A stretch of DNA of 64,000 nt from an uncultured Candidatus Saccharibacteria bacterium. Lineage in GTDB: Bacteria > Patescibacteriota > Minisyncoccia > Phycocordibacterales > UBA5272. Below the pieces are notes generated by a model that was not told the origin of the DNA, did not search any database, and saw only the letters and a list, made by a program, of their open reading frames with translations. The stretch is taken from contig CAZEIK010000003.1 of assembly GCA_964512315.1 (NCBI GenBank), positions 22,548 to 86,547 of the forward strand. The letters are read 5' to 3'. A program made the translations under genes and the position numbers. Shown in pieces: positions 1 through 64,000 of the stretch. Numbering within the stretch: the first letter of the stretch is position 1; each line of letters starts with the position of its first letter.

Positions 1-177
1 CCCCACATAAGGTAATAACGTTAACGCCTTCTCACGCGAACCAACAATCTGAGCGATGAATCCAATAAGAAAGTCCACTAGCATCTCAGCTAAGCTTTGG
101 AAAAACCCAGGCAGAAGCTTAAATTTGTTAACTTTGAAGGCTAAGAAAATAAAAACAATCAAAGCAAAAAAGGCCAT
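1..177 (-). CDS. atpB: F0F1 ATP synthase subunit a. N-terminal fragment; the gene continues beyond the window start.
   Basis: Minus-strand translation from the ATG at 177 gives MAFFALIVFIFLAFKVNKFKLLPGFFQSLAEMLVDFLIGFIAQIVGSREKALTLLPYVG, the typical a-subunit N-terminus. The reading frame is open to position 1. Confidence 0.6.
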   Translation of the reverse strand, partial: MAFFALIVFIFLAFKVNKFKLLPGFFQSLAEMLVDFLIGFIAQIVGSREKALTLLPYVG

Positions 178-320
178 CATTGTAGAAGATGTTATTGTAA
201 AAGGACCAAAAGAAAAAAGTTCATGTGGGTGTATGCTAGGTATATCTTCTCTAACGTGTAATAATTCAGCAAATTTTTCCATAAATCGTCAAATATTATA
301 TCAAAAAGTAAGCGTTTTCG

Positions 321-887
321 CTAATCCATCTTAAATGTAGTCCTGTCTCTAAATTTGAAATAAAGAAATGTTCCATAAGCTACTGTAAATATAGCAATAG
401 CCGCCTTATATTCTACCCAGACAGATGGATGGAAATTTCTTCTAACTATTTCGTTGAATATGCCGAAGATTAAAAATATAAATCCCCAACTATATGAGAG
501 TTTAATCCATGTCTCATTATCTAATATAAATATATGAGAAAACATTTTTTTAATAATAGGCTTCTTAAAATAAGCTGACATTACTATGCTTCCGCCGAGT
601 ACAAAATCATACAATGTATCTCTTATTTGTAAAAAGTTTGGGTTGTGGAACTTGATAGTTAGCCAACCGAATAGCGTAGTCTCGAAGCATATTAATAATG
701 CTAAATATGGGATTCTTTTGTCTTTTAATACTACATAAATTGTAAAAATAATAGTTAGCCCTACTAATATGGCTGTAGATCGGTAAAAGTTGTGCCATAT
801 TTCAAAACTAATTAGAAAGGCCACTATTGGTATGAATTCGAAAAAAATTTTACCTAAAAGTCGTGCATAGCCAATTATTTTTTTCAT
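321..887 (-). CDS. yciB: Intracellular septation protein A family (YciB-like) inner membrane protein.
   Basis: 188 aa polytopic membrane protein. Motif layout (FxEFIPIVAF..., HNPNFLQIRDT, KKPIIKKM) resembles YciB/IspZ. Confidence 0.5.
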   Translation of the reverse strand: MKKIIGYARLLGKIFFEFIPIVAFLISFEIWHNFYRSTAILVGLTIIFTIYVVLKDKRIPYLALLICFETTLFGWLTIKFHNPNFLQIRDTLYDFVLGGSIVMSAYFKKPIIKKMFSHIFILDNETWIKLSYSWGFIFLIFGIFNEIVRRNFHPSVWVEYKAAIAIFTVAYGTFLYFKFRDRTTFKMD

Positions 888-911
888 TGAAATTCTAGTA
901 TACTAAAGAGC

Positions 912-1643
912 ATGGAAAAACACGAACACAATACACATATTAAAAATTCACCATACATAGGAATTGTTATTGCAGCCACAATAATCGGCATATTCATATT
1001 GGCTTCTGCATTCGTTTTAAGAGGTTCAGCTGGTAGCAACTCTGAATTTGTTGATCCGGATAAGATATTCATGGGTCGCGATTTTAAGAATGATGAATTC
1101 ACTTATGGATCTAATAAGAATAAAGTTATATTCTTACAATACTCTGATACTGAGTGTCCATTTTGTAAAAAGTTCCATGAAGAGGTTATCTCTAAGCTAG
1201 AGGGAGATGCTAAGTATTCAAGTATTGCTATGGCTTATCGTCACTATCCGTTACCATTCCATACAAAGGCCCCGAAAGAGTCAGAAGCTACACTTTGTGC
1301 TCGTGAATTAGGCGGTCAAGATGGATACAGGAAATACATAGACGCAATATTTACTAAGACACCAGCTAATAATGGTTTAGATGAAGCTGAGCTACCTAAA
1401 ATAGCAACTTCTGTTGGTTTAGATACAACAAAGTTCACAGAGTGTTTGTCTAGTGGTAAATATGCCCAAGCTGTACAAGATGACTTGTCTGACGGTAACT
1501 CAGTTGGTGTAACTGGTACACCACACAGTATGGTCTTGGTCAAAACTGACAACGGTTATCGTATTATCGCTCGTGTTGAAGGAGCTCGTGATTACAAATA
1601 CGTGACAGCAGTACTCGATCAAGTTCTTAAAATGGTTAAATAA
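912..1643 (+). CDS. DsbA-family thiol:disulfide oxidoreductase (thioredoxin fold), membrane anchored.
   Basis: N-terminal TM helix, CPFC active-site motif, overall DsbA-like architecture. Confidence 0.7.
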   Translation: MEKHEHNTHIKNSPYIGIVIAATIIGIFILASAFVLRGSAGSNSEFVDPDKIFMGRDFKNDEFTYGSNKNKVIFLQYSDTECPFCKKFHEEVISKLEGDAKYSSIAMAYRHYPLPFHTKAPKESEATLCARELGGQDGYRKYIDAIFTKTPANNGLDEAELPKIATSVGLDTTKFTECLSSGKYAQAVQDDLSDGNSVGVTGTPHSMVLVKTDNGYRIIARVEGARDYKYVTAVLDQVLKMVK

Positions 1644-1656
1644 GTTATTAGATAAA

Positions 1657-1700
1657 AGGTAGCAATAAAACAAGAGCCGCCCCGAAGGGGTGGCTCTTGT
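1657..1700. terminator. Bidirectional intrinsic terminator between the convergent dsbA-like gene and the suf cluster end.
   Basis: Hairpin caagagccgccccgaaggggtggctcttg flanked by A-tract and T-tract. Confidence 0.7.
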
Positions 1701-1728
1701 TTTATTTTTAAATTTTTATATCTAGAAA

Positions 1729-2037
1729 CTATAACCCCATTTCTAATTTTAAGTCCTCAGGCGCCTCCCATGGTGGATCAAATGTTAATTCAACTTGGCA
1801 TTCACCTTTACCTAGATTGTTCACATTGTTCTCAACATCTTCTATCAAAGTATCCACAAAAGGACACATCGGGCTTGTGAGAGTCATGGTCACTCTGATG
1901 TACTCATGCACACCTAACTCTTCGAAATATTCTCCTATTTCTATATTACGAATAAGGCCAAGCTTGACTATGTCATATCCAAGTTCTGGGTCTAATACTT
2001 TTTTTAATGCCCCTGTAATTATTTCTTTATTGAGCAT
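1729..2037 (-). CDS. DUF59 / SufT-like (MIP18 family) Fe-S cluster assembly protein.
   Basis: 102 aa. Conserved DP-x-Y-DIV-LGLI and MTLTSPMCP motifs. Last gene of the suf cluster; overlaps sufC. Confidence 0.75.
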   Translation of the reverse strand: MLNKEIITGALKKVLDPELGYDIVKLGLIRNIEIGEYFEELGVHEYIRVTMTLTSPMCPFVDTLIEDVENNVNNLGKGECQVELTFDPPWEAPEDLKLEMGL

Positions 2038-2693
2038 ACGCCGTTTTCTATTTTATATATTCTGTTTATGTTTAGCTTTTCGGCTTCTTTTGAGTGACTG
2101 ATTAGCGCAACAGCAGATCCTATTGATCTCATGTGCTCTATAACTTTATACACCTTTTCTATCGCAACCTTGTCCACACCGCTATCCGGCTCATCCAAGA
2201 ATATGTATTTTGGCTTCAGAGCTAATATATGTATCAGATCTGCTTGCTTTTTCTCTCCACCCGAGAAGCCGACATTTAGGTCTCTTGTTAGAAGATCTGT
2301 ATCTAATCCAAACATCTCACACTCTTTTATAAGTGAGTCTTTGAAGTCTTTGGCTGATAAGTTATTATTCTCATTTATGTTTTTATAAGCCTTATAAAGT
2401 AGTGACAGTGTGCTGATACCTTCTATTTCTGGAACATTTTGTAAACCCAAGTACATACCCATCTTAGCCATCGCCTCTACGCCTGCATTTGTTATGTCTT
2501 CGTTATCTAGGATTATTTGTCCTGATGATATTTTATAGCCTGGGTATTTGAATATGCCACGCATAAGAGATGATTTACCACTACCATTTTCTCCTTCTAT
2601 CAGAATCAGTTCACCAGAAGATATTTCTAAATTAGCCTCTTTTATCAGCTCCATCTCTTCCAGATTCACATTTAAATTATTTATTTTTAGCAT
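2019..2693 (-). CDS. sufC: Fe-S cluster assembly ATPase SufC.
   Basis: Walker A GENGSGKSSL, ABC signature FSGGEKK, Walker B ILDEPDSG. Confidence 0.9.
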   Translation of the reverse strand: MLKINNLNVNLEEMELIKEANLEISSGELILIEGENGSGKSSLMRGIFKYPGYKISSGQIILDNEDITNAGVEAMAKMGMYLGLQNVPEIEGISTLSLLYKAYKNINENNNLSAKDFKDSLIKECEMFGLDTDLLTRDLNVGFSGGEKKQADLIHILALKPKYIFLDEPDSGVDKVAIEKVYKVIEHMRSIGSAVALISHSKEAEKLNINRIYKIENGVCSIKK

Positions 2694-3054
2694 AATCTTT
2701 TAAGGCTTCTTCGAGGGCATTATAACATAGCAAGGCGCACGCTGCTCTACTTGGTGTTATCTGTACTCCTAACATTTTATAAATATCGCCCGGCATCATA
2801 TTCTTAGCAGTTTCAACCTTTTTGTTAAGTAACTCATCAGTTATCATGCTCATGCCAGCTTGAGATATAGCACAACCCTCACCTACGAATGTGGCTTTGT
2901 TTATGATCTCGCTCTCAATATTCAAATACAATGTCCCATTGTCACCACAAGAAGGATTCTTGCCATATCCAACACAAGAACAAGGGTTAAGTATTTCCTT
3001 GTTATGTGGATTCCTGGCGTGATCCAATATATTGTCCAAATAAAGCTCATCCAT
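2677..3054 (-). CDS. sufU: SufU/IscU-like Fe-S scaffold (NifU N-terminal type).
   Basis: 125 aa with conserved NPxCGD...GxGC...Ala-Cys scaffold cysteines. Confidence 0.8.
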   Translation of the reverse strand: MDELYLDNILDHARNPHNKEILNPCSCVGYGKNPSCGDNGTLYLNIESEIINKATFVGEGCAISQAGMSMITDELLNKKVETAKNMMPGDIYKMLGVQITPSRAACALLCYNALEEALKDYAKNK

Positions 3055-3055
3055 A

Positions 3056-4252
3056 TTATTTTAAAGTCTTAATAGCAACCTTTAGAGCCTCAATAAAACT
3101 ATCTATGTCTTGTTTGGTGTTATAAAAATAAAAACTGACCCTTGATAATGCATTAACTTTGAGGTGTTGCATTGCTAATTGCGCACAATGATGTCCAGCG
3201 CGCATAGCTATTTCGTGCCTGCCTAATATTTCAGCAATATCATGCGGATGTATACCACTTACTGAGAAGCTTACAATACCTACATTATTATTAATATTTG
3301 AATGCACTTGTACATCATCTAATTCTGATAATTTACTTATTGCATATTCTACTAAGTCTGCAATATGACTATTCTGACTTAGTATATTATTATCTTGAAT
3401 GTATTTGATAGCCGCTGCAAAGCCTATCACTTCTGCTATGCCGGCAGTACCAGCTTCATGGGCGCGCACGTCACTTCTGTAGCTACTTTCTGCCTCATTC
3501 ACCTCCCAGACCATACCGCCACCAAAAGTAACAGGTCTAAGGTTACGCAATAGATTACGCTTGATTATGAGCGCTCCCACGCCAGTTGGTCCACACATTT
3601 TGTGTGCAGACATATACACAGCATCCAGGTTAATATGTTTAAAATTAATATCGATATGTCCGGACGCTGCTGTAGCATCAGATATTATATATGCTCCAAA
3701 AGCTTTAGCTTTTTCAGCTAACTTTGCCACATCAAATATTTCTCCGGTCACATTACTAGCAATTGGGCAGCTAACGATAAAAGTGTCGCCATCTATCAGT
3801 TGCTCCATCTCTTCAAAAGTGTGAGCAGAAATAGTCAAGTTATTCCTTTTCGCTAGCTCTTGTAAAGGTACAAGATCTGAGTGATGTGCGAATTTTGAAA
3901 CTAATATTTTATTTTTGTTCGGAGTAACAAGTTGTTCTAGCATTCTGACTAGCTTATTACTTCCATCGGTTGACCCAGAAGTGAAAATAACTTCACCTAC
4001 TTCTGAGTTGAAAAACTTTGCTACAACTTCTCTCGCTTCATTGTATTTGCCTGTCGCAGTGGCAGCGCTTTTGTATAGGCCTCTATCTATATTAGACCTG
4101 TATTTAAAGTAATACTCATTCATTGTATTTACTACAATATCTGGAGTAAGTGATGATGCAGCTGTGTCCAAATACACGAGATCCTTCCCGTGTTCATCTT
4201 TATAATTAGCAAATATAGAAAAGTCTTCTCTATTCATCTTTAATATTGACAT
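3056..4252 (-). CDS. sufS: Cysteine desulfurase SufS (class V aminotransferase).
   Basis: 398 aa. PLP lysine region SAHKMCGPTGVGAL and C-terminal active Cys (HHCA). Confidence 0.9.
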   Translation of the reverse strand: MSILKMNREDFSIFANYKDEHGKDLVYLDTAASSLTPDIVVNTMNEYYFKYRSNIDRGLYKSAATATGKYNEAREVVAKFFNSEVGEVIFTSGSTDGSNKLVRMLEQLVTPNKNKILVSKFAHHSDLVPLQELAKRNNLTISAHTFEEMEQLIDGDTFIVSCPIASNVTGEIFDVAKLAEKAKAFGAYIISDATAASGHIDINFKHINLDAVYMSAHKMCGPTGVGALIIKRNLLRNLRPVTFGGGMVWEVNEAESSYRSDVRAHEAGTAGIAEVIGFAAAIKYIQDNNILSQNSHIADLVEYAISKLSELDDVQVHSNINNNVGIVSFSVSGIHPHDIAEILGRHEIAMRAGHHCAQLAMQHLKVNALSRVSFYFYNTKQDIDSFIEALKVAIKTLK

Positions 4253-4272
4253 TATATCACAACTGTTTTACT

Positions 4273-4866
4273 TTAACAATTAAGAAATCCAGCAACTAAT
4301 TCTGATTTTGCCTCTTCCTCGCTGAATCCATGTAACTTGGCATAAAAGACCTTTTCTTCATTTACACCACCTATTGATACCGCATGCGTAGTTGGGAATG
4401 TGTCGCTCTCAATATCAAGACTTGGCTCGGCATCTATTTCTGATGTGTTGTCTAATATAATAAATTTAGCTGATTGCTTGCCTTCACCTGTTGAGTCTTG
4501 TTTTGCTGCCAGTGAGCTGCGATATATTATTCTGCCTCCATTTTCTGCTACTCCACGAGATTCGATATGGCTACTAACATTTTTATTATTTGAAATGATT
4601 TGATGATATACATCACCCACTTCACCGCTTCCCATTTTTCCTGTAGCTTTGATTTTTATCTCTATGTCACTAGCTTCTGATTCGCAAACAATAGATACTA
4701 AGCCGTTAACAATATTGTGATGCACATATGTGTCATCGTTACAGAAAATACGATACCTGCCAGGGTCGGTTATTACTATGTCTCCATTGCCACGAATTAT
4801 CTTTTCTTCTTGTGTGGCATAAGGACTTTCAACTTTTAATCCATACTTTTGCATTATTATTGACAT
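4273..4866 (-). CDS. sufD: SufD-like protein, C-terminal half only (SufBD beta-helix and C-terminal helices).
   Basis: 197 aa. Ends with the SufB/D family C-terminus (FYAKLHGFSEEEAKSELVAGF). A stop codon lies immediately upstream in frame. Confidence 0.7.
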   Translation of the reverse strand: MSIIMQKYGLKVESPYATQEEKIIRGNGDIVITDPGRYRIFCNDDTYVHHNIVNGLVSIVCESEASDIEIKIKATGKMGSGEVGDVYHQIISNNKNVSSHIESRGVAENGGRIIYRSSLAAKQDSTGEGKQSAKFIILDNTSEIDAEPSLDIESDTFPTTHAVSIGGVNEEKVFYAKLHGFSEEEAKSELVAGFLNC

Positions 4867-4932
4867 TATAACATACTAGTTGTAGTATTAAAAGTAGGCA
4901 TAGCAACAATCAACCAAGATTGAGGAGTTCTC

Positions 4933-5160
4933 ATGGCTAAAATGTTTTACAGAATTCATCCGGGCACTGTTTTGACTCCCGGGTGTACGCTGTCGCGAAG
5001 CATGCGACCAGACCTTGATGAGACGCTTACATTTGTAGAGCGGTCATTTTTCGATGACGAAGAGCATTACGGCGACCCTTGTTACGTTTGTAAAGATCAC
5101 CTCGGACACACTGAGGCTGTGTCGCAAGAACAAATTCTGAAAATGTACTTCTCTGCTTAG
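4933..5160 (+). CDS. Orphan 75-aa protein in a compositionally foreign cassette (about 50% GC).
   Basis: Strong ribosome-binding site (GAGGAG-N6-ATG) and its own terminator. Opposite strand to the suf genes. No recognisable domain. Confidence 0.5.
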   Translation: MAKMFYRIHPGTVLTPGCTLSRSMRPDLDETLTFVERSFFDDEEHYGDPCYVCKDHLGHTEAVSQEQILKMYFSA

Positions 5161-5179
5161 TTCTGGCTACACATCCCCG

Positions 5180-5207
5180 AAAGCCACTGCGGTGGCTTTT
5201 TGTTTTG
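5180..5207 (+). terminator. Intrinsic terminator.
   Basis: Hairpin AGCCAC-tgcg-GTGGCT followed by TTTTTGTTTTGG. Confidence 0.7.
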
Positions 5208-5256
5208 GTTTGGTGTAGGATAAAATCTGGCTCAAACTACCAAAAAGGAGACTAAG

Positions 5257-5688
5257 ATGTCATTTGTTTTTGACCCTAGGATTAACCCCACTGCACCACT
5301 GGACCCAAATGACCCAGCACCAACTCACTGGGTCGATATCGAAACCTCAGACTATCGTGCCGCTCTGTTTGGTTTCGCTAGTGAAACCTTCGAAGGGTGT
5401 TCCAGGTGGGAGGTGCGTGAGTTGCGCCGTTGGCGTGCACTAAACCCTAAAACGCTCGAAGGCTTCACTACTAACACACTCTGGGAATCGATACCTGGAA
5501 TGGGTGGTAGCCTGAATAATCTAGAGTTGGTTGATGTCCAACAAGAACCTTTCTATGATGAAGACGGTGCATCTTTGCGCCTGATGCTGTATTTCGTGAC
5601 AAGCGAGTACGGTAAGCTGATCAAGATTCCTGCATTTGGCTTCAGGACGAAGTATCGCGAAAAAGAAAAACCGGATATTGTGTCTTAG
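5257..5688 (+). CDS. Orphan 143-aa protein in the same foreign cassette.
   Basis: Ribosome-binding site AAGGAG-N7-ATG, about 50% GC. Its stop overlaps the sufB stop in convergent orientation. Confidence 0.5.
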   Translation: MSFVFDPRINPTAPLDPNDPAPTHWVDIETSDYRAALFGFASETFEGCSRWEVRELRRWRALNPKTLEGFTTNTLWESIPGMGGSLNNLELVDVQQEPFYDEDGASLRLMLYFVTSEYGKLIKIPAFGFRTKYREKEKPDIVS

Positions 5689-7007
5689 CTCATCTCTAGC
5701 TCGACGAGTCTATTGAACTCGACGGCGTATTCTAGGGGAAGTGCACGGATGATGTCTCCGACGAATCCGCCCACTATGATGCGATAAGCGTTATCCTTGC
5801 TGAATCCGTGCCCCATGAGGTAGTGCAGCTCCTCATCACCTATCTTGCCGACAGTCGCCTCATGTGTGACGTCGGCATTTTTATTTTGTATTTTATTCAT
5901 CGGCCAAGTATTAGATACTGACTTATTATCAAGAATTAGTGCGTCACAACCAACAAATGACTTGGTATTCTCGGCTGACTTACCAACTTGAACAAAGCCG
6001 CGATAATTAGACACCCCACCATCCTTGGACACACTTTTGCTTCTTATTATTGATCTCGTATTTTTACCCAGATGTATTACTTTACTTCCTGTATCTTGAT
6101 CTTGATTCTCTCCTGCGAATACTATACCCATAGACTCACTACGACTGTAGTCGCCAAGTAGTACTGATGTTGGATATAACATAGTCACAGCAGACCCCAT
6201 GTTACCGTTCACCCAATTGATCTCACCATTTTTATAGACCAAAGCCTTCTTGGTGTTGAGGTTATAAGTGTTCTTGCTCCAATTCTCAACGCTGATGTAT
6301 TTTGCTTTTGCATTTTCCATTACTATAACTTCAACGCATCCAGCGTGTAGGCTACTAGCTGTGTATTTTGGTGCACTGCAACCTTCTATGTATTCAACAG
6401 TTGCGCCATTTTCTACAATTATCAAAGTGTGTTCAAATTGTCCTGCACTAGGAGCATTCATGCGAAAGTAGGCTTGTAACGGCATTGTAACTTTTACACC
6501 CTCTGGAACATATATAAAAGTCCCACCACTCCATACAGCGCCATGCAATGCTGTAAAAGTGTGATCCTTGGCTGGCACACAGTCAGTCATGAAATATTTC
6601 TTAACCAGGTCAGGATACTTTTGTACAGCCACATCCATGTTCTCAAATATAACTCCTTGCTTAGCTAATGTGTCTTTGATTCTGTGATATACAACACCTG
6701 AGTCATACTGCGCACCTACACCACCCAGGTACTCCCTTTCAGCTTTTGGTATACCAAGCTTTTCAAATGTATCAGTTATCTCTTGGGGCAGCTCTGCCCA
6801 ACTTTTCTTTTCGTCTACAGACGGGTCAATGTAATAGTTAATTTTGTCTAATTCTAATTTAGATAGATCCGGCCCCCAAGTGGGAATTTTGGAAGACTCA
6901 AAAATAGCAAGAGCCTCTAATCTCTTTTGTAGCATCCACTCAGGCTCATTTTTTGAAGTGCTGATTTTCCTTACTAGCTCCTCAGTGATAATTCCTTTTA
7001 AAGGCAT
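5685..7007 (-). CDS. sufB: Fe-S cluster assembly protein SufB.
   Basis: 440 aa with high similarity to SufB along its full length. The 3' about 200 nt are unusually GC-rich (about 55%). Confidence 0.9.
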   Translation of the reverse strand: MPLKGIITEELVRKISTSKNEPEWMLQKRLEALAIFESSKIPTWGPDLSKLELDKINYYIDPSVDEKKSWAELPQEITDTFEKLGIPKAEREYLGGVGAQYDSGVVYHRIKDTLAKQGVIFENMDVAVQKYPDLVKKYFMTDCVPAKDHTFTALHGAVWSGGTFIYVPEGVKVTMPLQAYFRMNAPSAGQFEHTLIIVENGATVEYIEGCSAPKYTASSLHAGCVEVIVMENAKAKYISVENWSKNTYNLNTKKALVYKNGEINWVNGNMGSAVTMLYPTSVLLGDYSRSESMGIVFAGENQDQDTGSKVIHLGKNTRSIIRSKSVSKDGGVSNYRGFVQVGKSAENTKSFVGCDALILDNKSVSNTWPMNKIQNKNADVTHEATVGKIGDEELHYLMGHGFSKDNAYRIIVGGFVGDIIRALPLEYAVEFNRLVELEMS

Positions 7008-7033
7008 AAATAGAATTATAATTTACCACAAAA

Positions 7034-7047
7034 GTACAGTATTGTAC
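7034..7047. promoter_or_regulatory. Perfect inverted repeat GTACA-gtat-TGTAC between the fur-family gene and sufB. Candidate operator.
   Basis: Seen directly: gtacagtattgtac, 27 nt upstream of the sufB ATG. Confidence 0.3.
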
Positions 7048-7050
7048 AGA

Positions 7051-7485
7051 TTAAGAACAATTCTTACAGATACTATAAATATACACAGCAGCACTGTTGC
7101 CACCTTTGAATTTTTTTGTTCTACGTATAATCTTTTTTACTTGATCTGAAATATATTTCTCTGGAAAGCTTTCTACACTACCACAAACCTGACATATAAT
7201 CTGACTTTTTGGTGTGTGAGTCGATATTTCATAAGTAAAAGAGTTGCCAGCATGTGTATATTTTCTTATTGCGCCAACCAGTTCTAAAGTTTTTAAATTC
7301 CTATATATTGTTGCCTGATCTATATCTTTTTGAACAGCAAGAGAAGCCGTTAGCTTTTGTGCTGAGACGGGAGTTTTTGACTTCGCAATATAAGTAAGAA
7401 TAAGAATCCTGTGATCAGTAACTTTCAAAGAGTGCTCTTTTATATAGTTTTTAATTTCTTCTTTTTTTAGCAAAGTAGTCATCAT
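7051..7485 (-). CDS. Fur-family metalloregulator (Fur/PerR/Zur type).
   Basis: 144 aa. N-terminal winged-helix region (TDHRILIL...IYRNLKTLELVG) and C-terminal CxxC...CxxC metal site (CQVCG, CKNC). Confidence 0.75.
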   Translation of the reverse strand: MMTTLLKKEEIKNYIKEHSLKVTDHRILILTYIAKSKTPVSAQKLTASLAVQKDIDQATIYRNLKTLELVGAIRKYTHAGNSFTYEISTHTPKSQIICQVCGSVESFPEKYISDQVKKIIRRTKKFKGGNSAAVYIYSICKNCS

Positions 7486-7589
7486 CTTTAATTATATCAA
7501 ATATTAAAACTTTTATTTTTCGTGTTTTTCTGTTAGAGTTTTAGAGGAAATGGGCAATCCCGCCCAAGATACATAAAGAGGTAGTGTAA

Positions 7590-7952
7590 ATGAGTGATAG
7601 TCCTATCGACTATGTAGGCACTGTATTGCGTGCCAAAAGAGATGAAAATTCCCCCTGGGGTGTGCTATCTGGTACAACCCGCTACGGGCAACGCACGTTG
7701 ATCGAACCACAACAAGGTGGCTCTTACCTAATCATCGAGTGGCAAAACCACAGCTGGGAGACAAACGTCCTCAGCTCAGAAGATGAAGAAGTCATGCGGC
7801 TGCCAGAAGTCAGAATGGCTTTGCACTTGATTGCTACCGGTTACCAACATGTTCCTGCGGTAAAAGCTGGCGTGCACGCGATGTACACGAAACTTTCATG
7901 GATGAGAAACCAGTTCATTCCAAACGAAAACTGGCAGACAGCGAACTCGTAA
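7590..7952 (+). CDS. Orphan 120-aa protein in a compositionally foreign cassette.
   Basis: About 50% GC in a 35% GC background. Ribosome-binding site AGAGG. Followed by an intrinsic terminator. Confidence 0.5.
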   Translation: MSDSPIDYVGTVLRAKRDENSPWGVLSGTTRYGQRTLIEPQQGGSYLIIEWQNHSWETNVLSSEDEEVMRLPEVRMALHLIATGYQHVPAVKAGVHAMYTKLSWMRNQFIPNENWQTANS

Positions 7953-7973
7953 AGCTTCGCTGCCCGAGAAGAA

Positions 7974-8001
7974 GGTGCTCATCTGGAGCACCTTTTGTTT
8001 T
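7974..8001 (+). terminator. Intrinsic terminator.
   Basis: Hairpin GGTGCTC-atctg-GAGCACC followed by TTTTGTTTTG. Confidence 0.75.
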
Positions 8002-8020
8002 GTCTCAATATTCAAATTAA

Positions 8021-9082
8021 TTATAAAATTATTCCGCCACCTACCACTTCCCCGTCATCTCTGTAGAACACTGCGCTCTGGCCTGATACAACACCTTCTG
8101 CATCTGAGACTAATTCACATCTATTCTCTTTTTGATAGAGTTTGGCGTCGAATAATTTGCCACGATATCTAAATCTAACTTTTAACTTGCTGCCAGATCG
8201 CATATCAGACAACCAATTGGTCTGATCTAACTGAATAAGAGAAGATTTCTGTACCTGAGGAGGAGTATTAGAGACAATTATTCTATTGTATTCTGGTTGT
8301 TTCCTAATTACATAGAAGGCTTTGTCATGGTCAGTCTTTTTGTCTATTCTAAAGCCATGCCTCTCACCTATGGTGTATAGTTGTGATCCAAAATGTGTCC
8401 CCATAACTTCACCTTGCTCATTTACAACATCACCGGGCTGAAGATTAAGCTCTCTTATCAAGAAGTCTTTTACTGATATATCTCCTAGCATACATATGCC
8501 CTGACTATCCTTTTTCTCTGCAACAAACAGCTTCTTGTTTTTAGCTATTTGACGAACTTTATTTTTGTTAAATGCTCCAATTGGGAAAAGTATTTTAGGT
8601 AAAATCTTTTTATCTATTTGATATAAAAAGTAAGATTGATCTTTGTTTTTGTCTTTAGACTCATACAAAAATCCATCTCTAATTTGCGCATAATGACCAG
8701 TCGCAATAAAGTCTGCACCTTTTTGCATTGCAAAGTTATAGAATCCCCCAAACTTTATATATTTATTACAAAAAATATCTGGATTAGGTATTCTATTGTT
8801 CTTGTATTCATTTAAAAAGTAATCGATCACGTATTTCTTATACTCACTTTCTAAATCAAAAGTCAGAAAAGGTATATCCAGTTGGGCACAAACACGAAGA
8901 GCGTCCAATCTATCTTGCTTCCAAGTGCACTCAATGTATTCCGGTTGCCAAGTCTTTATAAAGACACCTGTCACGTCATAACCTTGCTTCTTAAGAAGAT
9001 AAAGTGACACTGCACTGTCTACCCCTCCTGAGAGGCCTACAAAGACTTTTTTATTTTTCTTTTTAAAAATATTTTTAAGCAT
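8021..9082 (-). CDS. mnmA: tRNA-specific 2-thiouridylase MnmA.
   Basis: PP-loop motif GLSGGVDSAV, catalytic Cys residues, 353 aa. Confidence 0.9.
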   Translation of the reverse strand: MLKNIFKKKNKKVFVGLSGGVDSAVSLYLLKKQGYDVTGVFIKTWQPEYIECTWKQDRLDALRVCAQLDIPFLTFDLESEYKKYVIDYFLNEYKNNRIPNPDIFCNKYIKFGGFYNFAMQKGADFIATGHYAQIRDGFLYESKDKNKDQSYFLYQIDKKILPKILFPIGAFNKNKVRQIAKNKKLFVAEKKDSQGICMLGDISVKDFLIRELNLQPGDVVNEQGEVMGTHFGSQLYTIGERHGFRIDKKTDHDKAFYVIRKQPEYNRIIVSNTPPQVQKSSLIQLDQTNWLSDMRSGSKLKVRFRYRGKLFDAKLYQKENRCELVSDAEGVVSGQSAVFYRDDGEVVGGGIIL

Positions 9083-9626
9083 TCATTAATTTTTTATACA
9101 CCTCAACCAAGGCTCGCGTATCTGCGAGTGCTGTGTGGGCACGCTTGTTATCAACTTTAAAAAGTTCACACAACGCCCTTAAGCTAAAGCTTTGAGCTTG
9201 AGGCAAGTCGTAGAGTCTGGCGAAAGCAATAGAAATGGTATCCAGTTTACCGTAATGCATCTGATTCTCAACGCCGGTTTCTTCAAATGCTTTTTGTACG
9301 AATGAGTAGTCGAAAGTTAGATTATGAGATACAAAAGTTGAAGATTGAGTTAACTTTGCGAACTCCTCCATCGCTGCCTTGCGATCAACAGCAAACATCC
9401 AATCAACCTCATTATAACCATTAACACGCAGCGCTTCTTCTTCGGCTAAGTCTGGTCTTTGCATTTTAATTTTCCACTCTTTTTCAGCAATTATTTCTAA
9501 CTTAGGACCCTTGCCTTCACGCTCTGTTTGCTTAGCTAATATTACTGCTAACTCGATAATCTCATGCTTGTCTGGGTTGGTGCCCGTTGTTTCTGTATCT
9601 ATAAATGCTAAGTTATGTGCTTTCAT
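9075..9626 (-). CDS. DEDDh-family 3'-5' exonuclease (DnaQ/epsilon-like domain).
   Basis: Exo I motif FIDTETTG, Exo II HN, Exo III HTALADT. Confidence 0.7.
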   Translation of the reverse strand: MKAHNLAFIDTETTGTNPDKHEIIELAVILAKQTEREGKGPKLEIIAEKEWKIKMQRPDLAEEEALRVNGYNEVDWMFAVDRKAAMEEFAKLTQSSTFVSHNLTFDYSFVQKAFEETGVENQMHYGKLDTISIAFARLYDLPQAQSFSLRALCELFKVDNKRAHTALADTRALVEVYKKLMNA

Positions 9627-9664
9627 GTAGTTTAATCTTAAAGATTATAACATGAAAGAGGTCA

Positions 9665-10525
9665 CTATTTCATGTACTTTTCTATGTTCTTGCGATGCTC
9701 TTTGAATGTTTTTGCGTAATACATATTACCATCGTCTCCTGTTATATAGTAAAGGTAAGATGTTCTAGTTGGGTTACGAACGGCGTTGATTGCATCTAAT
9801 CCAGGGTTATTAATCGGTGTTGTCGGGGCTCCATATATCTCATATGTAGTTGTAGCCACATCAACTTGTAGTGGCATGTCTATAGCTAGCCTTTCAAGAA
9901 GAATACCAGCAACTATTTTCATGTCGTCCACATTGTTAGCTTCAGCTTGAACAATACTCGCAAGAGATAGAAGTTCTGGTTCCACATAACCAACTTTTTT
10001 GTTAAATTCTTTACGCATTGTGGCAATAACATCTGTAGTATCTGACTCTGGCAAGAAGAAATAAGTATCTGGGAATAAGTATCCTTCGTTTCTTTTTGCT
10101 TCAGCAATAAATTCTTCCTTTTTTATATTCTGTAACCTACCCACAACACGTTCAGCTATATCTTCAGCAGTAAATCCTTCTGGTATAGTTATTGAAATTG
10201 CCGGAACATCGAACTTGCCAGATGAGAACTTGTTTATGATACCCATTAAGTTAGCCGGCTTATCGAATATATATAGCCCGGCTACGATTTTCTTATCTTT
10301 CTTAACTAGTGACATATACGCACGCATTAGAACTGGCGACTTTAAATACCCTTCGTCTTTTAAATCTTGCGTAATCTCATAAATATTTGAACCACTCTTA
10401 ACTTCAAACACTTCGTTAACCGGGAAATTTGAAGTCGGGACAAAAACATAACTGTACACAATCGATAGGAATATCGCCCCGATTATATACTCCATTATTC
10501 TTATGATTCTAATATTTCTTTTCAT
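9665..10525 (-). CDS. mltG: Endolytic murein transglycosylase MltG (YceG-like).
   Basis: N-terminal TM helix. YceG motifs SIVQAEAN, GILLERL, PG...AI.NP. Confidence 0.75.
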   Translation of the reverse strand: MKRNIRIIRIMEYIIGAIFLSIVYSYVFVPTSNFPVNEVFEVKSGSNIYEITQDLKDEGYLKSPVLMRAYMSLVKKDKKIVAGLYIFDKPANLMGIINKFSSGKFDVPAISITIPEGFTAEDIAERVVGRLQNIKKEEFIAEAKRNEGYLFPDTYFFLPESDTTDVIATMRKEFNKKVGYVEPELLSLASIVQAEANNVDDMKIVAGILLERLAIDMPLQVDVATTTYEIYGAPTTPINNPGLDAINAVRNPTRTSYLYYITGDDGNMYYAKTFKEHRKNIEKYMK

Positions 10526-10530
10526 TAGAT

Positions 10531-12102
10531 TTAAATTGGTAAATTATTAGGCGCGTCACCTTTGACACTATCAACCCTACGCAACCCTGGTGTTGTTGCA
10601 ACAGCTCCAGGCAAGTGCCATAAAGTTGCAAGCTCTTCCAAGTTAAGTACGAATACATTATCTGGATGAGGATGATGTGTAGGGTAAAGGAATCCTTCCC
10701 ACATTATACGACCTATCTTACGAAAGCCCAATGACCTTTTGAACAGTGCCCAGTCCCACCAATCATCTATGTCAATAATATTTTTTGGTTTGCTATTTTT
10801 ATTTCTAACTTCTATGTGTGGGTAGAATGCTTCGCGCTCAACATAAGCTTCGAAGAATTCTTCTTTTCTCCATGGCTTGCGTTTTTTAAAAGTGTCTTGC
10901 CAATCATAATCATATGGGTCAGATGGACTAAGTCCAAATGTGTTATATCCTGGTTGAGACATATGTTTGAACACGCTTAATACAGATTGAATATTTTGGC
11001 CATTAAAGTTTTCTTTTTTAGCAAGATACATAACCCTAATAGCTGCACGCACTGTGGGTTTAGAAAGTTTTTTACCTATAGCTTCTATTTCCTTCTTTTC
11101 TTCTTCGTGCAAGTCCATCGGTTTCTTCTTTTCAAATCTTTCCTCGTCATCTTTGCCATAAGTAAGGTCGACTTCTATCTCTTTTTCAGAACCGTCTTCT
11201 TGTTTAACTTTTATTCTTTTCTTTTTAGCGTTACCATACTCGTCATAAATAGTGTCTCCTTTTTTATATTTACCCCCAACCTTAACTTCTCTTATCTGTT
11301 TAATTCTAAGGGCCGCCAATTCTTTTAGGGTTAGATGTTTGTGATCCAGAGGATTAACATATGTGGCATCAAATTTTTTATTGTTGAAGCTTCCATCTTC
11401 ATCTTGCACCATTATCTGATACCAGCCGAATTCATTTTTACCCAGAGAGCCCAACCACTCCAGCATTGGAGTAAGCGGATCATGTTTGAACTCCTCTTTG
11501 GGATCTTTATTCATCTCAAAGTCAACATATGTTTTGATTGGTATATAATCAGCTTTCATTTCTAGCTTTTCCAGCTTCTTACCCTTATCCTCTTCTTGAA
11601 CTGTAAATTTTCTGTTCGTAAAAAAATCGCACGCCCACAAGTTAGTCTGATCCGATCTGTGGTCGTAGAAAATTTTTGTAACATAGTCCTCAGCTTCATT
11701 TATTTCAATGTTAGGGTATTGAGAATAGAAGTTATTTTGTATAAGTTGTATAAACTTTTTCTGAGTTCGTATAAAAAATCTAACATTACCTTCTATTGAA
11801 GCGATTTCTAAAGAAAAGAAAATTGGTAAGTTACCTTTTATATTTCTCACATACCAATTACCTATTCCTCCTCCCTGAAGAAATGCCGCTGAGGCTATCT
11901 CAGTAGCAAGAGGTGATTTAAATACATCTCGAGGAATTTTTATTTCTAATAACTTCCAATCTAAACCATCCAAATGTTTCTGATTAACATACAACATCCA
12001 GAACTTCCAGGCCCAAGCACACATAATTAAGAAAAGGGATAGATATACAACAAATAAGAAAATATCTAAAACTATCTGCATTTGTTGTAAGTATAACAAC
12101 AA
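10531..12102 (-). CDS. Hypothetical membrane-anchored protein, 523 aa.
   Basis: N-terminal 2-TM region, then a large K/E-rich soluble domain. No family recognised. Confidence 0.5.
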   Translation of the reverse strand: MLLYLQQMQIVLDIFLFVVYLSLFLIMCAWAWKFWMLYVNQKHLDGLDWKLLEIKIPRDVFKSPLATEIASAAFLQGGGIGNWYVRNIKGNLPIFFSLEIASIEGNVRFFIRTQKKFIQLIQNNFYSQYPNIEINEAEDYVTKIFYDHRSDQTNLWACDFFTNRKFTVQEEDKGKKLEKLEMKADYIPIKTYVDFEMNKDPKEEFKHDPLTPMLEWLGSLGKNEFGWYQIMVQDEDGSFNNKKFDATYVNPLDHKHLTLKELAALRIKQIREVKVGGKYKKGDTIYDEYGNAKKKRIKVKQEDGSEKEIEVDLTYGKDDEERFEKKKPMDLHEEEKKEIEAIGKKLSKPTVRAAIRVMYLAKKENFNGQNIQSVLSVFKHMSQPGYNTFGLSPSDPYDYDWQDTFKKRKPWRKEEFFEAYVEREAFYPHIEVRNKNSKPKNIIDIDDWWDWALFKRSLGFRKIGRIMWEGFLYPTHHPHPDNVFVLNLEELATLWHLPGAVATTPGLRRVDSVKGDAPNNLPI

Positions 12103-12130
12103 AAATAACTTTTGTGTCTATCTGTAAAGC

Positions 12131-13168
12131 TTAAGCAAGTGAATAAAGTCCAGCTTGGTTCTTCTTGAAGAATTTAGAATTCTGAAGATTAACAACAATA
12201 GTGTTCGGTTTAACTTCACGCAAAGCTAGAACTTTGTCTATTATGTCTTGTTTAGACATCGGAGAACCCACCTCTTCCATTACAACTTTTATCAAATCAC
12301 GGACAACGCCACCGGTGTGACCCCAGTCTTTCAATCCGTACATACCGCGCCCAACTAGGACAAATCTCTTATCCTTGATAAGTTCATTATGGCAAGTTGC
12401 AACGTGCGCTTTTTTATTAAATGTTGAATTGATCTCTTTGGCAACGTCACGGAAATGCATAGGCTTACCTTCACGACGAAGTATTAAATATGCATAATCC
12501 TTAATACCACGAGCTTTAACAGCAGAACTAGTAACATGGCCCCATTCATTAAGAGGGTTCTTAGCTATAACTTTAGAGATAGATAGATATCTCTTGATAA
12601 CGTCGCGATTATCTTTGTACTCAGAAGCAAGAGCTGATAAGTCTGACACAAAACGAGATACGATTTCTTCTTCTTTTACTAATTCGTCTTTTGTAACATT
12701 CTTGTGCAGATTAGAAAGTGCGGAGTGAACATGCTTAGCCACCTCGTCGTCAACGCTCCATCTGTGGTCAAAATTATCATCTTCTTTGTGTTTCTTGAAC
12801 TTGCCAGAAAGAGTCATGAAGAAGTTAATGTGGTTATGTACAACCTCGTCATTAGAAATATGCTCCATTAATGTCTTCTCAGGAACTATTGATCCTAACA
12901 CTTTGACTATCTCCGCTAACTCCTCGAATACATTTTCTGCCTCTTTGTAGTCTTTTGATTTTTGTATTGATCCTAGTGCAAAATTCTCAATCTGGCGTAC
13001 ACGCTCACGAGTAATACCATACTCACGACCAATAGACTCTAGAGTATTCCTCTCTTTTGATTCTAGTCCGTATCTCTTTGTAATGACTTCTCTAGTGCGC
13101 GGATTAAGAGCATTTAGAAGCTTTTTAGAAACCGCTTTTGGTTTGAAAGTTAATTGTACTGTAGACAT
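12131..13168 (-). CDS. Sigma-70 region-4-like HTH domain protein.
   Basis: N-terminal region matches sigma70 region 4 (LESIGREYGITRERVRQIENFAL). No regions 2 or 3. Confidence 0.5.
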   Translation of the reverse strand: MSTVQLTFKPKAVSKKLLNALNPRTREVITKRYGLESKERNTLESIGREYGITRERVRQIENFALGSIQKSKDYKEAENVFEELAEIVKVLGSIVPEKTLMEHISNDEVVHNHINFFMTLSGKFKKHKEDDNFDHRWSVDDEVAKHVHSALSNLHKNVTKDELVKEEEIVSRFVSDLSALASEYKDNRDVIKRYLSISKVIAKNPLNEWGHVTSSAVKARGIKDYAYLILRREGKPMHFRDVAKEINSTFNKKAHVATCHNELIKDKRFVLVGRGMYGLKDWGHTGGVVRDLIKVVMEEVGSPMSKQDIIDKVLALREVKPNTIVVNLQNSKFFKKNQAGLYSLA

Positions 13169-13223
13169 ACTTTATAAAGGCATTTGTAAATTAATATTAT
13201 TTTACTACAAAAGACATTTTTCG

Positions 13224-15623
13224 TCAAATAACTATATTTATAAGCCTATTTTTGATGTTTATAACCTTTTTGGGTTCAGAAGTAACATATTTAGCCCACA
13301 AATCTTGCTCCTTAACAAGATCTAATAACTCACTTTCTTCTATGTCTTTACCTACTTTTACCTCACCTCTTAACTTACCGTTCACCTGAATAGCAATAAC
13401 TACTTCATTTGCGGTTAACTTGGTCTCATCATACTCAGGCCATATCTCCTCTATATAATCTTTACACATTTCTGGAGCAAATATAGACAATATAGACATG
13501 AATTTATCGTATTCACTCTGAGACAAGCCATTAGACTCTAACTCGTTGAGCAATACCATCATAGATGATATGGCTGTGTTAAATTTGAATCCCTCTACAT
13601 CCTCGGCAACCTTTTTAACTGTCTGATGTATTATGTTCTCATTCTTACAAGAATTTCCTATTTTAGCTTTCAATCTCTCGACTCTTTCTAGAAATCTTTT
13701 TACTCCAACTATAGACTTTGAATCCCATACACCAGTCTGGCCAAATGGCCCCATGAACATCACATACATACGCGCTACATCAGACCCATGTTCACGTATA
13801 ACATCGTCTGGGTTGATTACATTGCCAAGCCTCTTACTCATCTTAACTCCACCTTCTCCCAGAACTAGACCGACTGTCTCAAGTCTTACGAATGGCTCTA
13901 TACTTTTGACTAGTCCTAAGTCATACAAAAACTTATGCCAGAATCTTCCATATATCAAATGCCTTGTCGCATGCTCAACCCCACCAACATAAACATCCAC
14001 TTGTGGGAACTTTTCTTGAGACTCTTTAGAGAATATTTCTTTATCGTTATGAGCATCAGGGAATCTTAACCAATACCAACTACTCCCTGCCCATTGCGGC
14101 ATTGTATTAGTCTCTCGCTTGAAGAGTTTAGCTTTGGGATCAGATTTATCACAAGTCACAAACTCCCCTTCGTCGTTAATAATCCCATACACATCAGTGA
14201 ACTCGCTTATATTGGCAAGTGGTGACTCGCCTGTTCCAGTTGGCTCATAGCTTTCAACTTCTGGCAATAACACTGGCAGCTCTGAGTCCGCAACAAGGTA
14301 TGACTTACTATAATCTGCCTTGCCATTACTACCAGTAGCAAATACAACTGGGAATGGCTCACCCCAATAACGCTGCCTTGCGAACACCCAATCACGAAGC
14401 TTGTACTTCTTAACCAACCTACCACCAACCGCCTCTGTGATTTTTACACGAGCAACTTCACTTGTCATATCATTAAAATCACTAGAATTTATTAATCTGC
14501 CATCGTGTGTGAATAAATCTAGTTCTATTTTAGGGTATATAGGTTGATTATTTACAAAACCTGCGACGTTGCCGATATTTGGAGCAATCTCAAAAGTTTC
14601 AGGATTTATAACTTGTACTATATCTATACTATATTTCTTGGCAAACTCTCCATCACGCTCATCGTGGGCTGGCACTGCCATGATTGCACCTGTTCCATAT
14701 GATGCGAGTACATAGTCAGCAATATAAACTGGAACTTCTTTTTGATTAGCTGGATTAATAGCCATCACACCCTCGAGCTTTACGCCTGTTTTTTCTCTAC
14801 CTTCTGCGCTACGTTCGATGTCTGTTCTATTCTTAACTTCTGCTAAGTAATTCTTAACCTCTTCCGTGTTACTAATAATATTTTTATCTAATAGTTCTGA
14901 GACCAACTTATGCTCCGGTGCGAGTACTGTATAAGTGCAACCAAAAAGGGTGTCGGCACGAGTTGTGAACACTGTGAATTTACCTTCAAAATTATTGGAC
15001 TTCAAATTGAAATCTATCTCGGAACCTTCTGAGCGGCCGATCCAGTTACGCTGTAAGTCTTTGACCCAAGGCTGCCACTCTGTTAATGTATCCAGGTCAT
15101 CAACTAATCTGTCTGCATAGTCAGTAATCTTGAGAATCCATTGGCGTAAAGGCTTCTTTTCTACAACACTTCCGCAACGCTCACACTTGCCATCCTCCAG
15201 GTCTTCGTTAGCGAGCCCAGTCATACACGATGGACACCAATTGATCGGCTCATAACTTTCATAAGCTAGACCTTTTTTATACAACTGCTTCCATATCCAT
15301 TGTGTCCAACGATAGAACTCCGGATCAGTTGTAGAGAAAACTTTGTCATAATCATAAGAAAGATTTAACTCTTTCATTTGCCTTAGAAAGTTATTGCAAT
15401 TTTTCTCTGTGGAGATTTTAGGATTAACCTTGTTTTTGATTGCGAATTGCTCAGCTGGCAAGCCGAATGCATCGAATCCTGTTGGATGCAGAACATCTAA
15501 TCCAAGCTTTCTTTTGTATCTGCTGTATATGTCGCTAGCGGTGTAGACTTTGGCATGACCCATATGCAATCCTTCACCTGACGGGTATGGGAACATGTCT
15601 AATACATAAGAAGTCTTTTTCAT
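13224..15623 (-). CDS. leuS: Leucyl-tRNA synthetase.
   Basis: HIGH-type motif (HMGH), KMSKS (KMSKRLGN), 799 aa. Confidence 0.95.
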   Translation of the reverse strand: MKKTSYVLDMFPYPSGEGLHMGHAKVYTASDIYSRYKRKLGLDVLHPTGFDAFGLPAEQFAIKNKVNPKISTEKNCNNFLRQMKELNLSYDYDKVFSTTDPEFYRWTQWIWKQLYKKGLAYESYEPINWCPSCMTGLANEDLEDGKCERCGSVVEKKPLRQWILKITDYADRLVDDLDTLTEWQPWVKDLQRNWIGRSEGSEIDFNLKSNNFEGKFTVFTTRADTLFGCTYTVLAPEHKLVSELLDKNIISNTEEVKNYLAEVKNRTDIERSAEGREKTGVKLEGVMAINPANQKEVPVYIADYVLASYGTGAIMAVPAHDERDGEFAKKYSIDIVQVINPETFEIAPNIGNVAGFVNNQPIYPKIELDLFTHDGRLINSSDFNDMTSEVARVKITEAVGGRLVKKYKLRDWVFARQRYWGEPFPVVFATGSNGKADYSKSYLVADSELPVLLPEVESYEPTGTGESPLANISEFTDVYGIINDEGEFVTCDKSDPKAKLFKRETNTMPQWAGSSWYWLRFPDAHNDKEIFSKESQEKFPQVDVYVGGVEHATRHLIYGRFWHKFLYDLGLVKSIEPFVRLETVGLVLGEGGVKMSKRLGNVINPDDVIREHGSDVARMYVMFMGPFGQTGVWDSKSIVGVKRFLERVERLKAKIGNSCKNENIIHQTVKKVAEDVEGFKFNTAISSMMVLLNELESNGLSQSEYDKFMSILSIFAPEMCKDYIEEIWPEYDETKLTANEVVIAIQVNGKLRGEVKVGKDIEESELLDLVKEQDLWAKYVTSEPKKVINIKNRLINIVI

Positions 15624-15646
15624 AATCTTTATAATACTATAAACAC

Positions 15647-15676
15647 AAAAGAGCGTCCAATTAGACGCTCTTTTGT
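15647..15676 (-). terminator. Intrinsic terminator downstream of the 15686-16897 gene.
   Basis: Hairpin agagcgtc-caatta-gacgctct with T-tract on the minus strand. Confidence 0.6.
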
Positions 15677-15685
15677 TCTGTATAA

Positions 15686-16897
15686 CTAGTAACTTGGATA
15701 TTTTAATGGGTCAATCGTTCTCTCGAAACACTGATAGCCAGCTTTGTGATTCCAATTCGGGCTTTTCTCCATCATACCAGGATAATAGTAAGCTGAGGCA
15801 TCTGAGTTATAAGAAGCGTATTTAGGGCTAGTATAATCAAATGCACCATTGCCACGCTGATCCATACCGTTCTCGTCATACATTCTTTCTGTTTCAAAAT
15901 TTGCACAGATTTTAAATGTTGCCTTGGTTGGAATGTCACAAGTGATCTTAGATAGATCGTAGTTAGATGTCTGATTAAAATTATTAAACTTATTTGGGTA
16001 ATAAGTCACACAATCTTGACCGCGAGCTTTTACTGTCTGTGAGTTGGTTATAACTGCGTAAGAATAATCCTCTTTGGTGCTAGGATCTTTTGGAATAATC
16101 ATGCCAGAGCTAAGACCGTCACTGTATAAGGATTTGAGGTCTGCGGGCAAAGTCTTGGTCCTCTGCCAATTAGATAATATCTGTTGTTGTATGTTAGACA
16201 GGTTTTCTAATCTCTTCTCGTCGAATCTCATTTTTCTGATCTCAGCAGGAGAGCCAAGTATGTTGATCGAATAAATAACAGCGCCAATAACTAATACAGA
16301 AGATACGACAGTAAAGACAATAGGTATTAAAGTTTTCTTTGTATAGTCACGTTTAACAAGGAAGTAATGATAAGCCGCCAACCCGAACAAAACTACAAGA
16401 GTTGTTAGCATCTTTAACCCGAAACGAATAACTAATTCACCACCCAAGTAATAATATATAGTTGTAATTATTGAGGCCACTATTGCAAACAGAGATATAA
16501 ATATAGTCACATAGTGAGGCCACTTAAGTGAGCTTACATTTCTTCTGTCGGCGTTCTTCTCAAAATATTTAGCACGCATCCAAGCTAAAGCTAAATAAAG
16601 CGGGAATGCTACCAATAAAATAGCGACTGACATTCTAACGTCATCATTTACAACATTAGTGTCATACATACTAGATGTCAGAACATCTGGATACTTTTTA
16701 TCAATGGCCTCGAAGACTACAGATATAAGCGAACCAACGCTAGCTATGAGCGATACGAATATACCCAACTCTAAACCGAACTCCTTAGGAGTGATTATTG
16801 AGCTGCTGTCCTTATTGACTAGCTTAAATATTAAGTAAATTACCCCAACTAGAATTATAAAAGGAATAAGTAAAGAAACTAAAATTGCTGCTACCAT
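15686..16897 (-). CDS. Hypothetical polytopic membrane protein with a C-terminal Cys-containing extracytoplasmic domain.
   Basis: 403 aa, 6-7 predicted TM helices. Confidence 0.5.
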   Translation of the reverse strand: MVAAILVSLLIPFIILVGVIYLIFKLVNKDSSSIITPKEFGLELGIFVSLIASVGSLISVVFEAIDKKYPDVLTSSMYDTNVVNDDVRMSVAILLVAFPLYLALAWMRAKYFEKNADRRNVSSLKWPHYVTIFISLFAIVASIITTIYYYLGGELVIRFGLKMLTTLVVLFGLAAYHYFLVKRDYTKKTLIPIVFTVVSSVLVIGAVIYSINILGSPAEIRKMRFDEKRLENLSNIQQQILSNWQRTKTLPADLKSLYSDGLSSGMIIPKDPSTKEDYSYAVITNSQTVKARGQDCVTYYPNKFNNFNQTSNYDLSKITCDIPTKATFKICANFETERMYDENGMDQRGNGAFDYTSPKYASYNSDASAYYYPGMMEKSPNWNHKAGYQCFERTIDPLKYPSY

Positions 16898-16919
16898 TTT
16901 ATTTATATTTTAAATTTGA

Positions 16920-17309
16920 TTAATCTTCGTCTCCGTCTTTAAAAAGCGAAAGTCCCCAATTAACTACAGATAAGACAACGCCAAATATTATAGCTGTCCA
17001 AAATGAATTAATTGAGAACCCCACTAAAACATAGTCCACAATCTTTATCATCAAACCATTAATAACAATTGAGAAAAGTCCAAGAGTTAATATGTTAATT
17101 GGTAAAGATATAACCTGAACTAATGGCTTAATAAGTGCGTTAACTATAGCTAATAACAAAGTTACCAACCCAAGTGTGACAAAATAATTACCACTAATAT
17201 CGGCTCCTGGCAATAAATAAACAGTAATAGCAACGGCTATTGCTGACAAAATAAAGTTTCTTATCATACCCTTCCAGTATACTACTCCTACAAAAAAGTA
17301 AATAGACAC
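16920..17309 (-). CDS. Phage-holin-family-4-like (PF04020-like) small membrane protein.
   Basis: 129 aa. Motif LLPG...LV.ALI.PL....SLP.N.LTLGLFS.VIN.LM, typical of that family. Confidence 0.55.
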   Translation of the reverse strand: MSIYFFVGVVYWKGMIRNFILSAIAVAITVYLLPGADISGNYFVTLGLVTLLLAIVNALIKPLVQVISLPINILTLGLFSIVINGLMIKIVDYVLVGFSINSFWTAIIFGVVLSVVNWGLSLFKDGDED

Positions 17310-18706
17310 TATTTTAGACCTAACTCTCTCTTTTGTTTGTCTGATATCTCGCTAGGAGCATTCATCATTAGGTCTTTACCTTCGCCAGTTTTGGCAAAAG
17401 CAATAACTTCACGAATATTTGGCTCATTTTCCATTAACATCATGAGTCTATCGAATCCCCAGGCTATACCGCCATGTGGTGGAGCACCAAATTTCATAGC
17501 TTCTATCATATGGCCGAACATCTTTTCTATTTTCTCAGAATCATACCCCATGATCTCAAAAGTGGTCCTTAATGCATCCGGGTTATAATTACGCAAACTT
17601 CCTCCTCCTATTTCAAAACCATTTAAAGTTATATCGTATTGGGTTGTTAATATATCTCCTATATTTTTCTTAGACAGAAAGTCATTCATAGAGTCTTCGC
17701 GAGGTTTTGAAAAAGGATTGTGTGTAAAAGTCCACTCCCCTGTGCCGTCAACATTGTCTTCTCCAGTTTTCTCAAACATCGGGAAATCAACAACCCATAA
17801 AAAGGCTAATAAATTAGGATCATTTTTGTCTTCTCTTATGTCCGGTCTGTCGTTACCGTATTTTTCCATAGCCTCTTTATAAGACATTCTTGGGAAAGGT
17901 ATCTGTTGTATTCTCTTTTCTGGATAAAATTTCTTAACAACTTCAATAAGCAAATTCTCATTTAAATTAATAATATCCTCCTCTGAAGCAAAACTTAACT
18001 CCATGTCGAGTTGGGTAAATTCAGGCTGACGATCACCACGAGTGTCCTCATCACGCATACAACGAGCGAATTGAAAATATCTCTCTAAGCCAGCAACCAT
18101 AAGTAGCTGTTTGTATTGTTGAGGTGATTGAGGTAGTGAATAAAAATTACCTTTCCACACTCTACTTGGAACTACATAACTACGCGAACCTTCTGGTGTT
18201 GGTGCAGACATAAGAGGTGTCTCAACCTCGACAAAGTTATTGTCTATCAAATAATTTCTAATGTATTGCTGCACAAGAGAACGATTCTTCATCGTTTTGT
18301 TAAGTCTCTCTCTTCTTAAGTCTAAATATCTATACTTTAATCTTACTTCTTCATTAACTTCCTTACCATCCGTAGTTAAGTCAAATGGTGGAGTGTTAGA
18401 TTCATTCAAAACTTTTATGCCTAAAACTTCTAACTCTATGTCCCCATTTAAAACCCCCACTTTAATATTTTTTTCAGGCCTCTTGTTTACTTTTGCAACA
18501 ACCTCTATACACCATTCTGTTCTAAGAGTTCCACCTACAGCCAGGGCTTCTACGTGATTAGGAAGGATTACGGCTTGCACAACACCAGTAGTGTCACGCA
18601 AGTCCAAGAATATCATCTTACCTTGATCGCGACGAACTTTAACCCAAACATTCACAATGACTTCTTCATTAACTTTAGAAGACAGATCTTTTACAAGAGT
18701 ACGCAT
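17309..18706 (-). CDS. aspS: Aspartyl-tRNA synthetase, bacterial type, lacking the GAD insertion domain.
   Basis: Class II motifs, FARCMRDEDTRGDRQPEFTQLD (AspRS signature). The DRPD...WVVDFPMFE junction shows deletion of the GAD domain. 465 aa. Confidence 0.85.
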   Translation of the reverse strand: MRTLVKDLSSKVNEEVIVNVWVKVRRDQGKMIFLDLRDTTGVVQAVILPNHVEALAVGGTLRTEWCIEVVAKVNKRPEKNIKVGVLNGDIELEVLGIKVLNESNTPPFDLTTDGKEVNEEVRLKYRYLDLRRERLNKTMKNRSLVQQYIRNYLIDNNFVEVETPLMSAPTPEGSRSYVVPSRVWKGNFYSLPQSPQQYKQLLMVAGLERYFQFARCMRDEDTRGDRQPEFTQLDMELSFASEEDIINLNENLLIEVVKKFYPEKRIQQIPFPRMSYKEAMEKYGNDRPDIREDKNDPNLLAFLWVVDFPMFEKTGEDNVDGTGEWTFTHNPFSKPREDSMNDFLSKKNIGDILTTQYDITLNGFEIGGGSLRNYNPDALRTTFEIMGYDSEKIEKMFGHMIEAMKFGAPPHGGIAWGFDRLMMLMENEPNIREVIAFAKTGEGKDLMMNAPSEISDKQKRELGLK

Positions 18707-18744
18707 AGTTATTACACTATAACAAAAATATTCAATATATACAA

Positions 18745-18885
18745 AATAGGACGCCCCCAGGAAGACTAATGTCTAACTGGGGGCGAAGGTGTGTGCCTTA
18801 GGAGAATTTGTCGGGGCATTGCGCCTCGACCTACAAGACACTCGGTGCGATGAGCGAAACCGCAACGAGATCTAGATTTATTATC
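18745..18885 (-). ncRNA. Candidate structured RNA / leader (GC-rich, about 55%) ending in an intrinsic terminator just upstream of aspS.
   Basis: Isolated GC-rich non-coding block. Minus-strand hairpin cgcccccag-N16-ctgggggcg followed by a U-tract. No family identified. Confidence 0.3.
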
Positions 18886-18897
18886 TAAATTTTAAGT

Positions 18898-19893
18898 CTA
18901 GCTGTCAAGGCCAATGACTTTTCTAACTTCTTGCATTTTCTGCTGTGCAACAAGTCTCACTCTCTTACCGTTCTCCTCAAGTAGAGTATTTAATTTGTCA
19001 GGATTAGCTAGAAGCTCATTATACTTTTCAACCTTACCCTCTCTCCAAGTCAGTATTGTGTTATAGAGGTCGTCTTTTGCCTCTTTGTAACCATAACCAC
19101 CATTTTCAAATTTTGCACGAAGGGTTGCAACTTCATCCTGATTCAAGAAATGTTTATGTATATTAAAAATATTATTAGTGTCTGGATCTTTTTTATCTGC
19201 TGGTGCTGCTGAATCAGTAACAATACTCATGACAGCCTTCTTCACCTCTTCATCTGACCCAAAGAGTGGTATTACATTCCCTTTACTTTTGCTCATTTTC
19301 TGTCCATCAACGCCAGGTATAGTGCCAACATTTTCAACAGTATAATCTTTTGGTAATTTGAAAACTTCTTCATTCCAAGCTCTGTTGAAAAAACCAGCAA
19401 TGTCGCGAGCGTACTCAACATGTTGCTTTTGATCTGCTCCAACAGGAACAATGTCAGCATTATAAATTAAAATATCCGCAGCCATAAGTACCGGATAATC
19501 GAACAAGCCCACATTCACTTCTTTGTTCTTAGCTTCATGATCTTTAAATGCATGCGCGCGCATAAGATAAGGCATAGTAACTATATTGTTCAATATTACA
19601 CAAAGCTCAGCATGCTCAGGTATACTAGACTGTTTAAATATAAATTCAGGGTTAAGTCCACAAGCTATATAAGCTGCCGCTATTTCAAGTGTTGAAGCTT
19701 TGATTGCATTTTTATCTTTTACTGTAGTTAACGCATGATAGTCAGCTATAAAAATATAAGGCGAGTGCTCATCATTATTCGCTAAGTCTATATTTTGCTT
19801 TAATGCACCAAAATAATTACCAAAATGTAATTTGCCGCTCGCTTGCACTCCAGAGACCAAAACTTTTTTACTCATAGGAATATTATAACACAA
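18898..19893 (-). CDS. trpS: Tryptophanyl-tRNA synthetase.
   Basis: 331 aa, HIGH-like GKLHFGNY, KMSKS. Confidence 0.9.
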   Translation of the reverse strand: MCYNIPMSKKVLVSGVQASGKLHFGNYFGALKQNIDLANNDEHSPYIFIADYHALTTVKDKNAIKASTLEIAAAYIACGLNPEFIFKQSSIPEHAELCVILNNIVTMPYLMRAHAFKDHEAKNKEVNVGLFDYPVLMAADILIYNADIVPVGADQKQHVEYARDIAGFFNRAWNEEVFKLPKDYTVENVGTIPGVDGQKMSKSKGNVIPLFGSDEEVKKAVMSIVTDSAAPADKKDPDTNNIFNIHKHFLNQDEVATLRAKFENGGYGYKEAKDDLYNTILTWREGKVEKYNELLANPDKLNTLLEENGKRVRLVAQQKMQEVRKVIGLDS

Positions 19894-19896
19894 AAC

Positions 19897-19928
19897 AAAA
19901 TGACCCTTGTGGGGGTCATTTTGTTTTG
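19897..19928 (-). terminator. Intrinsic terminator.
   Basis: aaatgaccc-ttgtg-ggggtcattt with flanking T/A tracts. Confidence 0.65.
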
Positions 19929-19937
19929 TGTTAAGTC

Positions 19938-21083
19938 TTATTGAGCTTTGGTCTCAGTAGAACTCTTAGCTGACTCTATCGCTTTTAATGCAGCAGAAAT
20001 CTCTGCATTATTAGGAAGTCTTACATTAAGCTCCTTAAGAACTAACTCCTCTTGATCTTTTAATCCTATCATCTTGTAAATGTTGTACAGGTACATTAGA
20101 GGCAAATTGTTAGAAGAGTCATAATTGAATGCAGCTTGAGCATTTAATGTCATTCTAGAGACAACGTCAGCAACTTCTTCTGGAGAAGATGAAGCGGACA
20201 TGCTTTGTAACCTGGCTAAATCAATATCAACTAATCCTAAGTAATAAACATCAAATGGTGCAACTCCTATCGCTTTGTTAAGATTATCTTCTGCTACTTG
20301 TAGATCGCGATTACCTGCAGCTACATAAGCTTTTACATAATATGTACCAGCAACTACACGGAATCCGTTGTGAATAACCCAACCCAAAGCCAAACAGAAC
20401 AATACTACAAGAGTAACTCTGTTAACCAGCGAAACACTTTTTACAGTAAAATTCTTAGCTTCAAATATAAATCCTAGAGCAATACCTAGAAGCGCTGCTG
20501 CTGCGTACCAGAACGGATATTGATATATGCTGTTAAATGATACTATCGGCTTAACAAAATAAGCAACATACTCTGACAAAGCTGACACGCTCCTAGAAAG
20601 AGCTGCGAATAAATAAGGTACCCCTAATGCTACGAGAGAAGCAACTAACATTACCATTCTAGAGTTACCTCTCAGAACTGACGCCAGATAAACAACTGGT
20701 GCAAGGCTTAATATTGCAGCAATACTAACCGGAGCAACACCTTTACCAAATATAACAAAAGATAAAGGTAGATTAGTTTCTGCAACATACGCTACATATG
20801 CGACAACAGCCAGAACTAATGTGCTAACCAAAAGTAACATATTACCAGCTACTTCTTTGCCTCTAAAGCTGTTATACATTAGAGAAGTAACTACAATTAG
20901 AAATGTAATACTAGCGACACAAATTGTAATTGCCCAGTGAGGGAAAACATTTTGCGGCAAGAAGAAACTAGTAAACATCAATGGTGTTACTGCGAATAAA
21001 TAAATGAATAAATTTGATAAAGAAAAATTATTAGACTTAGTAACTTTAGCTTTCATGTTTATAAATTGTAACACGCTAAGCAA
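19938..21083 (-). CDS. Polytopic membrane protein with a C-terminal TPR-like region.
   Basis: 381 aa, about 9 TM helices, then a helical-repeat tail. Confidence 0.5.
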   Translation of the reverse strand: MLSVLQFINMKAKVTKSNNFSLSNLFIYLFAVTPLMFTSFFLPQNVFPHWAITICVASITFLIVVTSLMYNSFRGKEVAGNMLLLVSTLVLAVVAYVAYVAETNLPLSFVIFGKGVAPVSIAAILSLAPVVYLASVLRGNSRMVMLVASLVALGVPYLFAALSRSVSALSEYVAYFVKPIVSFNSIYQYPFWYAAAALLGIALGFIFEAKNFTVKSVSLVNRVTLVVLFCLALGWVIHNGFRVVAGTYYVKAYVAAGNRDLQVAEDNLNKAIGVAPFDVYYLGLVDIDLARLQSMSASSSPEEVADVVSRMTLNAQAAFNYDSSNNLPLMYLYNIYKMIGLKDQEELVLKELNVRLPNNAEISAALKAIESAKSSTETKAQ

Positions 21084-21104
21084 GGTTGCTGTTGTGGATA
21101 TGTA

Positions 21105-22214
21105 TTACACACCCTCCTCTCTCAATTCTTCTACTAATGTTTTTGCTTTGCGAGACAACTTTTTAGGTAACTCTATAGACAATCTAATTATCACATCACC
21201 ACGACCGCGCTTGTTAATATTAGGTACTCCACGACTTGATATTCTTATAGACTCCCCGATACTTGCTCCTGCTGGTATTTCAAAAGAGATATCACCATCT
21301 AGTCCGCCAATCGTTTCTTGCTTACCGAGTAATGCATCAGTTAACTTTATCTTATGAGTTATTACAAGGTCGAATCCCTCCCTGTGCCAATTCTTATCAT
21401 TAGAAACACGTATTTTAACAAAAAGATCTCCTGACTGAGCACCCTTCATAGCTTCACCCATGCCAGACATTTTAATCATTTCACCATTACTAATAGCAGC
21501 TGGAATAATTATATTTACCTCTTCTCTCACATTTTTAATACCAAGACCTTTACAATCAGAACAAGTCTCTTTTGGTATTGTGCCAACACCTTCACAATCA
21601 TCGCAAGTCTTCACAGTCTGAAATGCGCCCATGAATGTTTTTCTTGTTTCGTGTATTTTACCTTTACCATTGCATTTATCACATGTTTTTGTGCCGCTGC
21701 CAGGCTTACCACCTGTGGCGTTACAGGTCTTACATTTTGCGATTTTTGAAATCAAAACTTTTCTTTCTGTGCCGAACACACTCTCAACAAAAGGTATCTC
21801 TATTTCTATAGATATATCCCTGCCTCTTCTAACTCTACCTGATCCCTCGAATCCAAAACCAGAAAACATATCTCCAAATATGTCACCGAGATCACCAAAA
21901 TCAAATTGCATATCTGAGAACTGTGACGGATCGAATCCTCCACCGAACCCTCCAAAACCAGACCCAGCCCCTGGATTAGAATGAGAAAAGCTTTCGCCGT
22001 ACATGTCATACTCTTTTCTCTTTTTGTCGTCACTTAGAATCTGATAAGCTTCGTTGACCTCCTTGAACTTTGCTTCATCACCACCTTTGTCTGGGTGATA
22101 CTTAGCAGCAAGCTTATAAAAAGCCTTTTTTATTTCATCTTTACTAGCACTTTTTGTAACACCTAATGTTGAATAATGATCTTTTTTAGCCATACTTAAG
22201 AGGAAATATAACAC
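21105..22214 (-). CDS. dnaJ: Chaperone DnaJ.
   Basis: J-domain HPD motif, G/F region, four CxxCxGxG zinc-finger repeats. Confidence 0.95.
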   Translation of the reverse strand: MLYFLLSMAKKDHYSTLGVTKSASKDEIKKAFYKLAAKYHPDKGGDEAKFKEVNEAYQILSDDKKRKEYDMYGESFSHSNPGAGSGFGGFGGGFDPSQFSDMQFDFGDLGDIFGDMFSGFGFEGSGRVRRGRDISIEIEIPFVESVFGTERKVLISKIAKCKTCNATGGKPGSGTKTCDKCNGKGKIHETRKTFMGAFQTVKTCDDCEGVGTIPKETCSDCKGLGIKNVREEVNIIIPAAISNGEMIKMSGMGEAMKGAQSGDLFVKIRVSNDKNWHREGFDLVITHKIKLTDALLGKQETIGGLDGDISFEIPAGASIGESIRISSRGVPNINKRGRGDVIIRLSIELPKKLSRKAKTLVEELREEGV

Positions 22215-22246
22215 AAAGCCGGTTGCGTACGCAACCGGCTTTGTGT
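22211..22246. promoter_or_regulatory. 36-nt perfect palindrome in the dnaK-dnaJ intergenic region. Candidate attenuator or processing hairpin.
   Basis: acacaaagccggttgcgtacgcaaccggctttgtgt. Confidence 0.5.
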
Positions 22247-22258
22247 TATATAAAATTA

Positions 22259-24133
22259 CTAATTTTGCCCTTCGTTATTCTGATCTTTTTGTTCAACATT
22301 TGGATCAGCTTCTGAAGCTTGTGTAGCATCATTAGCCGTCTTCATAGCTTCACCAATCTTCATCATAGAAGTGTTAAGCGCCTCGCTAGCTGACTTGATC
22401 TTATCTACATCGTTACTGTCTTTAGCTTGTTTTATTTCTGATATTTTGTCCATTACTTCTTTTTTAATATCATCACCTATCTTGCCTTCAGCATCCTTAA
22501 GAGCCTTCTCAGCCGTATGTATTAATTGATCCGCCATATTCTTAGACTCAGCTACTTCTTTTTTCTTTTCATCCTCAGCAGCATGAGTCTCAGCATCAGC
22601 TTGCATCTTGGCTATCTCTTCTTTCGAAAGTCCTGATGAAGCCTCGATACGAATAGTAGACTCTTTACCACTTGTCTTGTCTTTAGCTTTTACATTTAAT
22701 ATTCCGTTAGCATCAACATCAAATGTAACCTCGACTTGTGGCACGCCACGTGGAGCTGGTGGAATACCATCAAGAATGAATCTACCCAGTGACTTATTAT
22801 CTGCTGCCATTGGGCGCTCACCTTGTACTATGTGTATCTCAACTGATGTCTGATTGTCAGCAGCTGTTGAGAAAGTCTGTGAACGTTGTGTAGGTATTGT
22901 TGTATTTTTCTCGACTAACTTAGTTGCAACGTTACCCATAGTCTCAATACCAAGTGATAGAGGTATCACATCTAGCAGTAACACATCCTTAACATCTCCT
23001 TGTAGAACTCCAGCTTGCACAGCAGCACCGAGAGCAACAACCTCATCAGGGTTAACACTTCTGTTGGGATCTTTACCAAAAAGATTCTTAACAGATTCAA
23101 CTATCATTGGCATACGAGTCTGACCTCCAACCATAATAATCTCGTTAATGTCAGATTTTGAGAATCCAGAGTCTTTAAGAGTCTGCTCAGTTATCTTTAT
23201 TGATCTTTCAACAAAAGGTCTAGCGATACTCTCAAGTTGTGCGCGAGTAAAAGTAACGTCAAGATTCTTAGGCCCTTCAGCTCCTACTGATATGTAAGGC
23301 AAGAATATCTTAGACTCAACTTGAGTTGATAATTCATGTTTTGCTTTCTCTGCTGCCTCATCCACTCTTTGCATTGCAAGAGTATCAGTTGATAAGTCTA
23401 TGCCAGACTCCTTTTTAAATTGATCAACAATATAAGCAACTATCTCTTGATCTATGTCACGACCTCCCAAGTGTGAGTCTCCACCTGTTGCCTTAACCTC
23501 AACTACACCATCCCCAACCTCCAGAATAGAGATATCAAAAGTACCTCCTCCAAAGTCATACACCGCCAACTTCTCATTTGCCTTCTTGTCGAATCCGTAC
23601 GCGAGCGCTGCTGCAGTAGGCTCATTAATAATGCGCTTAACATCTAGTCCAGCTATTTGGCCAGCGTCCTTAGTAGCTTGGCGTTGTGAGTCGTTGAAGT
23701 ATGCAGGAACTGTAATAACAGCCTCAGTAACTTTCTCACCAATCTTAGCTTCTACATCAGCTTTAATCTTTTGCAATATCATTGCTGATATTTCCTCTGG
23801 GCGCATGTCTTTGCCACCAAGGTTAACCAAAACACCATTAGTATCCCCCGCCTTAACACTGTATGTTACTCGGCCAAGATCATCTTGCACCTCTTTATCG
23901 CTAAAGCTATGCCCCATATAACGCTTTACACCGTATATAGTATCCTTAGGATTCATAACTGCTTGACGCTTAGCTATAACACCCACTGTGCGCTCACCAG
24001 CCTTAGACACACTCACCACTGACGGTGTTGTGCGCATACCTTCTATATTTTCTATAATTTTAGGTACACCACCTTCCATTATCGCTACAGCTGAGTTAGT
24101 TGTTCCTAAGTCAATTCCAATTATTTTTGCCAT
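22259..24133 (-). CDS. dnaK: Chaperone DnaK (Hsp70).
   Basis: [18 protein letters not shown] and other Hsp70 signatures. 624 aa. Confidence 0.97.
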
Positions 24134-24443
24134 AATATTTTAAGTTTATTTAATTTTAGTTAATTTAATAATAAAAACTAAAGATATACAGGTGGTGCAA
24201 GCAAATTAGAATATATTATAAAATCACTCTTAACTAATTTGTTATTTTTAACAACAAAATAACTTTTATTTTGAGGTGCGCACTTGTTTAAAAAAGAACA
24301 AAAGAATTTTGAAATATTCTCTACGACCTCTTTTACTTTTTTAACTAGAGTGAAAACAAAATTAACCACTACCAAAAATACAGCAAATATATCTTCTGCT
24401 ATTTCATACAAAACTATATATTTTTTCTGTATTATTATTTGCA

Positions 24444-24980
24444 TTAGTTTTTGTAAACTTTTACTTTTGCTGGCCTAATTATAACACCATTTAACTTGTA
24501 ACCACGCATAATCACCTGTGCGATTTTCTCATTAAGATTAGCGTCTTGTGTGGCTACACTTTCCAGAGCTTCGTGAATATTAGCATCATAGGTATCACCT
24601 TCAACTCCAAATGCTTCCAATCCTTCAGCTTGTAGCTTATCTTTAAAAGTCTTAAATATATATTCTATACCACTGCGCCAATTAGTATCAACAGACTCCC
24701 AGGCTGCCTTATTGCTCCTTGCTGCATCATAAGTGTCCAATACTGGCAAAAGGTCCATGACGAATCTTTTGATGGCGTATTTGGCTGTTTCAGACTTTTC
24801 TTTTGCGATTTCTTTTTCTCTGTTAGCATAGTCTGCTTGCGCGCGTTGCCACCCAGAAAGATACTCTGACTTTTCTCCTTCTAATTTCTTTATTTTCTCT
24901 TTTAACTTAGCCACAGCTACTTTGACACTTTCTTCTCCGTTCTCATCTAATTGTTCAAAAATAACATCATCTTCATTCAT
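24444..24980 (-). CDS. grpE: Nucleotide exchange factor GrpE.
   Basis: 178 aa with GrpE coiled-coil and C-terminal beta domain motifs. Confidence 0.85.
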   Translation of the reverse strand: MNEDDVIFEQLDENGEESVKVAVAKLKEKIKKLEGEKSEYLSGWQRAQADYANREKEIAKEKSETAKYAIKRFVMDLLPVLDTYDAARSNKAAWESVDTNWRSGIEYIFKTFKDKLQAEGLEAFGVEGDTYDANIHEALESVATQDANLNEKIAQVIMRGYKLNGVIIRPAKVKVYKN

Positions 24981-25023
24981 ACTAATACTTTATATACAAA
25001 AATATTTTTCCTGTCAAGAAAAC

Positions 25024-25054
25024 AAAAACCTCGCCGATGCGAGGTTTTTGTTTG
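25024..25054 (-). terminator. Intrinsic terminator downstream of rpsI.
   Basis: aaaaacctcgc-cgat-gcgaggttttt. Confidence 0.7.
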
Positions 25055-25072
25055 ATTTGTTTTTGAAATAGA

Positions 25073-25471
25073 TTAACGTTTTGACCAAGTTGGTGACTTG
25101 CGAGCTTTTTTCAATCCTGGCTTCTTTCTTTCTTTTGCACGAGGGTCACGCTTAAGGAATCCAATCTTCTTAAGATTAGAACGTAACTCAAGATCATGAG
25201 TAACGATAGCGCGAGCAAGACCGTGACGTACCGCCTCAGCTTGAGCATGTATACCTCCTCCTGTTACATGAGCAGAAACAGAGAATTGAGTTGAAACACC
25301 AGACTTTGGAAGAGCCTCTGTTGCAACTAATTGCATTTCTTTGGTTGGGAAATAATCCTTAACCTCTTTGTCGTTAATAGTAAAAGTAACTTTTGTAGAT
25401 GGAGTAATACGAACACGAGCAATTGATGTTTTGCGGCGACCTATTCCTTCGATGTATTTAGCGTTTGACAT
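25073..25471 (-). CDS. rpsI: 30S ribosomal protein S9.
   Basis: GRRKTSIARV... C-terminal KRKPGLKKARKSPTWSKR. Confidence 0.95.
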   Translation of the reverse strand: MSNAKYIEGIGRRKTSIARVRITPSTKVTFTINDKEVKDYFPTKEMQLVATEALPKSGVSTQFSVSAHVTGGGIHAQAEAVRHGLARAIVTHDLELRSNLKKIGFLKRDPRAKERKKPGLKKARKSPTWSKR

Positions 25472-25488
25472 ATATTAAATAATTTAAA

Positions 25489-25833
25489 TTACTCGGTAAT
25501 CTCCAAGTTTTTCATACGAGTATCTGCTAATCTGTTCTTAGGAAGCATTCCGTATACTGCGTGCTTGATAAGCTCTCCATATCCCTTCTTAGCTGCTACG
25601 ATACCAATAGTTAGCTCTTTCAATCCTCCTGGGTATCCTGAGTATCTCTTGTGTAGTAACTCATTCATCTTGTCTCCAGTTACACGTAATTTAGAAGCAT
25701 TCTCTATTTTAACCTTAACGTCAAGAACTTTATTTTTTACGAAATCTACAGAATTTTTACCATTAAGAAGAGCCGCTACTTCGCTAGCTAGTCTTCCAAG
25801 TGATTTTCCTGTTGCGTCAATTGTATATTTCAT
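25489..25833 (-). CDS. rplM: 50S ribosomal protein L13 (short form).
   Basis: 114 aa, GRLASEVA motif, L13 family. Confidence 0.85.
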   Translation of the reverse strand: MKYTIDATGKSLGRLASEVAALLNGKNSVDFVKNKVLDVKVKIENASKLRVTGDKMNELLHKRYSGYPGGLKELTIGIVAAKKGYGELIKHAVYGMLPKNRLADTRMKNLEITE

Positions 25834-25838
25834 AATTT

Positions 25839-26192
25839 TTAAATAAATTCAATAATAGCCATCTCGCTAGCATCAGAAAGGCGAGGGTTCTTGCGGATGA
25901 TGCGAGTATAACCACCTTTTACATCTTTATACTTAGGAGCATACTCTGTCCAAAGTTTCTCAATCTCTATATCGTGATTGTATAGCTTAGATGCAGCTAG
26001 GCGTCTAGCGGCAATTGATCCGTTCTTAGCATAAGTAACCATTCTCTCAACAAAAGGACGAATCTCCTTAGCGCGAGCAATAGTTGTCTCGATACGACCG
26101 TGAATAATAAGAGAACTGACAAGACCTTTGACAAATGCCTTTCTTGCGTTTTTCTTTCTTCCAAATTTTCTGATGGCTTTATGATGCTTCAT
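25839..26192 (-). CDS. rplQ: 50S ribosomal protein L17.
   Basis: 117 aa L17 family. Confidence 0.9.
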   Translation of the reverse strand: MKHHKAIRKFGRKKNARKAFVKGLVSSLIIHGRIETTIARAKEIRPFVERMVTYAKNGSIAARRLAASKLYNHDIEIEKLWTEYAPKYKDVKGGYTRIIRKNPRLSDASEMAIIEFI

Positions 26193-26230
26193 AGCGGCAA
26201 AATTATAACACTAATTTTAATAAATTTCAA

Positions 26231-27202
26231 TTACTCCTCTTTTAGAGTAAGACCATAGTTAGCGACCAACTCTTTAATCTCATTGATACCCTTGTCTCCC
26301 ATACCTTCTATCTCTTTTACGTCAGTTAAAGATTTACGAACCAGACCTCCTAAAGTCTTAACTCCAGCTGCAATCAAAGTGTTAACGGTTCTTGTTGATA
26401 GAGCAAGATCTTCGATCTTGATTTTTGTAATATCCTCAGAAGATTCTGGTTCTTCTGTTACTGAACTAGTAACACTATCAGATGAAGAGTTGACCTCTTC
26501 TCTCGCAGAAAACTCTCTGTAGCCAACAATAGACTGTAATTGATGGATCATTGTTTGTATAGATGATTCAAAAGCTTCCTTTGCTGTAATAGACCCATCT
26601 GTCTCAATAGAGATACGAAGTCTGTTGTGATCTGTTCTATCTCCAACACGCATATTCTCAACCTCGTAAGACACGCGACGAATAGGAGTAAAAGCGGCAT
26701 CAAGAATAATGGCACCGATGTCAGCTTTTTCTTTAGAAATAAGCTCACGTGGCACGTATCCCAATCCTTTTTCAACTGTTAAGTTAATAGAGACCTCTTT
26801 ATTCTCTGTTATTTCGAAAAGATATTGATCTTTGTTTACAACTTCAACTTGAGTTGGAGTTTGTATGTCTTTAGAAGTAACCTTTTTTGGTCCTTTCACA
26901 GAAAGATTTATTTGTGTCTCCTCATCAGAGTGCAACTGAAAACGCACTTTCTTAAGGTTAAGAATAATAGCAATGACATCCTCCTTAACACCTTCTATTG
27001 TCGAGAACTCATGCTTCACACCATCGATATTGATAGAAGTAATAGCAGCTCCAGGTATAGAAGATAAGATCACACGGCGAAGAGAATTGCCTAATGTGTG
27101 GCCATATCCTGGGTATAGACCATCGATTTCAAAAATACCTATAGTATTTTCGTCTTTTATAATTTTAGGTTTTGTTGGGAGAAGAATTGAGTGTGATGAC
27201 AT
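26231..27202 (-). CDS. rpoA: DNA-directed RNA polymerase subunit alpha.
   Basis: 323 aa with N-terminal dimerisation domain and C-terminal helix-hairpin-helix domain. Confidence 0.93.
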   Translation of the reverse strand: MSSHSILLPTKPKIIKDENTIGIFEIDGLYPGYGHTLGNSLRRVILSSIPGAAITSINIDGVKHEFSTIEGVKEDVIAIILNLKKVRFQLHSDEETQINLSVKGPKKVTSKDIQTPTQVEVVNKDQYLFEITENKEVSINLTVEKGLGYVPRELISKEKADIGAIILDAAFTPIRRVSYEVENMRVGDRTDHNRLRISIETDGSITAKEAFESSIQTMIHQLQSIVGYREFSAREEVNSSSDSVTSSVTEEPESSEDITKIKIEDLALSTRTVNTLIAAGVKTLGGLVRKSLTDVKEIEGMGDKGINEIKELVANYGLTLKEE

Positions 27203-27270
27203 GTTTTTGAGGTTAAAACTTTTCTAATAATACTACACTTTTTGCTTTTTGGCAAAAGGCTTTGTGGATA

Positions 27271-27903
27271 CTAGCGAGAATAGAACTCTAGAACCTTACC
27301 GATGTCCAGAGCGTGATCTGTTTCGATTGGGTGAGCTGTAATCTTAGCTGACATTTTGCTAGGATCAACTGTCATCCAAGAAACAGTTTTGTGATCTTTT
27401 AGTTTGTCTGTAATAGAAGTGAAGATCTTAATTGCCTTACTTCCTTCTCTTACTGCGATCTCGTCGTCTACGTCTACTCTAAGAGATGGCACGTCTACTT
27501 TCTTACCGTTAACAACTATATGACCATGAGAAACTAATTGGCGAGCCAAAGAGCGAGATGTAGCTAGCCCCATACGGAACACTACATTATCAAGTCTTTC
27601 CTCAAGCTGCATAATAAGAGCCTGACCTTCATTTGTTTTGTGCTTAGCTGCAGCAGATTTCATGTTTGCAACATAATTAGCAAACTGCTTCTCTGAAAGA
27701 CCGTATATATTACGTATCTTTTGCTTTTCTCTTAGCTGCTCAGAGTACTCAGACTTGTTAGATCTGTGCTTTCTTTCGCTGTCACGTATTCCTGGTGGAT
27801 AAGGACGCTCAACAAAAGGACATTTTGGAGTAAAACACTTTTCTCCTTTTAGATAGAGCTTTTCTCCAGCTCTACGACACTTTTTACATTTTGCATCTGT
27901 CAT
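27271..27903 (-). CDS. rpsD: 30S ribosomal protein S4.
   Basis: N-terminal Cys4 zinc finger, S4 domain. Confidence 0.95.
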   Translation of the reverse strand: MTDAKCKKCRRAGEKLYLKGEKCFTPKCPFVERPYPPGIRDSERKHRSNKSEYSEQLREKQKIRNIYGLSEKQFANYVANMKSAAAKHKTNEGQALIMQLEERLDNVVFRMGLATSRSLARQLVSHGHIVVNGKKVDVPSLRVDVDDEIAVREGSKAIKIFTSITDKLKDHKTVSWMTVDPSKMSAKITAHPIETDHALDIGKVLEFYSR

Positions 27904-27948
27904 AAATTTATAATTAGTTAAAGTTAAATGAAAGTAAGGCTAATAATA

Positions 27949-28383
27949 CTAGACATGTCTAGGTTTCTTTGGTTTAGGGCCATTGTGTGGCACTGGTGTA
28001 CGGTCTTCAATGCTTGTAACATCTATATTAAAAGCAGAAAAGCTTCTGATTGCTGACTCGCGACCAGAACCAACACCCTTAACAACAACAGATACCTCTT
28101 TAATACCAGCTTGAGAAGCTTTTTCTCCTAGTAATTCTCCTATTTTAGAAGCAGCGAATGGTGTACCCTTCTTGGCACCTTTGAATCCTAAAGATCCAGA
28201 AGAAGACCAAGCAAGAGAGTTACCACTCTTATCTGTAAGAGTTACTCTTGTGTTGTTATAAGTAGATTCAACAAAAAGTATACCTTCTGTTACTTTTTTC
28301 TTTAGACCCTTTGCAAGAGATCTTGCCTTTAGAGATCCATCTACTCCTGAACTATTCTTTTTTACAATTCTCTTTTTTCCCAT
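27949..28383 (-). CDS. rpsK: 30S ribosomal protein S11.
   Basis: 144 aa S11 family. Confidence 0.95.
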   Translation of the reverse strand: MGKKRIVKKNSSGVDGSLKARSLAKGLKKKVTEGILFVESTYNNTRVTLTDKSGNSLAWSSSGSLGFKGAKKGTPFAASKIGELLGEKASQAGIKEVSVVVKGVGSGRESAIRSFSAFNIDVTSIEDRTPVPHNGPKPKKPRHV

Positions 28384-28415
28384 AATTTAAGTTAGTTTTC
28401 AATCAGAAGTTAATT

Positions 28416-28796
28416 TTATGTCTTCTCTGTCTTGCGGCGACCGCTACCCATAGTCTTACGTACATTTCCACGTACTGTACGACTGTTGGTTTTGGTGCGT
28501 TGACCTCTTGCTGGTAAATGTTTGATATGTCTTGTCCCACGATAACACTTGATATCTTTCAAGCGTTTGATTTCTTGCTGAATATCACGAGAAAGATCTC
28601 CTTCAATACGGTAGCCTTCTATTTCTTTACGAATAGCTGCCTCCGCATCTGCTGTTAGATCAGGAGTTTTAGTTCCATAATCTACTTTTGCAGCATCAAG
28701 AATCTTTCTTGCGCGAGATCTACCAATACCGTAAACGGCAGTTAAGGCGATCTCCATTCTTTTGTTTTCTGGTAAATTGATACCTGCGATACGCAT
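28416..28796 (-). CDS. rpsM: 30S ribosomal protein S13.
   Basis: MRIAGINLP... S13 family. Confidence 0.95.
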   Translation of the reverse strand: MRIAGINLPENKRMEIALTAVYGIGRSRARKILDAAKVDYGTKTPDLTADAEAAIRKEIEGYRIEGDLSRDIQQEIKRLKDIKCYRGTRHIKHLPARGQRTKTNSRTVRGNVRKTMGSGRRKTEKT

Positions 28797-28815
28797 AAAT
28801 TATATTAATAATAAA

Positions 28816-28929
28816 TTACCCTTGTACTTGTTTGCACTTAGGATTTTTACAAATGACACGAAGCGCACCTCTGCGGCGCACCATCTGACAATTTGAACAG
28901 ATTTTTTTAATAGATGACCTTACTTTCAT
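28816..28929 (-). CDS. rpmJ: 50S ribosomal protein L36. Not in the supplied ORF track because it is shorter than 60 aa.
   Basis: Manual translation: [37 protein letters not shown], with the conserved C-x2-C-x12-C-x4-H/C ribbon. Confidence 0.9.
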
Positions 28930-28989
28930 GCAAGTCCTCGCAGTATACTATATTTTATTATTTTCCGCAAGAACTATATACCTTTTTAG

Positions 28990-29196
28990 CTAGAAACGTC
29001 TAACTATTCTACCTTTACCACCGTATTCGTCTAATTGAATAGATACTTTATCTCCAACTAGTATACGAATCTTATGTATACGCATCTTGCCACCCAAATA
29101 AACAATCATTTCTCCTCTGCTTGTTTCTACTCTAAAATGAGTGTTCGGCAATGCCGCAATAACTCTTCCCTCAATTACTTCTAATTCATCTTCCAT
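28990..29196 (-). CDS. infA: Translation initiation factor IF-1.
   Basis: 68 aa S1-like OB fold. Confidence 0.93.
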   Translation of the reverse strand: MEDELEVIEGRVIAALPNTHFRVETSRGEMIVYLGGKMRIHKIRILVGDKVSIQLDEYGGKGRIVRRF

Positions 29197-29230
29197 ATAA
29201 TAGACTGTTGATTTTACATTAATACATTGC

Positions 29231-30547
29231 TTATGGCAATATTTCTTTAACTTTTAACTTTTCTACGTTTTTAGGAAAAATGTGAACCCAAAAAGGAGAT
29301 ATAGATATGTCAGCTTTTTCTATTGAAGAAAACTTAGACAGTATACTTGAATATTCTGTTTCATCTTTGGACAAAAGTTCCCGTTTAACTTTTTCATAAT
29401 CTACTGCATATATTAAATTACCTTTTCCTTTTACTGTTATTGTTTTGTCTTTTTGTATGTCTGACTTTGGAGAAATAATAATGTCATTATAAGTTTGTAT
29501 TCTATACTCATCTTTCTTGTCATAAGACTTGTTTACAACTTTGGCCACTCTGTCAGAAAAAGATTTGGAGTCTACCGCCAATACATAAACCGTACCGTAG
29601 ACTTGATATTCTGAGGCTTTACCTGACTCATAATCATTAAGATTGTTGGTGTACACAAAATACATAGTATTAGTAGCATAAAAATAACCCTCTAAGCTCT
29701 TAGCTAGTAAACTCTTAGTCAGTGAGTCTCTTAGGGAATTTTGCATCGAGGTGTCAGCTAAAGCTATTGCATCATCTGAAACTACATATCTCTCGCCAGC
29801 TGCCCCTCCTGTCATATTTTTATATGATTCCGCATAAAAGCCATCGTATCTAGAACTATTCTTGAATCCTGGTATAGTGAAGCGACTAGGCTTAATATTG
29901 TAATTATCACCGAAAGAGTCAGCTGTAACTTTTGCAGCAACAGACCCTGGGGTATTGCCTACTTTACCCGGCACCACAACTGAGTCAGTAATTCTAAAAA
30001 TTATTCCATTAGACTCAAATCTAGTATTCTTAACCAGTTTCTGAGTAGATTCACTATAATTATTATATATAGTAATCTCGCCGACAGCTTTTGATTGCAT
30101 TAACTTTTTCTCAGATCTTTCTAAAGACTTTTTGACCATATCTGAGCTACTAGCGAAATATCCAACTGTAGTAGACGCCAAATTAATCTCTGTGTCCACT
30201 GTAAAAGCGTAAACTCTTGGAGTTATGTTGATGGTGGCGCTATTCCAAACAAAAGTAAACATCATTATCGCAGCAAACAAGAATAACAATGACCCAGCGG
30301 AAAATAATGTAAACTTGCTAATCTTAAAACCTTCACTTTCTTCAGAACTTTGTCTTGCGTAATAACTTTTAATATCTCCTCTTACATCAAAATTATCATC
30401 TTCTGCATCAGTAGCGTACTCATCTGTCTCAAATTCTTCAACTTTTTTATATATCTCTCTTTGATGCGCACGCAAGCCTGGCTGCCTACTCTGGCTAACC
30501 GGTTTTCTAGACGGAGAACTTCGATAAGGTCTTTTGATATCGTCCAT
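29231..30547 (-). CDS. Hypothetical membrane-anchored protein with a disordered N-terminus.
   Basis: 438 aa, single TM helix, large extracytoplasmic domain. Confidence 0.5.
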   Translation of the reverse strand: MDDIKRPYRSSPSRKPVSQSRQPGLRAHQREIYKKVEEFETDEYATDAEDDNFDVRGDIKSYYARQSSEESEGFKISKFTLFSAGSLLFLFAAIMMFTFVWNSATINITPRVYAFTVDTEINLASTTVGYFASSSDMVKKSLERSEKKLMQSKAVGEITIYNNYSESTQKLVKNTRFESNGIIFRITDSVVVPGKVGNTPGSVAAKVTADSFGDNYNIKPSRFTIPGFKNSSRYDGFYAESYKNMTGGAAGERYVVSDDAIALADTSMQNSLRDSLTKSLLAKSLEGYFYATNTMYFVYTNNLNDYESGKASEYQVYGTVYVLAVDSKSFSDRVAKVVNKSYDKKDEYRIQTYNDIIISPKSDIQKDKTITVKGKGNLIYAVDYEKVKRELLSKDETEYSSILSKFSSIEKADISISPFWVHIFPKNVEKLKVKEILP

Positions 30548-30884
30548 AATTAGGTGTATTATCCAAAATTATAGCACGCACCTTATTTTTATTAGTAAAA
30601 AACTGTGCATAACCATACCTCTCTATAATACTTTGGAACCAAATCTGATTCTCTGCGACACGAACATAAACAGTAGTCGGTATTCTCTCGATATAAGATA
30701 TGCTATGCAGTGACCACAAAACATAAGAGAACCAATCATTAGCTGCAGACTCAGACAAATTTCTTTTATTTATTTCATCCAAACCAATAGGTGAAGTATA
30801 TTCAAACATTTTAATACCATTATCAATATACTCTATGTGAGTTCTGTCTTTTTCTATTGATAAAGTTAAAACGTTCTGATTCAT
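30507..30884 (-). CDS. Hypothetical protein.
   Basis: 125 aa ORF, host-like composition. Overlaps the neighbouring gene by 41 nt. Confidence 0.4.
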   Translation of the reverse strand: MNQNVLTLSIEKDRTHIEYIDNGIKMFEYTSPIGLDEINKRNLSESAANDWFSYVLWSLHSISYIERIPTTVYVRVAENQIWFQSIIERYGYAQFFTNKNKVRAIILDNTPNYGRYQKTLSKFSV

Positions 30885-30887
30885 TTA

Positions 30888-31169
30888 CTATTTAGAATTA
30901 TAAACAAAGAGTGCGGCTAGGACTGCTGGTATAAGAACGAAATATATATCTTCTACTCTAAAAAATACACCACTGTGTAAGAAATAAACTCTTATCGCTC
31001 TATATATATAAAATATTAGTACTGGCAAAAATGTTAACGCAGTGGCAACTTTCATAACATTATCCAAATTAGCGCTAGGAGACCCGCTCATAAGAGCAGC
31101 CGAAACAATAACAAAAAATGAATAACAGATCCAAAATACACCTGCGCCTAAAATTTTTACGAGCATCAT
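30888..31169 (-). CDS. Small hypothetical membrane protein (3 TM).
   Basis: 93 aa hydrophobic ORF. Confidence 0.4.
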   Translation of the reverse strand: MMLVKILGAGVFWICYSFFVIVSAALMSGSPSANLDNVMKVATALTFLPVLIFYIYRAIRVYFLHSGVFFRVEDIYFVLIPAVLAALFVYNSK

Positions 31170-31330
31170 AATAAATTAAGTGTATCAAAGTGTATGACTC
31201 AACGCCAGAAACTTTTCCTTAATAAAAAAGAGACCGCATTGCTGCAGTCTCAAGAGGTTGTGTGTACTGCGGTGGATAAGTCCGCATAATCCAAGTTAAT
31301 TATAAATTTAATAAAATTCAAAAGCAAGTC

Positions 31331-33226
31331 CTACTCCAACACTGCCTTGATACGGCGTACACCTTGGGAGACGGCTTCTTCTTTTGTGATTTTGAATGTT
31401 CCCATGTTGCCAGTTGACTCCACATGTGGACCACCACAGAACTCAAGAGAAAAGTCGCCCACATGATACACGCTAACTGTCTCGCCATATTTGTTATCGA
31501 ACACTCCTATCGCACCCATTTCGCGAGCCTTCTCATATGGAACCTCTTCGCGAGTAACAATTAAATTCTTCTTAATGTTTTCATTTACAATATCTTCAAC
31601 TTTCTTAATCTCATCAGGCGTCATTTTGCCATCATGTGAGAAGTCGAATCGCAATCTCTCGCTAGTGATATTACTGCCCTTTTGATATACATGATCACCC
31701 AGGACCTGACGCAACGCCTCATGCAACATATGTGTTGCTGTGTGGTATTTTGTCTCCATCTCTCCGTCACCACCTAGTCCACCTTTGAATTTACCCACAC
31801 TTGCAGTGCGAGAGGCTTCAGAGTGTTGTTGTTTTAATACTTTAAACCCCTCTGTATCAACTTTTAATCCTTTCTCTTTAGCTAACTCTTCTGTTAACTC
31901 TATTGGGAATCCAAAACTTTGTAAAAGATTGAATGCATCATTAGCATTTATGTTTGCGCTCGATATTTTCTCAAACTCTTTTAAGCCATTCTCTATAGTT
32001 TTTCTGAACTTTGTCTCTTCTTGATCTATGGCGGATTTGATCTCATCTTTCTTTTCAGAAAGGTCTTTGTACTCAGCAGAATAAACATCTATAAAAGTCT
32101 GGGCAACGCGAGCTGTAAAGTTCTCATTAATATTTAACTTCTTTGCAAATCTAACTGCGCGACGAATCAGACGGCGCACGAAATACTGCTGATCTTTGTT
32201 ACCTGGCATCACATCATCACCAATCAAAAATGTTGCTGCACGCAAGTGGTCTAGTATTACTCTGTAGGCATAGACATTGTCACCTTCGTATTTTTGTTTT
32301 GAAATCTCTTCTATAATATTCTTAGCCTCTCCGAATACATCTATATTAAATACATCCGGGTCATCGTTAAGTGCAGCTACAATACGCTCAAGACCTCCTC
32401 CAAAGTCAACATTCTTTTGTTTCAACTCCTCCACACCATCTTCTGTGCGCATATATTGCATGAATACATTGTTGCCAATCTCAACGAATCTACCACAATC
32501 ACAATTAACATGACATGGCTCACTAGCCCACTGACTATTCTTGTGCAAGACTTTTTCTTTATCATGTTCAAAATCATAGAACATCTCAGTATCTGGTCCT
32601 CCTGGCTCACCAACTGGCATATTCTCCGGCACTCCAGCGCGACTCCACCAATTCTTCTTATCAGGGAAGCAGAATATCCTCTCACCATCACGCATACCGT
32701 CCACTTCTGATGTAACGCCAACATTTGCAGTTATTCCTAATGCTGCAAATTTCTCTTGCCATTTAGTGATAGCCACCTCATCGCGACCTATGCCGAGCGA
32801 CTCATTGCCACGATAAACAGTAAAATATAATCTGTTCGGATCTAATTTGATCTTATTAACCAAAAAGTCCCACATTATATCAATCTGTCCCTCTTTAAAG
32901 AAGTCACCGAGTGACCAATTACCGAGCATTTCAAAAAATGTTGTGTGGCGATTGTCTCCTACCTCTTCTATATCTTGTGAACGAAAGCATTTCTGACTGT
33001 CTGCAATACGAGACCCTAACGGATGAGGTTGACCCAGGAGATAAGGCAACATTGGCTGCATACCTGAACCGGTAAATAGTGTTGTCGGGTCATTGTCTGG
33101 AACTAGCTTAGACGAAGCGATTATGGCATGACCATTTTCTTTCATGTGTGTCAGGAATTGCTCGCGCACCAGATTGGTTGTAACTTTATTCATATTTAAA
33201 ATATAACACAAAAGACTATTCCACAA
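31331..33226 (-). CDS. alaS: Alanyl-tRNA synthetase, short form lacking the C-terminal C-Ala domain.
   Basis: Class II catalytic core (FTGSGMQP), editing domain HxxxH/CxxxH (HTATHMLH...CGGPHV). 631 aa. Confidence 0.9.
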   Translation of the reverse strand: MWNSLLCYILNMNKVTTNLVREQFLTHMKENGHAIIASSKLVPDNDPTTLFTGSGMQPMLPYLLGQPHPLGSRIADSQKCFRSQDIEEVGDNRHTTFFEMLGNWSLGDFFKEGQIDIMWDFLVNKIKLDPNRLYFTVYRGNESLGIGRDEVAITKWQEKFAALGITANVGVTSEVDGMRDGERIFCFPDKKNWWSRAGVPENMPVGEPGGPDTEMFYDFEHDKEKVLHKNSQWASEPCHVNCDCGRFVEIGNNVFMQYMRTEDGVEELKQKNVDFGGGLERIVAALNDDPDVFNIDVFGEAKNIIEEISKQKYEGDNVYAYRVILDHLRAATFLIGDDVMPGNKDQQYFVRRLIRRAVRFAKKLNINENFTARVAQTFIDVYSAEYKDLSEKKDEIKSAIDQEETKFRKTIENGLKEFEKISSANINANDAFNLLQSFGFPIELTEELAKEKGLKVDTEGFKVLKQQHSEASRTASVGKFKGGLGGDGEMETKYHTATHMLHEALRQVLGDHVYQKGSNITSERLRFDFSHDGKMTPDEIKKVEDIVNENIKKNLIVTREEVPYEKAREMGAIGVFDNKYGETVSVYHVGDFSLEFCGGPHVESTGNMGTFKITKEEAVSQGVRRIKAVLE

Positions 33227-34175
33227 AAGACGGCCTCCCGCGCAAGCTTCTTGTCTCTACAGTCTTGTATATTACATGTCCCGAGTTATCTATATCCATA
33301 ATTACTCCTAAGCCCTGTTGAGTAGATGTAGAAAAGTACTGGTCGAAAACGAAATTGCCAAGCGAATAATAAATAGGCACCCCATGATAATACCCAACAT
33401 CTTGAACAACATGTGGGTGGGCACCAATAACGAGATCAACTCCAGCGTCTATCATCTTGTGAGCCAAATCTTCTTGGAATTTGTTGTGAACCTTGTCATA
33501 TTCATTACCCCAATGTATATAAATCACAATGCCAGCATCCACGAATTTCTTGTCTAACTCTTTTATATTTTCAATTATTACATTCTCATCAAAATCGTAA
33601 TTAATAACGTTAACACCATAGATAATAACGTCATGACCACCAAGCTTCGCCACTATAACGTCTTTGTTTGTATTATCAAAATTCCCAGTGTAGGCAATAC
33701 CAACTTCATTCAAAACTTTCTTGCTATTCTCATAACCAGCCACACCGTGATCGTAACCGTGATTATTAGCAAGAGATACGGCGTCGAGCCCTAATGTTCC
33801 AAGCTTTTGTATTATGTCAGAACGAAAAGAAAATTGAAATCCAAGATTGCTAGTATGCACGTGTTTTTCTGGTATTGGACCTTCGAGATTAGCAACAGTG
33901 AATGTGTCACTGAACATTCTAGTGGCCGAAGAGAACATATAGTCGAATCCCTTTTTATCTATGCTGGTCTCGACATCACGACCAACCATTATGTCTCCTA
34001 AGAAAAGTATTGGCTTGTTCTCAATTTTGTTCTCATTTTCCACTATTTGTTCCTGTTTTGTACTTGTATATACAAGGTCCTGTTTTTGGGTTTGTTTTCT
34101 AAATATAAAAACCACCAAAACACCTACCAGTGCAAGAAAAAGTATAGCTAATAATATTTTCTTAGTTCTCATCTT
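33216..34175 (-). CDS. CapA-family metallophosphoesterase (poly-gamma-glutamate biosynthesis CapA-like), membrane anchored.
   Basis: CapA motifs GDIMVGRDV, ANLEGP, SLANNH, IHWGNEY, GAHPHV. Start moved to ATG 34175 because the upstream part of the tracked ORF is the tRNA-Thr gene. Confidence 0.7.
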   Translation of the reverse strand, partial: KMRTKKILLAILFLALVGVLVVFIFRKQTQKQDLVYTSTKQEQIVENENKIENKPILFLGDIMVGRDVETSIDKKGFDYMFSSATRMFSDTFTVANLEGPIPEKHVHTSNLGFQFSFRSDIIQKLGTLGLDAVSLANNHGYDHGVAGYENSKKVLNEVGIAYTGNFDNTNKDVIVAKLGGHDVIIYGVNVINYDFDENVIIENIKELDKKFVDAGIVIYIHWGNEYDKVHNKFQEDLAHKMIDAGVDLVIGAHPHVVQDVGYYHGVPIYYSLGNFVFDQYFSTSTQQGLGVIMDIDNSGHVIYKTVETRSLRGRPSFVE

Positions 34176-34189
34176 AAAAGTATAGCAAA

Positions 34190-34265
34190 TGGAGCCGACG
34201 ACCGGGATTGAACCGGTGACCTCGTCATTACCAATGACGTGCTCTACCAACTGAGCTACGACGGC
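34190..34265 (-). tRNA. tRNA-Thr(GGU).
   Basis: Cloverleaf read by eye: GCCGTCGTAGCTCAGTTGGTAGAGCACGTCATTGGTAATGACGAGGTCACCGGTTCAATCCCGGTCGTCGGCTCCA, anticodon loop TTGGTAA. Confidence 0.85.
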
Positions 34266-34290
34266 GAATAGCAAAGATTATAACACAAAT

Positions 34291-34998
34291 CTATTTCTTT
34301 TTGCTTTGGATTTTGGCTAAGGATTCCATTTTCCATTCATCTATCAATTTGTGATTGCCGGATAACAAGACTTTAGGCACAGCGTACCTCTTGCCATTGT
34401 GCTCATACACCTCAGGGCGGGCATATATCTCATGCGTGCTAACCCTAGTCTCCTCTAGACTGTTCTCATCATGCAATACACCTTTTACTTGTCTTGAGAT
34501 GGAGTCAATACAAACCATAGCGGCTAACTCGCCACCAGTTAACACATAGTTGCCTATACTCCACTCGCTAGCCTTTAAAATCTTTTTTACTCTACTGTCC
34601 ACTCCTTCGTATCTGCCACATATAAAAATAATATCTGTGTAATTCTTGGCAGATTTCTTGGCTGTCTCTGTTCTGAACTCTTCACCCCCTGGACTAAATA
34701 GTACTATTTTAACTTTTGACTTATTCTCAGACTTTTTATCTTTCTTGTCTATATCTTTTTTTATCTTTTCTACAAGGTTAACAATAGGGTCAACCCACAT
34801 GACCATACCAGGACCTCCTCCATAAGGTCTGCCATCCACACGCTTGTGTTTGTCCTTGGTATACTCACGCAAAGCATAAGTCTTCACATTGATTAGCTTA
34901 TTGTCTATAGCACGAGAAATAATGCTCTCAGCGAAATACGACTGGAACATTTCTGGGAATATTGTAACTATATGATATGTTAAAGCCCGCTTCTTCAC
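34291..34998 (-). CDS. trmD: tRNA (guanine37-N1)-methyltransferase TrmD.
   Basis: SPOUT knot motifs. 235 aa. Confidence 0.93.
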   Translation of the reverse strand: MKKRALTYHIVTIFPEMFQSYFAESIISRAIDNKLINVKTYALREYTKDKHKRVDGRPYGGGPGMVMWVDPIVNLVEKIKKDIDKKDKKSENKSKVKIVLFSPGGEEFRTETAKKSAKNYTDIIFICGRYEGVDSRVKKILKASEWSIGNYVLTGGELAAMVCIDSISRQVKGVLHDENSLEETRVSTHEIYARPEVYEHNGKRYAVPKVLLSGNHKLIDEWKMESLAKIQSKKK

Positions 34999-35036
34999 GG
35001 GCTTAACATTACATTATTTTTGACTTTTTGTCGAAA

Positions 35037-35333
35037 TTACTCGTGTATAAAGCTGTCCTCTACGTGCTGAGTTGGGGTATGTGTGCTGCCAGCTGGCTCG
35101 TTAATTTTAAGATTAACGCGAGCGTTATTCTTCATACCAACAACACGGAGTATCGTTCTGATTGCTTTTGCAGTATTACCCATCTTACCAATAACCTTTG
35201 GCATGTCGTGAGAATCAACATCGAGAGTAATCAGCACCCCCATCTCATCCACCTTGCGAGTAACTACTACCTTATCCGGATTATCTACAATAGACTTAAC
35301 AACGTATTCTACGAATTCTTGATCTTTGTGCAT
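35037..35333 (-). CDS. KH-domain RNA-binding protein (KhpA/YlqC-like).
   Basis: VIGKMGNTAKAIRTIL, i.e. the GxxG KH motif. Conserved position between rpsP and trmD. Confidence 0.75.
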   Translation of the reverse strand: MHKDQEFVEYVVKSIVDNPDKVVVTRKVDEMGVLITLDVDSHDMPKVIGKMGNTAKAIRTILRVVGMKNNARVNLKINEPAGSTHTPTQHVEDSFIHE

Positions 35334-35372
35334 ATATTTAATTGTTATGTTACTAGTGTAACAAAAGGTCAA

Positions 35373-35669
35373 CTATTTTGCTGCCTCTTTTTTAACAGGT
35401 GACTTCTTAGGAAGAACGTTTATCTTTCTACCCTCTAGAACTCCTTTTGAAATAAGAAGGTTGTAAACAGTAGGACTAGCTTGAGCTCCAACTCCCATCC
35501 AATATTTAACACGATCAGCCTTACACTCGAACTCTCCAGCTTTAACATTGTAAGTTCCTAATATCTCGTTGTATTGAGTAGTTTTAGGTTTTAGATAGTG
35601 AGGAGTAACCACAAGGCGAAAATGTGGATCATTCTTGCGACCTATTCTTTGTAGACGAATTTTTAGCAT
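35373..35669 (-). CDS. rpsP: 30S ribosomal protein S16.
   Basis: MLKIRLQRIGRKNDPHFRLVV. Confidence 0.95.
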   Translation of the reverse strand: MLKIRLQRIGRKNDPHFRLVVTPHYLKPKTTQYNEILGTYNVKAGEFECKADRVKYWMGVGAQASPTVYNLLISKGVLEGRKINVLPKKSPVKKEAAK

Positions 35670-35710
35670 ATAAATTTAAGTGAAAGTATTATAACACATA
35701 TTTTAAAAAA

Positions 35711-35739
35711 GAAAAAGCCCGCTCGGGAGAAGGCTTTTT
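35711..35739. terminator. Intrinsic terminator (reads on both strands).
   Basis: aaaaagcc-cgctcgggagaa-ggcttttt. Confidence 0.6.
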
Positions 35740-35756
35740 ACTGGACCCAGAGATGG

Positions 35757-36302
35757 TTAACGTTTTACGAGATTGTCCTTCAGTGGTGGATGATCGTCAG
35801 CAAGGCGTCCGTTAAGTTCCTTATGACAACTAAGACATGTGTACATGAGTCGAGCATTTCCCCAGCAATTAGTTAATGTTTTCTTCTCTTGCAGACCATC
35901 GACACATGGCTTGTGATGACAGGGCTTAGTTTTGTCGAGTTCAAAACTTGGTCCATGACATGTCCACCAAGCAATATGACCATTCTTTGGCCAAAGTTGC
36001 TCGAGCAGTTGCTCAATTGTTGGTTCTGGCATGCCACCTTCCAACTTTTCTAACTGACTCAAGTCCAAACCCTCAACTACAAGGTATTCATCTTTTTGTT
36101 TTGTCCACCCATGAAATACAAAATCTGAAACGGTGTGGGCATTGCACAAAACTCTTGGGAAGTTTACAGTTGCCAAACCTTTCCGAGTAATAGCAACGAT
36201 AACCCCTGGCGTACCGTCATCACCCATATACGTATCTGGAGTAACAACTTTTACGACATCACCAACCTTAAGGTCAGCGCGAACAGTGACTTGATTGCTC
36301 AT
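35757..36302 (-). CDS. Orphan 181-aa Cys/His-rich protein in a compositionally foreign cassette (about 52% GC).
   Basis: Ribosome-binding site ACGGAG. C-terminus contains CxxCH (CLSCH), CHGP and CHHKPC motifs. Followed by its own terminator. Confidence 0.5.
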   Translation of the reverse strand: MSNQVTVRADLKVGDVVKVVTPDTYMGDDGTPGVIVAITRKGLATVNFPRVLCNAHTVSDFVFHGWTKQKDEYLVVEGLDLSQLEKLEGGMPEPTIEQLLEQLWPKNGHIAWWTCHGPSFELDKTKPCHHKPCVDGLQEKKTLTNCWGNARLMYTCLSCHKELNGRLADDHPPLKDNLVKR

Positions 36303-36366
36303 AGCAACACTCCGTTTGTTGATCTAAACAAAAACTACTCTTTATGTAAGAAATTGTCAACAAAAG

Positions 36367-38271
36367 TTAATCTATAAGTTTGTAGTCGAGCTGGCGCATC
36401 TCAAGGTCAGCCTGCTTAACCTCAATCCTTACAATATCACCAATTCTCCACTCTTTACCCTCACGCTCACCGAATACACGCTGCCTCTTCTCATCATAAA
36501 CATAAAAGTCATTACCCAGGTCACGAAGTCTTATCATACCTTCACATTTAGACTTCTTCTCTTCTACAAAGATACCCCATTTTGCAACACCTGAGACCAC
36601 TCCTTCGAATACTTGACCAACTCTCTCAGACATATACTCTACTTGCTTATACTTGATACTACCACGCTCAGCATCTGCCGCCTCCTTCTCACGAAGGCTA
36701 GCATGTAGACACAGCTTCTCAAGTGCAGATCTCTCTTCCTCTTGTGGCATATCACTATGCAGCACCCTGTCTAACAATCTGTGAGTTAGAACGTCTGGGT
36801 AACGACGAATTGGTGAAGTAAAGTGTGAATAATATTCAAAAGCTAATCCATAATGCCCAACATTATCAGTGCTGTACACCGCCTTCTGCATGCTGCGAGT
36901 TATGTTTGTTTGGAGCAAGTCCTTCTCAGGTCTACCTTCTACTTTTTTAAGAAGATCGTTAAGATCTTGTGAAGGTATAACCCCGTCAGTGAATCTAACT
37001 GTATAACCCAGAGCTTTGATGAATAAATTAAGATCATGCATCTTCTCAGCATCAGGCTTATCATGAATACGATAAATACAAATTGGCTTTTTCAACTTCT
37101 GACTCTTGGTTATAAACTCTGAGACTTTGCGATTAGCTAATAGCATCAGCTCCTCTATCATCTTATGAGTGTCACCACGGACTTTGATATATACATCAAC
37201 TGGCTTACCATTCTCATCTAACTTGAACTTAACCTCTTCACTGTCTAATGACAATGCACCATTCTCGAATCGGGCTTTGGTCATTTTCTTAGCTATATTA
37301 TTCAAAATATGCAGCTCCTCGCTGTGTAGCCCATTACTATCCATTGACTCCTGAGCGTTCTCATAAGTGAACCTTTTGGCACTATTAATAACCGAGCGAC
37401 CATACCACTCTTCATAAATATTACAATCATCATCAATTGTAAAAACAGCACTCATAACTAGTCTATCTTTTCCTTCCACAAGACTACATAGATCATTAGA
37501 AAGCTCCTCAGGTAACATCGGTATACATCTGTCCACCAAGTAGACACTAGTCTCGCGCTCAATAGCCTCTTCGTCTAAGTGAGTACCAGGCTTAACATAA
37601 TAACTAACGTCTGCAATGTGTATACCGACTTCGTATTTGCCATCACCTAGATTCTTAAATGATATAGCATCATCAAAATCCTTAGCGTCAGCCGGGTCAA
37701 TTGTAAATGTTAATGTATTTCTAAAGTCTCTTCTGCCTACTATGTCAGTCTCAGTTATCCCTCTCTCTTGCAGAGCATGCGCCTCTTTTGCAACTTCTAC
37801 TTTATGTTCATCGCTGAATCCGCGCTCAAGAGCATAAGCCAGCATCTCTGCATTATTCTCACCAGGACGACCCAACACCTTGACTACGCGACCCCATGGC
37901 ATCTCACGAGCATTCTGCCACTCTATTATCTCAACTGCCACTTTCATACCAGGCTCAGCATCCATAGCCGCATCCTTTTTAACTAGAATGTTAGTGTATG
38001 TCTTTTTATCATGAGGAACTAAGACATATACACCTTTCTCCTCTTTGAGTATACCGGCGTGAGCATGCTTGCCTCTGGACTCGATACTAAGTATCTTGCC
38101 GAACATTTGACCATCATCTTGCTTGCCGAGCACCTCAACAGTAACCCTGTCCCCCTGAAGAGCGGTAGCGAGATGTATGCTGCTAACGAAAATACTTTGA
38201 TAATCTAGCTCCGGAACACGAACATATGCGTCATTGTCCTTGGTTATCGATACTGTACCTTGATAAGTCAT
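36367..38271 (-). CDS. rnr: Ribonuclease R / RNase II family 3'-5' exoribonuclease.
   Basis: RNB catalytic domain (DxxDxDDA...), C-terminal S1 domain. 634 aa. Confidence 0.9.
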   Translation of the reverse strand: MTYQGTVSITKDNDAYVRVPELDYQSIFVSSIHLATALQGDRVTVEVLGKQDDGQMFGKILSIESRGKHAHAGILKEEKGVYVLVPHDKKTYTNILVKKDAAMDAEPGMKVAVEIIEWQNAREMPWGRVVKVLGRPGENNAEMLAYALERGFSDEHKVEVAKEAHALQERGITETDIVGRRDFRNTLTFTIDPADAKDFDDAISFKNLGDGKYEVGIHIADVSYYVKPGTHLDEEAIERETSVYLVDRCIPMLPEELSNDLCSLVEGKDRLVMSAVFTIDDDCNIYEEWYGRSVINSAKRFTYENAQESMDSNGLHSEELHILNNIAKKMTKARFENGALSLDSEEVKFKLDENGKPVDVYIKVRGDTHKMIEELMLLANRKVSEFITKSQKLKKPICIYRIHDKPDAEKMHDLNLFIKALGYTVRFTDGVIPSQDLNDLLKKVEGRPEKDLLQTNITRSMQKAVYSTDNVGHYGLAFEYYSHFTSPIRRYPDVLTHRLLDRVLHSDMPQEEERSALEKLCLHASLREKEAADAERGSIKYKQVEYMSERVGQVFEGVVSGVAKWGIFVEEKKSKCEGMIRLRDLGNDFYVYDEKRQRVFGEREGKEWRIGDIVRIEVKQADLEMRQLDYKLID

Positions 38272-38288
38272 TGCTATCGATTATAACA

Positions 38289-38579
38289 CTACTTAACCTC
38301 GTCTCCTACACGCTTACCTTCTATATATGTCTCTAAGAATCTAAGCTCAGCCGCAACTGACTCATCCCAAGTCTCTCCAGTTTCAAGTGCACGACGTTTC
38401 GCCATATAGTTAATATATGTTGGATATATTAGCTCAGGGTAAGCATTAAAAAGTCTATATATTTCAATCTGATTATCAATAGGAAGTGTTGCAATACCAG
38501 CCTCAAAAGCCCTAACCTCTGGATAAGACATATTGCTCGCACGTATAAGATCTCTTAATTGCTTGATAATTTGCTTCAT
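38289..38579 (-). CDS. Hypothetical protein (96 aa).
   Basis: ORF only. Confidence 0.35.
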   Translation of the reverse strand: MKQIIKQLRDLIRASNMSYPEVRAFEAGIATLPIDNQIEIYRLFNAYPELIYPTYINYMAKRRALETGETWDESVAAELRFLETYIEGKRVGDEVK

Positions 38580-38623
38580 TTATATGATTAAACTAACACT
38601 AATGTTTTTTTAAGTCAAACAAC

Positions 38624-38923
38624 TTATACAGACTTATTTATTTGCTCACCAGCAATTATAAGTGTTGCAATAGCGTCAGCTTGCCTTAACAAACTAGCAG
38701 CATCTTCACCTCCATCCTCTAAAACACCCTTAGCAGAAGCAATGTCTGCAACCCTAAACATATCTTTCAACCTCGTTGCCAATTCTTCATCTCTAACAAT
38801 TTTGCCTTCATTGTCTTCAACTTTGTCTGTAAGGACTGGTACTGAGTCTAGGTCAACAACTTCAGTATCTTCCACACCACTCTCGTTACCATTTGCACCC
38901 AAGCCTCTTAATTCCAATGACAT
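38624..38923 (-). CDS. Hypothetical acidic protein (about 100 aa from ATG 38923).
   Basis: ORF only. The track's start at 38968 is GTG. Confidence 0.3.
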   Translation of the reverse strand: MSLELRGLGANGNESGVEDTEVVDLDSVPVLTDKVEDNEGKIVRDEELATRLKDMFRVADIASAKGVLEDGGEDAASLLRQADAIATLIIAGEQINKSV

Positions 38924-39050
38924 AAAGTTATAGATAAATGTTTTTAATACTTTCGAGTGTACACCCACATGACGGACTTAATCAAGTCGAAAATGTGTGT
39001 TATAATAATCAAACTTGAATTTTAGATACAAATTCTAAATTTTAAGAGTT

Positions 39051-39122
39051 TGGCGGATCGTCTAATGGTAGGACAGCAGCCTTTGAAGCTGTGAATATAA
39101 GTTCGATTCTTATTCCGCCAGC
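39051..39122 (+). tRNA. tRNA-Gln(UUG).
   Basis: U1:A72 acceptor pair, TGGCGGA...TCCGCCA, anticodon loop CTTTGAA, T-loop TTCGATT. Confidence 0.8.
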
Positions 39123-39221
39123 AACTGTTTTAAATATAACTTAATCTATTGTCAAAATAGACGTGACTTATGTTGTCACAGATTTTTTATAATAAACACT
39201 AATAAATGTTATGCTACAAAT

Positions 39222-39785
39222 ATGAATAAAAAATTTCTATACATTATTTTAGTAATTACAATAATGGCTATTGGGGTTGCGGTTTTCAATCAAAAGCCTG
39301 ATGCTCTAAAATCTAATGGGGTAACGGTATCTGATTATAAGAATGCGACCTATAACATCGACGGTAAAAATATAAAATTAGCTAACGGATACGCAGAAGA
39401 AGCAATACCACAGTCTAGTTTAAAAGTTGTTACACAATATTTTGGAAATGATCTGATAACAGATCTTAATGGTGATGAACGAGATGACATTGTCTTTTTT
39501 GTCACTCAGCAAACTGGAGGTAGCGGGACTTTCTACTATGTTGCAGCTGCTATCAATACAAATAATGGATATATTGGTTCTGATGGATACTTTGTTGGTG
39601 ACAGAATAGCCCCACAAACAATCAATAATAGCCAGAAGCCGGAACACAAAAATGTAGTAGTGGTAAATTATGCCGAAAGAAAAACCGAAGAACCGATGAT
39701 TGCACAGCCTTCAATTAGTAAGAGCGTATATCTAAAGATAGACGAAAACAATAGATGGGGCGTTGTTATACCTGATTTCAAATAA
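39222..39785 (+). CDS. Hypothetical secreted or membrane-anchored protein.
   Basis: Signal-anchor helix. 187 aa. Confidence 0.45.
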   Translation: MNKKFLYIILVITIMAIGVAVFNQKPDALKSNGVTVSDYKNATYNIDGKNIKLANGYAEEAIPQSSLKVVTQYFGNDLITDLNGDERDDIVFFVTQQTGGSGTFYYVAAAINTNNGYIGSDGYFVGDRIAPQTINNSQKPEHKNVVVVNYAERKTEEPMIAQPSISKSVYLKIDENNRWGVVIPDFK

Positions 39786-39790
39786 TAAAA

Positions 39791-40210
39791 ATGAACGCTA
39801 CTCCTCAAGAAAGATTACAATCAGCAATGATGTATGCGATGGACAATCGTCCAAAAGTTGGAGGATTCCCATTTTTAGCTGAATGTTTGAAAAAAGCTGG
39901 TGTACAAAATAATATCTGGTCCCTGCCTAGCACACAAAGTATATACATAATGGATGACGCTGTTCTAGTGCAACAAGGCACACCGCTTGTAACAGGTATG
40001 AATACAGTTTCTAATTTTAATGAGGCAGCACTGGTTGCAGCCATTCGTGCTGACCAAGCTGGAGAAACAACTTTCCCAGAATTTTTAAACGCAGCTTGGA
40101 ATGCCGGCGTTATTAGATATGATGTAGATTTTATTAATCGTAAGGTATTTTATTATGGAGCGCGCGGCGAATGCTACACAGAATCCTACCCCGCTGTAAA
40201 TATCGAATAA
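39791..40210 (+). CDS. DUF1398-like (YbcV prophage-associated family) protein.
   Basis: 139 aa. N-terminal motif MYAMDNRPKVGGFPFLAE resembles DUF1398. Confidence 0.4.
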   Translation: MNATPQERLQSAMMYAMDNRPKVGGFPFLAECLKKAGVQNNIWSLPSTQSIYIMDDAVLVQQGTPLVTGMNTVSNFNEAALVAAIRADQAGETTFPEFLNAAWNAGVIRYDVDFINRKVFYYGARGECYTESYPAVNIE

Positions 40211-40214
40211 TAAG

Positions 40215-40499
40215 CTAAGCGGTTGCCTCGGCGATTACTTGCTTAGCTTTATCTTCTAATCGTGCCCCTAGGTCAATATTGAGCGATTCACAGATACTAC
40301 TAACAGTCTCCTGATTGCCAGCATTCAGCGCCTCTACTAATTCCTTTCTCTTTGCTTCATCGGTAACCGCCTCGATCAACTCAACCAGGAACTCGGACAT
40401 TATCAACTCTCCCAAGTTAGCAATAACTTCATCCCTCTGTGCATCATCTGGAAAATTAGCTTTTAATAAGTCGCTTAGTTGTGTGTAAATTTCTTGCAT
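40215..40499 (-). CDS. Hypothetical acidic helical protein.
   Basis: 94 aa ORF. Confidence 0.35.
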   Translation of the reverse strand: MQEIYTQLSDLLKANFPDDAQRDEVIANLGELIMSEFLVELIEAVTDEAKRKELVEALNAGNQETVSSICESLNIDLGARLEDKAKQVIAEATA

Positions 40500-40504
40500 A
40501 GTTT

Positions 40505-41887
40505 TTATTTAAGTAATTCTTTAAGTTTTAATACGTCTATATTTTGTCCTATTGCTATTTTATTAACATTATCAATTCCTAATTCCGCTAACGCCTTCTT
40601 GCCGTCCACAGAAGAAAGTAAATTATAAATCTTTGTTAGCTTCTGTTTATCATCTAGGCCAGACTCACCCAGAACTCTTTCTTTTAAAATTTTCTCAAGA
40701 TTATCTCCCGCTTCTACTGTATAACTTTCTAATCGTGGAACAACTTCAGGTGTCGCAACTTGTGACATATCTATATCCTTAACATCCATTACAGACTTTG
40801 GACCAGAGAACTCTTCCAGTAAAGGGCTTGGTGTTGGCTCACTAGTACCAAGTGAATCTTTTACCAGGTCAGATACTGGGCTAGAAATCAAATTGTCAGT
40901 CATGATATTGATCAGCTCGCCTATTAAATTAGGACCAGCAACACCAATCAGCCCTCCAATAGAAAGAGATTTGATCATAAGTTTAACTTTTTCTTCTTTG
41001 GTAAGCTCGCGACCAATGTCTTTTGCCACCTTCTCACCTTTTTCATATATACCCCTTGCAACACTACCGACAGCCAAAGATTTAGTTATCAAAGATGTGG
41101 CGCCAGCTGTGGCTATACCCGCAGCAGAAAATGCAACACCTAGCGCAATCTTTTGTTTAACTGATAAGGCGTTGTATCTGTCCGCAGCCTTACATCCTAG
41201 TGAAGTCAACTTTTTAGCCGCCTCTGTCGAACGTTGTTTTATCGCTTCTAAAGTTAACTTCGGCTTTTTAACTTCTGGTATTACTACTGACTCACGTACT
41301 GAATCATTTATAACAGGTATCTCTGTCTGTACCGAACTTGTAGAAATTGGCTCAGCTAACTTAATAGCCTGTCTTGCGGTAGCGATAGACGCAGCTCGCT
41401 CTTGTAACACTTGTTGCAGAACTTCTATCCTTATGTCATTCTCAATATGAATTGTATTAGGGTCAAAATAAGTCCCTGGCAACTTGTTGTAAGCTGCTTG
41501 CAAAGTTAATTTTTGAATACTTTCTATAGCTTCTCTTATTTGATCATCTGTCATGTTAACAGTCATATTCCTAGCATTCGCTTTTATGGTATTAATGTCT
41601 AGCTCTTTAGGTAACCCTTCTGGTCGAGAGTTAGCTTTAAATAGATTTGAAAGGTCTTCTTCTCGTGGAGGGTTTTTTCTTTGTAAGCTAAAGTCTACAC
41701 CAGCATAACGTTCTGGATTACTAGTCACTATCCCAGCTTGTGCCAACTTTTCATCAGCTTTTCTTCTTCTAAAAACACCAGTGAACTTAGACCAAAGACT
41801 AGCCTGCTTAGTAGGAGTTGGAGTTTCGGTAACTGGAACTTGAGGTTGCTGATTAGCGTCTTGATATTGATTAGGCTGATTATCCAT
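40505..41887 (-). CDS. LysM-domain protein with Q/P-rich N-terminus and glycine-zipper membrane segments.
   Basis: C-terminal LysM (YTVEAGDNLEKI...). 460 aa. Confidence 0.6.
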   Translation of the reverse strand: MDNQPNQYQDANQQPQVPVTETPTPTKQASLWSKFTGVFRRRKADEKLAQAGIVTSNPERYAGVDFSLQRKNPPREEDLSNLFKANSRPEGLPKELDINTIKANARNMTVNMTDDQIREAIESIQKLTLQAAYNKLPGTYFDPNTIHIENDIRIEVLQQVLQERAASIATARQAIKLAEPISTSSVQTEIPVINDSVRESVVIPEVKKPKLTLEAIKQRSTEAAKKLTSLGCKAADRYNALSVKQKIALGVAFSAAGIATAGATSLITKSLAVGSVARGIYEKGEKVAKDIGRELTKEEKVKLMIKSLSIGGLIGVAGPNLIGELINIMTDNLISSPVSDLVKDSLGTSEPTPSPLLEEFSGPKSVMDVKDIDMSQVATPEVVPRLESYTVEAGDNLEKILKERVLGESGLDDKQKLTKIYNLLSSVDGKKALAELGIDNVNKIAIGQNIDVLKLKELLK

Positions 41888-41931
41888 ATAAAAATAGTAT
41901 ATTACACCCTTAAGTATTTTTAAAATGATAA

Positions 41932-43578
41932 CTATTTACGTCTGTCTATTTTAGACTTTGAATACTCCCAACTAATCCCCACTTTTTTGTTAGGATTAAA
42001 TACTCCTTTTGAATCAAAAATATTCTTAACCTCTTTGAATATATTAATCATCTTGTCGCTGAACATATAATTCAGAAATGGTGCACGTATAAGTCCATCA
42101 TTATGCTCGCCCGAGAGAGACCCATGATATTCCCTAACCAACTCATACACCTGGTCTGAAATCGTCTTAATCTCTTCTATACTTTTATCCTCACTCAACT
42201 TCATAAGAGGTATAACGTGTATGTTACCATCACCAACATGACCAGCAATGGTGTATACGAGATTATTATCATCGAGTATTTTCTCAAATCTTGGTAAAAA
42301 TAAAGGCAAATCAGACGACTTAACAACAACGTCTTCTATAAATGGCACAGTGCGTACGTCTTTCAACTTGGAACGCAACAAGTTAAACGATTCTCTTCTG
42401 AACACCCAATACTTTTTAGCTTCGGCTTCGGATGAGACTATATGTGTCTGTATATCCTCGTCGCTAGACAAGAGTGAGAAAACTTTTTTGAGATCTTTTT
42501 CTTTTTTGTTAAGAGTGACTCTATCTTTTTCTACGAACTCAATCAACATTACTATCTTTGGAATATTGCCAGTCAACACCATCTTGAACTCGGGCCAGAA
42601 AAGTTTAGCTAAAGAAAAAAGACTACCACCTAGTCTTTTTAAAATTTGTGGTAGGAACTTCATAGCAATCTTGAATGTGTGATCATCAAAAACTTCAAAA
42701 CTCTCTGGCGCAAGAGGGCTGATCATATTCACAACCTTTGGCATGTCAGTAACGTTGCGGAGAAATACAACTGCCATTTTTGACTTCTTCTCATAATCAA
42801 CCAAGCTAAGAGTGATCTCAGTCATCACACCAAGTGTGCCCTGTGAGCCACAGATTAGCTTTGCCAAATTCATAGCATGCCTATCTTTTTGATACACATC
42901 CCAAAGATAATAGCCCGAGGAATTCTTGGTTACTGCTGGGGTGTTCGCCTTGATCTCATCTTCATTATGCTGAATCAGTCTATACACAGCACGGTGTAAA
43001 TCTCCGAACAATGTCTTGTCATTATCTAGAATGTTCTGTAATTCATCACCTGCGAACTCTTTGAATCTATAAATATTTCCATCTGCACATACCATCTCTA
43101 TTTCTTTTACATAATTCAAAGTCTTGCCGTATTTGAAAGTCTTCTCACCTGCTGCATTGTTACCCACCATCCCACCAATGGCACAAAGCTCACGTGAAGC
43201 AGGATAAGATGGCAAAATTAACCCTTTTTTAATAGTCTCCTTCTCCATGTCACGATAAAATACTCCCGGCTCTAGAGTGACAGTCTTATTATCTTTGTCT
43301 ATTTTTATAATTTTATTAAGATGCTCGGTAAAAGAAATAATATATTGATCAGTGAGCGACCCCCCACTCATACATGTACCAGCCGCTCTCGAGGAGACGC
43401 TAACATTGGAGTCCGGGTTAGCATTCTTAGCAAGAACAGCCTCTCTTACGAATTCTAGTAATTCTGTTTTTGTTTTTGGTGCAAAAACACCACTTGGTCG
43501 TATTCTAAAAATAGAAGCGTCTATGGAAAATGATTCTAAAGTTTTCTCGCTCTTATCCAAATCAAACTTTTCAAACAT
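41932..43578 (-). CDS. FAD-linked oxidase (GlcD / D-lactate dehydrogenase family).
   Basis: PCMH-type FAD-binding domain (RAAGTCMSGGS). 548 aa. Confidence 0.75.
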   Translation of the reverse strand: MFEKFDLDKSEKTLESFSIDASIFRIRPSGVFAPKTKTELLEFVREAVLAKNANPDSNVSVSSRAAGTCMSGGSLTDQYIISFTEHLNKIIKIDKDNKTVTLEPGVFYRDMEKETIKKGLILPSYPASRELCAIGGMVGNNAAGEKTFKYGKTLNYVKEIEMVCADGNIYRFKEFAGDELQNILDNDKTLFGDLHRAVYRLIQHNEDEIKANTPAVTKNSSGYYLWDVYQKDRHAMNLAKLICGSQGTLGVMTEITLSLVDYEKKSKMAVVFLRNVTDMPKVVNMISPLAPESFEVFDDHTFKIAMKFLPQILKRLGGSLFSLAKLFWPEFKMVLTGNIPKIVMLIEFVEKDRVTLNKKEKDLKKVFSLLSSDEDIQTHIVSSEAEAKKYWVFRRESFNLLRSKLKDVRTVPFIEDVVVKSSDLPLFLPRFEKILDDNNLVYTIAGHVGDGNIHVIPLMKLSEDKSIEEIKTISDQVYELVREYHGSLSGEHNDGLIRAPFLNYMFSDKMINIFKEVKNIFDSKGVFNPNKKVGISWEYSKSKIDRRK

Positions 43579-43620
43579 AAAGAGAGTGTAGCATAAGAAT
43601 ATTTCTGCTAGAATAAGAAT

Positions 43621-44880
43621 ATGCTAGCAAGGTCTAATAAAACACAGAACATATACGACGTGATTGTGATTGGTGGAGGTGCCTCTGGCATGATGGCAGC
43701 AGGTGTAGCTGGAGAGAATGACAAAAAAGTATTGATACTAGAAAAGAATGGTGAGCTTGGTAAAAAGCTAAAAATCACAGGTGGTGGCAGATGTAACATA
43801 ACCAATAATAAAAATGTGTCTGATATATTGAGCATGTACGGTAAAGCGAGTGGCGCTCTGCAATCACCCTTCTCACAATTCGGAATCTCGGACACTTTTA
43901 AATTCTTCGAGTCTAAAGGTCTCCAGCTTGTAACAGAAGCGAATGACCGCGTATTTCCAGTGACACAAAAAGCATACGATGTATATAAAGTTTTGGAAGA
44001 CTTTATAAAAGAAAATAATGTAGAAGTTTCGCTTAATACTTCTGTTACGAGCGTTGTTAAAAATGAGAACGAAATATTTAAAATCAAAACTAGCAATGGC
44101 GAATTTGAGGCTAAAAATATAATAATTTCAACTGGTGGCCAGAGTCACCCTGAGACGGGATCAACTGGAGATGGATTTAAAATACTTCAAAGTCTGGGGC
44201 ACAAAATAAAAGACCCGACACCAGGACTTGTACCTATTGCAATCGAGGAGTCTTGGATAAAAGAGTTAAGCGGTACAGCGTTAGACGATGTGAAGTTTGT
44301 GGTCTTAGTTGATGGCGTAAAGAAAATACAAAAGAGAGGCAGAGTACTCATAACTCATTTTGGACTTTCTGGACCGCTCATAATTAACACAAGCAAAAAG
44401 ATTGGTGAATTACTTTGTGAAGGCGAGACAAAAATACAATTAGACATGTTCCCCACTCTAGACTACCCAGACTTGGAACGACTAATGCTAGAACATTTTG
44501 ACAATAGTAAAAATAAAGACTTGAAAAATGTTATCAAAGACTTTGCACCAAATGGAACTTATAACTTATTAATAAGTCTATTAGAAAAAAATATATTGGA
44601 TAAAAAAGTGCACAGCATAACCAAAGACGAGAGAAAAAGCATAGCTAGAGCTTTCAAGAATATAAGCTTAACCGTAACCGGACTTATGGGCTTCGATAAA
44701 GCAATTATTGCTGATGGAGGGATAATGTTAAGCGAAATAGACACAAAAAGTATGCAATCCAAAATAATCCGAAGGCTATTCGTAACTGGTGACTTACTTG
44801 ATATATATCGCCCTTCTGGTGGCTACTCGCTACAACTGTGCTGGACCACAGGTTTTGTGGCTGGATCTAATATTAACTAA
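43621..44880 (+). CDS. HI0933-family (BaiN-like) NAD(P)/FAD-dependent flavoprotein.
   Basis: DVIVIGGGASGMMAA Rossmann motif, GGGRCN signature. Confidence 0.8.
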   Translation: MLARSNKTQNIYDVIVIGGGASGMMAAGVAGENDKKVLILEKNGELGKKLKITGGGRCNITNNKNVSDILSMYGKASGALQSPFSQFGISDTFKFFESKGLQLVTEANDRVFPVTQKAYDVYKVLEDFIKENNVEVSLNTSVTSVVKNENEIFKIKTSNGEFEAKNIIISTGGQSHPETGSTGDGFKILQSLGHKIKDPTPGLVPIAIEESWIKELSGTALDDVKFVVLVDGVKKIQKRGRVLITHFGLSGPLIINTSKKIGELLCEGETKIQLDMFPTLDYPDLERLMLEHFDNSKNKDLKNVIKDFAPNGTYNLLISLLEKNILDKKVHSITKDERKSIARAFKNISLTVTGLMGFDKAIIADGGIMLSEIDTKSMQSKIIRRLFVTGDLLDIYRPSGGYSLQLCWTTGFVAGSNIN

Positions 44881-45227
44881 TCAAGTGGCGCAGGTGCAGG
44901 AGATGAGACAGAGCCAGCTCCATAGAAGAATCTAAGATAATCTATAGGTTGAGCTGGTGTAGAAGTTGGAGTTACTGTTGCTGTAATTGTGGCGTTATTA
45001 GACTTCTTCTTAATTGTAACTTTGTAAGTTGGAGCTGACTTTGTGGAGCTAGCAACTGCTGGAGTTGTTGTAGCTTTGACCTCCTCAATAACAATGTCCT
45101 CTTTTTTAAGAGAGTCTATATTCTCATTACCCCAAGCAAAGCCAATAATAAGGGCCACAATAAACAAAAGAGCAGAAGATATACCTTTAAAATTTTCCTT
45201 CAGGAAAGACAATACTTTTTCTTGCAT
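44877..45227 (-). CDS. Hypothetical membrane-anchored S/T-rich protein.
   Basis: 116 aa, one TM helix. Confidence 0.4.
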   Translation of the reverse strand: MQEKVLSFLKENFKGISSALLFIVALIIGFAWGNENIDSLKKEDIVIEEVKATTTPAVASSTKSAPTYKVTIKKKSNNATITATVTPTSTPAQPIDYLRFFYGAGSVSSPAPAPLD

Positions 45228-45252
45228 AATCGGTAATGCTATACTAATTCTT

Positions 45253-45894
45253 ATGATAAATCAAATACCCATAGAAAGGGTCCAAGAAGATGTTAAGCCA
45301 GAGGTGCGAGACTATATAGAGATAGAGGAGGATCATGTCTATCGACTAGGAAGAAGGACTTTCTGGACTCATTTCTATTTTAAATACGCAAAATATTTTG
45401 TACTGTTCGCAATTTTACTTATAGCAATAGTTATTGAAATAAATTTCGGAAGATTGTCCTCATCAGTAGACAATTACTTAACTACCGAATGGTATGGGGC
45501 ATTATCCAAGTTATTGCTTTCAAGTTGGATAATAATGATAGCCTTCTCTATTGCACTTGTAGGCCACTTGCGTACATATGTAATGTATCGCCAACACAAA
45601 TTCCACTTAACCGCTAATGCCTTCCATGTGCGTCGAGGTATATTCTCGATAAAAGAGATAGTTATCGCTTATCATCAGATACAAAATGTAGATATCAGAC
45701 GTCCACTACATTACAGAATGCTAGGACTTTCTAAAATAGATATATCCCTATCCAACAACATGCCAGTTGAGACACATCTAAAAGGCAGCAATCAGACTTC
45801 ACTACTCCCAGTTCTAGAAAAGAAATTAGCCCGAGGCCTCGCTCATGAGCTGGTACGTCGCGGATCGGAATTTGGTGGCAAGAATAATCAGTAG
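45253..45894 (+). CDS. Bacterial PH-domain (YdbS/DUF304-like) membrane protein.
   Basis: Two TM helices followed by a bPH-like region. Start set at the internal ATG 45253. Confidence 0.5.
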   Translation: MINQIPIERVQEDVKPEVRDYIEIEEDHVYRLGRRTFWTHFYFKYAKYFVLFAILLIAIVIEINFGRLSSSVDNYLTTEWYGALSKLLLSSWIIMIAFSIALVGHLRTYVMYRQHKFHLTANAFHVRRGIFSIKEIVIAYHQIQNVDIRRPLHYRMLGLSKIDISLSNNMPVETHLKGSNQTSLLPVLEKKLARGLAHELVRRGSEFGGKNNQ

Positions 45895-45948
45895 TTGACA
45901 ATATTCAAATAAAAAAGTATTATTAGAGTCAGAAAGGAGGGCCTAACT

Positions 45949-46191
45949 ATGCCCCGTACTACCGTAACAAACGAACAGGTTCGAGGTTTTGTAAGCGCAA
46001 TCAACCGGGTTAATCCGAATGTACCGCAAGAAAAAGCGGTCCACCGGATCACCCTTATTGTCAGGAGGGTCCCAAGTTACCTGCTCAAGAGTTTCTTGCA
46101 TGCAGGTATCCCGGCCATCAAAGTTCAAGCGTACGCAACAACGGCCGAAATCATGGCCCAAATGCGAACAGACGCAGTAACGCTCCACTAA
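45949..46191 (+). CDS. Orphan 80-aa protein in a compositionally foreign cassette.
   Basis: Upstream TTGACA-17nt-TATTAT promoter-like element, ribosome-binding site AAAGGAGGG. About 50% GC. The terminator hairpin is embedded in the 3' end of dnaX. Confidence 0.5.
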   Translation: MPRTTVTNEQVRGFVSAINRVNPNVPQEKAVHRITLIVRRVPSYLLKSFLHAGIPAIKVQAYATTAEIMAQMRTDAVTLH

Positions 46192-47165
46192 CCCTCGATC
46201 ACCGCTCCTAACGCCGCCATCAGTGCGGCGTTCTTGTTTTTAGAATATTCAAAAACTGGCTTCTTCTCTAAAAGGAATAACAAATTCTTAGAAGTAAATA
46301 CCGCCTCATGCGCCATAACAAAATCTGAGAATTCAATATCTTCTTCCCCGCTTACCTTTTGCCTTATTAACATACCCTTACGTATAGCTTCTAGCATCTC
46401 ATCATAGAAGCCCGCTCCAACTTCGGCTTTGTCTATATCAGAAAAAAGCTTCTTAATATCTTTGTTATGGACATCTGCCAGGAGATTGTTAATCACTTCT
46501 CTGTCGCCCAAGCGGAACAAACTCTTAATGTCTTCGTATTTAATATTATTACCCAAAGTGTGAAAGACTGTCTCTAGGTTAGACAATGCATCGCGATATG
46601 AGTTGTTACTTTTGCTTGCTAACAAGTCAGCTGACTCATCATCAATTTTAATACCTTCACCTTTTGCTACTTTTAATATTTGTTCAACAAGTGTGTCGCG
46701 GGTGGCTTTTTTGAATTCTATTATCTGAGAGCGCGAGCGAATAGTTGGCAGCAACTTGTCAGCATCAGTAGTACAAAGTATAAAAATAATATGCTTAGGC
46801 GGCTCCTCCAAAGTCTTAAGCAATGCATTGCTGGCCTCCTTGGTTAACATGTGTGCCTCGTCTAATATGTAGACTTTGTATTTTGAATACACCGGCAGCG
46901 TGTGTATTGCTTCACGCAAATCACGAGCCTCATCTATGCCACGATTACTCGCAGCGTCCAATTCAAAAACATCAGCCGGATCAGTACCTAACTCACGAGC
47001 GAACAATCTAGCTAATGTGGTCTTACCTATACCATGCCCACCGCAAAATATATAAGAGTGAGGGATATTTTCTGTTTTACTTATTGAAAGTAGTGTTGCA
47101 ACCGCTGCTTTTTGCCCTATGACTTCGTCAAAGCTATTCGGTCTCCATTTTCGATAAAAACTCAT
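46188..47165 (-). CDS. dnaX: DNA polymerase III subunit gamma/tau, short form.
   Basis: RPNSFDEVIGQ, Walker A GGHGIGKTT, DEAH box. The C-terminal 14 aa are encoded by the GC-rich hairpin sequence. Confidence 0.8.
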   Translation of the reverse strand: MSFYRKWRPNSFDEVIGQKAAVATLLSISKTENIPHSYIFCGGHGIGKTTLARLFARELGTDPADVFELDAASNRGIDEARDLREAIHTLPVYSKYKVYILDEAHMLTKEASNALLKTLEEPPKHIIFILCTTDADKLLPTIRSRSQIIEFKKATRDTLVEQILKVAKGEGIKIDDESADLLASKSNNSYRDALSNLETVFHTLGNNIKYEDIKSLFRLGDREVINNLLADVHNKDIKKLFSDIDKAEVGAGFYDEMLEAIRKGMLIRQKVSGEEDIEFSDFVMAHEAVFTSKNLLFLLEKKPVFEYSKNKNAALMAALGAVIEG

Positions 47166-48180
47166 TAGTACATTGTAACACTTCTTGATAATCTTTACAC
47201 TCGAATAATTTTTCTCTTAATTCTTTAGCGCCAGAGAATCCGTTAACATAAGCCTTATAATGCTTTTTCATAATAGCAAAGCTTTTAATGTCACCCAGCT
47301 TCTCCTCGTAAAGCTTGGTGTGCTCGAGCATTATGTTTAGCTTTTCCTTTAAAGTGTAGTCTTTTTTATTCCAATCAAATCTCCACGGCGAACCAAATGC
47401 TCCACGACCTATCATCACCCCTTCGGCGGCTATGTCTTGATTAGAATATTTATCTTTTGCGTCGTCTAAGTCTCTTGCATCACCATTACCTATAATAAAA
47501 GTATTAGGAGCGAGACTCTTACAGAAACCCTTTATCTCTTTGTACAGCTCCCAATGAGCAGGGACGTCACTCATCTCTTTTCTTGTTCTTAGATGTATTG
47601 TAAGAGCTGGTACATTACAAGCTAATATATGCGGTAGCCACTCTTTGTATTCAATTTTGTTGTACCCTATACGAGTCTTAACAGACACAGGCATGTCTCC
47701 GGCGGCTTCTTGGGCAGCCTTAATAACCGCAACCGCCAGCTCAGGCGTTCTTATAAGACTAGCCCCTGCGCCTTGCTTATTAATAATATCAACCGGGCAA
47801 CCCATGTTAATATCAACACCGTCGAAGCCTAACTCTTTGCAAATCTTAACTGCCTCGCGCATATTCTCTGGATTAGATGTAAAAAGCTGCGCTACAACCG
47901 GTCTCTCGCTAACACCAAACTCTAAGTCCCTCTTCAGAACTTCGCGACCAGGGCTATTGAGTCCGTCAGCCGCAACAAATTCTGTCCACATAACATCGGG
48001 GCCACCGTCTTCTTGTCCTGTACGACTATACTTAGATATCATTGTTCTAAACACAACATCAGTCACATCAGCCATTGGAGCTAGGACGACAACAGGGCGA
48101 CCTTTAATTATCGCTTTCTCTTGTACTTGTTGCCAGAACTTGTAATTCGGTTGCATATTTATAGAAAACTTTATTCCCAA
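47134..48180 (-). CDS. tRNA-dihydrouridine synthase.
   Basis: TIM-barrel Dus motifs (LAPMADVTD, KTRIG). Confidence 0.85.
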   Translation of the reverse strand: MGIKFSINMQPNYKFWQQVQEKAIIKGRPVVVLAPMADVTDVVFRTMISKYSRTGQEDGGPDVMWTEFVAADGLNSPGREVLKRDLEFGVSERPVVAQLFTSNPENMREAVKICKELGFDGVDINMGCPVDIINKQGAGASLIRTPELAVAVIKAAQEAAGDMPVSVKTRIGYNKIEYKEWLPHILACNVPALTIHLRTRKEMSDVPAHWELYKEIKGFCKSLAPNTFIIGNGDARDLDDAKDKYSNQDIAAEGVMIGRGAFGSPWRFDWNKKDYTLKEKLNIMLEHTKLYEEKLGDIKSFAIMKKHYKAYVNGFSGAKELREKLFECKDYQEVLQCTNEFLSKMETE

Positions 48181-48619
48181 AACGAATATCTATATACTCT
48201 AACATATTTTCACTTCCCGATGGCGAAGTCTTAAAAATCTTATTATCGAGGACGCTGAGCAGTGTATTAACCAACTTTTTATTGTCAGTTTTTAGGCTAA
48301 AAATAAATTTAGAAAAATCAGTATCTAAATAAACATCGCGATATTCGTCAACAAAAACTTTGTTAGTATTAATATTCTTATTCTCCAGGAGGTTGATCAC
48401 ATTAGCCAAGGCTTGTATATCTTGCTCTCCAACAGTGCTGCTAGATGTTAAGTTCTTAACAATTTGGATTTTCTCTTTGGGCTTAGCTATCTCTGGGTGT
48501 AGTATTACGTCCCATTTTAATCCTAACAAAATAGCAACAACAAAAGCACCAAAAGAAAAAGAATAAATCAAAACCTTTTTAAGCCACTTTGGATTGACCG
48601 AGAATTGTTTTGCCCACAT
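48104..48619 (-). CDS. Hypothetical membrane-anchored protein.
   Basis: 171 aa ORF. Overlaps both neighbours. Confidence 0.35.
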   Translation of the reverse strand: MWAKQFSVNPKWLKKVLIYSFSFGAFVVAILLGLKWDVILHPEIAKPKEKIQIVKNLTSSSTVGEQDIQALANVINLLENKNINTNKVFVDEYRDVYLDTDFSKFIFSLKTDNKKLVNTLLSVLDNKIFKTSPSGSENMLEYIDIRFGNKVFYKYATELQVLATSTRESDN

Positions 48620-49850
48620 ATGGTAATAAGACTTCTGGTACTGTTATTGTACCATCTGCATTTTGATAATTTTCAATTATTGCAGTTACTAGTCTTGGTG
48701 TTGCAGCTGCTGTGTTGTTGAGCGAGTGAGTGAATTTAACTTTACCCTCAACATCTTTGTATCTAATATTAAGGCGCCTAGTCTGAAAGTCGTGGAAGTA
48801 GCTACAGCTATGAGTCTCACGATATTTATTTTGACTAGGCATCCAAGCTTCTATGTCATACTTCTTCACTTGTCCTAATCCTAAGTCAGCACCACAGTTA
48901 ACTACTGTGTGATAAGGTATACCGAGCTCCTCCATCATCTCCTCTGCGTTACGAAGCAACTCTTCATGATGCATAACAGATGTCTCATGCGAAGCCTCAC
49001 ACAATACAACTTGCTCTAATTTGTAGAACTCATGCACACGAACCAAACCCTTAACATCTTTGCCATGACTGCCAGCCTCCTTGCGGAAACATGTTGAGAA
49101 AGCCAGATACTTCTTAGGCAAGTCAGATTGATTCATAACTTCTCCAGAGTGATAGAACATAGTAGCAACTTCACCAGTACCAGATAGGTAGTCCTCGCCA
49201 TCTTTGTACAAATCATCCTCACCTTGTGGCAAATACCCTGATCCAAGCAATGTCTCTCGCTTAACCATAGATGGCACTATCATTGGTGTGAAGCCTTTCT
49301 TTGACCATTTAGTCATAACATATTGCCATATAGCCATCTCAAGCAGGGCTCCGTCATTTTTTAAGAAATAACCTCTAAAGCCAGATGTCTTAGTTCCTCT
49401 CTCGAAGTCAACCATGTCATTTTGTTCCATGATTTCTATGTGATCTCTGACTTGGAAGTCATACTGCTTCGGCTCGCCCCACTTCTTGACCTCAACGTTA
49501 TCATTATCACTGTCTCCATCTGGAACCGTCATGTCAGGGACATTGGGAACTTGTAACATCAGCTCACGCCAACGCTTCATAACTGGCTCTAACTCTTCTT
49601 CAACTTTTTTCAAATCATCTTTTACAACCTTTAAAGTATTCAAAAGTGTATCTCTTTCCGCGCCAACCACTCTCTGCATCTCTTCTCCTGCCGCATTCTG
49701 CTTAGCTCGCAAATCTTCCGCTCTTTTTAGAATCTCAACTCTCTTGGTGTCAATATTCACAAGTTCATCCACGTCGAACTTCAGCTTCTTTTTTAGAGCG
49801 GCAGCCTTGATTACTTCTTTATTCTCACGGACAAACTTAATATCTAGCAT
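48579..49850 (-). CDS. serS: Seryl-tRNA synthetase.
   Basis: N-terminal coiled coil, class II motifs. 423 aa. Confidence 0.93.
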   Translation of the reverse strand: MLDIKFVRENKEVIKAAALKKKLKFDVDELVNIDTKRVEILKRAEDLRAKQNAAGEEMQRVVGAERDTLLNTLKVVKDDLKKVEEELEPVMKRWRELMLQVPNVPDMTVPDGDSDNDNVEVKKWGEPKQYDFQVRDHIEIMEQNDMVDFERGTKTSGFRGYFLKNDGALLEMAIWQYVMTKWSKKGFTPMIVPSMVKRETLLGSGYLPQGEDDLYKDGEDYLSGTGEVATMFYHSGEVMNQSDLPKKYLAFSTCFRKEAGSHGKDVKGLVRVHEFYKLEQVVLCEASHETSVMHHEELLRNAEEMMEELGIPYHTVVNCGADLGLGQVKKYDIEAWMPSQNKYRETHSCSYFHDFQTRRLNIRYKDVEGKVKFTHSLNNTAAATPRLVTAIIENYQNADGTITVPEVLLPYVGKTILGQSKVA

Positions 49851-49865
49851 AGTTTCTATAGTTTA

Positions 49866-50276
49866 TTAACGATTGTACTTTTTAGCAAGCTTGAAACGAT
49901 TCAACTCGCGCAACAGATCGCTGTTAGTATCGAGGCCAGTGTCATCCATTTTTATATTCTTTAACTCTAGCGCACGGTCTAGCGCAGCCTTTGCGGTGTG
50001 TAAGTCTATGCTTTTTATATTCTCATTATGCTCAAGCAAGACCGAGACACGTGTCTGGCCTTTGTTATTTTCAATATTAATCACACCATTATAAGCGGCA
50101 AATATTTCTTCTTCTCCGTCATGGTTGAAACGTATCTCACCGCTGTCTATTGTAGACATTATTGGCTCATGACCAGAAAGAATACTAATAACACCATTCG
50201 AACTAGGCAATGTAACCTTTTCTACACTGCCTTCAAATATTTTCTTTTCTGGTGTTGCTATATAAAGATGTATCAT
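49866..50276 (-). CDS. atpC: ATP synthase F1 epsilon subunit.
   Basis: 136 aa epsilon family. Confidence 0.9.
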   Translation of the reverse strand: MIHLYIATPEKKIFEGSVEKVTLPSSNGVISILSGHEPIMSTIDSGEIRFNHDGEEEIFAAYNGVINIENNKGQTRVSVLLEHNENIKSIDLHTAKAALDRALELKNIKMDDTGLDTNSDLLRELNRFKLAKKYNR

Positions 50277-50280
50277 TATT

Positions 50281-51657
<1,377 letters not shown>

Positions 51658-51683
51658 TTATTTTGACCGATGTATTATAACAT

Positions 51684-51714
51684 AAAAGGCGCTCGCTAGC
51701 GAGCGCCTTTTATG
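51684..51714 (-). terminator. Intrinsic terminator between the inserted gene and atpD.
   Basis: aaaaggcgctcgc-tagc-gagcgcctttt. Confidence 0.7.
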
Positions 51715-51718
51715 TTAT

Positions 51719-52588
51719 TTAGTAACCGTACCAACCTGTATATCTACAAGTTCCAGGTCTTGTTCCATCATAAGCAAATGTCTGATAGTACTGAGCTGTG
51801 TAACCTGTTGGACATGTACAGCGAGAAAGGTCTACCTGAACTCCATCACCAACCGCACAAACATTATTCCAAGTATTGTTATAGTTGTTATTATAGTTAC
51901 AATTACCATAATAATAACAAGTATCATAATAATTATTATTGTAGTTATTATTATAATTACCGTTACTTTGGCACATAAAAGTACCAATGCCATAAGACGT
52001 AACAACGTATCCAGATGGACAAGAACATGTATTTGTACTGTAAATAGTATTTAGATTACAAATAGAAGAGTTGTTCCAGTTGTTATTGTTATTATAGTAA
52101 CCATTAATTTGGCAAGAGAATGCACCACTTCCAGAAACTGGATAATATGCATAATATCCAGATGGACATATACAAGTATTAGAAAGATAAGTTGTATTCA
52201 GTGCACAAGTTGTATTGCTGTTATTGTTGTTATAGTTAACAGGAGTGTTACATGACTTTGCGCGTAACGCTTCACGAGTCATTGTTCCTACATATCCAGT
52301 AGCTGACAAGTTGTTAGCTGATTGAAAATTCTTCACAGCCTGAACTGTAGCATTACCAAAGAATCCAGTAGGATCCTGATACATATATCCCATTTGACCC
52401 AAAAGCTCTTGAAGCTTTGATACTTCTGAGCCAGTATTGCTGTCTCTGTCACCTTTTCTCATATTATAAGAAAAAGTTGTACAAGTGATTGTGTTATTTG
52501 AATTTGAATCAAAATCACCAGAAACTTGTGCCGAAATAGGCAAAATAGTTATAAAAAATAAGGAAATAATGGTTGCTAGCTTTTTCAT
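51719..52588 (-). CDS. Secreted protein: peptidoglycan-binding (PG_binding_1-like) domain followed by Asn/Tyr-rich Cys-motif repeats.
   Basis: Signal peptide. PGB motif (VxxLQxxLxxxGY...DGxFGxxTxxAVxxFQ). Three C-x-LNT-x-Y-x-x-NTC-x-CPSGY repeats separated by poly-N/Y. Confidence 0.6.
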   Translation of the reverse strand: MKKLATIISLFFITILPISAQVSGDFDSNSNNTITCTTFSYNMRKGDRDSNTGSEVSKLQELLGQMGYMYQDPTGFFGNATVQAVKNFQSANNLSATGYVGTMTREALRAKSCNTPVNYNNNNSNTTCALNTTYLSNTCICPSGYYAYYPVSGSGAFSCQINGYYNNNNNWNNSSICNLNTIYSTNTCSCPSGYVVTSYGIGTFMCQSNGNYNNNYNNNYYDTCYYYGNCNYNNNYNNTWNNVCAVGDGVQVDLSRCTCPTGYTAQYYQTFAYDGTRPGTCRYTGWYGY

Positions 52589-52632
52589 GCCTTCATACTA
52601 CAGCTAAACACAAAACTCGTCAAGTGCTAGCT

Positions 52633-53490
52633 TTATTTTGCAATCGCTAATGCTCCGCTAGATATTTCAGCTATTTCTTGAGTAATACCAGCCTGACGCA
52701 CTTTGTTGTACCACAACTTTAACTCACCCAACATCTCGCCTGCGTTATCTGTTGCAGTCTTCATCGCCATCATGCGAGCAGCATGCTCAGCTGCAGATGA
52801 CCTGGCAACAAAAGCTGACAAAATATTCTGCAAGATAATCTTTATCGCTCTATCGTACACAACTGTAACGTTTGGCTCGAAAGTATACTCGAGTCCATCA
52901 ATGCTATCTTTGTTATCAATATTTTTATTACTAAATGGAAGCAACTGAACAGTGTCCACTCTCTGAGAATTAATATTTTCAAAATCTGTATATATAACAT
53001 CCACCCCAGAATAAGCCCCTTCGAGAAAAGCTGACACTATTGTCTTTGTTAACACCCTCGCCGAAGACATAGAGAAAACTTTCTCATTAAATGAAGCGAT
53101 AACACTAGAAGTATCTCCATCGAACTTCTTAGCTATCTTCTCGCCATATTTGCCAATACATATAAAGTCCACATGCCCAGCATTATCTTTTACATATTTG
53201 TATACTTTTCTATATATATTTGTATTGAAGCCACCACACAGCCCCTTCTGACCACCTATTACAATCAAAAGTTTTTTGTGACTATCATTAGGCACTTGTA
53301 GAGGGTGCTTCTCTCTTTGTTCACCAAGTATCGCTAATATTCTCTTTGCTTCTAGAGTAAAAGCCTTATACCCTTCTGCAGTCAAAAGTGACTTTTTCAT
53401 TTTGGCTACTGACACCATCTCCATAGTACGAGTAATCTTACGTATACTTTGAGTTGATTTTATTTTGCTTTTAATTGCTCTAGTTTGCAT
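52633..53490 (-). CDS. atpG: ATP synthase F1 gamma subunit.
   Basis: 285 aa gamma family. Confidence 0.92.
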   Translation of the reverse strand: MQTRAIKSKIKSTQSIRKITRTMEMVSVAKMKKSLLTAEGYKAFTLEAKRILAILGEQREKHPLQVPNDSHKKLLIVIGGQKGLCGGFNTNIYRKVYKYVKDNAGHVDFICIGKYGEKIAKKFDGDTSSVIASFNEKVFSMSSARVLTKTIVSAFLEGAYSGVDVIYTDFENINSQRVDTVQLLPFSNKNIDNKDSIDGLEYTFEPNVTVVYDRAIKIILQNILSAFVARSSAAEHAARMMAMKTATDNAGEMLGELKLWYNKVRQAGITQEIAEISSGALAIAK

Positions 53491-53522
53491 GAGTTAGAAA
53501 CTTATATAAAGAAAAAAGAAGA

Positions 53523-55028
53523 TTATTTTGTCTTAGACATGTAGTCTGACTTTACTGTTGCGAGGAAATCTTTTAACTCACCTTCTATCTCCTCATTCCA
53601 ATCTTTAGAAAGCTTGGCTTCTAATTCTTTGTGGTAAGTAGCAAGTGAATTCTGCATAAAGCTTTCAAAGTCTGAAATATTCTTAACATCTATGTCATCA
53701 GTCACTCCAGAGTTAACAGCATAGATAGACGCAGTCTGAGCACCAACACTCATAGGCTCACCATTCTTTTGTTTTAACATCTCTACTGTACGCTTGCCAC
53801 GCTCAATAGTTGACTTGGTTGTCGCATCTAGGTCTGAGTCGAATTGAGCAAAGCTTTCTAGTTCACGATATTGAGCTAGATTAAGCTTCATCATACCAGC
53901 ATTCTTCTTCATTGGTTTCAACTGTGCAGCCGAACCCACACGAGATACAGACAATCCTACATCAATAGCAGGACGTATACCACGATAGAAGAGTCCTGAG
54001 TCCAAGAATATCTGTCCGTCAGTAATAGAGATAACATTAGTAGCAACATAAGCCGATATATCTCCAGCTTGAGTCTCAATAATAGGTAAAGCAGTAATAG
54101 ACCCTCCACCATTCTCAGCGTTCAGCCTACATGCACGCTCGAGCAATCTTGAGTGTAAATAGAAAACATCTCCAGGATAAGCCTCACGTCCTGGTGGTCT
54201 GCGAAGAAGTAGTGACATCTCACGATAAGCAATAGCATGCTTAGACAAGTCATCATAAATAACTAATACGTCTTTGCCTTGCTCCATAAAATACTCCGCA
54301 ACAGCAACACCTGAATAAGGCGCAAGGAAGGATTTGGCTGCACCACCTGATACACCAGCTAATACAACAACTGTATAATCCATCGCCCCCGCTTGAGTTA
54401 GCTTCTCAGTAATCTGCGCAACTTTACTTTCCTTTTGACCAATAGCAACATAAACACAAATAACATCTTTACCTTTTTGATTGATGATTGTGTCTATTGC
54501 TATTGTGGTCTTACCTGTCTGACGGTCACCGATAATAAGCTCACGCTGACCACGACCAACTGGGATCATAGCGTCTATGGATTTTATACCTGTCTGCATT
54601 GGTTGATTGACTGGCTCGCGAGTCATCACACCAGGGGCTACACGCTCAACAACTTGCAACTTAGAAGCAGATATCTTCTTACCTCCATCTAGTGGGTTCA
54701 TAAGAGGGTCCACAACTCTACCCAATATCTCATCCGAAACAGGCACAGAAAGAATTGAATTAGTTCTAGTCACCCTCTCTCCTTCTGATATTTTGTCAGC
54801 ACCATCAATTACCACCACTCCAACATTGTCAGTCTCTAGATTAAGAGCTAGACCTTTTGCGCCAGATGCGAACTCGAGCATTTCCATGCTTTGCGCATTC
54901 TCAAGACCATATACAGAAGCGATACCATCGTATACCTTGGCAACTGTACCTGACTCTTTTACCTCAATACTAGTATTACTATTATTGATTGCTGACTCTA
55001 ACTCTTTTACTATATTTTGTACTGACAT
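53523..55028 (-). CDS. atpA: ATP synthase F1 alpha subunit.
   Basis: Walker A GDRQTGKT. Confidence 0.97.
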
Positions 55029-55039
55029 AATGTTTTTGT

Positions 55040-55378
55040 TTATTTGATAATTTGTTTTAATAATCCATCTAGCGAGGCGTCCAAGATTTTATTTTTAGTA
55101 TAAACTCTGAATCCGGCTATCATGTCTTTATTAACTTTTTGCTTTTGTATTTTGAGGCCGAATTTACTTTCTATAGAAGCGCGAGCCTCATCACTGGTCT
55201 CGAACGGCGTCTCGAGCAATACTTCATCTTGCGTTTCTGTAAAAATTCTTTTCTTGTTTAGGAACTCTAAAGCTTTGGGCAGCAAAAAATTTAGCTTCTT
55301 CTTTTTAACAATATCCAAAAGCTGTTTTGTATTATTTGGATATTTTATAAATACTTCTGCTAATTCTGCCGCCTTCAT
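55040..55378 (-). CDS. atpH: ATP synthase delta (OSCP) subunit, short.
   Basis: 112 aa. Position between atpF and atpA. C-terminal delta-like motif. Confidence 0.6.
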
Positions 55379-55383
55379 TGTTT

Positions 55384-55884
55384 TTACTTTTTAGCGAGTT
55401 GCATGACTATTTTGTCATGTTGCTCTTTTGTTAAGGTCTCAGAAAGTGTTTTCTTCAAAAGGTCTGCAACAAGATTCGGAGCGTAAGTGGCGAACTCTTT
55501 TGCAACACTTTCTTCTGCTCCAGCAATTTTAGATCGCAAGTCTTTGTGTAACTTGTCAGCCTCTAATCTTGCGTCATTGGTAATCTCATCAACAGTCTGC
55601 TTACCAGCATCTACCGCTTTGTGTAAAATGGTTTCTGCTTCAGCCTTTGCAGAACGGACCCTTTCTTCAGCTTCGTCTTTTGCATTGCGAAGTAACTGCT
55701 CAGCGTTAGAAGCATTATCCAGACCTTTTTTAATTACAGATTCACGCTCACGTACAAGATTAACAACTTTTCCAAATACAAATTTGTTCAATACAAAAAG
55801 TATTATTAAAAAGTTAATAAAGTTAGCAAGCGCAACATGCCAATTAAAACCTATTGATTCTAAAATTGAATGGATGAACTCCAT
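55384..55884 (-). CDS. atpF: ATP synthase F0 b subunit.
   Basis: N-terminal TM helix, long charged helix. Confidence 0.8.
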   Translation of the reverse strand: MEFIHSILESIGFNWHVALANFINFLIILFVLNKFVFGKVVNLVRERESVIKKGLDNASNAEQLLRNAKDEAEERVRSAKAEAETILHKAVDAGKQTVDEITNDARLEADKLHKDLRSKIAGAEESVAKEFATYAPNLVADLLKKTLSETLTKEQHDKIVMQLAKK

Positions 55885-55888
55885 TTAT

Positions 55889-56149
55889 TTAGTTGCCTAA
55901 TAAGAAGAATGCAACGAATGCGAAGATCGCTGTTGTCTCGGTCATCGCCACACCCACGATCATTTTAGAGAAAATACTACCTTCGATCTCAGGATTGCGC
56001 CCAATTGCTTCGAAAGCTTTACCGATAAGATAACCCTGTCCTAGGGCTGTTGTTAGCATGCCTAATATTGCCATGCCTTTTGCTATATAAATTGCTGCTT
56101 CTGGTGTCATACAGTTGGAAATTATATCACATTTTGTAACCTTAACCAA
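55889..56149 (-). CDS. atpE: ATP synthase F0 c subunit.
   Basis: Helical hairpin with the conserved carboxylate (GVAMTETTAIF). Confidence 0.9.
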   Translation of the reverse strand: MVKVTKCDIISNCMTPEAAIYIAKGMAILGMLTTALGQGYLIGKAFEAIGRNPEIEGSIFSKMIVGVAMTETTAIFAFVAFFLLGN

Positions 56150-56156
56150 GGAATAA

Positions 56157-56579
56157 CTATTTAATCGCTACCAGTAATGTTCCAGCTACGACAAGGATAA
56201 GGCCAAACACGGCGCGCATTGTGATGCCATCACCTAATACAACAACAGCAAGGGCTGCGGTTAAGACTATGCTTAACTTGTCTATGACAGTAACAGATAC
56301 AGTCGGACCATTAGCAAGAGCGTAATAAAAGAAAAGCCAAGACAATGCACCACCTGCACCCGAGAGTATAATATACATCCACTGCTTTGCAGTTAGAGCT
56401 GACATGGCGGCTTGGTCCAGTTTACCCAAAAGTAATGCTGCTAACGTCACAATCACCGCCATCACCACACCACGAAGACTGGTTAACAAGTTAGAATCAA
56501 CGCCCTTGAGTCCGAATTTGGCAAAAATAGTTCCAAGTGATGCAGCAACAGCACCAGCTAAAGCATAAAATATGTACAT
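56157..56579 (-). CDS. EamA/DMT-family small transporter.
   Basis: 4-TM EamA-like repeat. Start set at ATG 56579. Confidence 0.5.
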   Translation of the reverse strand: MYIFYALAGAVAASLGTIFAKFGLKGVDSNLLTSLRGVVMAVIVTLAALLLGKLDQAAMSALTAKQWMYIILSGAGGALSWLFFYYALANGPTVSVTVIDKLSIVLTAALAVVVLGDGITMRAVFGLILVVAGTLLVAIK

Positions 56580-56621
56580 AAGTAGAAGTATATAACAATA
56601 AGCATCTGTTACAATAGGAAA

Positions 56622-57098
56622 ATGGTAAAGAGAAATAGGAAACAAAAATCTCTCAAACAAAAACTCGAGCGCACTGCCCTATCCGCTACACATTGGATAG
56701 GCTCTATCGAGTCACTGATAATACATACTGCAGTATTTGTGTCTGCCTTTGCTCTCGTATTGTTCGGTGTGTCATTCGACCGTGTGTTGCTAGCACTCAC
56801 CACTGTACTCTCACTTGAAGCCATATACCTAGCCATTTTTATTCAAATGTCAGTAAATCAGAACACTATACAACTAGCTCAAGTTGAGAAGGATGTGGAG
56901 GAAATTCAGGAAGATATAGATGAGATACAAGAGGATGTGGAGGAAATTGCAGAGGATGTAGACGAGATCCAGGCTGACGTTGAACATATTGAGAAAGACA
57001 TCGATGAGATTCAGGAGGACGTACAAGAAATAGAAAAAGATGTCGACGAAATACAAGAAGACGTAGAGGACCTAACCGAAGAGGAGAAGAATGTTTAG
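56622..57098 (+). CDS. DUF1003-like membrane protein with an acidic heptad-repeat tail.
   Basis: 2 TM helices plus an MSVNQN motif, then 9 x DV(E/D)EIQE heptads. Confidence 0.5.
   Translation: MVKRNRKQKSLKQKLERTALSATHWIGSIESLIIHTAVFVSAFALVLFGVSFDRVLLALTTVLSLEAIYLAIFIQMSVNQNTIQLAQVEKDVEEIQEDIDEIQEDVEEIAEDVDEIQADVEHIEKDIDEIQEDVQEIEKDVDEIQEDVEDLTEEEKNV
56892..57080 (+). repeat. 21-nt tandem repeat x9, in frame and coding for DVxEIQE heptads.
   Basis: Seen directly in the sequence. Confidence 0.8.
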
Positions 57099-57144
57099 AG
57101 TTTAAATAAATATTTTGTCTTTATAATTATGATAGACTATATTT

Positions 57145-58074
57145 ATGTTCAACAAACTTTTAGATAAATTAAGTAACGAAAAAACTCTATTTATAAATCT
57201 ATTTACAATTAATTTTGTTATATCTGTTTTGATTTTTTGTTTCTTTTTATTTTCTTATATGTTTGCTTCTGAAACCATACTAAAAGGTCTTAGTATTGGT
57301 AATTCAATTAGTATTTGGGACAGGTTTTTAGCGATACCTCTTATATCTGAAACAATAATAGGGACAATTTCCACTGTATTACATTTTGGTTTTAGTGCAT
57401 CAACTGTCAATTTAATATTAGTAGTGATTTGTTTTGTTTTTATAGTTTCCAGAAGCTTAATAATGACACTTTTTAATATTTTTGTATTCAAAGCAACAAA
57501 AAGCAAAAAGGTTCTACTTGCCGTGCTCCTAATTCCATACTTAATACAAATTACAAGTATGGCTTTTATATACAGAACACCGGAATATAAAAATTTTACA
57601 AATAAAGATTACAATGAAAAAGAAACAGCCAAACTAAATATAGAATATTCAGAAAATTATTCTAATAATAAATTTGAAAAATATATTAACTCTAATGGTT
57701 GTGACGAAGAGTATAATGACCCAAACAATACGTGGAGAGTTAATATCGACGAATGTGAAAGGCGTTCGATAAAAGAATACCTTGCCCAAAAGTATTATGT
57801 TAATAGTTTAAATCAACAAGAAACTGAGGAAAGTATTTTTAGTAAGTTTTTTGATAAATGTACTCAAATAGAAAATACAGTTAAACAAAATAAGTGTTTT
57901 GATGGATTCTTTTTATGGAAAAAGTACAACGACAAGGAATATTACCAATACTTACCGAACGAAAATAGTTCAGAATTCATTAAAAACCTACTAGAATCAA
58001 AAGAAAGTTACTGCTCTTTTGCTTACAAAAATGTAAAAGAAAAGGTTAATGCTTGTATAAAAAGACTACCTTAA
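57145..58074 (+). CDS. Hypothetical membrane protein with a Cys-containing C-terminal domain. Very AT-rich (about 25% GC).
   Basis: 309 aa ORF, 4-5 TM helices. Confidence 0.45.
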   Translation: MFNKLLDKLSNEKTLFINLFTINFVISVLIFCFFLFSYMFASETILKGLSIGNSISIWDRFLAIPLISETIIGTISTVLHFGFSASTVNLILVVICFVFIVSRSLIMTLFNIFVFKATKSKKVLLAVLLIPYLIQITSMAFIYRTPEYKNFTNKDYNEKETAKLNIEYSENYSNNKFEKYINSNGCDEEYNDPNNTWRVNIDECERRSIKEYLAQKYYVNSLNQQETEESIFSKFFDKCTQIENTVKQNKCFDGFFLWKKYNDKEYYQYLPNENSSEFIKNLLESKESYCSFAYKNVKEKVNACIKRLP

Positions 58075-58079
58075 CTCCA

Positions 58080-58122
58080 CTACACCTTAAACTCAATAAC
58101 GTCACCGTCTTTTATTATACAC
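58080..58122 (-). repeat. Imperfect copy of the ychF 3' end (encodes IIKDGDVIEFKV*). Direct repeat of 58597-58640 flanking the GNAT gene.
   Basis: About 30/33 identical nt, then a looser match. Confidence 0.75.
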
Positions 58123-58140
58123 ATGTCAACACAATTGTAT

Positions 58141-58593
58141 TTACAACTTTTTCAAATCTAAAATGTGTGTAGCTTTGTATTCATTAGACTTTTTAAATCC
58201 CATAGACTCGTAAGCAAGTGCTGCGATTGGATTAGATGTAAACAAACGTAGAGTAGTAAAATTCTTTCTAGCTTCCTGAATAATCATATTCACTAAGAGT
58301 TTTGCTAAACCTTGTCTGCGATATTTTTGTGAGACATATATATGACGCACTCTACCTATATTTTTATCGTCCACATATTGATCTATGTTTAGGCCTCCTA
58401 TTGCAACACATTCACCTAAAACAAATATTCCCCAAAACTTTTCACCTTGTTTTGAAAAATCATTAACCCCACTTACCCATTCATCAATAGTTTTTCTAAC
58501 TGAATAATAACCTTCTGCTGTAGCCTCAAGGTCTAATTTATCTAACGAAGAAATATTTTCATCTGTGATCTGAATAGCTTTATAGTCAGTCAT
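58141..58593 (-). CDS. GNAT-family N-acetyltransferase.
   Basis: Acetyl-CoA binding motif RRQGLAKLLV. Confidence 0.8.
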   Translation of the reverse strand: MTDYKAIQITDENISSLDKLDLEATAEGYYSVRKTIDEWVSGVNDFSKQGEKFWGIFVLGECVAIGGLNIDQYVDDKNIGRVRHIYVSQKYRRQGLAKLLVNMIIQEARKNFTTLRLFTSNPIAALAYESMGFKKSNEYKATHILDLKKL

Positions 58594-58597
58594 AAAT

Positions 58598-59695
58598 TTA
58601 CACCTTAAACTCGATTACGTCGCCGTCTTTTACAATATACTCTTTGCCTTCGGTGCGAAGTAGACCTTTGGATTTACAATTTGCAAATGACCCTTCACGT
58701 AGGAGGTCATCACAATGTACAACCTCGGCACGTATGAATTTGTCTTTGAAGTCGGTGTGTATTGCTTGGCCTGCAACTGGTGCTGTACTGCCTGCTTTAA
58801 TGGTCCATCCACGAGTCTCCTCAACTCCAGTTGTGAAGTATGTCTCTAGGCCAAGAGTCTTATAAGCTGCCTTGATTAGTGTCTGTATACCGTCATCCTT
58901 ACCTCCCAGCTCGCTACGCATCATACTCTTCTCCTCGCCTTCAAAATCTTTCAAGTCATCTTCTATCTTGGCGTCGATAGTACAATATTCAAAATTATTT
59001 TTATTCAAAAAGTCTATCAATGCTACAAATCTTGGGTCATTGCTTTCATCTAGATTATTACCTCCCGCCTTTTTATTAAGACCGTATAAGAACTTCTTAG
59101 CAGTTATAAGATTGAGCTGCTTGATTTGTTTCAACTCTTCTTCTGTATAACTCTCTTGCGAGACGAGTTTGCCACCTTCTAGTGTTCCGATTAATTTATC
59201 CAATAGTGCGTCGAGTGCTACGAACTCCTTATCGCCTTTTTTAACATCTTTTTGTATATTAGACTTTCTATTCTTACAAGTCTCTAGGTCGGCTTGAGAT
59301 AATTCAAAATTAATAACTTCAATGTCGAACAGTGGGTCAACTTTGTTATTAACATGCAGCACCTTGTCATCTTCAAATATTCTAACTATTTCAAGTATCG
59401 CGTCAGTCTCGCGTATATGAGAGAGGAATTTGTTACCAAGACCTTCACCTTCACTTGCCCCCTTCACAAGTCCTGCGATGTCTACGAACTCTATGACTGC
59501 TGGTATTGTGCGCTTGGTTTGTGATAATGTTGCTAACTTCCACAGTCTCTCATCAGGCACCTCAACAATACCGACAGATGGGTCGATAGTACAGAATGGA
59601 TAATTCTCAGCTGGTACCGAGTTCTTAGTGAGTGCGTTAAAGAGTGTACTCTTGCCAACATTCGGCAGCCCCACAATTCCAATAGATAGTGACAT
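58598..59695 (-). CDS. ychF: Ribosome-binding ATPase YchF (Obg family).
   Basis: GLPNVGKST, TGS domain. 365 aa. Confidence 0.95.
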   Translation of the reverse strand: MSLSIGIVGLPNVGKSTLFNALTKNSVPAENYPFCTIDPSVGIVEVPDERLWKLATLSQTKRTIPAVIEFVDIAGLVKGASEGEGLGNKFLSHIRETDAILEIVRIFEDDKVLHVNNKVDPLFDIEVINFELSQADLETCKNRKSNIQKDVKKGDKEFVALDALLDKLIGTLEGGKLVSQESYTEEELKQIKQLNLITAKKFLYGLNKKAGGNNLDESNDPRFVALIDFLNKNNFEYCTIDAKIEDDLKDFEGEEKSMMRSELGGKDDGIQTLIKAAYKTLGLETYFTTGVEETRGWTIKAGSTAPVAGQAIHTDFKDKFIRAEVVHCDDLLREGSFANCKSKGLLRTEGKEYIVKDGDVIEFKV

Positions 59696-59714
59696 AGTTA
59701 GAATATACTAACAT

Positions 59715-59750
59715 AAAACAAGACCAGCCCGAAGAGCTGGTCTTGTTTTA
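59715..59750 (-). terminator. Intrinsic terminator.
   Basis: aaaacaagaccagc-ccgaa-gagctggtcttgtttt. Confidence 0.7.
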
Positions 59751-59761
59751 TGTATTTAAGA

Positions 59762-60055
59762 TTACTTCCCCTCCATTGCGGCTTGGGCCATTTGCTTTAG
59801 CTTGTTTGGGTCTTCATCTTTAAGCAGTTCAGCTAACTTAGATTGATACTTTTGCATTACTTCAAATGAAGCATACATCTCTGGCTTACCAGCGTCAGTC
59901 AAAGCTTTGATCTCTTTTGCTATATTCTCAAATAGCGCTGGATCTTTTTCCATTAATGTCATTATCATCTCTTGCTGATCTTTAGGAAGATTGCGTGTAC
60001 CAACTTTTGCAGCTTGTTTTAAAAAGAATTGTCTTATGCTCATGTTATTTGGCAA
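59762..60055 (-). CDS. Hypothetical small helical protein.
   Basis: 97 aa ORF. Confidence 0.4.
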   Translation of the reverse strand: MPNNMSIRQFFLKQAAKVGTRNLPKDQQEMIMTLMEKDPALFENIAKEIKALTDAGKPEMYASFEVMQKYQSKLAELLKDEDPNKLKQMAQAAMEGK

Positions 60056-60698
60056 GCTCGGCGTCTAGGTACTTAGAGAAGTTCTCAACCGAAGCGATAT
60101 CCGCTAGATTAGTAATTCTTGTGCCATTAATAATGAATGACGGTGTTCCTTGTAGACCAATAGAAGCAGCCTCTTTCATGTCGCGCTCAACTCTAGCCTT
60201 CACACTAGCGTCAGCCATGTCGGTCTTCATTTTATTAGTATCTATTCCAAGAGCTGCAGCATAGCCAAGTATTTTGACTTCTGCATCTAATGCATTAGCC
60301 CATTCTTCTTGTTTCTCAAACATAACTTTTTTAAGCTCCCAGAATTTATTCTGACGCCCAGCCGCCTCAGCAGCAATAGCTGAAAGCATAGCATTTTGAT
60401 GTATTTGAGTTAATGGGAAATATCTATAGATAAATTTAACTCTGTCAGAATACTTAGCCTCAACAGCAGTTACTATTGGCTCAAATGCTTTACAAGAAGG
60501 ACATTGAAAATCAGCATACTCAACAACTGTAACCTTAGCATCACTTGGACCAACATAATGGTCATCAGCCTGAGTCACAACGTTAACTGGTGCTTCTAAT
60601 TTTTTAACTTGAGAGTATTTGTTATAAGCAAAGAAAGCTATCAAAGCGAGTACTACTGCGATGATAATATTTCTAGTTGAGAATATTTTAGTTTGCAT
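60045..60698 (-). CDS. DsbA-family thiol:disulfide oxidoreductase.
   Basis: TM anchor, CPSC active site. Confidence 0.75.
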   Translation of the reverse strand: MQTKIFSTRNIIIAVVLALIAFFAYNKYSQVKKLEAPVNVVTQADDHYVGPSDAKVTVVEYADFQCPSCKAFEPIVTAVEAKYSDRVKFIYRYFPLTQIHQNAMLSAIAAEAAGRQNKFWELKKVMFEKQEEWANALDAEVKILGYAAALGIDTNKMKTDMADASVKARVERDMKEAASIGLQGTPSFIINGTRITNLADIASVENFSKYLDAELAK

Positions 60699-60711
60699 GC
60701 TACTAATTATA

Positions 60712-62097
60712 TCACAATAATTTGGGGCACAAATTCTTATTTATATAAGCTTTTACATCGAACTTCTTCTCGCAACCACTGCGAGCCATATATCTAATAT
60801 TCCCAAATACAGGCCTCGGGAACCAGGCTCTGTCATGCAGTCCTCCTATACTCCACAGTACTCCAACATACGCATTGGGGCATCTTCCGTCCAACTCATA
60901 TACATTGTTAAGATATATTGCTATCTTTATCGCCTCTTCTGGACTCTCACTCCACTCCAAGATTTTCTTTGCCCAATACATTCTCATGTAACCATGCATC
61001 TTGCCTGTCGTGACCATTTCTAATTGCGCAGCATTCCACAAGTCATCATGGGTCTTAGCCTCTTCGAACTCTTTTAATGTGTAAATATATTCGCGCTTAT
61101 CTGTCCTTGCTTTATTGAGTGTCTCTTGTGCCCATTTGGCCAAGCCCTCGAACTTATCATAATTAGAATTGTAATAACAATAATTCTCTGACAATTCAGC
61201 ACGCACAATCAACTCTTCTAGGTAAGCATCATTTATCGCGTCTGCAATTTTCCTTTTTCTCTTTTTCAAATACTCCAAGACTATTCTCTGTCTGCTGATC
61301 TGGCCGAACATTATGTATGGCGACATATTGCTCTGCCCATCGATCGCCGCATCATTGCGTGCTTCGTCATAATTTACAACTTTGTTATCTAAAAAACTTT
61401 CAAGTTGCTTTGTAGCTGCATCTTCGCCAGATTTCCACTCAACAGAAAAAGTGTTTATTTTCTTAATACCTTTAACGTCACGCTTAATAATGTCCCAATT
61501 AGTATTCTTAATGCACTCCTCAACAAAATGCTTATTATTACTTTTATTTGTTTCGATTTCTGGAAAATCGGTCAGGAACTCTCCTATTTGCTTATGTATT
61601 TTAGGACGTATTGTTCTGGCTGCGAATTCTTGCTTATCGGATGTGATCCAGACCGGGATAATATTATACGCATCCACCTTGTGCGCAGCGATATTATTTT
61701 CTTTAAAGAATTGAGCCTCCCACAAGTTAGAGTCACGTATCGGCGTCATATCTAGGACCAATATCCTAGCCTTCACTTCTTTGCACAAGTCAGCCAGTGA
61801 CTTCGCAGTATCCTTGGTGTGCAGCACTATCATCGGTATATTTAACTTCACCAAGTCACGCTGAACCTGTTTCAATCCATCGAACATAAAGTCATAACTT
61901 CTCTGCGCCCCATCACAATACTCATCATATACACTAAAAACTACATACAACTCTGAGTTACTTTTTTCTGCTAATTGTGAAGCGTATATAAGAGCCCAAT
62001 TATCTCGTACCCTCTGGTCGCGCGACATGTGATACAACACTGCTCCACCTTTATAACCAGCATCGTTCAAAGCCCTAACCCTCCTCATATCAAACAT
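60712..62097 (-). CDS. phr: Class II CPD photolyase.
   Basis: YHMSRDQRVRDNWAL ... YMRMYWAKKILEWSESPEEA ... GVLWSIGGLHDRAW, a close match to archaeal/eukaryotic-type class II photolyases. Confidence 0.85.
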   Translation of the reverse strand: MFDMRRVRALNDAGYKGGAVLYHMSRDQRVRDNWALIYASQLAEKSNSELYVVFSVYDEYCDGAQRSYDFMFDGLKQVQRDLVKLNIPMIVLHTKDTAKSLADLCKEVKARILVLDMTPIRDSNLWEAQFFKENNIAAHKVDAYNIIPVWITSDKQEFAARTIRPKIHKQIGEFLTDFPEIETNKSNNKHFVEECIKNTNWDIIKRDVKGIKKINTFSVEWKSGEDAATKQLESFLDNKVVNYDEARNDAAIDGQSNMSPYIMFGQISRQRIVLEYLKKRKRKIADAINDAYLEELIVRAELSENYCYYNSNYDKFEGLAKWAQETLNKARTDKREYIYTLKEFEEAKTHDDLWNAAQLEMVTTGKMHGYMRMYWAKKILEWSESPEEAIKIAIYLNNVYELDGRCPNAYVGVLWSIGGLHDRAWFPRPVFGNIRYMARSGCEKKFDVKAYINKNLCPKLL

Positions 62098-62233
62098 ATT
62101 TAGATTGTAGCATTAAAAATTGCTAATATAACTAGTTTAAATATTTGACACCTATAAAAGTAAGTTGTATAGTGATATTTAAATTTTGAGTTCGCTCAAA
62201 ACAGATCTTTCAACCACCCGAGGAGATACGTTA

Positions 62234-62956
62234 ATGTCACAAGTATTTCAAGCTACGAGTCCGACGCACAACACCAACCCAAAAGACCTGCTAAATGCAG
62301 AGATCGGGGAAACTTTCAAGATTGCCTTAAGGAAAAAAGAAGGTAATCGCAACTATTCGGGTTACATCATGCTCGAAGTCATACTCGTGGACGGTAGTCC
62401 TGCCGTAAAGGTTACCGACTCCACTTTCGAGCCAATTCAACTTCAAGACTACCATCGGCTACATTTATGGATAAGCCACCTGAAATTTAAAAAGTTCCAT
62501 CACGCAAGAGGCCAAAAAGGTCAGCTACTCTCTGAACTTTTCAATGCCCTACTTTGGGCCACATCGAGCGACTACATACCTCCACAAACTCCCAAAAACA
62601 GGGAACCACATCTCAGGCTCGTGGTTCCTCAACCGAGACCAGCTGCTATACAGCTGGGAGAAGAGAAGGTTGTACCAATTACTGAAGACTTCGTCTTTGG
62701 GAAACTCAAGCCCAATCAATTCATCCTTGGTAGTGGCAAAGTCGCAGGCCGCAACTACGTTCTCTTGCGGAAGCATAATGATGGCTACGGGGTCATGATG
62801 ACACTCGTCAGAACAGACATCGAATGTCTTGCCGGACTTATCAACACAAAAGACGGCGAGGTCAGCATGTCCGACATACGCAACAACAAAGGCCAATTTG
62901 GTGGCTGGCTTTATGACATGCTCCCGCTTATTGGCAAATTCAAATGGAGAACATAA
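62234..62956 (+). CDS. Orphan about 240-aa protein in a compositionally foreign cassette.
   Basis: Ribosome-binding site GAGGAG before the internal ATG 62234. About 50% GC. Strong terminator. Abuts the tRNA-Leu 3' end. Confidence 0.5.
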   Translation: MSQVFQATSPTHNTNPKDLLNAEIGETFKIALRKKEGNRNYSGYIMLEVILVDGSPAVKVTDSTFEPIQLQDYHRLHLWISHLKFKKFHHARGQKGQLLSELFNALLWATSSDYIPPQTPKNREPHLRLVVPQPRPAAIQLGEEKVVPITEDFVFGKLKPNQFILGSGKVAGRNYVLLRKHNDGYGVMMTLVRTDIECLAGLINTKDGEVSMSDIRNNKGQFGGWLYDMLPLIGKFKWRT

Positions 62957-62975
62957 GGAAAGGAGGATCCCAAAC

Positions 62976-63007
62976 CAAAAAGCCGCTCTCGCGGCTTTTT
63001 TTATTTT
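62976..63007 (+). terminator. Intrinsic terminator.
   Basis: aaaaagccgc-tctc-gcggcttttttt. Confidence 0.8.
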
Positions 63008-63008
63008 G

Positions 63009-63090
63009 TGCCCAGGAAAGGACTTGAACCTTCATGCCTCGCGGCACTTGCTCCTAAGGCAAGCGTGTCTACCAATTTCACCACCTGGGC
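63009..63090 (-). tRNA. tRNA-Leu(UAG).
   Basis: Long variable arm. Anticodon loop CTTAGGA. GCCCAGGTGGTGAAATTGGTAGACAC... Confidence 0.8.
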
Positions 63091-63128
63091 AGGTGTGTAA
63101 TGTAAACATTCTAACATAAAAACAAAAA

Positions 63129-63147
63129 ACTTCTAGTGCCCCCAGTA
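63129..63147 (-). repeat. 19-nt copy of the tRNA-Lys 3' end (T-loop / acceptor 3' strand). att-site-like direct repeat.
   Basis: gtgcccccagtaggattcg is identical to 63264-63282. Confidence 0.7.
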
Positions 63148-63265
63148 GGATTCGGTCACAAAACATATTCCGCTAACGCTTCATTGTTTCGCGACCCCGT
63201 ATTCGGATCCTAACAAAAAGATATTTCGATATCTTTTTTCTGTGTTCACAATTTTTACAAAATTG

Positions 63266-63338
63266 TGCCCCCAGTAGGATTCGAACCTACGACCGTCTCC
63301 TTAAGAGGGAGCTGCTCTACCAACTGAGCTATGAAGGC
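63266..63338 (-). tRNA. tRNA-Lys(CUU).
   Basis: GCCTTCATAGCTCAGTTGGTAGAGC..., anticodon loop CTCTTAA, T-loop TTCGAATCC. Confidence 0.8.
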
Positions 63339-63414
63339 AATTAAAAAATATATTAACACACAAAATACTTTTTGAAAATACGCAAAACAAAAGGCCGGAT
63401 TTTTAGTCCGGCCC

Positions 63415-63861
63415 TCACGTCGACATCTCACTCTCTTTGCACAACTCCAGTAACTTAATTGCCGGGCGAATACTGATGTAAAGCACACCCTCTTTTGGTT
63501 GATGGCAAAGACAATGGTGGGTTAACTCGAGGAACTTCTCTGCCACGAGTCCCAGAACCGCTTGAGTGAAGAATTTGCGAAAGTTAGGATCCGATGACCC
63601 CTCGTAATGCTGCGAGAAAACTTCGAACAGATTCTGGGAGCAAATGTACCTACCATGAAAGTCGACTTCTACAAATAAGCGAATCAAGCAAGCCTGTATC
63701 TCTTGTACCTCACTAGCTCGATGATCGTCATAAGCCCGGACCTCTTCCTTTAGCTTGTCATGTAGATCAGTAACCGCCCAATTCAAGAAAAGCAGAAAGA
63801 GGAGACAGGGTGTAGTAGTCTCTAGATCAAAAAACTCTAGCACCTCTAAGACCTCCAGCAT
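63415..63861 (-). CDS. Orphan about 149-aa protein in a GC-rich region that extends past the window end.
   Basis: Ribosome-binding site AAGGGAGG-N6-ATG (63861). Terminator hairpin ggccggatttttagtccggcc at 63393-63413. Confidence 0.45.
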   Translation of the reverse strand: MLEVLEVLEFFDLETTTPCLLFLLFLNWAVTDLHDKLKEEVRAYDDHRASEVQEIQACLIRLFVEVDFHGRYICSQNLFEVFSQHYEGSSDPNFRKFFTQAVLGLVAEKFLELTHHCLCHQPKEGVLYISIRPAIKLLELCKESEMST

Positions 63862-64000
63862 AATCTGGCCTCCCTTCAAGAAAAAATAGTTGAACTAATG
63901 GCGCTCAACAACGAGCCCACCGCTTTCTCAAGCTCGAGAATGAGGCCGATAATTGGATATGCGGCCTCGATACGCAGACACACCAGAACCGTGGCGCACA

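Follow-up and report, generated by a model that had tools for sequence, protein, structure and literature searches.

In the suf locus of this uncultured Candidatus Saccharibacteria bacterium, the gene encoding SufD is about half as long as its E. coli counterpart, and two small genes on the opposite strand stand between it and sufB. Has an insertion disrupted sufD, or is the short gene native to these bacteria and the neighboring genes a separate matter? We addressed this question in a 64,000-nt stretch of the genome, referred to here as the window, and in the corresponding loci of related genomes. The reading that we prefer, to which we assign a probability of roughly 85%, is that a mini-SufD of ~193 aa is the native form of the protein and that the sufB/sufD junction is a clade-specific, permissive slot for opposite-strand orphan genes.

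Layout of the suf locus and its insert

The sequence-only reading of this DNA had described a suf region running from a fur-family regulator through sufB, two plus-strand orphan genes, and sufD to sufS, sufU, sufC, and a DUF59 gene. Coordinates and Pfam matches bear out this layout, and the two plus-strand ORFs are GC-rich. The features are as follows.

1729-2037, minus strand: DUF59/FeS_assembly_P gene (Pfam FeS_assembly_P)
2019-2693, minus strand: sufC (Pfam ABC_tran)
2677-3054, minus strand: sufU (Pfam NifU_N)
3056-4252, minus strand: sufS (Pfam Aminotran_5)
4273-4854, minus strand: sufD, short form, 193 aa (Pfam SUFBD_core)
4855-4897, unstranded: invariant promoter block with overlapping divergent promoter-like sites (promoter scan and conservation)
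4868-5690, unstranded: cassette, 823 bp, not present in L016 or L017, both close relatives (blastn, L016 junction)
4933-5160, plus strand: orphan ORF1, 75 aa, GC 0.47 (Shine-Dalgarno (SD) site GAGGAG 7 nt upstream)
5179-5200, plus strand: predicted intrinsic terminator after ORF1, GAAAGCCAC-TGCG-GTGGCTTTT and then a T-run
5257-5688, plus strand: orphan ORF2, 143 aa, GC 0.48 (SD site AAGGAG)
5685-7007, minus strand: sufB, full length, 440 aa (TIGR01980, 656 bits versus a cut-off of 346)
7051-7485, minus strand: fur-family (PerR/Fur-like) regulator at the head of the suf region (Pfam FUR, 64 bits)
7590-7952, plus strand: third GC-rich orphan, 120 aa, GC 0.49, SD-led, in the mnmA/fur gap (terminator at 7970-7996)

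The Fur-family protein scores below the cut-offs of the NCBIfam PerR and Fur models, and TGATATAAT is found 5 nt ahead of the fur ATG. SufB aligns with residues 37-489 of E. coli SufB and keeps the equivalents of Cys405 and His433-Glu434. The sufS-sufU-sufC-DUF59 genes (1729-4252) are closely packed downstream of sufD in an order that is common to all of the relatives. ARAGORN calls a 'tRNA-Pyl' at 6823-6900, which was treated as a false positive that lies inside sufB and lacks Rfam support.

The closest relatives without the cassette are L016 and L017, two assemblies with about 90-92% nucleotide identity to the window. By blastn, positions 1-208 of L016 correspond to window positions 5898-5691 and positions 205-1671 correspond to 4867-3400, and the L016 junction reads sufB...ATG TCA TAA AT ATG sufD, with a sufB-sufD gap of 2 nt. 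The proposal that the cassette is a genuine insertion between sufB and sufD is upheld by this empty site in L016 and L017, in the form of an insertion/deletion polymorphism. Both cassette junctions show 3-4 nt of 'ATG' microhomology. We found no terminal direct or inverted repeats at 4868/5690 and no transposase or integrase genes at the cassette, and a transposon, IS element, or integron cassette was rejected on these grounds.

The foreign appearance ascribed to the two plus-strand genes is likewise supported by their GC content (0.47 for ORF1 and 0.48 for ORF2 versus ~0.37 in the flanking genes), their SD sites, and their own predicted promoter and terminator. The terminator hairpin after ORF1 is present in both the minimum-free-energy and the centroid folds. 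ORF2 had also been described as overlapping the end of sufB convergently, and it does so, with its stop codon (TAG, 5686-5688) overlapping that of sufB (5685-5687). The third orphan (7590-7952) is of the same class as ORF1 and ORF2; in L004 and L009, the mnmA/fur gap holds non-homologous orphans of 117 aa and 128 aa, respectively.

The short SufD and its relatives

The start codon of sufD is the ATG at 4854 (MQKYGLKV, 193 aa), which is M5 of a 197-aa ORF at 4273-4866 and is the same start used in all of the relatives. The four extra codons of the longer ORF, 'MSII', fall within the promoter block. SufD had been described as a 197-aa protein corresponding to the C-terminal half of the canonical form, with an in-frame stop codon upstream. 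The stop codon is indeed present, as a TAG that precedes the 197-aa ORF by four codons, and the protein does cover the C-terminal half of SUFBD_core and of E. coli SufD, but the length has to be amended to 193 aa. Pfam PF01458 (SUFBD_core) matches at 73 bits (cut-off 27), over profile positions 100-232 of 232 only, and the alignment to E. coli SufD, a check that had been suggested for this protein, spans residues 279-393 of 423. Among profiles, the SufD model scores highest (71.6 bits), ahead of SufB (61.1 bits) and SmsB (28.8 bits). The protein nonetheless falls below the NCBIfam equivalog cut-offs (71.6 versus 222 bits for TIGR01981 and 35.2 versus 489 bits for NF008194), and its matches to the NCBIfam SufD models are restricted to their C-terminal halves. 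The N-terminal helical domain and the full-length beta-helix (about 420 aa) are missing from the 193-aa protein.

Such partial coverage and a TIGR01981 score below threshold, in a gene whose start adjoins a cassette and has an in-frame stop codon upstream, are what would be seen if a foreign cassette had entered a full-length sufD and deleted the 5' half, so that what remains is a 3' fragment with impaired function or none. The relatives speak against this account. L016 and L017 encode a SufD that is 193 aa long and 96% identical to that of the window, and in both the arrangement is sufB-TAA-AT-ATG-sufD with no insert. Insertional truncation is rejected because these two relatives, together with the more distant Patescibacteria L012 (murJ, an 8-nt gap, and a 193-aa sufD) and L013 (sufB, a 4-nt gap, and a 227-aa sufD), all lack the cassette and yet carry a sufD of 193-227 aa. 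The suggestion that insertion may have truncated sufD was to be given up if relatives without the cassette encoded an equally short SufD, and they do. The idea that the cassette occupies the exact place of a missing 5' half of sufD fares no better: the same gene is found in the cassette-less relatives, and tblastn with SufB and longer SufD proteins detected no remnant of a SufB/SufD N-terminal half in 4855-5690. More broadly, all 31 of the nearest SufD relatives (31/31) are 190-235 aa long; NCBI applies the name SufD to some of them, from Patescibacteria and Paceibacterota, and proteins of this size occur across Patescibacteria in three other gene contexts. These comparisons indicate that a SufD of ~193 aa is the native form and the standard one in the phylum, not a truncation, and they leave the disruption account with next to no credibility.

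The properties of the protein itself also argue against a crippled fragment. A dN/dS of 0.09 points to purifying selection on sufD. The AF2 model is of high confidence (pLDDT 91.9, pTM 0.85) and shows a compact fold with a short beta-helix and two C-terminal helices, and the top PDB matches to it in Foldseek are E. coli SufD structures (1vh4_B, TMq 0.77; 2zu0_B, 0.73; 5awf_B, 0.70; probability 1.00 for each). His360 of E. coli SufD belongs to the SufB-SufD cluster site (PMC12442378). The E. coli motif 'CSHGAT' aligns with 'PTTHAVS' of the short SufD, so that the His360 equivalent is present and the Cys358 equivalent is a Thr; the His360 equivalent is invariant in 30 short SufDs. Judged by dN/dS, this histidine, and the predicted SufD-like fold, the short SufD looks functional. 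It may form a SufB-miniSufD-SufC complex.

Among known systems, the short SufD most resembles the SufD subunit of E. coli SufBC2D (1VH4, 2ZU0, 5AWF), with which it shares SUFBD_core, a predicted right-handed beta-helix that leads into C-terminal helices (TM 0.70-0.77), the His360 equivalent, and a genetic setting with sufB, sufS, sufU, and sufC. It differs from E. coli SufD in its length (~193 versus ~423 aa), in the absence of the N-terminal helical domain and about the first half of the beta-helix, in its score below the TIGR01981 cut-off, and in the Thr at the Cys358 position. SmsB of the SUF-like minimal system (M. jannaschii MJ0034; 9H78, 9H7Y) is another reduced SufB/D scaffold, of ~316 aa, to which the short SufD has a weak profile and fold match, and it shows that shortened beta-helix scaffolds can work. 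However, SmsB is homodimeric, SufB-like, and works without a SufD, whereas the window encodes a full-length SufB.

The orphan genes and their turnover among strains

Residues 1-62 of ORF2 (5257-5442) form a small-protein domain that we call family A, and residues 67-143 make up an extension specific to the clade. At E<=1e-3, 30 representative clusters contain relatives of the domain, most of them 62-90 aa long. The domain carries the motif FxFxxPVDPxxPLDPxDPPPxGW...CxEWEKRELxR, with F5, P11, D19, P22, W51, R54, E55, and R58 invariant and no indels. This conservation indicates that family A is an undescribed small-protein family with a conserved domain of ~60 residues. AF2 models residues 1-60 of ORF2 with a pLDDT of 81-96, and no PDB fold match to the model was found. 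In another genome, family A genes also lie between rpsG and fusA on the same strand as their neighbors, and the partners of family A vary (ORF1, family C, or a tandem duplicate). ORF1 is a single-member cluster with no detectable relatives beyond its strain group, and differs from its L020 counterpart by one nonsynonymous and three synonymous changes.

Searches of Pfam, PHROGs, PADLOC, and NCBIfam gave no match for ORF1, ORF2, the third orphan, or the family B and family C proteins, tblastn and blastn searches of 50,697 phage records and 72,556 plasmids gave no homologs of the cassette genes, and scans of JGI metagenomes for wider context gave no match. No similarity was found between ORF1 and family C, or between the C-terminal extension of ORF2 and either family B or a 170-aa protein of L019, and these relationships were rejected. 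DGR-like hypermutation of ORF2 was rejected on account of its mixed substitution types and recombination mosaic. As in type II toxin-antitoxin systems, two small genes (75 and 143 aa) lie side by side in intergenic DNA and vary among strains. Unlike those systems, the two ORFs are separated by a terminator and 96 nt, match no toxin-antitoxin or defense model in Pfam or PADLOC, and are not conserved as a pair, the partners being variable; a toxin-antitoxin or anti-phage defense function was rejected for these reasons. Our best guess is that the orphan proteins are products of dispensable accessory or selfish genes without a role in Fe-S assembly.

GC-rich intergenic islands of AT-rich genomes are often structured RNAs, and the cassette is such a GC-rich island in an AT-rich genome. 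The plus-strand ORFs could in principle be chance frames in a structured non-coding RNA or in decaying DNA. The lack of relatives of ORF1, the truncation of family B copies in L009 and L018, and the dN/dS of ORF2, which is about 1 relative to its closest allele (L020, L021) although the intergenic DNA of the cassette is identical to that of L020 at 174 of 174 positions, all lean in that direction. We nevertheless consider it very unlikely that these are not genes: eight residues of the N-terminal domain of ORF2 are invariant among its 30 diverged relatives, which show no indels, and a correctly spaced SD site precedes the first ATG of each ORF. A structured RNA in particular was rejected, as Rfam matches nothing in the window except tRNAs and the inter-ORF DNA, terminator hairpin aside, folds no better than shuffled sequence (z = -1.1). 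The window's own copy of ORF2 could be decaying.

The SD sites also set the orphans apart from the rest of the genome. In the window, an SD site precedes 4 of 4 GC-rich orphans versus 0 of 50 other genes (p=3e-6). Across eight related loci, 17/26 Pfam-less genes have one versus 2/60 Pfam-bearing genes (p=1e-9), a difference that may be inflated by the bias of gene callers toward SD-led small ORFs.

Within the three nearest subclades, only L016 and L017 lack the cassette, and its contents vary. Even at 89-99% SufD identity, loci of these subclades differ in their mix of families A, B, and C, and some have truncated copies or an empty site; the slot holds one gene in L008, truncated genes in L009 and L018, and none in L016 and L017. 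These comparisons indicate that the cassette is a strain-variable presence/absence polymorphism and dispensable. On this distribution, an ancient single insertion cannot be told apart from the origin of the split operon. For the empty site of L016, the phylogenetic distribution and a shared AATGTCA favor secondary deletion over retention of an ancestral state. Divergence values indicate that cassette alleles have been exchanged among strains by recombination: between the window and L020, dS is about 0.06 in the cassette and 0.20-0.37 in the flanks, and L020 and L021 are nearly identical over 4800-5700 versus 1-18 differences per 100 nt in most sufS/sufD windows.

Predicted divergent promoter sites and the sufB/sufD slot

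Separated from sufB, the genes from sufD to sufC had been expected to need a new promoter, and a predicted one is present in a block of ~40 nt that is invariant in every cassette-bearing relative. On the minus strand, the predicted sufD promoter has an extended -10 element, TGTTATAAT, with TATAAT at 4865-4870, 10 nt before the ATG. On the plus strand, the predicted cassette promoter consists of TTGACA (4860-4865), a 17-nt spacer, and TAGTAT (4883-4888), so that its -35 element and the sufD -10 element have one base in common. The block occurs once in the window. Seven loci, drawn from three subclades with only 61-67% SufD identity, share it almost unchanged; further upstream, conservation collapses. 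Consensus matches and conservation thus make promoter activity, termination after ORF1, and near-leaderless translation of sufD plausible. The repeat CATACT-N6-AGTATG was considered as an operator and rejected, as L009 and L018 show no compensatory change and the repeat is better read as the cassette -10 element.

The overlap of the two promoters raises the possibility that the cassette is a regulatory device for suf and its peptides are secondary, with transcription of ORF1 and ORF2 converging on the 3' end of sufB and expression of the cassette and of sufB/sufD being mutually exclusive or antisense-controlled as a result of that overlap. The base shared within a block invariant across subclades fits this idea, as do the overlap of ORF2 with the sufB stop codon (other relatives have a 32-nt overlap between sufB and the ORF proximal to it), the lack of a terminator between ORF2 and sufB, and the adjoining Fur-family regulator. 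Still, a slot that may be empty, hold a single gene, or hold truncated genes would require no set transcript length or content, family A shows conservation at the protein level and turns up in an unrelated operon, where it is co-oriented with its neighbors, and the terminator past ORF1 would limit read-through. A regulatory purpose for the cassette is therefore unlikely.

According to the native mini-SufD and permissive-slot model, then, SufD consists of the distal half of the beta-helix and the C-terminal helical pair, with the cluster-ligand histidine retained. The sufB/sufD junction in the clade acts as a slot of 0.5-1.0 kb that accepts one or two small opposite-strand orphans, each probably a self-contained expression unit with a promoter and a strong SD site (and, for ORF1, a terminator), whose composition and translation signals differ from those of the host genome. 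The content of the slot turns over rapidly: strains exchange it through homologous recombination in the conserved suf flanks, and at times it is cleanly lost. The insert would uncouple sufD-sufS-sufU-sufC-DUF59 from sufB, and the uncoupled genes would be served by the invariant extended -10 promoter as a near-leaderless mRNA, this promoter overlapping, back to back, the one that would drive the cassette.

The cassette resembles phage 'morons' and strain-variable genomic islets. These, too, are small genes that stand between two conserved genes, deviate in base composition, and bring along a promoter, a ribosome-binding site, and a terminator (predicted here for the cassette); they are present in some close relatives and absent from others, and they are non-essential to the flanking function. 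Unlike phage morons, the cassette lies within a housekeeping operon of a bacterial chromosome rather than in a prophage, no link to a phage, plasmid, integrase, or transposase was found, and the same slot is re-used by different gene families. A broader and more doubtful possibility is that a pool of SD-led small genes of about 45-49% GC, including family A, circulates horizontally in these Patescibacteria, whose genomes would otherwise be translated without SD sites, and enters core-operon junctions repeatedly (sufB/sufD, mnmA/fur, rpsG/fusA, sufD/sufS, and sufS/sufU). Recombination through the flanking sequences, and no recombinase, would then spread these genes, which might make up a new class of mobile or selfish micro-elements or else be host-interaction genes. 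The contrast between SD-less core genes and SD-led orphan genes could help to trace the origins of CPR orphan genes.

Because the short form is native to Patescibacteria, a half-length sufD in this phylum is no sign that a gene has been disrupted, even where foreign-looking genes adjoin it. For ultra-small bacteria, the locus cleanly exemplifies an insertion slot that is used repeatedly within an essential operon: among close relatives the slot may be filled, empty, or filled with other genes, and a predicted compensating promoter is fixed. By pairing a conserved SufD of ~190 aa with a SufB of full size, nature has run a minimal-scaffold experiment that suggests which part of SufD is needed. 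If a mini-SufD does hold throughout the phylum, it would show that a SufBC2D-type scaffold can work without half of SufD.

Layout of the suf locus

An ORF map, Pfam searches and a composition profile confirm the arrangement described by the sequence-only reading, in which two plus-strand ORFs lie between sufB and a short sufD. ORF1 and ORF2 have a GC content of 0.47-0.48 and a GC3 of approximately 0.47, compared with 0.37 and approximately 0.27-0.40 for their neighbours, and the stop codon of ORF2 overlaps that of sufB.

Features of the suf locus (suf and fur genes assigned by ORF map and Pfam)
7051-7485, minus strand: Fur-family regulator
5685-7007, minus strand: sufB, full-length, 440 aa
5257-5688, plus strand: ORF2, 143 aa, between sufB and short sufD
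4933-5160, plus strand: ORF1, 75 aa, between sufB and short sufD
4273-4866, minus strand: ORF of the short SUFBD-core protein (sufD)
after short sufD: sufS, sufU, sufC and the DUF59 protein gene

The stop reported directly upstream in the sufD frame is a TAG four codons before the 197-aa ORF. Because every relative starts at MQKYGLKV, we corrected the sufD coding sequence to 4273-4854 (193 aa); the protein is short and represents only the C-terminal part, as claimed, but the start that gave 197 aa was wrong.

The fur-sufB junction is also variable, since some relatives hold a gene for a YibE/F-family membrane protein there (L020, 4778-5803; L007, 2532-3617) that is absent from the window. A 'tRNA-Pyl (cta)' called by ARAGORN at 6823-6900, on the plus strand opposite and inside sufB, lacks Rfam support and is almost certainly a false positive. 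Further along, 10531-12102 (minus strand) encodes a protein of 523 aa that has a hydrophobic segment at its N-terminus and no Pfam match.

Origin of the short SufD

Aligned to full-length SufD, the short protein corresponds to E. coli SufD residues 279-393, and its match to the 232-position Pfam core model is limited to the 133 C-terminal positions. It misses the NCBIfam SufD equivalog cut-off (71.6 versus 222 bits), which reflects its length and not missing homology. The sequence-only reading had proposed that insertion of a foreign cassette truncated sufD. However, two independent assemblies that lack the cassette, L016 and L017, carry the same 193-aa form of SufD, precisely the outcome that the sequence-only reading had named as refuting truncation. 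Both read ...GAA ATG TCA TAA AT ATG CAA AAG..., in which only two bases separate the stop of sufB from the start of sufD, and their SufD is 96% identical to that of the window (DNA 90-92%). At the more distant loci, sufB (449 aa) is followed after a 4-nt gap by a 227-aa sufD and then by sufS-sufU-sufC-DUF59 in a Paceibacterota genome (L013), and a 193-aa sufD lies 8 nt after murJ in L012; in L010 and L011, unrelated genes precede sufD. These genomic contexts decide the matter: the short SufD is a native form and not a truncation product.

SufD relatives at 62-65% identity are all 193 aa long, and 31 proteins of 190-235 aa rank ahead of any longer one in a profile search, several of them (from Patescibacteria and Paceibacterota MAGs) being named SufD by NCBI. 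That the half-size SufD is phylum-wide is only partly supported. A literature search found no paper on half-size SufD; CPR proteins are shorter on average (PMC9297842).

In sequence and in predicted structure, sufD looks functional. Compared with a strain at dS 0.36, it has a dN/dS of 0.09. E. coli SufD H360, together with SufB C405 and E434, makes up the three cluster-site residues (PMC12442378); the H360-equivalent histidine is invariant in short SufDs, and the window SufB retains the equivalents of C405 and E434. The AlphaFold2 model (30 homologues; pLDDT 91.9, pTM 0.85) predicts a ten-strand beta-helix with two capping helices, which in the PDB is matched best by chains of E. coli SufD (TM 0.70-0.77 over approximately 184 of 193 residues). 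No remnant of an N-terminal SufD half was detectable in the cassette.

A variable insertion slot between sufB and sufD

Relative to L016, the window holds 823 extra bases at about 4868-5690, with only 'ATG' microhomology at both junctions and no terminal repeats found at the cassette ends. SufD identities split the relatives into three subclades, in every member of which the slot is filled except L016 and L017, and its content varies even between loci whose SufDs are 89-99% identical. The cassette is a real, variable and dispensable insert. The original observation was essentially correct and its interpretation half right: a foreign-looking insert does split the operon, but it did not truncate SufD.

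Subclades and slot content (families A, B and C are orphan small-protein families)
Subclade 1: window and L016
Subclade 2: L001-L005, L007 and L008
Subclade 3: L006, L009 and L018
Slot, window: ORF1 (singleton) and family A
Slot, L001-L003: family C and family A
Slot, L004: family C and family B
Slot, L007: unlinked 108-aa ORF and family B
Slot, L008: family C alone
Slot, L009: family C and family B C-terminal half
Slot, L018: family B N-terminal half alone

Parsimony favours a secondary deletion as the origin of the empty site in L016 and L017, while the opposite polarity, in which the empty site is ancestral, is possible. A deletion would join the ATG of the sufB penultimate codon to the ATG within 'TATAATGTCAA' of the promoter block adjoining sufD, which would explain both why the last sufB codon is TCA in L016 and L017, versus AGC or GCT in other genomes, and why AATGTCA is retained there.

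Two loci, L020 and L021, align with the window colinearly and without gaps. Between the window and L020, dS is 0.20-0.37 in the suf flanks versus approximately 0.06 in the cassette, whose 174 intergenic bases show no difference at all. Across 4800-5700, L020 and L021 show three differences, all in 4900-4999, yet in sufS and sufD most 100-nt windows contain 1-18. This mosaic shows that strains exchange cassette alleles by homologous recombination, which acts through the conserved sequences on either side.

Where the window differs from L020/L021, the substitutions are concentrated at the 3' ends of ORF2 and sufB (5617-5800), with 13 differences in 5600-5699. In the comparison with cassette-less L016, 11 differences fall in the final 33 nt of sufB, versus 12 in the 181 nt before them (p=9e-5).

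The 40 nt adjoining sufD (consensus CTACTTTTCATACTACAACCAGTATGGTATAATGTCAA) are nearly invariant across seven loci, although SufD is only 61-67% identical between the subclades to which these belong, and conservation drops off immediately past this block. Within it, two promoter-like sites overlap back to back, and their assignment rests on consensus matches and conservation. The putative sufD promoter is an extended -10 (TGnTATAAT; TATAAT at 4865-4870, minus strand) 10 nt before the ATG; the putative cassette promoter, upstream of ORF1 on the plus strand, comprises TTGACA (4860-4865), a 17-nt spacer and TAGTAT (4883-4888). Because fur and sufB also have TATAAT 5-7 nt before the ATG, this genome seems to use near-leaderless starts as a rule. 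The expectation that sufD-sufC need a new promoter inside or after the cassette thus has a candidate site, and a promoter fixed there would compensate for the split of the operon. ORF1 is followed by a clean predicted intrinsic terminator; none was found between ORF2 and sufB.

Orphan genes of the slot

The first 62 residues of ORF2 belong to a real protein family, family A, for which an exhaustive HMMER search returned 30 representative clusters; most are 62-90 aa long, and eight residues are invariant. In GCA_022841985.1 (L019, 6001-6710), two tandem family A genes are inserted in the str operon between rpsG and fusA, with a strong Shine-Dalgarno (SD) site and flanking terminators; one encodes 66 aa and the other 170 aa, the longer product having a C-terminal extension of its own. 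Their GC content is 0.45, lower than the 0.50-0.55 of nearby ribosomal-protein and elongation-factor genes, so family A keeps a GC of approximately 0.45-0.48 whether or not its host is AT-rich, which would fit a shared mobile pool. The ORF2 extension (residues 67-143) is limited to the window's strain group, and ORF2 dN/dS is approximately 1 against the nearest allele. In the AlphaFold2 model of ORF2, a confident proline-rich N-terminal segment leads into a pair of helices and a three-strand sheet, the sheet being weaker, and no PDB counterpart was found. ORF1 has no detected relatives beyond L020 and L021. The orphans gave no match in Pfam, PHROGs, PADLOC or NCBIfam, nor in phage and plasmid collections; that family A is undescribed is only partly supported.

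With an SD site defined as GGAG, GAGG or AGGA at -18 to -4, none of 50 ordinary window genes has one, versus all four GC-rich small orphans (Fisher p=3e-6). The third orphan (7590-7952, plus strand, 120 aa, GC 0.49) is SD-led and lies in the mnmA-fur gap, with a terminator at 7970-7996; since the window, L004 (117 aa) and L009 (128 aa) hold non-homologous orphans there, this gap is a second variable slot. Across eight related loci, SD sites precede 2 of 60 Pfam-bearing versus 17 of 26 Pfam-less genes (p=1e-9), a contrast that gene-caller bias may inflate. The lack of SD sites in core genes, set beside the mostly SD-led small Pfam-less genes, suggests that one genome contains two classes of translation initiation; SD-led orphans as a class in SD-less genomes are only partly supported. 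TGnTATAAT occurs 5-16 nt before the ATG of many core genes (window; L004, L007, L009-L013, L019).

Opposite-strand SD-led ORFs also lie between sufD and sufS in L013 (72 aa, 5730-5948) and between sufS and sufU in L011 (117 aa, 6903-7256); evidently, the suf cluster often hosts such inserts. Elsewhere in the window, an 81-aa ORF (45943-46188, minus strand; GC 0.51, GC3 0.57, SD-like motif) directly downstream of ORF 46188-47165 appears to be one more GC-rich orphan of this class. The region 62186-63879 (GC 0.42-0.48), in which Pfam-less ORFs of 256 aa (plus strand) and 154 aa (minus strand) flank tRNA-Leu (63008-63090) and tRNA-Lys (63265-63338), may be an integrated element beside tRNA genes.

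The suf locus pairs a native mini-SufD with an insertion slot that autonomous small orphan genes have occupied repeatedly, an ordinary but instructive case of Patescibacterial genome dynamics.

Follow-up and report, generated by a model that had tools for sequence, protein, structure and literature searches.

In transformable bacteria, hot spots of horizontal transfer flanked by core genes occur, as does homology-facilitated illegitimate recombination. Phage morons are independent transcription units that are spread horizontally, many of them coding for small proteins whose function is unknown (PMC3594210), and the PeSLs of T4-like phages consist of one motif repeated many times per phage genome (PMC2839356, PMC4122927). 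Islands targeting tRNA genes, as catalogued by Islander, regenerate an intact tRNA and leave a displaced copy of its 3' end at the other end of the island (PMC4383910). Patescibacteria have tiny genomes, and the means by which they gain new genes are little known. The window (the whole stretch of DNA that was analysed, 64,000 nt, 38.3% GC, from a small, AT-rich and uncultured member of this group) carries seven small orphan ORFs, o75, o143, o120, o181, o80, o240 and o148, in six GC-rich segments. The original prediction saw in these segments a family of miniature insertions targeting gene and tRNA 3' ends; taken as a whole, its observation was partly confirmed and its interpretation partly supported. 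Because related strains hold other genes or none in the same gaps, the slots holding the segments are most likely places where accessory genes are swapped, and the segments do not represent a novel type of element that inserts itself.

Composition and expression signals of the cassettes

The GC content of the six segments is, in order, 0.485, 0.494, 0.436, 0.526, 0.466 and 0.477, compared to a window mean of 0.383; the predicted enrichment thus holds, yet at 44-53% over 38% instead of the claimed 50-55% over 35%. Likewise, GC3 is 0.47-0.53 in six of the seven cassette ORFs and 0.313 ± 0.057 (maximum 0.44) in the backbone, the sole cassette ORF without a shift being o181 with an ordinary GC3 of 0.36. 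The separation is complete for translation signals, as a GGAG, GAGG or AGGA motif is found at -18 to -4 of all seven cassette ORFs but in none of the 54 backbone genes with an ATG start used for comparison (Fisher p = 2e-9). This agrees with the predicted restriction of GGAGG-type ribosome-binding sites (RBS) to the cassettes, with the site of o181 being weak. The host's own genes lack Shine-Dalgarno sequences and use extended -10 promoters near the start codon, and the 26 TGnTAnAAT sites in the window are a mark of these backbone genes. A Shine-Dalgarno sequence upstream of backbone genes was absent in every bacterial Patescibacteria locus sampled, including GC-rich ones. GC-richer relatives were therefore rejected as a full donor explanation, because their backbone genes also lack Shine-Dalgarno sequences and such relatives do not explain the RBS of the cassettes.

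Perfect TTGACA-N16-18-TAnnnT occurs five times in the window, and four of these five sites are located immediately 5' of cassette ORFs. By pattern, promoter-like sites with the spacing TTGACA-17-TAnnnT were assigned to o75, o80 and o240 (10-11 of 12) as well as to o181. Terminator-like hairpins are found 3' of o75, o120, o80, o240 and o148, for which the predicted rho-independent terminator of their own stands; o143 has none, and the hairpin of o181 was not called by the terminator scan. Cassettes have just a 12-nt terminator tail in common and otherwise no sequence; the tail CYTTTTGTTTTG gave four matches where 0.06 were expected and is seen again in the cassettes of several genomes. An all-against-all comparison of cassette flanks returned matches of at most 15 nt, with no att-like ends and no imperfect inverted repeat in common. 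Judged by sequence pattern, these data support the view that the segments form a distinct class of self-contained expression units, each composed of a putative promoter, an RBS, an orphan ORF and usually a terminator.

No cassette ORF has a homologue outside its own species. As predicted for orphan proteins without a recognisable domain, Pfam, PHROGs and PADLOC gave nothing usable for any cassette protein or for the ORFs in the slots of relatives. PDB sequence searches gave no significant match, and INPHARED phage searches and IMG/VR scans gave no phage or viral-contig match. In a word-index search, o143 matched only relatives at 90% identity or more and o181 matched nothing but itself, and an exhaustive HMMER search with o240 recovered one 86% relative as well as a match to a 2166-aa repeat protein, which was weak and judged spurious. 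The searches identified a donor genome for none of the cassettes, and all seven ORFs are ORFans. The lengths of o143, o181, o240 and o148 were exceeded in at most two of 1000 shuffles (none of 1000 for o181), compared to a marginal 36 of 1000 for o120, and the lengths of o75 and o80 were not significant.

Slots and their contents

Four slots, sufB|sufD, mnmA|fur, rnr|rpsP and bPH_2|dnaX, display the same pair of core genes with differing or absent content between genomes. The comparison with related genomes suggested in the original prediction thereby revealed variable contents as well as empty rnr|rpsP and sufB|sufD sites. Vertical inheritance of the segments, considered there as evidence against insertion, applies in part, as the dnaX, sufB and mnmA slots are conserved while their contents turn over. 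Across the genomes compared, the slots are old with contents that turn over, and the putative scaffolds of promoter and terminator are better conserved than the ORFs between them. In addition, identity between strains is arranged in mosaic blocks.

In the sufB|sufD slot, the promoter-like site of o75 (TTGACA-17-TAGTAT, 4860-4888, plus strand) overlaps the sufD-like start codon and is followed by o75, a 75-aa ORFan at 4933-5160 (plus strand, RBS GAGGAG, GC3 0.47). A module combining a terminator with a promoter-like sequence (GCCAC..GTGGCTTTTTGTTTTGGTTT..TGTAGGATAAAA, 5179-5235, plus strand) leads from o75 to o143, a 143-aa ORFan at 5257-5688 (plus strand, RBS AAGGAG, GC3 0.48) that ends inside sufB without a terminator of its own, its stop codon overlapping that of sufB. 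In L003 the module is kept between unrelated ORFs, with 46 of 50 nt identical to the window compared to ~77% identity in the backbone. The cassette of the window is also present in L082-84 and L111-112, and its low divergence between strains is significant, being within the lowest 1% of divergence windows; relative to L082, dN/dS is 0.09 for o75, from four differences only, and ~1 for o143. The same slot holds two unrelated ORFs in L003, both with an RBS, and 3.1 kb of ORFs with RBS in L005, and it is empty in one species, represented by L002.

The adjoining 3' tract of sufB (5685-5940, minus strand) shows donor-like codon usage (GC3 0.60-0.65) with an unchanged protein sequence. GC3 is 0.65 in the last 60 codons and 0.36 in the remainder of the gene, the largest such gap among 37 genes, and the claim that the last ~200 nt of sufB look foreign is thereby borne out. 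However, sufB alone carries such a tract, and no GC3 anomaly was found at the 3' ends of mnmA, rnr and dnaX. Among genomes with a GC-rich cassette, the GC3 of the sufB 3' end is 0.60 in the window, 0.60 in L082 and 0.56 in L003, whereas it is 0.33 in L004, 0.41 in L005 and 0.36 in L002, where the slot is empty and the donor-like tract absent. A recombination tract accounts for this pattern equally well as a replacement carried by an element. Only 66 nt separate o75 from sufD, leaving no space for a displaced sufB fragment.

The 5' scaffold of the mnmA|fur slot, comprising the extended -10 TGTTAGAGT and a leader hairpin (7526-7565, plus strand), shows 100% identity to L082 and can still be recognised in L003. 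It precedes o120, a 120-aa ORFan at 7590-7952 (plus strand, RBS AGAGGT, GC3 0.53), whose terminator with the tail CCTTTTGTTTTG (7970-8002, plus strand) adjoins the mnmA stop. In place of o120, L082 encodes an unrelated 134-aa ORF with only the last 9 residues in common, between flanks that are 100% identical over 40 nt upstream and 97% identical from the terminator onward, and L003 holds a third, different ORF. Both the sufB and the mnmA slots are present in a species with 87% SufB identity.

Comparison with the empty rnr|rpsP site revealed that a 669-nt segment (35711-36379, minus strand) replaces 39 nt, with no repeats at the junction. The segment contains the last four rnr codons, a promoter-like site (TTGACA-17-TAGTTT, 36332-36360), a weak GGAG site, the o181 ORF (35757-36302) and a hairpin with a T-run (about 35715-35745). 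An AlphaFold2 model of o181 had a pLDDT of 34. While o181 was found in the window and L103, the slot is empty in nine conspecific contigs and also in L093 and L096, and a recent insertion of o181 is supported because it is missing from the nine conspecific contigs.

In the bPH_2|dnaX slot, a promoter-like site conserved in L093 and L096 (TTGACA-17-TATTAT, 11 of 12, 45895-45923, plus strand) precedes o80, an 80-aa ORFan at 45949-46191 (plus strand, RBS AAAGGAGGG, GC3 0.53) whose segment is open on both strands. The terminator hairpin of the slot (46210-46242, plus strand) is located inside the conserved last codons of dnaX. From L093 to L096, promoter, RBS and embedded terminator are kept around different small ORFs, and in the relatives with a conserved dnaX slot the flanking FAD oxidase is ~70% identical at the protein level. 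The 85-aa ORF of L093 and the 84-aa ORF of L096 look homologous by eye in an alignment. Homology of o80 to these ORFs was suspected from a similar RBS region, but BLASTP of o80 against the L096 ORF gave no alignment. The original prediction regarded the last 42 nt of dnaX as foreign, yet they are native, because genus-level relatives conserve both the C-terminal tail and the hairpin. Low divergence at this slot was likewise rejected as a sign of recent transfer, and was not counted as general evidence, because the identical block extends well past the cassette.

The tRNA region and a gene-less mini-element

The region around the tRNA genes, adjoined by dprA, encodes two further ORFans. A promoter-like site (TTGACA-17-TATAGT, 11 of 12, 62145-62173, plus strand) precedes o240, a 240-aa ORFan at 62234-62956 (plus strand, RBS GAGGAG, GC3 0.50), whose terminator (62977-63007, plus strand) abuts the 3' end of tRNA-Leu(tag). 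Relative to the 86%-identical relative, o240 has a dN/dS of 0.37 and is therefore coding and constrained. On the minus strand upstream of tRNA-Lys, the 148-aa ORFan o148 (63390-63861, ORF 63415-63861, RBS GGGAGG, GC3 0.52) ends in a terminator with the tail CCTTTTGTTTTG (63416-63390, minus strand). Finally, a possible 65-aa ORF of uncertain coding status starts at 63898 and runs off the window at 64000 (plus strand), with no RBS. Rfam found just four tRNAs reaching the gathering score in the window.

Located between these cassettes is a mini-element linked to tRNA-Lys (63136-63250, minus strand), made up of a terminator, a 5' flank resembling a T-stem, a hairpin core of 51 nt and 19 nt copied from the 3' end of tRNA-Lys. 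The core is an invariant 51 nt, GAATACGGGGTCGCGAAACA...TATGTTTTGTGACC, and sits inside a T-arm-like inverted repeat with the junction in the T-loop. A duplicate of the tRNA 3' end accompanies this hairpin element at six or more different tRNA genes; at ~90-150 nt, the element has no integrase and no cargo gene. A covariance model identified no diverged copies in 455 kb of sequence, and the 3' ends of tRNA-Leu, tRNA-Thr and tRNA-Gln each occur only once in the window. A miniature, integrase-less element with a replacement 3' end thus exists at tRNA-Lys, but it is gene-less and absent from the original prediction.

Origin of the cassettes and comparison with known systems

The cassettes are distinct in signals and composition, they occupy conserved slots with contents that turn over and are polymorphic for presence and absence, and junctions are repeat-free and divergence mosaic. 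We consider it probable that they are ORFan cassettes of a moron type that sit in recombination hot spots and are exchanged there through homologous or homology-facilitated recombination, in the manner of PeSL shuffling in T4 phages. They would then represent moron-like accessory genes, i.e., small, species-restricted ORFans packaged as autonomous expression units, in which a -35/-10 promoter is followed by a leader bearing a GGAGG-type RBS and by a GC3-rich ORF, with an intrinsic terminator in most cases. The hot spots would be a limited number of slots separating conserved housekeeping genes, where flanking genes and promoter/terminator scaffolds persist across the genus and the ORF between them may be gained, lost or replaced. 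Such exchange may involve uptake of DNA from related strains or species, followed by homologous recombination anchored in flanks and scaffolds. Occasional first insertions may have occurred by one-sided, homology-facilitated illegitimate recombination, which would account both for the donor-type tract at the sufB 3' end and for the replacement of 39 nt by 669 nt at rnr|rpsP. The donors would probably be GC-richer and RBS-using, and the cassette proteins may be accessory factors that are expressed and weakly to moderately constrained. The dprA gene next to the region speaks for this model. Points against it are the failure to find a donor genome, the RBS that GC-richer relatives do not explain, the dN/dS of ~1 of o143, the shortness of o75 and o80, which are too short for ORF statistics, the low divergence at the dnaX slot, which is not specific to the cassette, and the lack of a long motif common to several slots, such as true PeSLs have.

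It is unlikely that the cassettes instead constitute one family of miniature, integrase-less elements that are site-specific for gene or tRNA 3' ends and carry an att-like replacement 3' end. The donor-like tract in sufB adjoining the cassette, the replacement of the last four rnr codons by the o181 insertion and the gene-less mini-element in the same genome all agree with such a family, yet cassette ends share no sequence, flanking repeats are missing, and the far ends of the cassettes hold no displaced piece of sufB, rnr, dnaX or tRNA-Leu. The suggested search for a recombinase also found neither a tyrosine nor a serine enzyme in the cassette ORFs, the scanned backbone ORFs or the 10 kb beyond the window end. 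Moreover, the dnaX tail is native, mnmA, rnr and dnaX have no 3' composition anomaly, and slots with intact scaffolds persist throughout the genus. The predicted adjacency to the 3' ends of minus-strand genes is indeed seen, except for the cassette from 63393 onward, which is on the 5' side of tRNA-Lys, but it reflects strand bias, because any plus-strand gene shows it in a region with almost every gene on the minus strand. The cassettes could also be native, vertically inherited and fast-evolving small genes of a special expression class with a -35 promoter and an RBS, without any horizontal transfer. The genus-wide conservation of slot positions, promoters, RBS and terminators is in line with this, as are the homologous-looking ORFs of L093 and L096, the recurring tail and the dN/dS of o143. 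We nevertheless find this explanation rather doubtful, as the mnmA slot ORFs are unalignable and of unequal length between genomes whose flanks match at 94-97%, conspecific strains differ in whether they carry o181, with a sharply bounded replacement at the junction, GC3 is 3 SD above the backbone and the sufB|sufD slot is empty in L002.

A classic signature of structured non-coding RNAs is a GC-rich island between the genes of an AT-rich genome, and the insignificant lengths of o75 and o80, with the o80 segment open on both strands, fit that signature. That the segments are RNA genes and not protein genes is still very improbable, given that Rfam finds tRNAs only, ORFs of 143-240 codons exceed shuffles, a correctly spaced RBS precedes every start codon and o240 has a dN/dS of 0.37. 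Assembly chimeras or contaminant DNA are hardly conceivable: although contigs tend to break close to the tRNA cluster, independent ENA and Logan assemblies, covering many runs and more than eight samples, contain the same cassette-backbone junctions, and the same architecture is present in a different species.

The window shows that gene novelty in one lineage gathers at a small number of fixed intergenic slots with complete foreign-style expression signals, and that slot contents turn over between strains otherwise 94-99% identical. The sharpest contrast is the strong RBS that every cassette has and housekeeping genes lack, making it testable whether these bacteria still read Shine-Dalgarno sequences and, if so, use a separate regime for accessory ORFans. 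Loss of the anti-Shine-Dalgarno sequence is reported for about half of Parcubacteria (PMC9297842). It could tentatively be speculated that the slots are expression sockets, where scaffolds are kept beyond genus-level time and unrelated ORFans are swapped in, like an integron without an integrase, under a separate GGAGG translation regime, with the 51-nt tRNA T-loop element as a second, truly site-specific and integrase-less mobile unit. As part of this speculation, the 16S rRNA of the lineage may lack the anti-Shine-Dalgarno sequence. In any case, the strain-variable proteins provide a test set for episymbiotic bacteria, with attachment to the host, immunity or phage defence as the roles to be examined.

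Like phage morons, the cassettes have their own promoter and usually a terminator, as predicted by sequence pattern, and a composition unlike that of their neighbours within a conserved backbone. However, morons are found in phage or prophage genomes, whereas the cassettes lie between suf, fur, mnmA, rnr, rpsP, dnaX, photolyase and tRNA genes of a cellular chromosome. The resemblance to PeSL shuffling consists of composite terminator/promoter sequences kept between unrelated small ORFs, which are possible points of homologous exchange, and of variable ORFans interspersed among conserved core genes; in contrast, each slot has its own scaffold with the 12-nt terminator tail alone in common, and the host is a cellular CPR genome. 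Among the features described here, only the mini-element resembles the Islander islands, with a regenerated tRNA, a displaced 3' copy and a T-loop junction, yet it differs in its size of ~90-150 nt, in the lack of integrase and cargo and in the use of one 51-nt core at six or more tRNA species. Integron cassettes are similarly small, mostly orphan single-gene units with high turnover, but here no common attC-like repeat, no array and no intI among the scanned ORFs were found, and the units are dispersed with their own promoters. Finally, the hot spots of horizontal transfer share with these slots the constant flanking core genes and the variable accessory content, as well as a donor-type tract, here in sufB, that is contiguous with foreign DNA while the other junction is repeat-free; the present cassettes differ in being unusually small units of one or two ORFs with expression signals absent from the rest of the genome.

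Cassette genes and their signals

The window has a GC content of 38.3% over 64 kb, and its housekeeping genes, nearly all on the minus strand, comprise the suf operon, fur, mnmA, dnaK/dnaJ, ribosomal protein genes, rnr, dnaX, ATP synthase and photolyase, accompanied by four Rfam-confirmed tRNAs. A tRNA-Pyl called by ARAGORN at 6823-6900 lies inside sufB and has no Rfam support. By label, the nearest public genomes are Patescibacteria, Saccharibacteria or Paceibacterota MAGs; an ENA contig from a separate assembly is 99.9% identical to the window across 12.5 kb, and the exact sequence of the FAD-oxidase protein is also recorded on an 87.7-kb NCBI contig.

Seven cassette open reading frames (ORFs), named by length in amino acids, were compared with 54 ATG-start backbone ORFs: o75 (4933-5160), o143 (5257-5688), o120 (7590-7952), o80 (45949-46191) and o240 (62234-62956) on the plus strand and o181 (35757-36302) and o148 (63415-63861) on the minus strand. 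The original prediction that cassettes carry a strong ribosome-binding site (RBS) and backbone genes none holds, as GGAG, GAGG or AGGA at -18 to -4 precedes 7/7 cassette ORFs and this Shine-Dalgarno (SD) motif was found in 0/54 backbone genes (p = 2e-9); besides the cassettes, no intergenic ORF with an RBS was found in the 64-kb window. The six segments are GC-enriched, but at 44-53% rather than the predicted 50-55%. Third-position GC (GC3) is 0.313 ± 0.057 in the backbone and 0.47-0.53 in six cassettes, with o181 ordinary at 0.36. Only five perfect TTGACA-N16-18-TAnnnT sites occur in the window, and four of them immediately precede o75, o181, o80 and o240. Terminator-like hairpins follow o75, o120, o80, o240 and o148, but o181 has a weak one and o143 none; three of these terminators share the tail CYTTTTGTTTTG (four hits against 0.06 expected).

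As predicted, the cassette proteins have no recognisable domain, with no Pfam, PHROG, PADLOC or PDB matches. Their clusters have 1-4 members each (every relative of o143 is at least 90% identical to it, o181 matches only itself, and o240 has one relative at 86%), and no phage or viral-contig relatives were found. ORF length exceeds shuffles for o143, o181, o240 and o148, is marginal for o120 (36/1000) and is not above shuffles for o75 and o80. With a dN/dS of 0.37 against its relative, o240 is a constrained coding gene; the ratio is about 1 for o143 and 0.09, from four changes, for o75, and backbone genes give 0.01-0.09. The cassettes are not assembly artefacts: ENA and Logan assemblies made independently show the same junctions.

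Two other proteins of the window stand apart. A plus-strand 309-aa ORF at 57145-58074 shows the opposite composition anomaly (26% GC, GC3 0.21), has no Pfam match and adds another type of orphan with odd composition, one that the original prediction did not mention. A 345-aa protein at 12131-13168 combines Sigma70 region 4 and HARE-HTH domains, a pairing that is unusual in a bacterium with so small a genome.

Occupied and empty slots in related genomes

At sufB|sufD, the o75-o143 cassette is shared by relative L082 (94.2% nucleotide identity), and its divergence falls within the lowest 1% of windows. Relative L003 (SufB identity 87%) holds two unrelated RBS-bearing convergent ORFs arranged as in the window, and the terminator/promoter module between the ORFs is identical at 46/50 nt, against about 77% for the backbone. 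The slot contains 3.1 kb of ORFs with RBSs in L005 and is empty in L002, where sufB to the sufD-like gene leaves no ORF-sized gap. Of the target-gene 3' ends that cassettes were proposed to replace, only that of sufB looks donor-like, the 3' GC3 of mnmA, rnr and dnaX being unremarkable. GC3 of sufB is 0.65 in the last 60 codons against 0.36 elsewhere, the top outlier among 37 genes, with the protein sequence unaltered. Over the last 75 codons, the window, L082 and L003, whose cassettes are GC-rich, have a GC3 of 0.60, 0.60 and 0.56, and L002 (empty slot), L004 and L005 have 0.36, 0.33 and 0.41. Recombination with its anchor in the conserved end of sufB would leave such a tract, and no att site is needed to account for it.

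At mnmA|fur, L082 encodes a 134-aa ORF that is unrelated to o120 and shares only its last nine residues, between flanks identical at 100% over 40 nt upstream and at 97% from the terminator onward. L003 has a third, again unrelated ORF, preceded by a promoter and leader that can still be recognised as those of this slot. The L082 fur-mnmA interval also contains a CbiA/ParA-like gene as well as a GC-rich ORF of 34 codons with an RBS and terminator, whose Cys-rich peptide MFTFANQGKICPVCKTPPTNSGTSCEAGTCAACNG is possibly RiPP-like or metal-binding (L082 9140-9300); a YibE_F membrane protein is encoded between fur and sufB in this genome.

The rnr|rpsP slot is occupied by o181 in the window and one other contig, L103. 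It is empty, with a 67-nt spacer, in nine conspecific contigs with identical S16 protein, one of them from a sample whose strain elsewhere matches the window at 99.9%, and also in two relatives whose proteins are about 70% identical. Where the empty site has 39 nt, the occupied one has 669 nt; the stretch replaced takes in the last four rnr codons, and no flanking repeats were found at the insertion.

At bPH_2|dnaX, the promoter TTGACA-17-TATTAT persists in relatives whose proteins are about 70% identical, together with small convergent ORFs, one or two in number, that have an RBS. The L093 and L096 ORFs look homologous by eye in alignment, no similarity could be detected between o80 and the L096 ORF, and the RBS GAAAGGAGGGC is the same in L096 and the window. 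The low divergence here is part of a larger identical block. Contrary to the suggestion that the 3' end of dnaX is foreign, its tail, ..AALMAALGAVIEG, is native, since it is conserved as protein in these relatives. The hairpin within the dnaX C-terminal codons is retained as well; the last ~15 codons form this GC-rich structure (window 46195-46245, L093 ~7070-7112, L096 ~7290-7334), its stem showing compensatory substitutions between genomes with the peptide ..A(A/I)LGA(V/M/L)(I/V)E(Q)G retained, and it may serve as terminator for the convergent slot gene. L093 and L094 also fill a slot at tRNA-Thr|PGA_cap, which the window leaves empty.

A tRNA-linked mini-element

Downstream of tRNA-Lys(ctt), at 63136-63250 in minus-strand sense, lies a mini-element in which the intact tRNA is followed by terminator(s), a T-stem-like flank of 4-8 nt, a hairpin core of 51 nt that is invariant (GAATACGGGGTCGCGAAACA-loop-TATGTTTTGTGACC) and a duplicate of the tRNA 3' end. 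This copy runs from about position 57 to the 3' end of the neighbouring tRNA; for tRNA-Lys it is 19 nt and begins in the T-loop. Other contigs and metagenomes show the same architecture, with the neighbouring tRNA copied each time, at Leu(taa), Leu(tag), Val(tac), Trp(cca), Asp(gtc) and one unidentified tRNA (L090 9624-9730; L097 1017-1160; L099 240-375; L100 3156-3234 and 4248-4326; L098 78-200); the Leu(taa) one is just past the window end. The element is polymorphic, as the Leu(tag) copy present in L097 is absent from the window. In L097, a 91%-identical relative, the tRNA-Lys(ctt) segment (63236-63380) is inverted (1305-1450) and has no mini-element at this tRNA.

No integrase or inverted terminal repeats were found at the mini-element, the core had no match in viral contigs, and a covariance model found no more copies in the sequence collected for this analysis. 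By Islander logic (PMC4383910), these would be "islands" of ~90-150 nt without integrase or cargo, and they resemble either a CIME-like remnant or a miniature element that targets the T-loop and lacks an integrase.

Proposed recombination and origin of the cassettes

The original prediction's observation is real, with numbers corrected, while its mechanism, a single family of integrase-less insertions targeting 3' ends, is largely not supported. The cassettes have no common ends or repeats, no displaced target fragment was found, and the scanned ORFs yielded no recombinase, nor did the 10 kb past the window end, which hold more ORFans, tRNAs, dprA, topA, relA and parB. That the cassettes converge on 3' ends comes from their being plus-strand genes in a minus-strand region, and o148 adjoins the 5' side of a tRNA. 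Strain comparisons are mosaic, identical blocks alternating with blocks diverged by 6-10%, a pattern that points to frequent homologous recombination. We read the cassettes as moron-like units that sit in recombination hot spots and are probably exchanged via conserved flanks and scaffolds, in a manner resembling the PeSL-mediated shuffling of T4-like phages (PMC4122927); the first insertions would have been illegitimate or one-sided homologous events. Past position 64000 (L090 6400-9964), a GC-richer ORFan region continues, interleaved with tRNA-Leu(taa) and tRNA-Cys, and its ORFs encode 232 aa (weak OMP beta-barrel match) and 107, 500 and 57 aa (no Pfam families) before the backbone starts again at dprA-topA.

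Among the loci sampled (the whole window, L008, L015, L020, L027, L035, L045, L061, L062, L065 and L093-L096), backbone RBSs were absent, at any GC content, from all the bacterial Patescibacteria ones; the archaeal ones showed 20-60% SD. Backbone genes have a TGnTAnAAT box no more than ~20 nt from the start codon, a distance suggesting that leaders may be very short or absent. Tsurumaki et al. (PMC9297842) report that around half of the 16S rRNAs of Parcubacteria lack the anti-SD motif. The cassette RBSs are therefore either the mark of a donor outside the clade or a signal that is conserved and used separately. That the window and L096 have GAAAGGAGGGC in common appears to favour a separately used signal over an outside donor. 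This absolute RBS contrast with the backbone is the most unusual feature of the cassettes. Otherwise, the kinds involved are known, namely morons, PeSL-type shuffling and core-flanked hot spots, of which this is a new variant, found in a CPR chromosome.

What the first reader, a model, noticed from the sequence alone, without database searches (positions are those of the whole stretch)
18745..18885. Isolated GC-rich structured element between trpS and aspS
A 140-nt non-coding block of about 55% GC lies in an otherwise AT-rich intergenic region. On the minus strand it ends with the hairpin cgcccccag...ctgggggcg followed by a U-tract, 30 nt upstream of the aspS start. The layout resembles a cis-regulatory leader or attenuator for an aminoacyl-tRNA synthetase, or a small RNA, but it lacks T-box consensus sequence and is too short for one. 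An AATATTCAA motif shared with cassette boundaries abuts it.
Basis: seen in the sequence. Interest (0 to 1): 0.55.

Follow-up and report, generated by a model that had tools for sequence, protein, structure and literature searches.

The report
Clade-specific small RNA after trpS
The GC-rich block between trpS and aspS is a real structured RNA element of about 130 nt, seen in only two closely related lineages of an uncultured Patescibacteria bacterium; it most likely is a small RNA that shares the trpS terminator rather than a control switch for aspS, and its function is unknown.

Summary
A non-coding block (core 18752-18873, 57% GC in a 38% GC genome) lies between trpS and aspS. It folds far better than shuffles and ends on the minus strand in the hairpin CGCCCCCAG/CUGGGGGCG plus a U-rich tail.

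It matches no Rfam family and is not a T-box. The same Rfam model does recognise the T-box leaders that many related Paceibacteria carry before aspS.

The element occurs only in the window's own lineage and one sister lineage (AspS 87% identical). Fourfold sites between them are near saturation (44% identity). Even so, a 15-nt block (AAGGCACACACCUUC), a loop motif (UUUCGC) and both main stems are kept, and the stems carry compensatory changes. G·U pairs favour the minus strand.

The attenuator reading is disfavoured. A promoter typical of this genome (TGTTATAGT, 9 nt before the ATG) lies between the hairpin and aspS. No conserved antiterminator exists. Among relatives, 0 of 13 T-box-led aspS genes have such a proximal promoter.

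Best reading: an orphan small RNA of the 3'-UTR type. It has its own TTGACA-17-GATAAT promoter overlapping the trpS stop and shares the trpS terminator. Evidence rests on two lineages and no transcript data. Interest is modest.

The parts
18903..18908 (-). -35-like hexamer TTGACA of the putative promoter of the element (P-el). It lies in the last codons (Leu-Asp) of trpS.
   Evidence: Consensus scan gives 11 of 12 with 17-nt spacing. It is one of only four sites scoring >=11/12 in the 64-kb window, and the other three also lie upstream of genes. It is conserved in L082/L084, but coding constraint could explain that.
18880..18885 (-). -10 hexamer GATAAT of P-el (GACAAT in the sister lineage, same 17-nt spacing). 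The predicted start is A18873, the first base of hairpin P1.
   Evidence: In both lineages an A lies 7 nt after the -10, at the base of P1 or one base before it (read from the sequences).
18836..18873 (-). Hairpin P1. The lower stem is AGAUCUCG/CGAG(U)GUCU. The apical stem is window-specific. The loop UUCGCUC (18852-18858) carries the conserved motif UUUCGC.
   Evidence: Folds at -14.2 kcal/mol; the sister lineage folds the equivalent GAGCUCGAC/GUCGAGCUU at -13.4. The stem is kept with changed pairs, and U·G/G·U pairs are valid only on the minus strand. UUUCGC is invariant.
18810..18830 (-). Window-lineage-specific extra hairpin GUCGAGGCGCAAUGCCCCGAC. This variable region is replaced by an unrelated 13-22 nt linker in L082/L084.
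   Evidence: Alignments A1/A3. Folds at -10.6 kcal/mol. Present unchanged in strain variant L133.
18785..18805 (-). Conserved block UCUCC-(1-4 nt)-AAGGCACACACCUUC. The last 15 nt are invariant. It can form a 4-bp mini-hairpin AAGG/CCUU with loop CACACA stacked on the terminator.
   Evidence: 15 of 15 identical between lineages whose fourfold sites are 41-45% identical. Mini-hairpin predicted in all three sequences.
18752..18785 (-). Terminator hairpin P3 (9-bp outer stem, inner 4-bp stem). It is shared by the element and, by position, by trpS.
   Evidence: -25.5 kcal/mol. Of 9 outer pairs, 3 changed on both sides and 1 changed to U·G in the sister lineage, and all remain paired. The U·G would be a C·A mismatch on the plus strand.
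18740..18751 (-). U-rich tail UCCUAUUUUGUA. It overlaps the -35-like TTGTAT of the aspS promoter.
   Evidence: The same layout (hairpin, UUUUGU, promoter) occurs at other genes of the window.
18716..18744 (-). aspS promoter (P-asp): TTGTAT (18739-18744), 17-nt spacer, extended -10 TGT-TATAGT (18716-18724), then 9 nt to the ATG at 18706. This implies an almost leaderless aspS mRNA. It is not part of the element but is decisive for its interpretation.
   Evidence: 18 of 51 genes in the window have TGnTAnnnT ending 6-12 nt before the ATG, and only 2 of 51 have an SD. The region is invariant in L082/L084 apart from a 1-nt deletion. The analogous TGCTATACT + 9 nt + ATGCGTA occurs in L113, which has no element.
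18898..19893 (-). trpS (likely true start ATG 19875). It has no terminator of its own between its stop (18898-18900) and P3.
   Evidence: In relatives L113/L116, trpS is followed directly by its own terminator.
17309..18706 (-). aspS (465 aa, bacterial type without the GAD insertion).

Best explanation
The block encodes a discrete structured RNA of about 120-135 nt, transcribed in the same direction as trpS and aspS (window minus strand).

Anatomy, from 5' to 3':
- a 5' hairpin (P1) whose loop carries UUUCGC;
- a variable linker, which holds an extra hairpin in this lineage;
- a conserved block UCUCC...AAGGCACACACCUUC;
- a strong hairpin with a U-rich tail.

I propose it is made in two ways. 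One is as a primary transcript from its own sigma-70-type promoter (TTGACA-17-GATAAT), which overlaps the trpS stop codon and would start at about 18873. The other is as the 3' end of the trpS mRNA, because trpS has no other terminator. This is the layout of a 'type I' 3'-UTR small RNA.

The terminal hairpin ends both transcripts and shields the aspS promoter that follows it. aspS is then expressed as a nearly leaderless mRNA from that promoter, and the element does not control it by attenuation.

The conserved exposed blocks (UUUCGC loop, UCUCC, CACACA) are the likely contact surface for a trans partner, either RNA or protein.

Shown: the structure-compatible conservation, the strand, the absence of T-box and Rfam membership, and the position of the promoter motifs. 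Inferred: that transcripts exist with these ends, and that the RNA acts in trans. The partner is unknown.
For: - Folding: z about -5.
- Distribution: conserved in the sister lineage L082/L083/L084 (AspS 87% identical).
- Neutral baseline: fourfold sites are 44-45% identical in aspS and 41% in trpS, so neutral sites are almost saturated. Yet AAGGCACACACCUUC is 15 of 15 identical and UUUCGC is kept.
- P3 stem: 3 pairs changed on both sides and 1 wobble change, all still paired. The P1 lower stem is kept with different pairs. The G·U pairs are valid only on the minus strand.
- Coding: stops and frame-breaking indels in all six frames.
- Promoter of the element: 11 of 12 match placed so that +1 is the first base of P1. 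Spacing and placement are the same in the sister lineage (+1 one base before its P1 stem). The other three sites in the window scoring >=11/12 all precede genes, two of them leadered and SD-bearing.
- aspS has its own genome-typical promoter downstream of the hairpin. Such a promoter is absent from all 13 T-box-led aspS loci and present in 13 of 37 others.
- Spacer length: trpS-aspS is 191 nt; neighbouring spacers are about 20-65 nt, the range depending on start-codon choice (ORF coordinates). Relatives L113/L116 place the trpS terminator right after the stop. The element is therefore an insertion between a gene and its terminator.
- No conserved antiterminator.
Against: - There are effectively only two independent lineages, plus one near-identical strain, L133. 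The covariation is a handful of events, and terminator stems in this genome evolve by compensation anyway.
- No transcript data.
- The proposed promoter lacks the TG-extended -10 that tRNA and protein genes of this genome use. Its -35 lies in coding sequence, so its conservation is not independent evidence.
- Sites scoring >=11/12 are no more frequent in the window than in shuffles (4 against 3.0 +/- 1.7).
- No convincing target was found for the conserved blocks among 77 gene starts; the best duplexes are only about 2.4 sd from the mean.
- The element is missing from all other relatives examined, so if it has a function that function is dispensable or recent.
Confidence: 0.5

Rival explanations
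1. Structured 3' UTR of trpS only. The element has no promoter of its own and no trans function. It is the extended 3' end of the trpS mRNA, for example protecting it from 3' exonucleases or binding a protein that sets trpS mRNA stability. The hairpin is simply the trpS terminator.
For: trpS has no other terminator before P3. The hairpin + UUUUGU + promoter layout is the genome's standard gene boundary. The putative promoter is atypical for this genome, and its -35 is constrained by coding. Sites scoring 11/12 are at chance frequency.
Against: Other genes in the window, and trpS in relatives, make do with a hairpin directly after the stop. A 15-nt invariant block and a conserved loop motif are more than a stability hairpin needs. 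The -10 and its spacing to both the -35 and the base of P1 are kept in non-coding sequence in both lineages.
Confidence: 0.25
2. Cis-regulatory leader or attenuator of aspS. Transcription from the upstream promoter, or from trpS, pauses or terminates at the hairpin unless a signal such as tRNA-Asp, AspRS or a metabolite allows readthrough into aspS. It would functionally replace the T-box used by relatives.
For: It occupies the same position and orientation as the T-box leaders found before aspS in 19 of 80 related species and in L112. It ends in a hairpin with a U-run whose 5-nt offset might make termination leaky. A conserved block directly abuts the terminator. Internal SD-less starts are evidently translatable in these organisms: genes after T-box terminators have no SD.
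Against: - An extended -10 promoter of the genome's dominant leaderless type lies between hairpin and ATG. This arrangement is seen in 0 of 13 T-box-led loci.
- No upstream segment complementary to the 5' arm of the terminator exists in the sister lineage. The terminator arms changed sequence without any third covarying segment.
- There is no specifier-like or anticodon-like loop conserved between lineages.
- AspS relatives at 78-85% identity have no leader at all.
Confidence: 0.15
3. Decaying relic of an ancestral aspS T-box leader, or other filler, plus a working terminator. It would have no present function beyond termination.
For: T-box leaders before aspS are widespread but patchy in the group, so losses have occurred. 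The terminator begins with CGCCCC, as T-box terminators of relatives do. The middle of the element is variable and indel-rich.
Against: The Rfam T-box model scores relatives' leaders at 30-47 bits but finds nothing here, even at E<=10 on 216 nt. blastn and nhmmer find no similarity to any of the 80 related aspS loci. Invariant blocks persist against near-saturated neutral sites. P1 is maintained with changed pairs.
Confidence: 0.07

Closest known systems
Type I 3'-UTR-derived small RNAs of enterobacteria (e.g. DapZ, MicL). This comparison is from my own knowledge of the literature, not from a search here.
   Same: The promoter is embedded in the end of the upstream coding sequence. The small RNA shares the intrinsic terminator of that mRNA. 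Size is about 100-150 nt, with a 5' stem-loop, a conserved single-stranded block and a terminator hairpin.
   Different: There is no sequence or Rfam relationship. The organism is a reduced-genome Patescibacteria bacterium with SD-less, mostly leaderless mRNAs. The usual seed-versus-ribosome-binding-site logic therefore cannot apply as such. No target, chaperone or transcript is known.
T-box leaders upstream of aspS in related Paceibacteria (Rfam RF00230, sub-threshold)
   Same: Same genomic slot and orientation (directly upstream of aspS, sometimes downstream of trpS as in L112). GC-rich structured RNA ending in a terminator whose 5' arm begins CGCCCC.
   Different: The element has no Stem I with a GAC/AAC specifier, no GGUGGNACCGCG box and no antiterminator. 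The Rfam model that scores relatives at 30-47 bits finds nothing here. A promoter lies between terminator and ATG here, which never occurs in the T-box loci.
Ordinary intrinsic terminators of this genome (e.g. 19882-19937 upstream of trpS)
   Same: A hairpin whose stem evolves by compensatory change, followed by UUUUGU and immediately by the next gene's extended -10 promoter.
   Different: Those hairpins start right after the stop codon. Here about 110 nt of conserved structured RNA is interposed, and the U-run is offset by 5 nt.

Membership tests
T-box leader (RF00230) | Stem I with a specifier codon for the cognate amino acid (GAC/GAU, or AAC for a non-discriminating AspRS) presented in a loop | tested here: not met
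   Relatives show ...UGA..(GAC|AAC)A..GA.. Stem I hairpins. In the element the only GAC-A lies in the stem of the window-specific insertion and is absent from L082.
T-box leader (RF00230) | T-box sequence with the UGGN bulge (GGUGGNACCGCG) that pairs with the tRNA 3' end | tested here: not met
   Absent on direct reading. No RF00230 hit at E<=1 in 3.5 kb or E<=10 in 216 nt. The same model gives 30-47 bits (E 1e-7 to 3e-3) on relatives' leaders.
T-box leader (RF00230) | Antiterminator helix mutually exclusive with the terminator | tested here: not met
   No upstream segment of >=5 nt complementary to the 5' arm in L082/L084, and only CGAGG/CUUCG in the window. The arms changed without a third covarying segment.
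T-box leader / transcription attenuator in general | Lies in the 5' UTR of the regulated gene, with no promoter between terminator and start codon | tested here: not met
   TGTTATAGT lies 9 nt before the ATG, the genome's dominant promoter type (18 of 51 genes). A proximal extended -10 occurs in 0 of 13 T-box loci against 13 of 37 others. Promoter activity itself was not measured.
Any curated Rfam 15 family | Covariance-model score at or above the gathering threshold | tested here: not met
   The whole window at gathering gives only 4 tRNAs. E-value mode gives nothing in the element at E<=1. On the short region only noise at <=15 bits.
Intrinsic (Rho-independent) terminator | Stable GC-rich hairpin followed by a U-run at the end of a transcription unit | tested here: met
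   -25.5 kcal/mol hairpin with tail UCCUAUUUUGU. The structure is preserved by 3 double changes and 1 wobble change. It occupies the standard position before the next promoter. Caveat: the U-run is offset by 5 nt and the consensus scan did not call it.
3'-UTR-derived small RNA with its own promoter (type I) | Promoter within or overlapping the end of the upstream coding sequence | tested here: inconclusive
   TTGACA-17-GATAAT at 18908-18880, scoring 11 of 12, conserved as TTGACA-17-GACAAT. It is a consensus match only, atypical for this genome, and no TSS data exist.
3'-UTR-derived small RNA with its own promoter (type I) | Shares the terminator of the upstream mRNA | tested here: met
   No terminator-like hairpin with a U-run lies between the trpS stop (18898) and P3. 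Relatives without the element have the terminator right after the stop.
3'-UTR-derived small RNA with its own promoter (type I) | Conserved seed that base-pairs with target mRNAs | tested here: inconclusive
   Conserved exposed blocks exist. A duplex search against 77 gene starts of the window gave no outlier. Most of the genome is not available.
3'-UTR-derived small RNA with its own promoter (type I) | A discrete stable transcript of the predicted size | not testable with these tools
   No expression data are accessible here.

The most novel reading that the evidence does not exclude
The element is a new kind of synthetase-linked riboregulator that has taken over from the T-box in this small Paceibacteria clade. 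An RNA made next to trpS and aspS would report tRNA or amino-acid status through its conserved UUUCGC loop and UCUCC/CACACACC block. It would act in a genome whose mRNAs are leaderless, where classical 5'-UTR control is not available. It could do this by controlling readthrough into aspS, or by acting in trans on the 5' ends of leaderless mRNAs.
Probability: 0.07. Interest if true: 0.65.

Novelty: new member of a known kind. Interest (0 to 1): 0.3.

Why it matters
Regulatory RNAs are almost unexplored in Patescibacteria (CPR), which have tiny genomes and cannot be grown alone. This genome uses almost no Shine-Dalgarno sites and mostly leaderless mRNAs. A conserved, independently terminated small RNA here would therefore be a useful handle on how riboregulation works without 5' leaders.

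As it stands, the element is an orphan candidate with a very narrow distribution, so its immediate value is modest.

The comparison also shows that aspS in this group switches between two forms: T-box-led and promoter-proximal (leaderless). The T-box leaders involved fall well below the Rfam threshold.

Tried and rejected
- Known RNA family: three Rfam searches found nothing in the element. ARAGORN found no tRNA or tmRNA there.
- T-box, including a degenerate one: rejected by motif reading, by the differential Rfam result, by the lack of an antiterminator, and by the absence of blastn/nhmmer similarity to 80 related aspS loci.
- Small protein or leader peptide: stops and non-triplet indels in all frames. 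The 17-codon minus-strand and 27-codon plus-strand ORFs of the window are not conserved.
- Repeat or mobile element ('foreign filler'): no second copy in the window. No similarity in phage or plasmid collections apart from one chance 25-nt match.
- Wider family by pattern: AAGGCACACACCTTCNCCC in the metagenome collection gave 20 hits. The variant with R at the degenerate position gave 16 hits in the viral collection. The metagenome hits were inspected and lie in unrelated sequence contexts (two recurring, apparently coding families and scattered singletons). The metagenome collection did not return the JGI contig of L084, which contains the pattern. It is therefore incomplete, and absence elsewhere is not proven.
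- Synteny walk: AspS relatives at 83-85% and 78% identity, and TrpS relatives at 74%, lack the element.
- AATATTCAA as a boundary motif: contexts are heterogeneous and it is not conserved in the sister lineage.
- tRNA mimicry: the 11-nt complementarity to tRNA-Leu(UAG) is at chance level (E 1.8) and not conserved in L084. Anticodon-loop-like strings (CUGUCAC in L084 only; CUCCACA in L084 against CUCCUAA elsewhere) are not conserved (read).
- Target prediction for the conserved blocks: no outlier.
- Literature searches for CPR T-boxes or leaderless CPR genomes gave nothing specific to this element.

Full report
**What is there.**
The window comes from a Patescibacteria (Paceibacteria-like) genome of 38% GC. 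The closest public genomes are uncultured Paceibacterota/Parcubacteria MAGs.
- ORF 17309-18706(-) is a bacterial-type aspartyl-tRNA synthetase lacking the GAD insertion.
- ORF 18898-19893(-) is tryptophanyl-tRNA synthetase.
- Both strands fold much better than dinucleotide shuffles (z about -5).
- On the minus strand the block ends in the hairpin CGCCCCCAG...CUGGGGGCG (18785-18752, -25.5 kcal/mol), followed by UCCUAUUUUGU.

**Not a known family.**
- Rfam 15 finds only four tRNAs in the window at gathering thresholds.
- It finds nothing in the element at E<=1.
- It finds only noise when the 216-nt region is searched alone.
- ARAGORN finds nothing there.
- All six frames carry stops, and no ORF is conserved in the sister lineage.
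- There is no second copy in the window and no similarity in phage or plasmid collections.

**Relatives.**
A genome scan with AspS returned 80 species at 62-74% identity. None has a sequence similar to the element near aspS.
- Unexpectedly, 19 of them, and also L112, carry a T-box leader directly upstream of aspS. These leaders have an ultrashort Stem I presenting GAC or AAC, the box GGGUGGCACCGCG, and a terminator beginning CGCCCC.
- Rfam's T-box model scores these leaders at 30-47 bits (E 1e-7 to 3e-3). That is below its threshold of 93 but clearly above noise.
- The same model finds nothing in the window. The negative result is therefore meaningful: the element is not a T-box.

Closer relatives were reached through protein clusters.
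- L081 is the same sequence as the window.
- L133 is a strain variant (trpS 97.5% identical in DNA). It has five substitutions in the element, all at its 5' edge or in a linker.
- L082/L083 and L084 (AspS 87% identical) keep the trpS-aspS order and the element.
- AspS relatives at 85%, 84%, 83% and 78% identity have other neighbours upstream, with short spacers holding only a promoter.
- TrpS relatives at 74% have either a terminator right after trpS and an unrelated 450-nt spacer (L113-L116) or a T-box (L112).
- A pattern scan of the metagenome collection for the invariant 15-mer plus NCCC returned only unrelated sequence contexts, and that collection is demonstrably incomplete. A viral scan returned 16 hits that were not inspected.

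The element is therefore known from two lineages only.

**Is it under selection?**
Between the two lineages, fourfold-degenerate sites are 44-45% identical in aspS and 41% in trpS, which is close to saturation. Against that background:
- AAGGCACACACCUUC is 15 of 15 identical.
- UUUCGC in the P1 loop and UCUCC are kept.
- The middle of the element is replaced by unrelated sequence with indels.
- The outer stem of the terminal hairpin differs at four of nine pairs. Three changed on both sides and one changed to U·G, and all remain paired.
- The lower stem of P1 is also maintained with different pairs.
- The U·G and G·U pairs would be C·A mismatches on the plus strand, so the minus strand is the RNA strand.

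Two caveats apply. These are few events from two lineages. Also, the ordinary terminator upstream of trpS shows the same behaviour, with a fully compensated stem and invariant flanks. The hairpin's covariation therefore proves only that it is a functional hairpin. The evidence for 'more than a terminator' is the invariant 15-mer, the loop motif and P1.

**Why it is probably not an aspS leader.**
- The genome has almost no Shine-Dalgarno sites (2 of 51 genes).
- In 18 of 51 genes an extended -10 box (TGnTAnnnT) ends 6-12 nt before the ATG. This is the signature of leaderless mRNAs, and tRNA genes use the same promoter type.
- The standard gene boundary is hairpin, UUUUGU, TGTGTTATAAT, then 6-9 nt to the ATG.
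- aspS fits this layout exactly. TGTTATAGT (18724-18716) lies 9 nt before the ATG, downstream of the hairpin, and the region is invariant in the sister lineage.
- L113, which has no element, shows the same TGCTATACT + 9 nt + ATGCGTA.
- Among relatives whose start could be fixed, a proximal extended -10 occurs in 0 of 13 T-box-led aspS loci and in 13 of 37 others. aspS here belongs to the promoter-proximal class.
- No upstream segment can pair with the 5' arm of the terminator in the sister lineage, and the arms changed without a third covarying partner. There is therefore no antiterminator.

**What it most likely is.**
- A TTGACA-17-GATAAT match (11 of 12) overlaps the trpS stop codon. It places +1 at A18873, the first base of P1.
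- The sister lineage has TTGACA-17-GACAAT with the same geometry (+1 one base before its P1 stem).
- Only four sites in the window reach 11 of 12. That is no more than chance (3.0 +/- 1.7). The other three all precede genes, however, and two of those genes are the rare leadered, SD-bearing kind.
- trpS has no terminator of its own before the element, unlike trpS in relatives.
- The trpS-aspS spacer exceeds neighbouring spacers by about the length of the element.

The simplest model is an RNA of about 130 nt produced from its own promoter, also present as the 3' end of trpS mRNA, and sharing that terminator. This is the architecture of type I 3'-UTR small RNAs such as DapZ or MicL (that comparison is from my own knowledge). 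The hairpin also insulates the aspS promoter.

The function of the RNA is not established. I infer a trans-acting role through the conserved exposed blocks. A duplex search against the 77 gene starts in the window gave no outlier.

**Confidence in each reading.**
- Small RNA of the 3'-UTR type: 0.5.
- Purely cis-acting structured trpS 3' UTR: 0.25.
- Attenuator of aspS: 0.15.
- Functionless relic: 0.07.

**Verdict.**
The element is real, structured, on the minus strand, conserved but clade-restricted, and absent from Rfam. It is most likely an orphan small RNA or 3'-UTR element rather than a synthetase leader. It is a new member of a known kind and of modest interest until transcripts or more genomes are available.

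Noticed in passing
L019, L021, L024, L029, L032, L035, L039, L048, L049, L053-L055, L059, L069-L071, L074, L075, L077 (upstream of aspS, about 80-250 nt before the match start) and L112:3706-3870: Many related Paceibacteria regulate aspS with a T-box leader. It has an ultrashort Stem I hairpin carrying a GAC (Asp) or AAC (Asn) specifier. The Asn specifier suggests a non-discriminating AspRS. The Rfam T-box model scores them only 30-47 bits against a threshold of 93, so standard annotation misses them.
   Followed up: partly
window, genome-wide (e.g. 19876-19900, 21057-21080, 31194-31215, 33173-33195 on the minus strand): Only 2 of 51 genes have a Shine-Dalgarno-like sequence. 18 of 51 have an extended -10 box TGnTAnnnT ending 6-12 nt before the ATG, so leaderless mRNAs appear to be the rule. 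tRNA genes use the same TGTGTTATAAT-type promoter.
   Followed up: partly
window 45895-45923 (+) and 62145-62173 (+); also 26202-26230 (-): These are the only other sites in the window scoring >=11/12 against TTGACA/TATAAT. The sites at 45895 and 62145 precede leadered transcripts with AAGGAGG/GAGGAG ribosome-binding sites. The site at 45895 is followed by a GC-rich stretch (45993-46250) that has no long ORF.
   Followed up: no
window 2917, 8007, 10987, 18727, 29347, 36831, 45900, 46244, 58984: AATATTCAA occurs 9 times against 1.85 expected by shuffling. The flanks have nothing in common and most copies lie in coding sequence. The copy next to the element sits in the aspS promoter spacer and is not conserved in the sister lineage.
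   Followed up: partly
window 6823-6900 (+): ARAGORN calls a tRNA-Pyl with anticodon CUA inside ORF 5685-7007(-). The Rfam tRNA model does not confirm it, so it is probably a false positive.
   Followed up: partly
window 63091-63264 (-): A 174-nt spacer between tRNA-Lys and tRNA-Leu contains GC-rich segments (GGGGUCGCGAAAC..., CUACUGGGGGCACUAG) and an internal promoter-like TATGTTAGAAT. It was not analysed.
   Followed up: no
window 19882-19937: A long perfect hairpin flanked by an A-run and a U-run acts as the terminator before the trpS promoter. In E-value mode Rfam reports it as several plant and animal microRNA families, which are spurious hits. Its stem is completely replaced by compensatory changes in L084, while the flanks are invariant.
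   Followed up: yes
L133:1373-1517 vs window 18760-18897: A strain variant (trpS 97.5% identical in DNA) carries five substitutions in the element. TC->GG occurs at the predicted transcript start (18875-18876). Three more lie in the linker between P1 and the extra hairpin. None lies in the conserved blocks or the inner stems.
   Followed up: partly

Follow-up and report, generated by a model that had tools for sequence, protein, structure and literature searches.

Gene order around atpG and atpD

The window analysed here is a stretch of DNA of 64,000 nucleotides, to which all coordinates refer, and the elements of its ATP synthase gene cluster lie on the minus strand in the order atpE, atpF, atpH, atpA, atpG, PGB, atpD, atpC and serS. 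The atpE, atpF, atpH and atpA genes occupy 53523–56110 (atpE itself being 55889–56110) and are followed by atpG, encoding F1 gamma (52633–53490, assigned by Pfam). A preliminary description had claimed a gene between atpG and atpD, and one is present at 51719–52588, identified as an open reading frame and by Pfam and its orthologues; it encodes a predicted secreted, peptidoglycan-binding, cysteine-repeat protein of 289 residues, here labelled PGB. The gap of 44 nt between atpG and PGB contains the promoter-like site of PGB alone, without a hairpin. Downstream of PGB, across a gap of 64 nt, lie atpD (F1 beta; 50281–51654, Pfam) and atpC (F1 epsilon; 49866–50276, from the ORF list and Pfam), with serS 15 nt past atpC and no hairpin intervening. 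The 5' part of atpB (F0 a subunit) was located, also on the minus strand, at 1–282, where it is cut by the edge of the window, 55 kb from atpE; it was recognised by tblastn to Patescibacteria atpB (E 6e-16) and by the Pfam profile ATP-synt_A (E 1.8e-6). A single contiguous atpBEFHAGDC operon was not found, with atpB at this distance and both PGB and a hairpin at the atpG/atpD junction. In any event the atp genes do not form a single operon in this lineage: atpB is 55 kb away, and in several other Patescibacteria the beta and epsilon genes have no linkage to gamma; what had been called an ATP synthase operon is a gene cluster split by PGB.

Every close homologue of PGB was found directly after atpG, with atpD next wherever the contig extends, in approximately ten independent contigs or MAGs (loci L001, L002–L005, L006–L008, L009, L010, L011 and L092; PGB protein identity 57–100 %). 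One of these orthologues (L092) came from a scan of metagenome loci, the remaining matches of which share just the PG_binding_1 domain. The nearest MAGs carry the NCBI label 'uncultured Candidatus Saccharibacteria', and the remoter relatives are Patescibacteria and Paceibacteria. Since all close homologues follow atpG, the arrangement is ancestral to the clade (atpG identity at least 80 %). Judged from these loci, PGB at the atpG/atpD junction is real and conserved in a small clade of ultrasmall Patescibacteria and is not a recent insertion; the earlier statement that the gene was inserted inside the ATP synthase operon therefore holds for its position but not for a recent event.

Among other loci, canonical contiguous atpG–atpD was present in four (L016, L017, L019 and L021), and no atpD occurred within 6 kb of atpG in a further six (L012–L015, L018 and L020), where prfB, obg and others were found instead. 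In L022 two unrelated genes occupy the gamma/beta junction, and in the distant locus L091 a remote homologue of PGB (P0008) stands between gatCA and atpDC, with atpG not upstream. On this comparison the gamma/beta junction is a recurrent break point across Patescibacteria. In cyanobacteria and chloroplasts the atp genes are split into atp1 (a, c, b', b, delta, alpha, gamma) and atp2 (beta, epsilon). The break after gamma is the same, as is the separation of beta and epsilon into their own unit, predicted in the case of the PGB locus; here, however, the predicted units are only about 1 kb apart with one unrelated gene and its putative terminator–promoter module between them, and beta–epsilon run on into serS and other housekeeping genes, unlike atp2.

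Adjacency of PGB to atpD, kept within the clade and also seen for P0008 in L091 where atpG is not upstream, raised the possibility of a functional coupling between PGB and the ATP synthase, perhaps in the form of an extracytoplasmic accessory or tether; the lasting association would then be accounted for. Such a link is extremely improbable. The F1 beta and epsilon subunits are cytoplasmic whereas PGB is predicted to be exported, and PGB has a promoter and terminator of its own, both predicted. In addition, the related homologue P0007 (L104) is not adjacent to atpD, and the homologue P0005/P0030 (L106) lies between rplX and rplE in a ribosomal-protein operon, with palindromic hairpins and extended -10 boxes on either side.

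Predicted export signal, wall-binding domain and cysteine repeats of PGB

On inspection of the sequence, the N-terminus of PGB (MKKLATIISLFFITILPISA|QV) displays the n, h and c regions of a Sec signal peptide without a lipobox, making legible the signal peptide that had been claimed for it. The predicted signal peptide covers approximately residues 1–20 (MKKLATIISLFFITILPISA|Q; 52529–52588) and is hydrophobic in all orthologues. Residues 52–108 (52265–52435) form a PG_binding_1 domain bracketed by invariant Cys36 and Cys113, identified by Pfam, PHROG and AF2 with Foldseek. The assignment to peptidoglycan binding withstood a profile search, PF01471 being matched over profile positions 1–57 of 57 with a score of 61 bits (cut-off 23; E 1.2e-16). 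The NCBIfam and PHROGs matches were to wall-binding modules only, from SleB, peptidoglycan hydrolases and endolysins, and no enzyme or catalytic domain was found in PGB with Pfam, NCBIfam or PHROGs. AF2 placed helices at residues 50–65, 79–91 and 102–112 (pLDDT 75–80), predicting a three-helix bundle, and the model of this region superimposed on the SleB N-terminal domain (6tci) with a TMt of 0.89 and an rmsd of 1.7 in Foldseek, which also paired it with the peptidoglycan-binding domains of CtpB and phage endolysins, although at E values of only 3e-3 to 1e-2. The full-length AF2 model, built from nine sequences, was poor outside this domain (mean pLDDT 51.5). PGB thus shares, by profile and predicted fold, the wall-targeting PG_binding_1 domain of SleB, CtpB, phage endolysins and L,D-transpeptidases, but those proteins join it to a catalytic module, whereas PGB has a cysteine-repeat, Asn/Tyr-rich stalk instead.

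The repeats occupy the C-terminal 60 % of the protein and take the form C-x10-13-C-x-C-P-[SA]-G-Y-x(n)-C. Three repeats of C-x-LNT-x-Y-x-x-NTC-x-CPSGY had been reported; units 1 (residues 128–159; 52112–52207) and 2 (residues 177–206; 51971–52060) are exact, but the third four-cysteine unit (residues 244–281; 51746–51859; CAVGDGVQVDLSRCTCPTGY...C) is divergent. This third unit is the best-conserved stretch of the C-terminal half across orthologues. The Asn/Tyr tracts said to separate the repeats are present as Asn/Tyr-rich linkers (PGB contains 15.9 % N and 10.7 % Y), and an extra CYYYGNC loop also lies between repeat units. All 16 cysteines of PGB are invariant across six orthologues while the length of the Asn/Tyr linkers varies, and one orthologue (P0002) has an additional repeat unit. 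The 30 repeat units collected from nine proteins have four cysteines each, with C-x-C-P-[SA]-G-Y nearly invariant.

Within the window a profile of the repeat unit matched the PGB open reading frame only (E 2e-30), and against 5.8 billion proteins it returned nothing at E <= 0.01, the profile being short (33–46 residues) for a database of this size. When the C-terminal half was searched as a single sequence against 1.84 billion representatives, just PGB itself and one weak match (P0011, E 1.7e-4) were recovered, suggesting that the repeat region is rare or too biased for phmmer. Homologues of PGB in the 5.8-billion protein set numbered only ten, the named ones being mostly 'hypothetical protein', and no description of the PGB repeat, or of PGB at the atpG/atpD junction, was found in the literature.

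The repeat unit carries the signature C-x-C-x2-G-[YFW] followed by a beta-hairpin, and its C-x-C-P-[SA]-G-Y core, beta-hairpin and closing cysteine recall the C-terminal half of the domains grouped as EGF-like, cEGF and EB. Those modules have six cysteines against four in PGB, and the EGF pattern of six cysteines in three disulfides (1–3, 2–4, 5–6) is absent, with four cysteines per unit in the 30 units. Matches of the repeat to EGF-like profiles were all below curated cut-offs (cEGF, PF12662, 18.8 against 26.6 bits; FXa_inhibition, 17.5 against 33.4), as was that to EB (PF01683; 15 against 24.3 bits). Among PDB sequences the matches to the repeat profile, with E values of 0.06–0.1 (best 0.059), fell on the CxCPxGY stretch in the EGF modules of VLDLR and MIC2. 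Structure prediction of the repeat unit gave an AF2 model with a pLDDT of 75.7 comprising two beta-hairpins, with strands at 23–26 and 35–39, for which a Foldseek search of the PDB produced no significant neighbour (best tachystatin B, E 2.5, probability 0.33). The repeat is a rare four-cysteine module with an EGF-like signature only, outside every curated family. A knottin or inhibitor cystine knot was rejected for the repeat unit, which has four rather than six cysteines and a best Foldseek E value of 2.5.

The nearest, non-significant structures, the cystine-knot antimicrobial peptide tachystatin B and a double-ICK toxin (TM approximately 0.6, E 2.5–4.6), are the kind of neighbour that would be expected if PGB were a secreted effector acting against the host wall, with the peptidoglycan-binding domain targeting host peptidoglycan and the cysteine modules being knottin- or antimicrobial-like. 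Patescibacteria are epibionts or parasites, and proteins with a peptidoglycan-binding domain have been proposed to contact their hosts (PMC10936435). An effector of this kind is nonetheless unlikely, given structural matches at chance level, four cysteines per unit where a knottin has six, and a protein in which no toxin or enzyme domain was found. A gene for a DsbA-like oxidoreductase (60045–60698, E 2.4e-31) lies 7.5 kb from PGB, consistent with extracytoplasmic disulfide formation.

Hairpin and promoter-like elements flanking PGB

A perfect 19-bp palindromic hairpin (ATAACATAAAAGGCGCTCG-CTAG-CGAGCGCCTTTTATGTTAT; 51677–51718), whose first base directly follows the TAA stop codon of PGB, is predicted to be an intrinsic terminator on the combined basis of its fold, a census of similar hairpins, covariation and replacement in relatives. 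Its GC core (GGCGCUCG/CGAGCGCC) precedes the U-tract UUUUAUGUU, and its folding energy of -32 kcal/mol compares with -10.8 +/- 2.4 for shuffled sequences (z -8.9), none of 200 shuffles being as stable. A simple terminator scan missed this hairpin because the stem absorbs the T-run. The window contains 12 perfect GC hairpins, ten of which fall in the approximately 7.5 % of bases that are intergenic, most of the 12 being long A-tract/T-tract palindromes at gene ends. Like intrinsic terminators, including bidirectional A-tract/U-tract palindromes, the hairpin has a GC-rich stem closed by a short loop, a U-run on the 3' side, a place right behind a stop codon and enrichment in intergenic DNA, but it differs from the usual ones in being perfect over 19 bp and in reaching past its U-run into the extended -10 box that belongs to the promoter downstream. 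A sub-threshold Rfam match to Thr_leader over the hairpin (27 bits against 55, E 0.066) was judged a chance match to terminator shape.

Comparison with related genomes placed homologues at the same site, each with a hairpin and some by non-homologous replacement. Between the window and L009, L010 and L011 the hairpin differs by two compensatory changes of base pairs, every cell (100 %) being paired, although with only five distinct rows the statistics are weak. In L001, L002–L004 and L092 three unrelated hairpins, each with a GC stem and T-run, occupy the orthologous site, and hairpins are swapped even between near-identical strains. The short gaps between adjacent atpG and atpD in the canonical loci (L016, L017, L019 and L021) lack a hairpin and fold no better than -3.4 kcal/mol. 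The strong intrinsic terminator that had been placed before atpD is accordingly a prediction from anatomy (GC stem, U-run and position after the stop), with the structure kept across orthologues, and the hairpin is predicted to terminate both PGB transcripts and atpEFHAG transcripts that read through PGB.

Hairpin swapping between near-identical strains would also be expected if PGB were a mobile, cassette-like or horizontally acquired insertion at a permissive site, the palindromes then marking recombination or cassette boundaries. Several loci harbour additional genes compatible with this: at the same junction L002–L004 show the strain-level gain of a cassette, an extra 149-aa gene that lies between copies of an 11-bp direct repeat (ACTTGACGAGT) and has a GC content of 48 %, that of atpG being 37 %; L006 has two additional ORFs between atpA and atpG; and L022 has its two other genes at gamma/beta. 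PGB itself, however, occupies the same position in all members of the clade at protein identities of 57–100 % and has a GC content of 34 %, which is not foreign; the loci examined showed neither an integrase nor a transposase; and throughout the window the palindromes are found at gene ends and are built like terminators. A cassette origin is quite improbable in view of these data, and terminator function for the palindrome is preferred.

Overlapping the 3' arm of the hairpin is an extended -10 box (TGTTATAAT; 51674–51682) situated 19 nt before the atpD ATG and assigned to atpD–atpC. The arrangement TGTTATAAT-N19-ATG is invariant in all five loci that reach atpD (the window, L001, L002, L010 and L011) and is found also in the distant L091. 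The window contains 11 copies of this 9-mer where approximately two would be expected; ten of them are on the gene-dense coding strand, and the copies lie mostly 2–25 nt upstream of start codons. This excess, together with the position of most copies upstream of starts, marks TGTTATAAT as the strong extended -10 promoter consensus of the genome. The preliminary description had anticipated that a terminator here would require independent transcription of atpD–atpC, a need that the conserved predicted promoter box would answer.

PGB is preceded by a promoter-like site of its own, TTGACG-N17-TAGTAT (52595–52623), in which the -10 box ends 6 nt before the ATG. The form TTGAC[AG]-N17-TAGTAT, 6–8 nt before the PGB ATG, has its hexamers kept in seven relatives (L001, L002, L005, L006, L009, L010 and L011) while the spacer sequence varies, and the distant homologue P0008 is preceded by a similar TTGACA-N16-TAGAAT located 8 nt before its ATG. 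With a -10 box ending only 6–8 nt from the start codon, the PGB mRNA is predicted to be leaderless or nearly so. In many other genes, too, exactly 6 nt separate a -10 box from the ATG, and Shine-Dalgarno motifs are as a rule lacking; leaderless mRNAs appear to be common in this genome, and that of PGB is probably one of them. The sequence GAAGG before the PGB ATG was considered as a Shine-Dalgarno motif and rejected, having a spacing of 1 nt, being missing from L010 and L011 and occurring in a genome generally without such motifs. Upstream of atpE, an extended -10 box (TGATATAAT; 56121–56129) lies 10 nt before the ATG at 56110 and belongs to a TTGGTT-N17-TATAAT arrangement with a TG extension, TTGGTT standing at -35 with a spacer of 17.

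Termination at the hairpin may be partial, as the U-tract UUUUAUGUU is interrupted and paired with the upstream A-tract. A short, interrupted U-tract fully complementary to that A-tract is also what might be seen in a leaky attenuator or an mRNA-stabilising 3' or internal stem-loop, in which case atpD–atpC would be largely co-transcribed with atpEFHAG–PGB and TGTTATAAT would be supplementary; nothing between atpG and PGB separates the two, and subunit stoichiometry would favour coupling in one operon. This alternative is considered unlikely. The GC stem and T-run are kept in four independent hairpin versions, and modules of hairpin plus promoter recur between unrelated genes both in this genome and in L106. 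Independent expression of beta and epsilon is, moreover, clearly viable in the phylum, since atpD–atpC occur without atpG in L091 and atpG occurs without atpD in L012–L015, L018 and L020. Two predicted transcription units are thus preferred, resting on the conserved hairpin after PGB and the conserved promoter boxes before PGB and before atpD.

Predicted transcription units and role of PGB

A wall-anchored PGB combined with two predicted transcription units is considered, with reasonable though not high confidence, to be the best explanation of the locus as a whole. Transcription of the first unit would start at the strong extended -10 promoter before atpE and proceed through atpE, atpF, atpH, atpA and atpG into PGB, which is probably also the last cistron of this unit because no terminator separates it from atpG. 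PGB would additionally be driven by its own -35/-10 promoter, giving an mRNA that is translated leaderless or nearly so, and transcripts of both kinds would end in vivo at the GC-rich hairpin and U-tract immediately after the PGB stop codon. The second unit would start at TGTTATAAT, overlapping the 3' arm of the hairpin, and continue through atpD, atpC and serS into the tightly packed genes downstream. We infer promoter activity and termination at these sites, together with leaderless translation of PGB, from sequence features, and disulfide bonding and wall binding of the protein in the same manner. PGB would be a Sec-exported, non-catalytic protein held non-covalently on peptidoglycan by its N-terminal three-helix PG_binding_1 domain, with a C-terminal stalk of three small disulfide-bonded four-cysteine beta-hairpin modules separated by Asn/Tyr-rich linkers. 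Eight disulfides would be expected, C36–C113 and two in each repeat among them.

In an epibiotic Patescibacterium such a protein would most likely act at the surface or in adhesion, in association with the wall, and PGB probably has a surface or adhesion function. Secreted proteins with peptidoglycan-binding domains have been reported to rank, in Paceibacteria, with the unknown genes of highest expression, and a part in host attachment has been proposed for them (PMC10936435). PGB shares with the PGBD, Ig-like and PKD proteins described there its phylum, a predicted signal peptide, a peptidoglycan-binding domain and non-catalytic extracellular modules, the likeness being one of description; P0005, a distant homologue, even has PKD domains. 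With a rare, predicted disulfide-rich repeat on a wall-binding domain, PGB is a reasonable candidate for a part in surface or host-contact biology, in organisms whose proteins of this type are little known.

With the qualifications given above, the observation in the preliminary description is confirmed, and comparison between genomes supports its interpretation, each element open to checking having stood. The components of the locus are all of known kinds: a wall-binding protein with a PG_binding_1 domain, an intrinsic terminator and an extended -10 promoter, besides the split in the atp cluster. What is new is the rare four-cysteine repeat together with the rewiring of an operon around a lineage-specific surface-protein gene, the transcriptional and functional parts of which are predicted. 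The locus exemplifies the dismantling of the ancient, nearly universal atp operon in genome-reduced Patescibacteria, a point backed by comparative genomics: elsewhere in the phylum, too, breaks or invasions recur at this junction, and here the downstream essential genes bear what is predicted to be a compensating strong promoter.

On a broader and doubtful reading, proteins combining a peptidoglycan-binding domain with four-cysteine repeats would constitute an undescribed, Patescibacteria-specific family of disulfide-rich adhesins for attachment to the host wall, whose genes are placed by preference, as self-contained promoter–terminator units, within the housekeeping clusters of highest expression. 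Were this so, their position would exploit high local expression and force ancient operons to rewire with new internal promoters. The housekeeping sites concerned are atpG/atpD, in the clade of the window and in L091, and rplX/rplE in L106.

Extra genes and broken junctions within atp clusters

The atpG–atpD junction is disrupted repeatedly in Patescibacteria (loci L012–L015, L018, L020, L022 and L091). L012–L015, L018 and L020 lack an atpD within 6 kb of atpG, and prfB, obg or other genes come next instead; in L022 the atpG–atpD interval holds a NUDIX gene and a membrane-protein gene, and in L091 the order is gatCA, a distant homologue of PGB (the gene for the predicted secreted PG_binding_1/4-Cys-repeat protein between atpG and atpD in the window), then atpDC. 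Uncharacterised ORFs of 116 and 140 aa with a GC content of 28–31% were observed between atpA and atpG in L006 (1233–2050) and L007, and one of 185 aa between atpB and atpE in L016 (2679–3236). The edge of the window (1–282, minus strand) holds the 5' part of the F0 a subunit gene, atpB, 55 kb from atpE, and the usual place of atpB beside atpE is taken by an EamA-family transporter gene (56157–56660).

An additional 149-aa gene is present in the atpG–PGB gap of L002 (7363–8000), L003 and L004, strains with an identical PGB protein, at a position equivalent to about 52589–52632 of the window. This gene had no matches in Pfam or PHROG, its GC content is 48% compared with 37% for atpG and 34% for PGB, and it has a terminator hairpin of its own. 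It is flanked on both sides by an 11-bp direct repeat, ACTTGACGAGT, which duplicates the -35 box of the predicted PGB promoter. The 149-aa gene has the look of a recent, cassette-like acquisition at the junction that also houses PGB.

PGB-family relatives and a DsbA-like neighbour

A distant PGB-family homologue, P0030 (P0005 cluster; L106 2430–3716, also L090), contains PG_binding_1, 4-Cys repeat and PKD domains. In L106, from another Patescibacterium, P0030 and two uncharacterised genes occupy the rplX–rplE interval, splitting the conserved ribosomal-protein operon, and terminator–promoter modules flank P0030 on both sides. PG_binding_1 paralogues lacking Cys repeats were found close to the PGB homologue in related genomes (L091 1728–2618, L104 964–1854 and L105 2475–3134), suggesting that these lineages hold a small expanded set of predicted wall-binding secreted proteins. 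A DsbA-like thioredoxin-fold protein is encoded 7.5 kb from PGB in the window (60045–60698, minus strand; Thioredoxin_4 E 2.4e-31, DSBA E 7e-18) and is plausibly the oxidase for the predicted secreted, 16-Cys PGB protein.

Gene-end palindromes and predicted promoters

Gene ends carry long perfect palindromes, with stems of 13–21 bp in the window (15645–15676, 19886–19933, 22206–22251, 25020–25053, 51677–51718 [the PGB hairpin], 59711–59753 and 62977–63000) and up to 28 bp in L106 (2347–2403 and 3719–3762). Their outer arms run beyond the A/T runs into the TGTTAT of the extended -10 box of the next gene, an overlap for which a bidirectional terminator and quasi-palindrome perfecting are both possibilities. 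Several Logan contigs (L005, L006 and L009) end within the PGB hairpin, 30–50 nt past the stop codon, presumably through assembly breaks at the perfect palindrome; in short-read assemblies such breaks leave the atpD flank hidden. An Rfam match to Thr_leader across the PGB 3' end and hairpin (51680–51797, minus strand) scored 27.4 bits, short of the gathering score of 55 (E 0.066), and was rejected as a chance match to the terminator shape.

Many start codons throughout the window are preceded, at a distance of exactly 6 nt, by the end of an extended -10 box (TGnTAnnnT; examples at 39207–39215, 43585–43593, 43606–43614, 47172–47180, 56607–56615, 57130–57138 and 62104–62112), and virtually no Shine-Dalgarno motifs are present. 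Leaderless or very short-leader mRNAs appear to be in wide use across the genome. There are 11 copies of the exact 9-mer TGTTATAAT where about 2 are expected.
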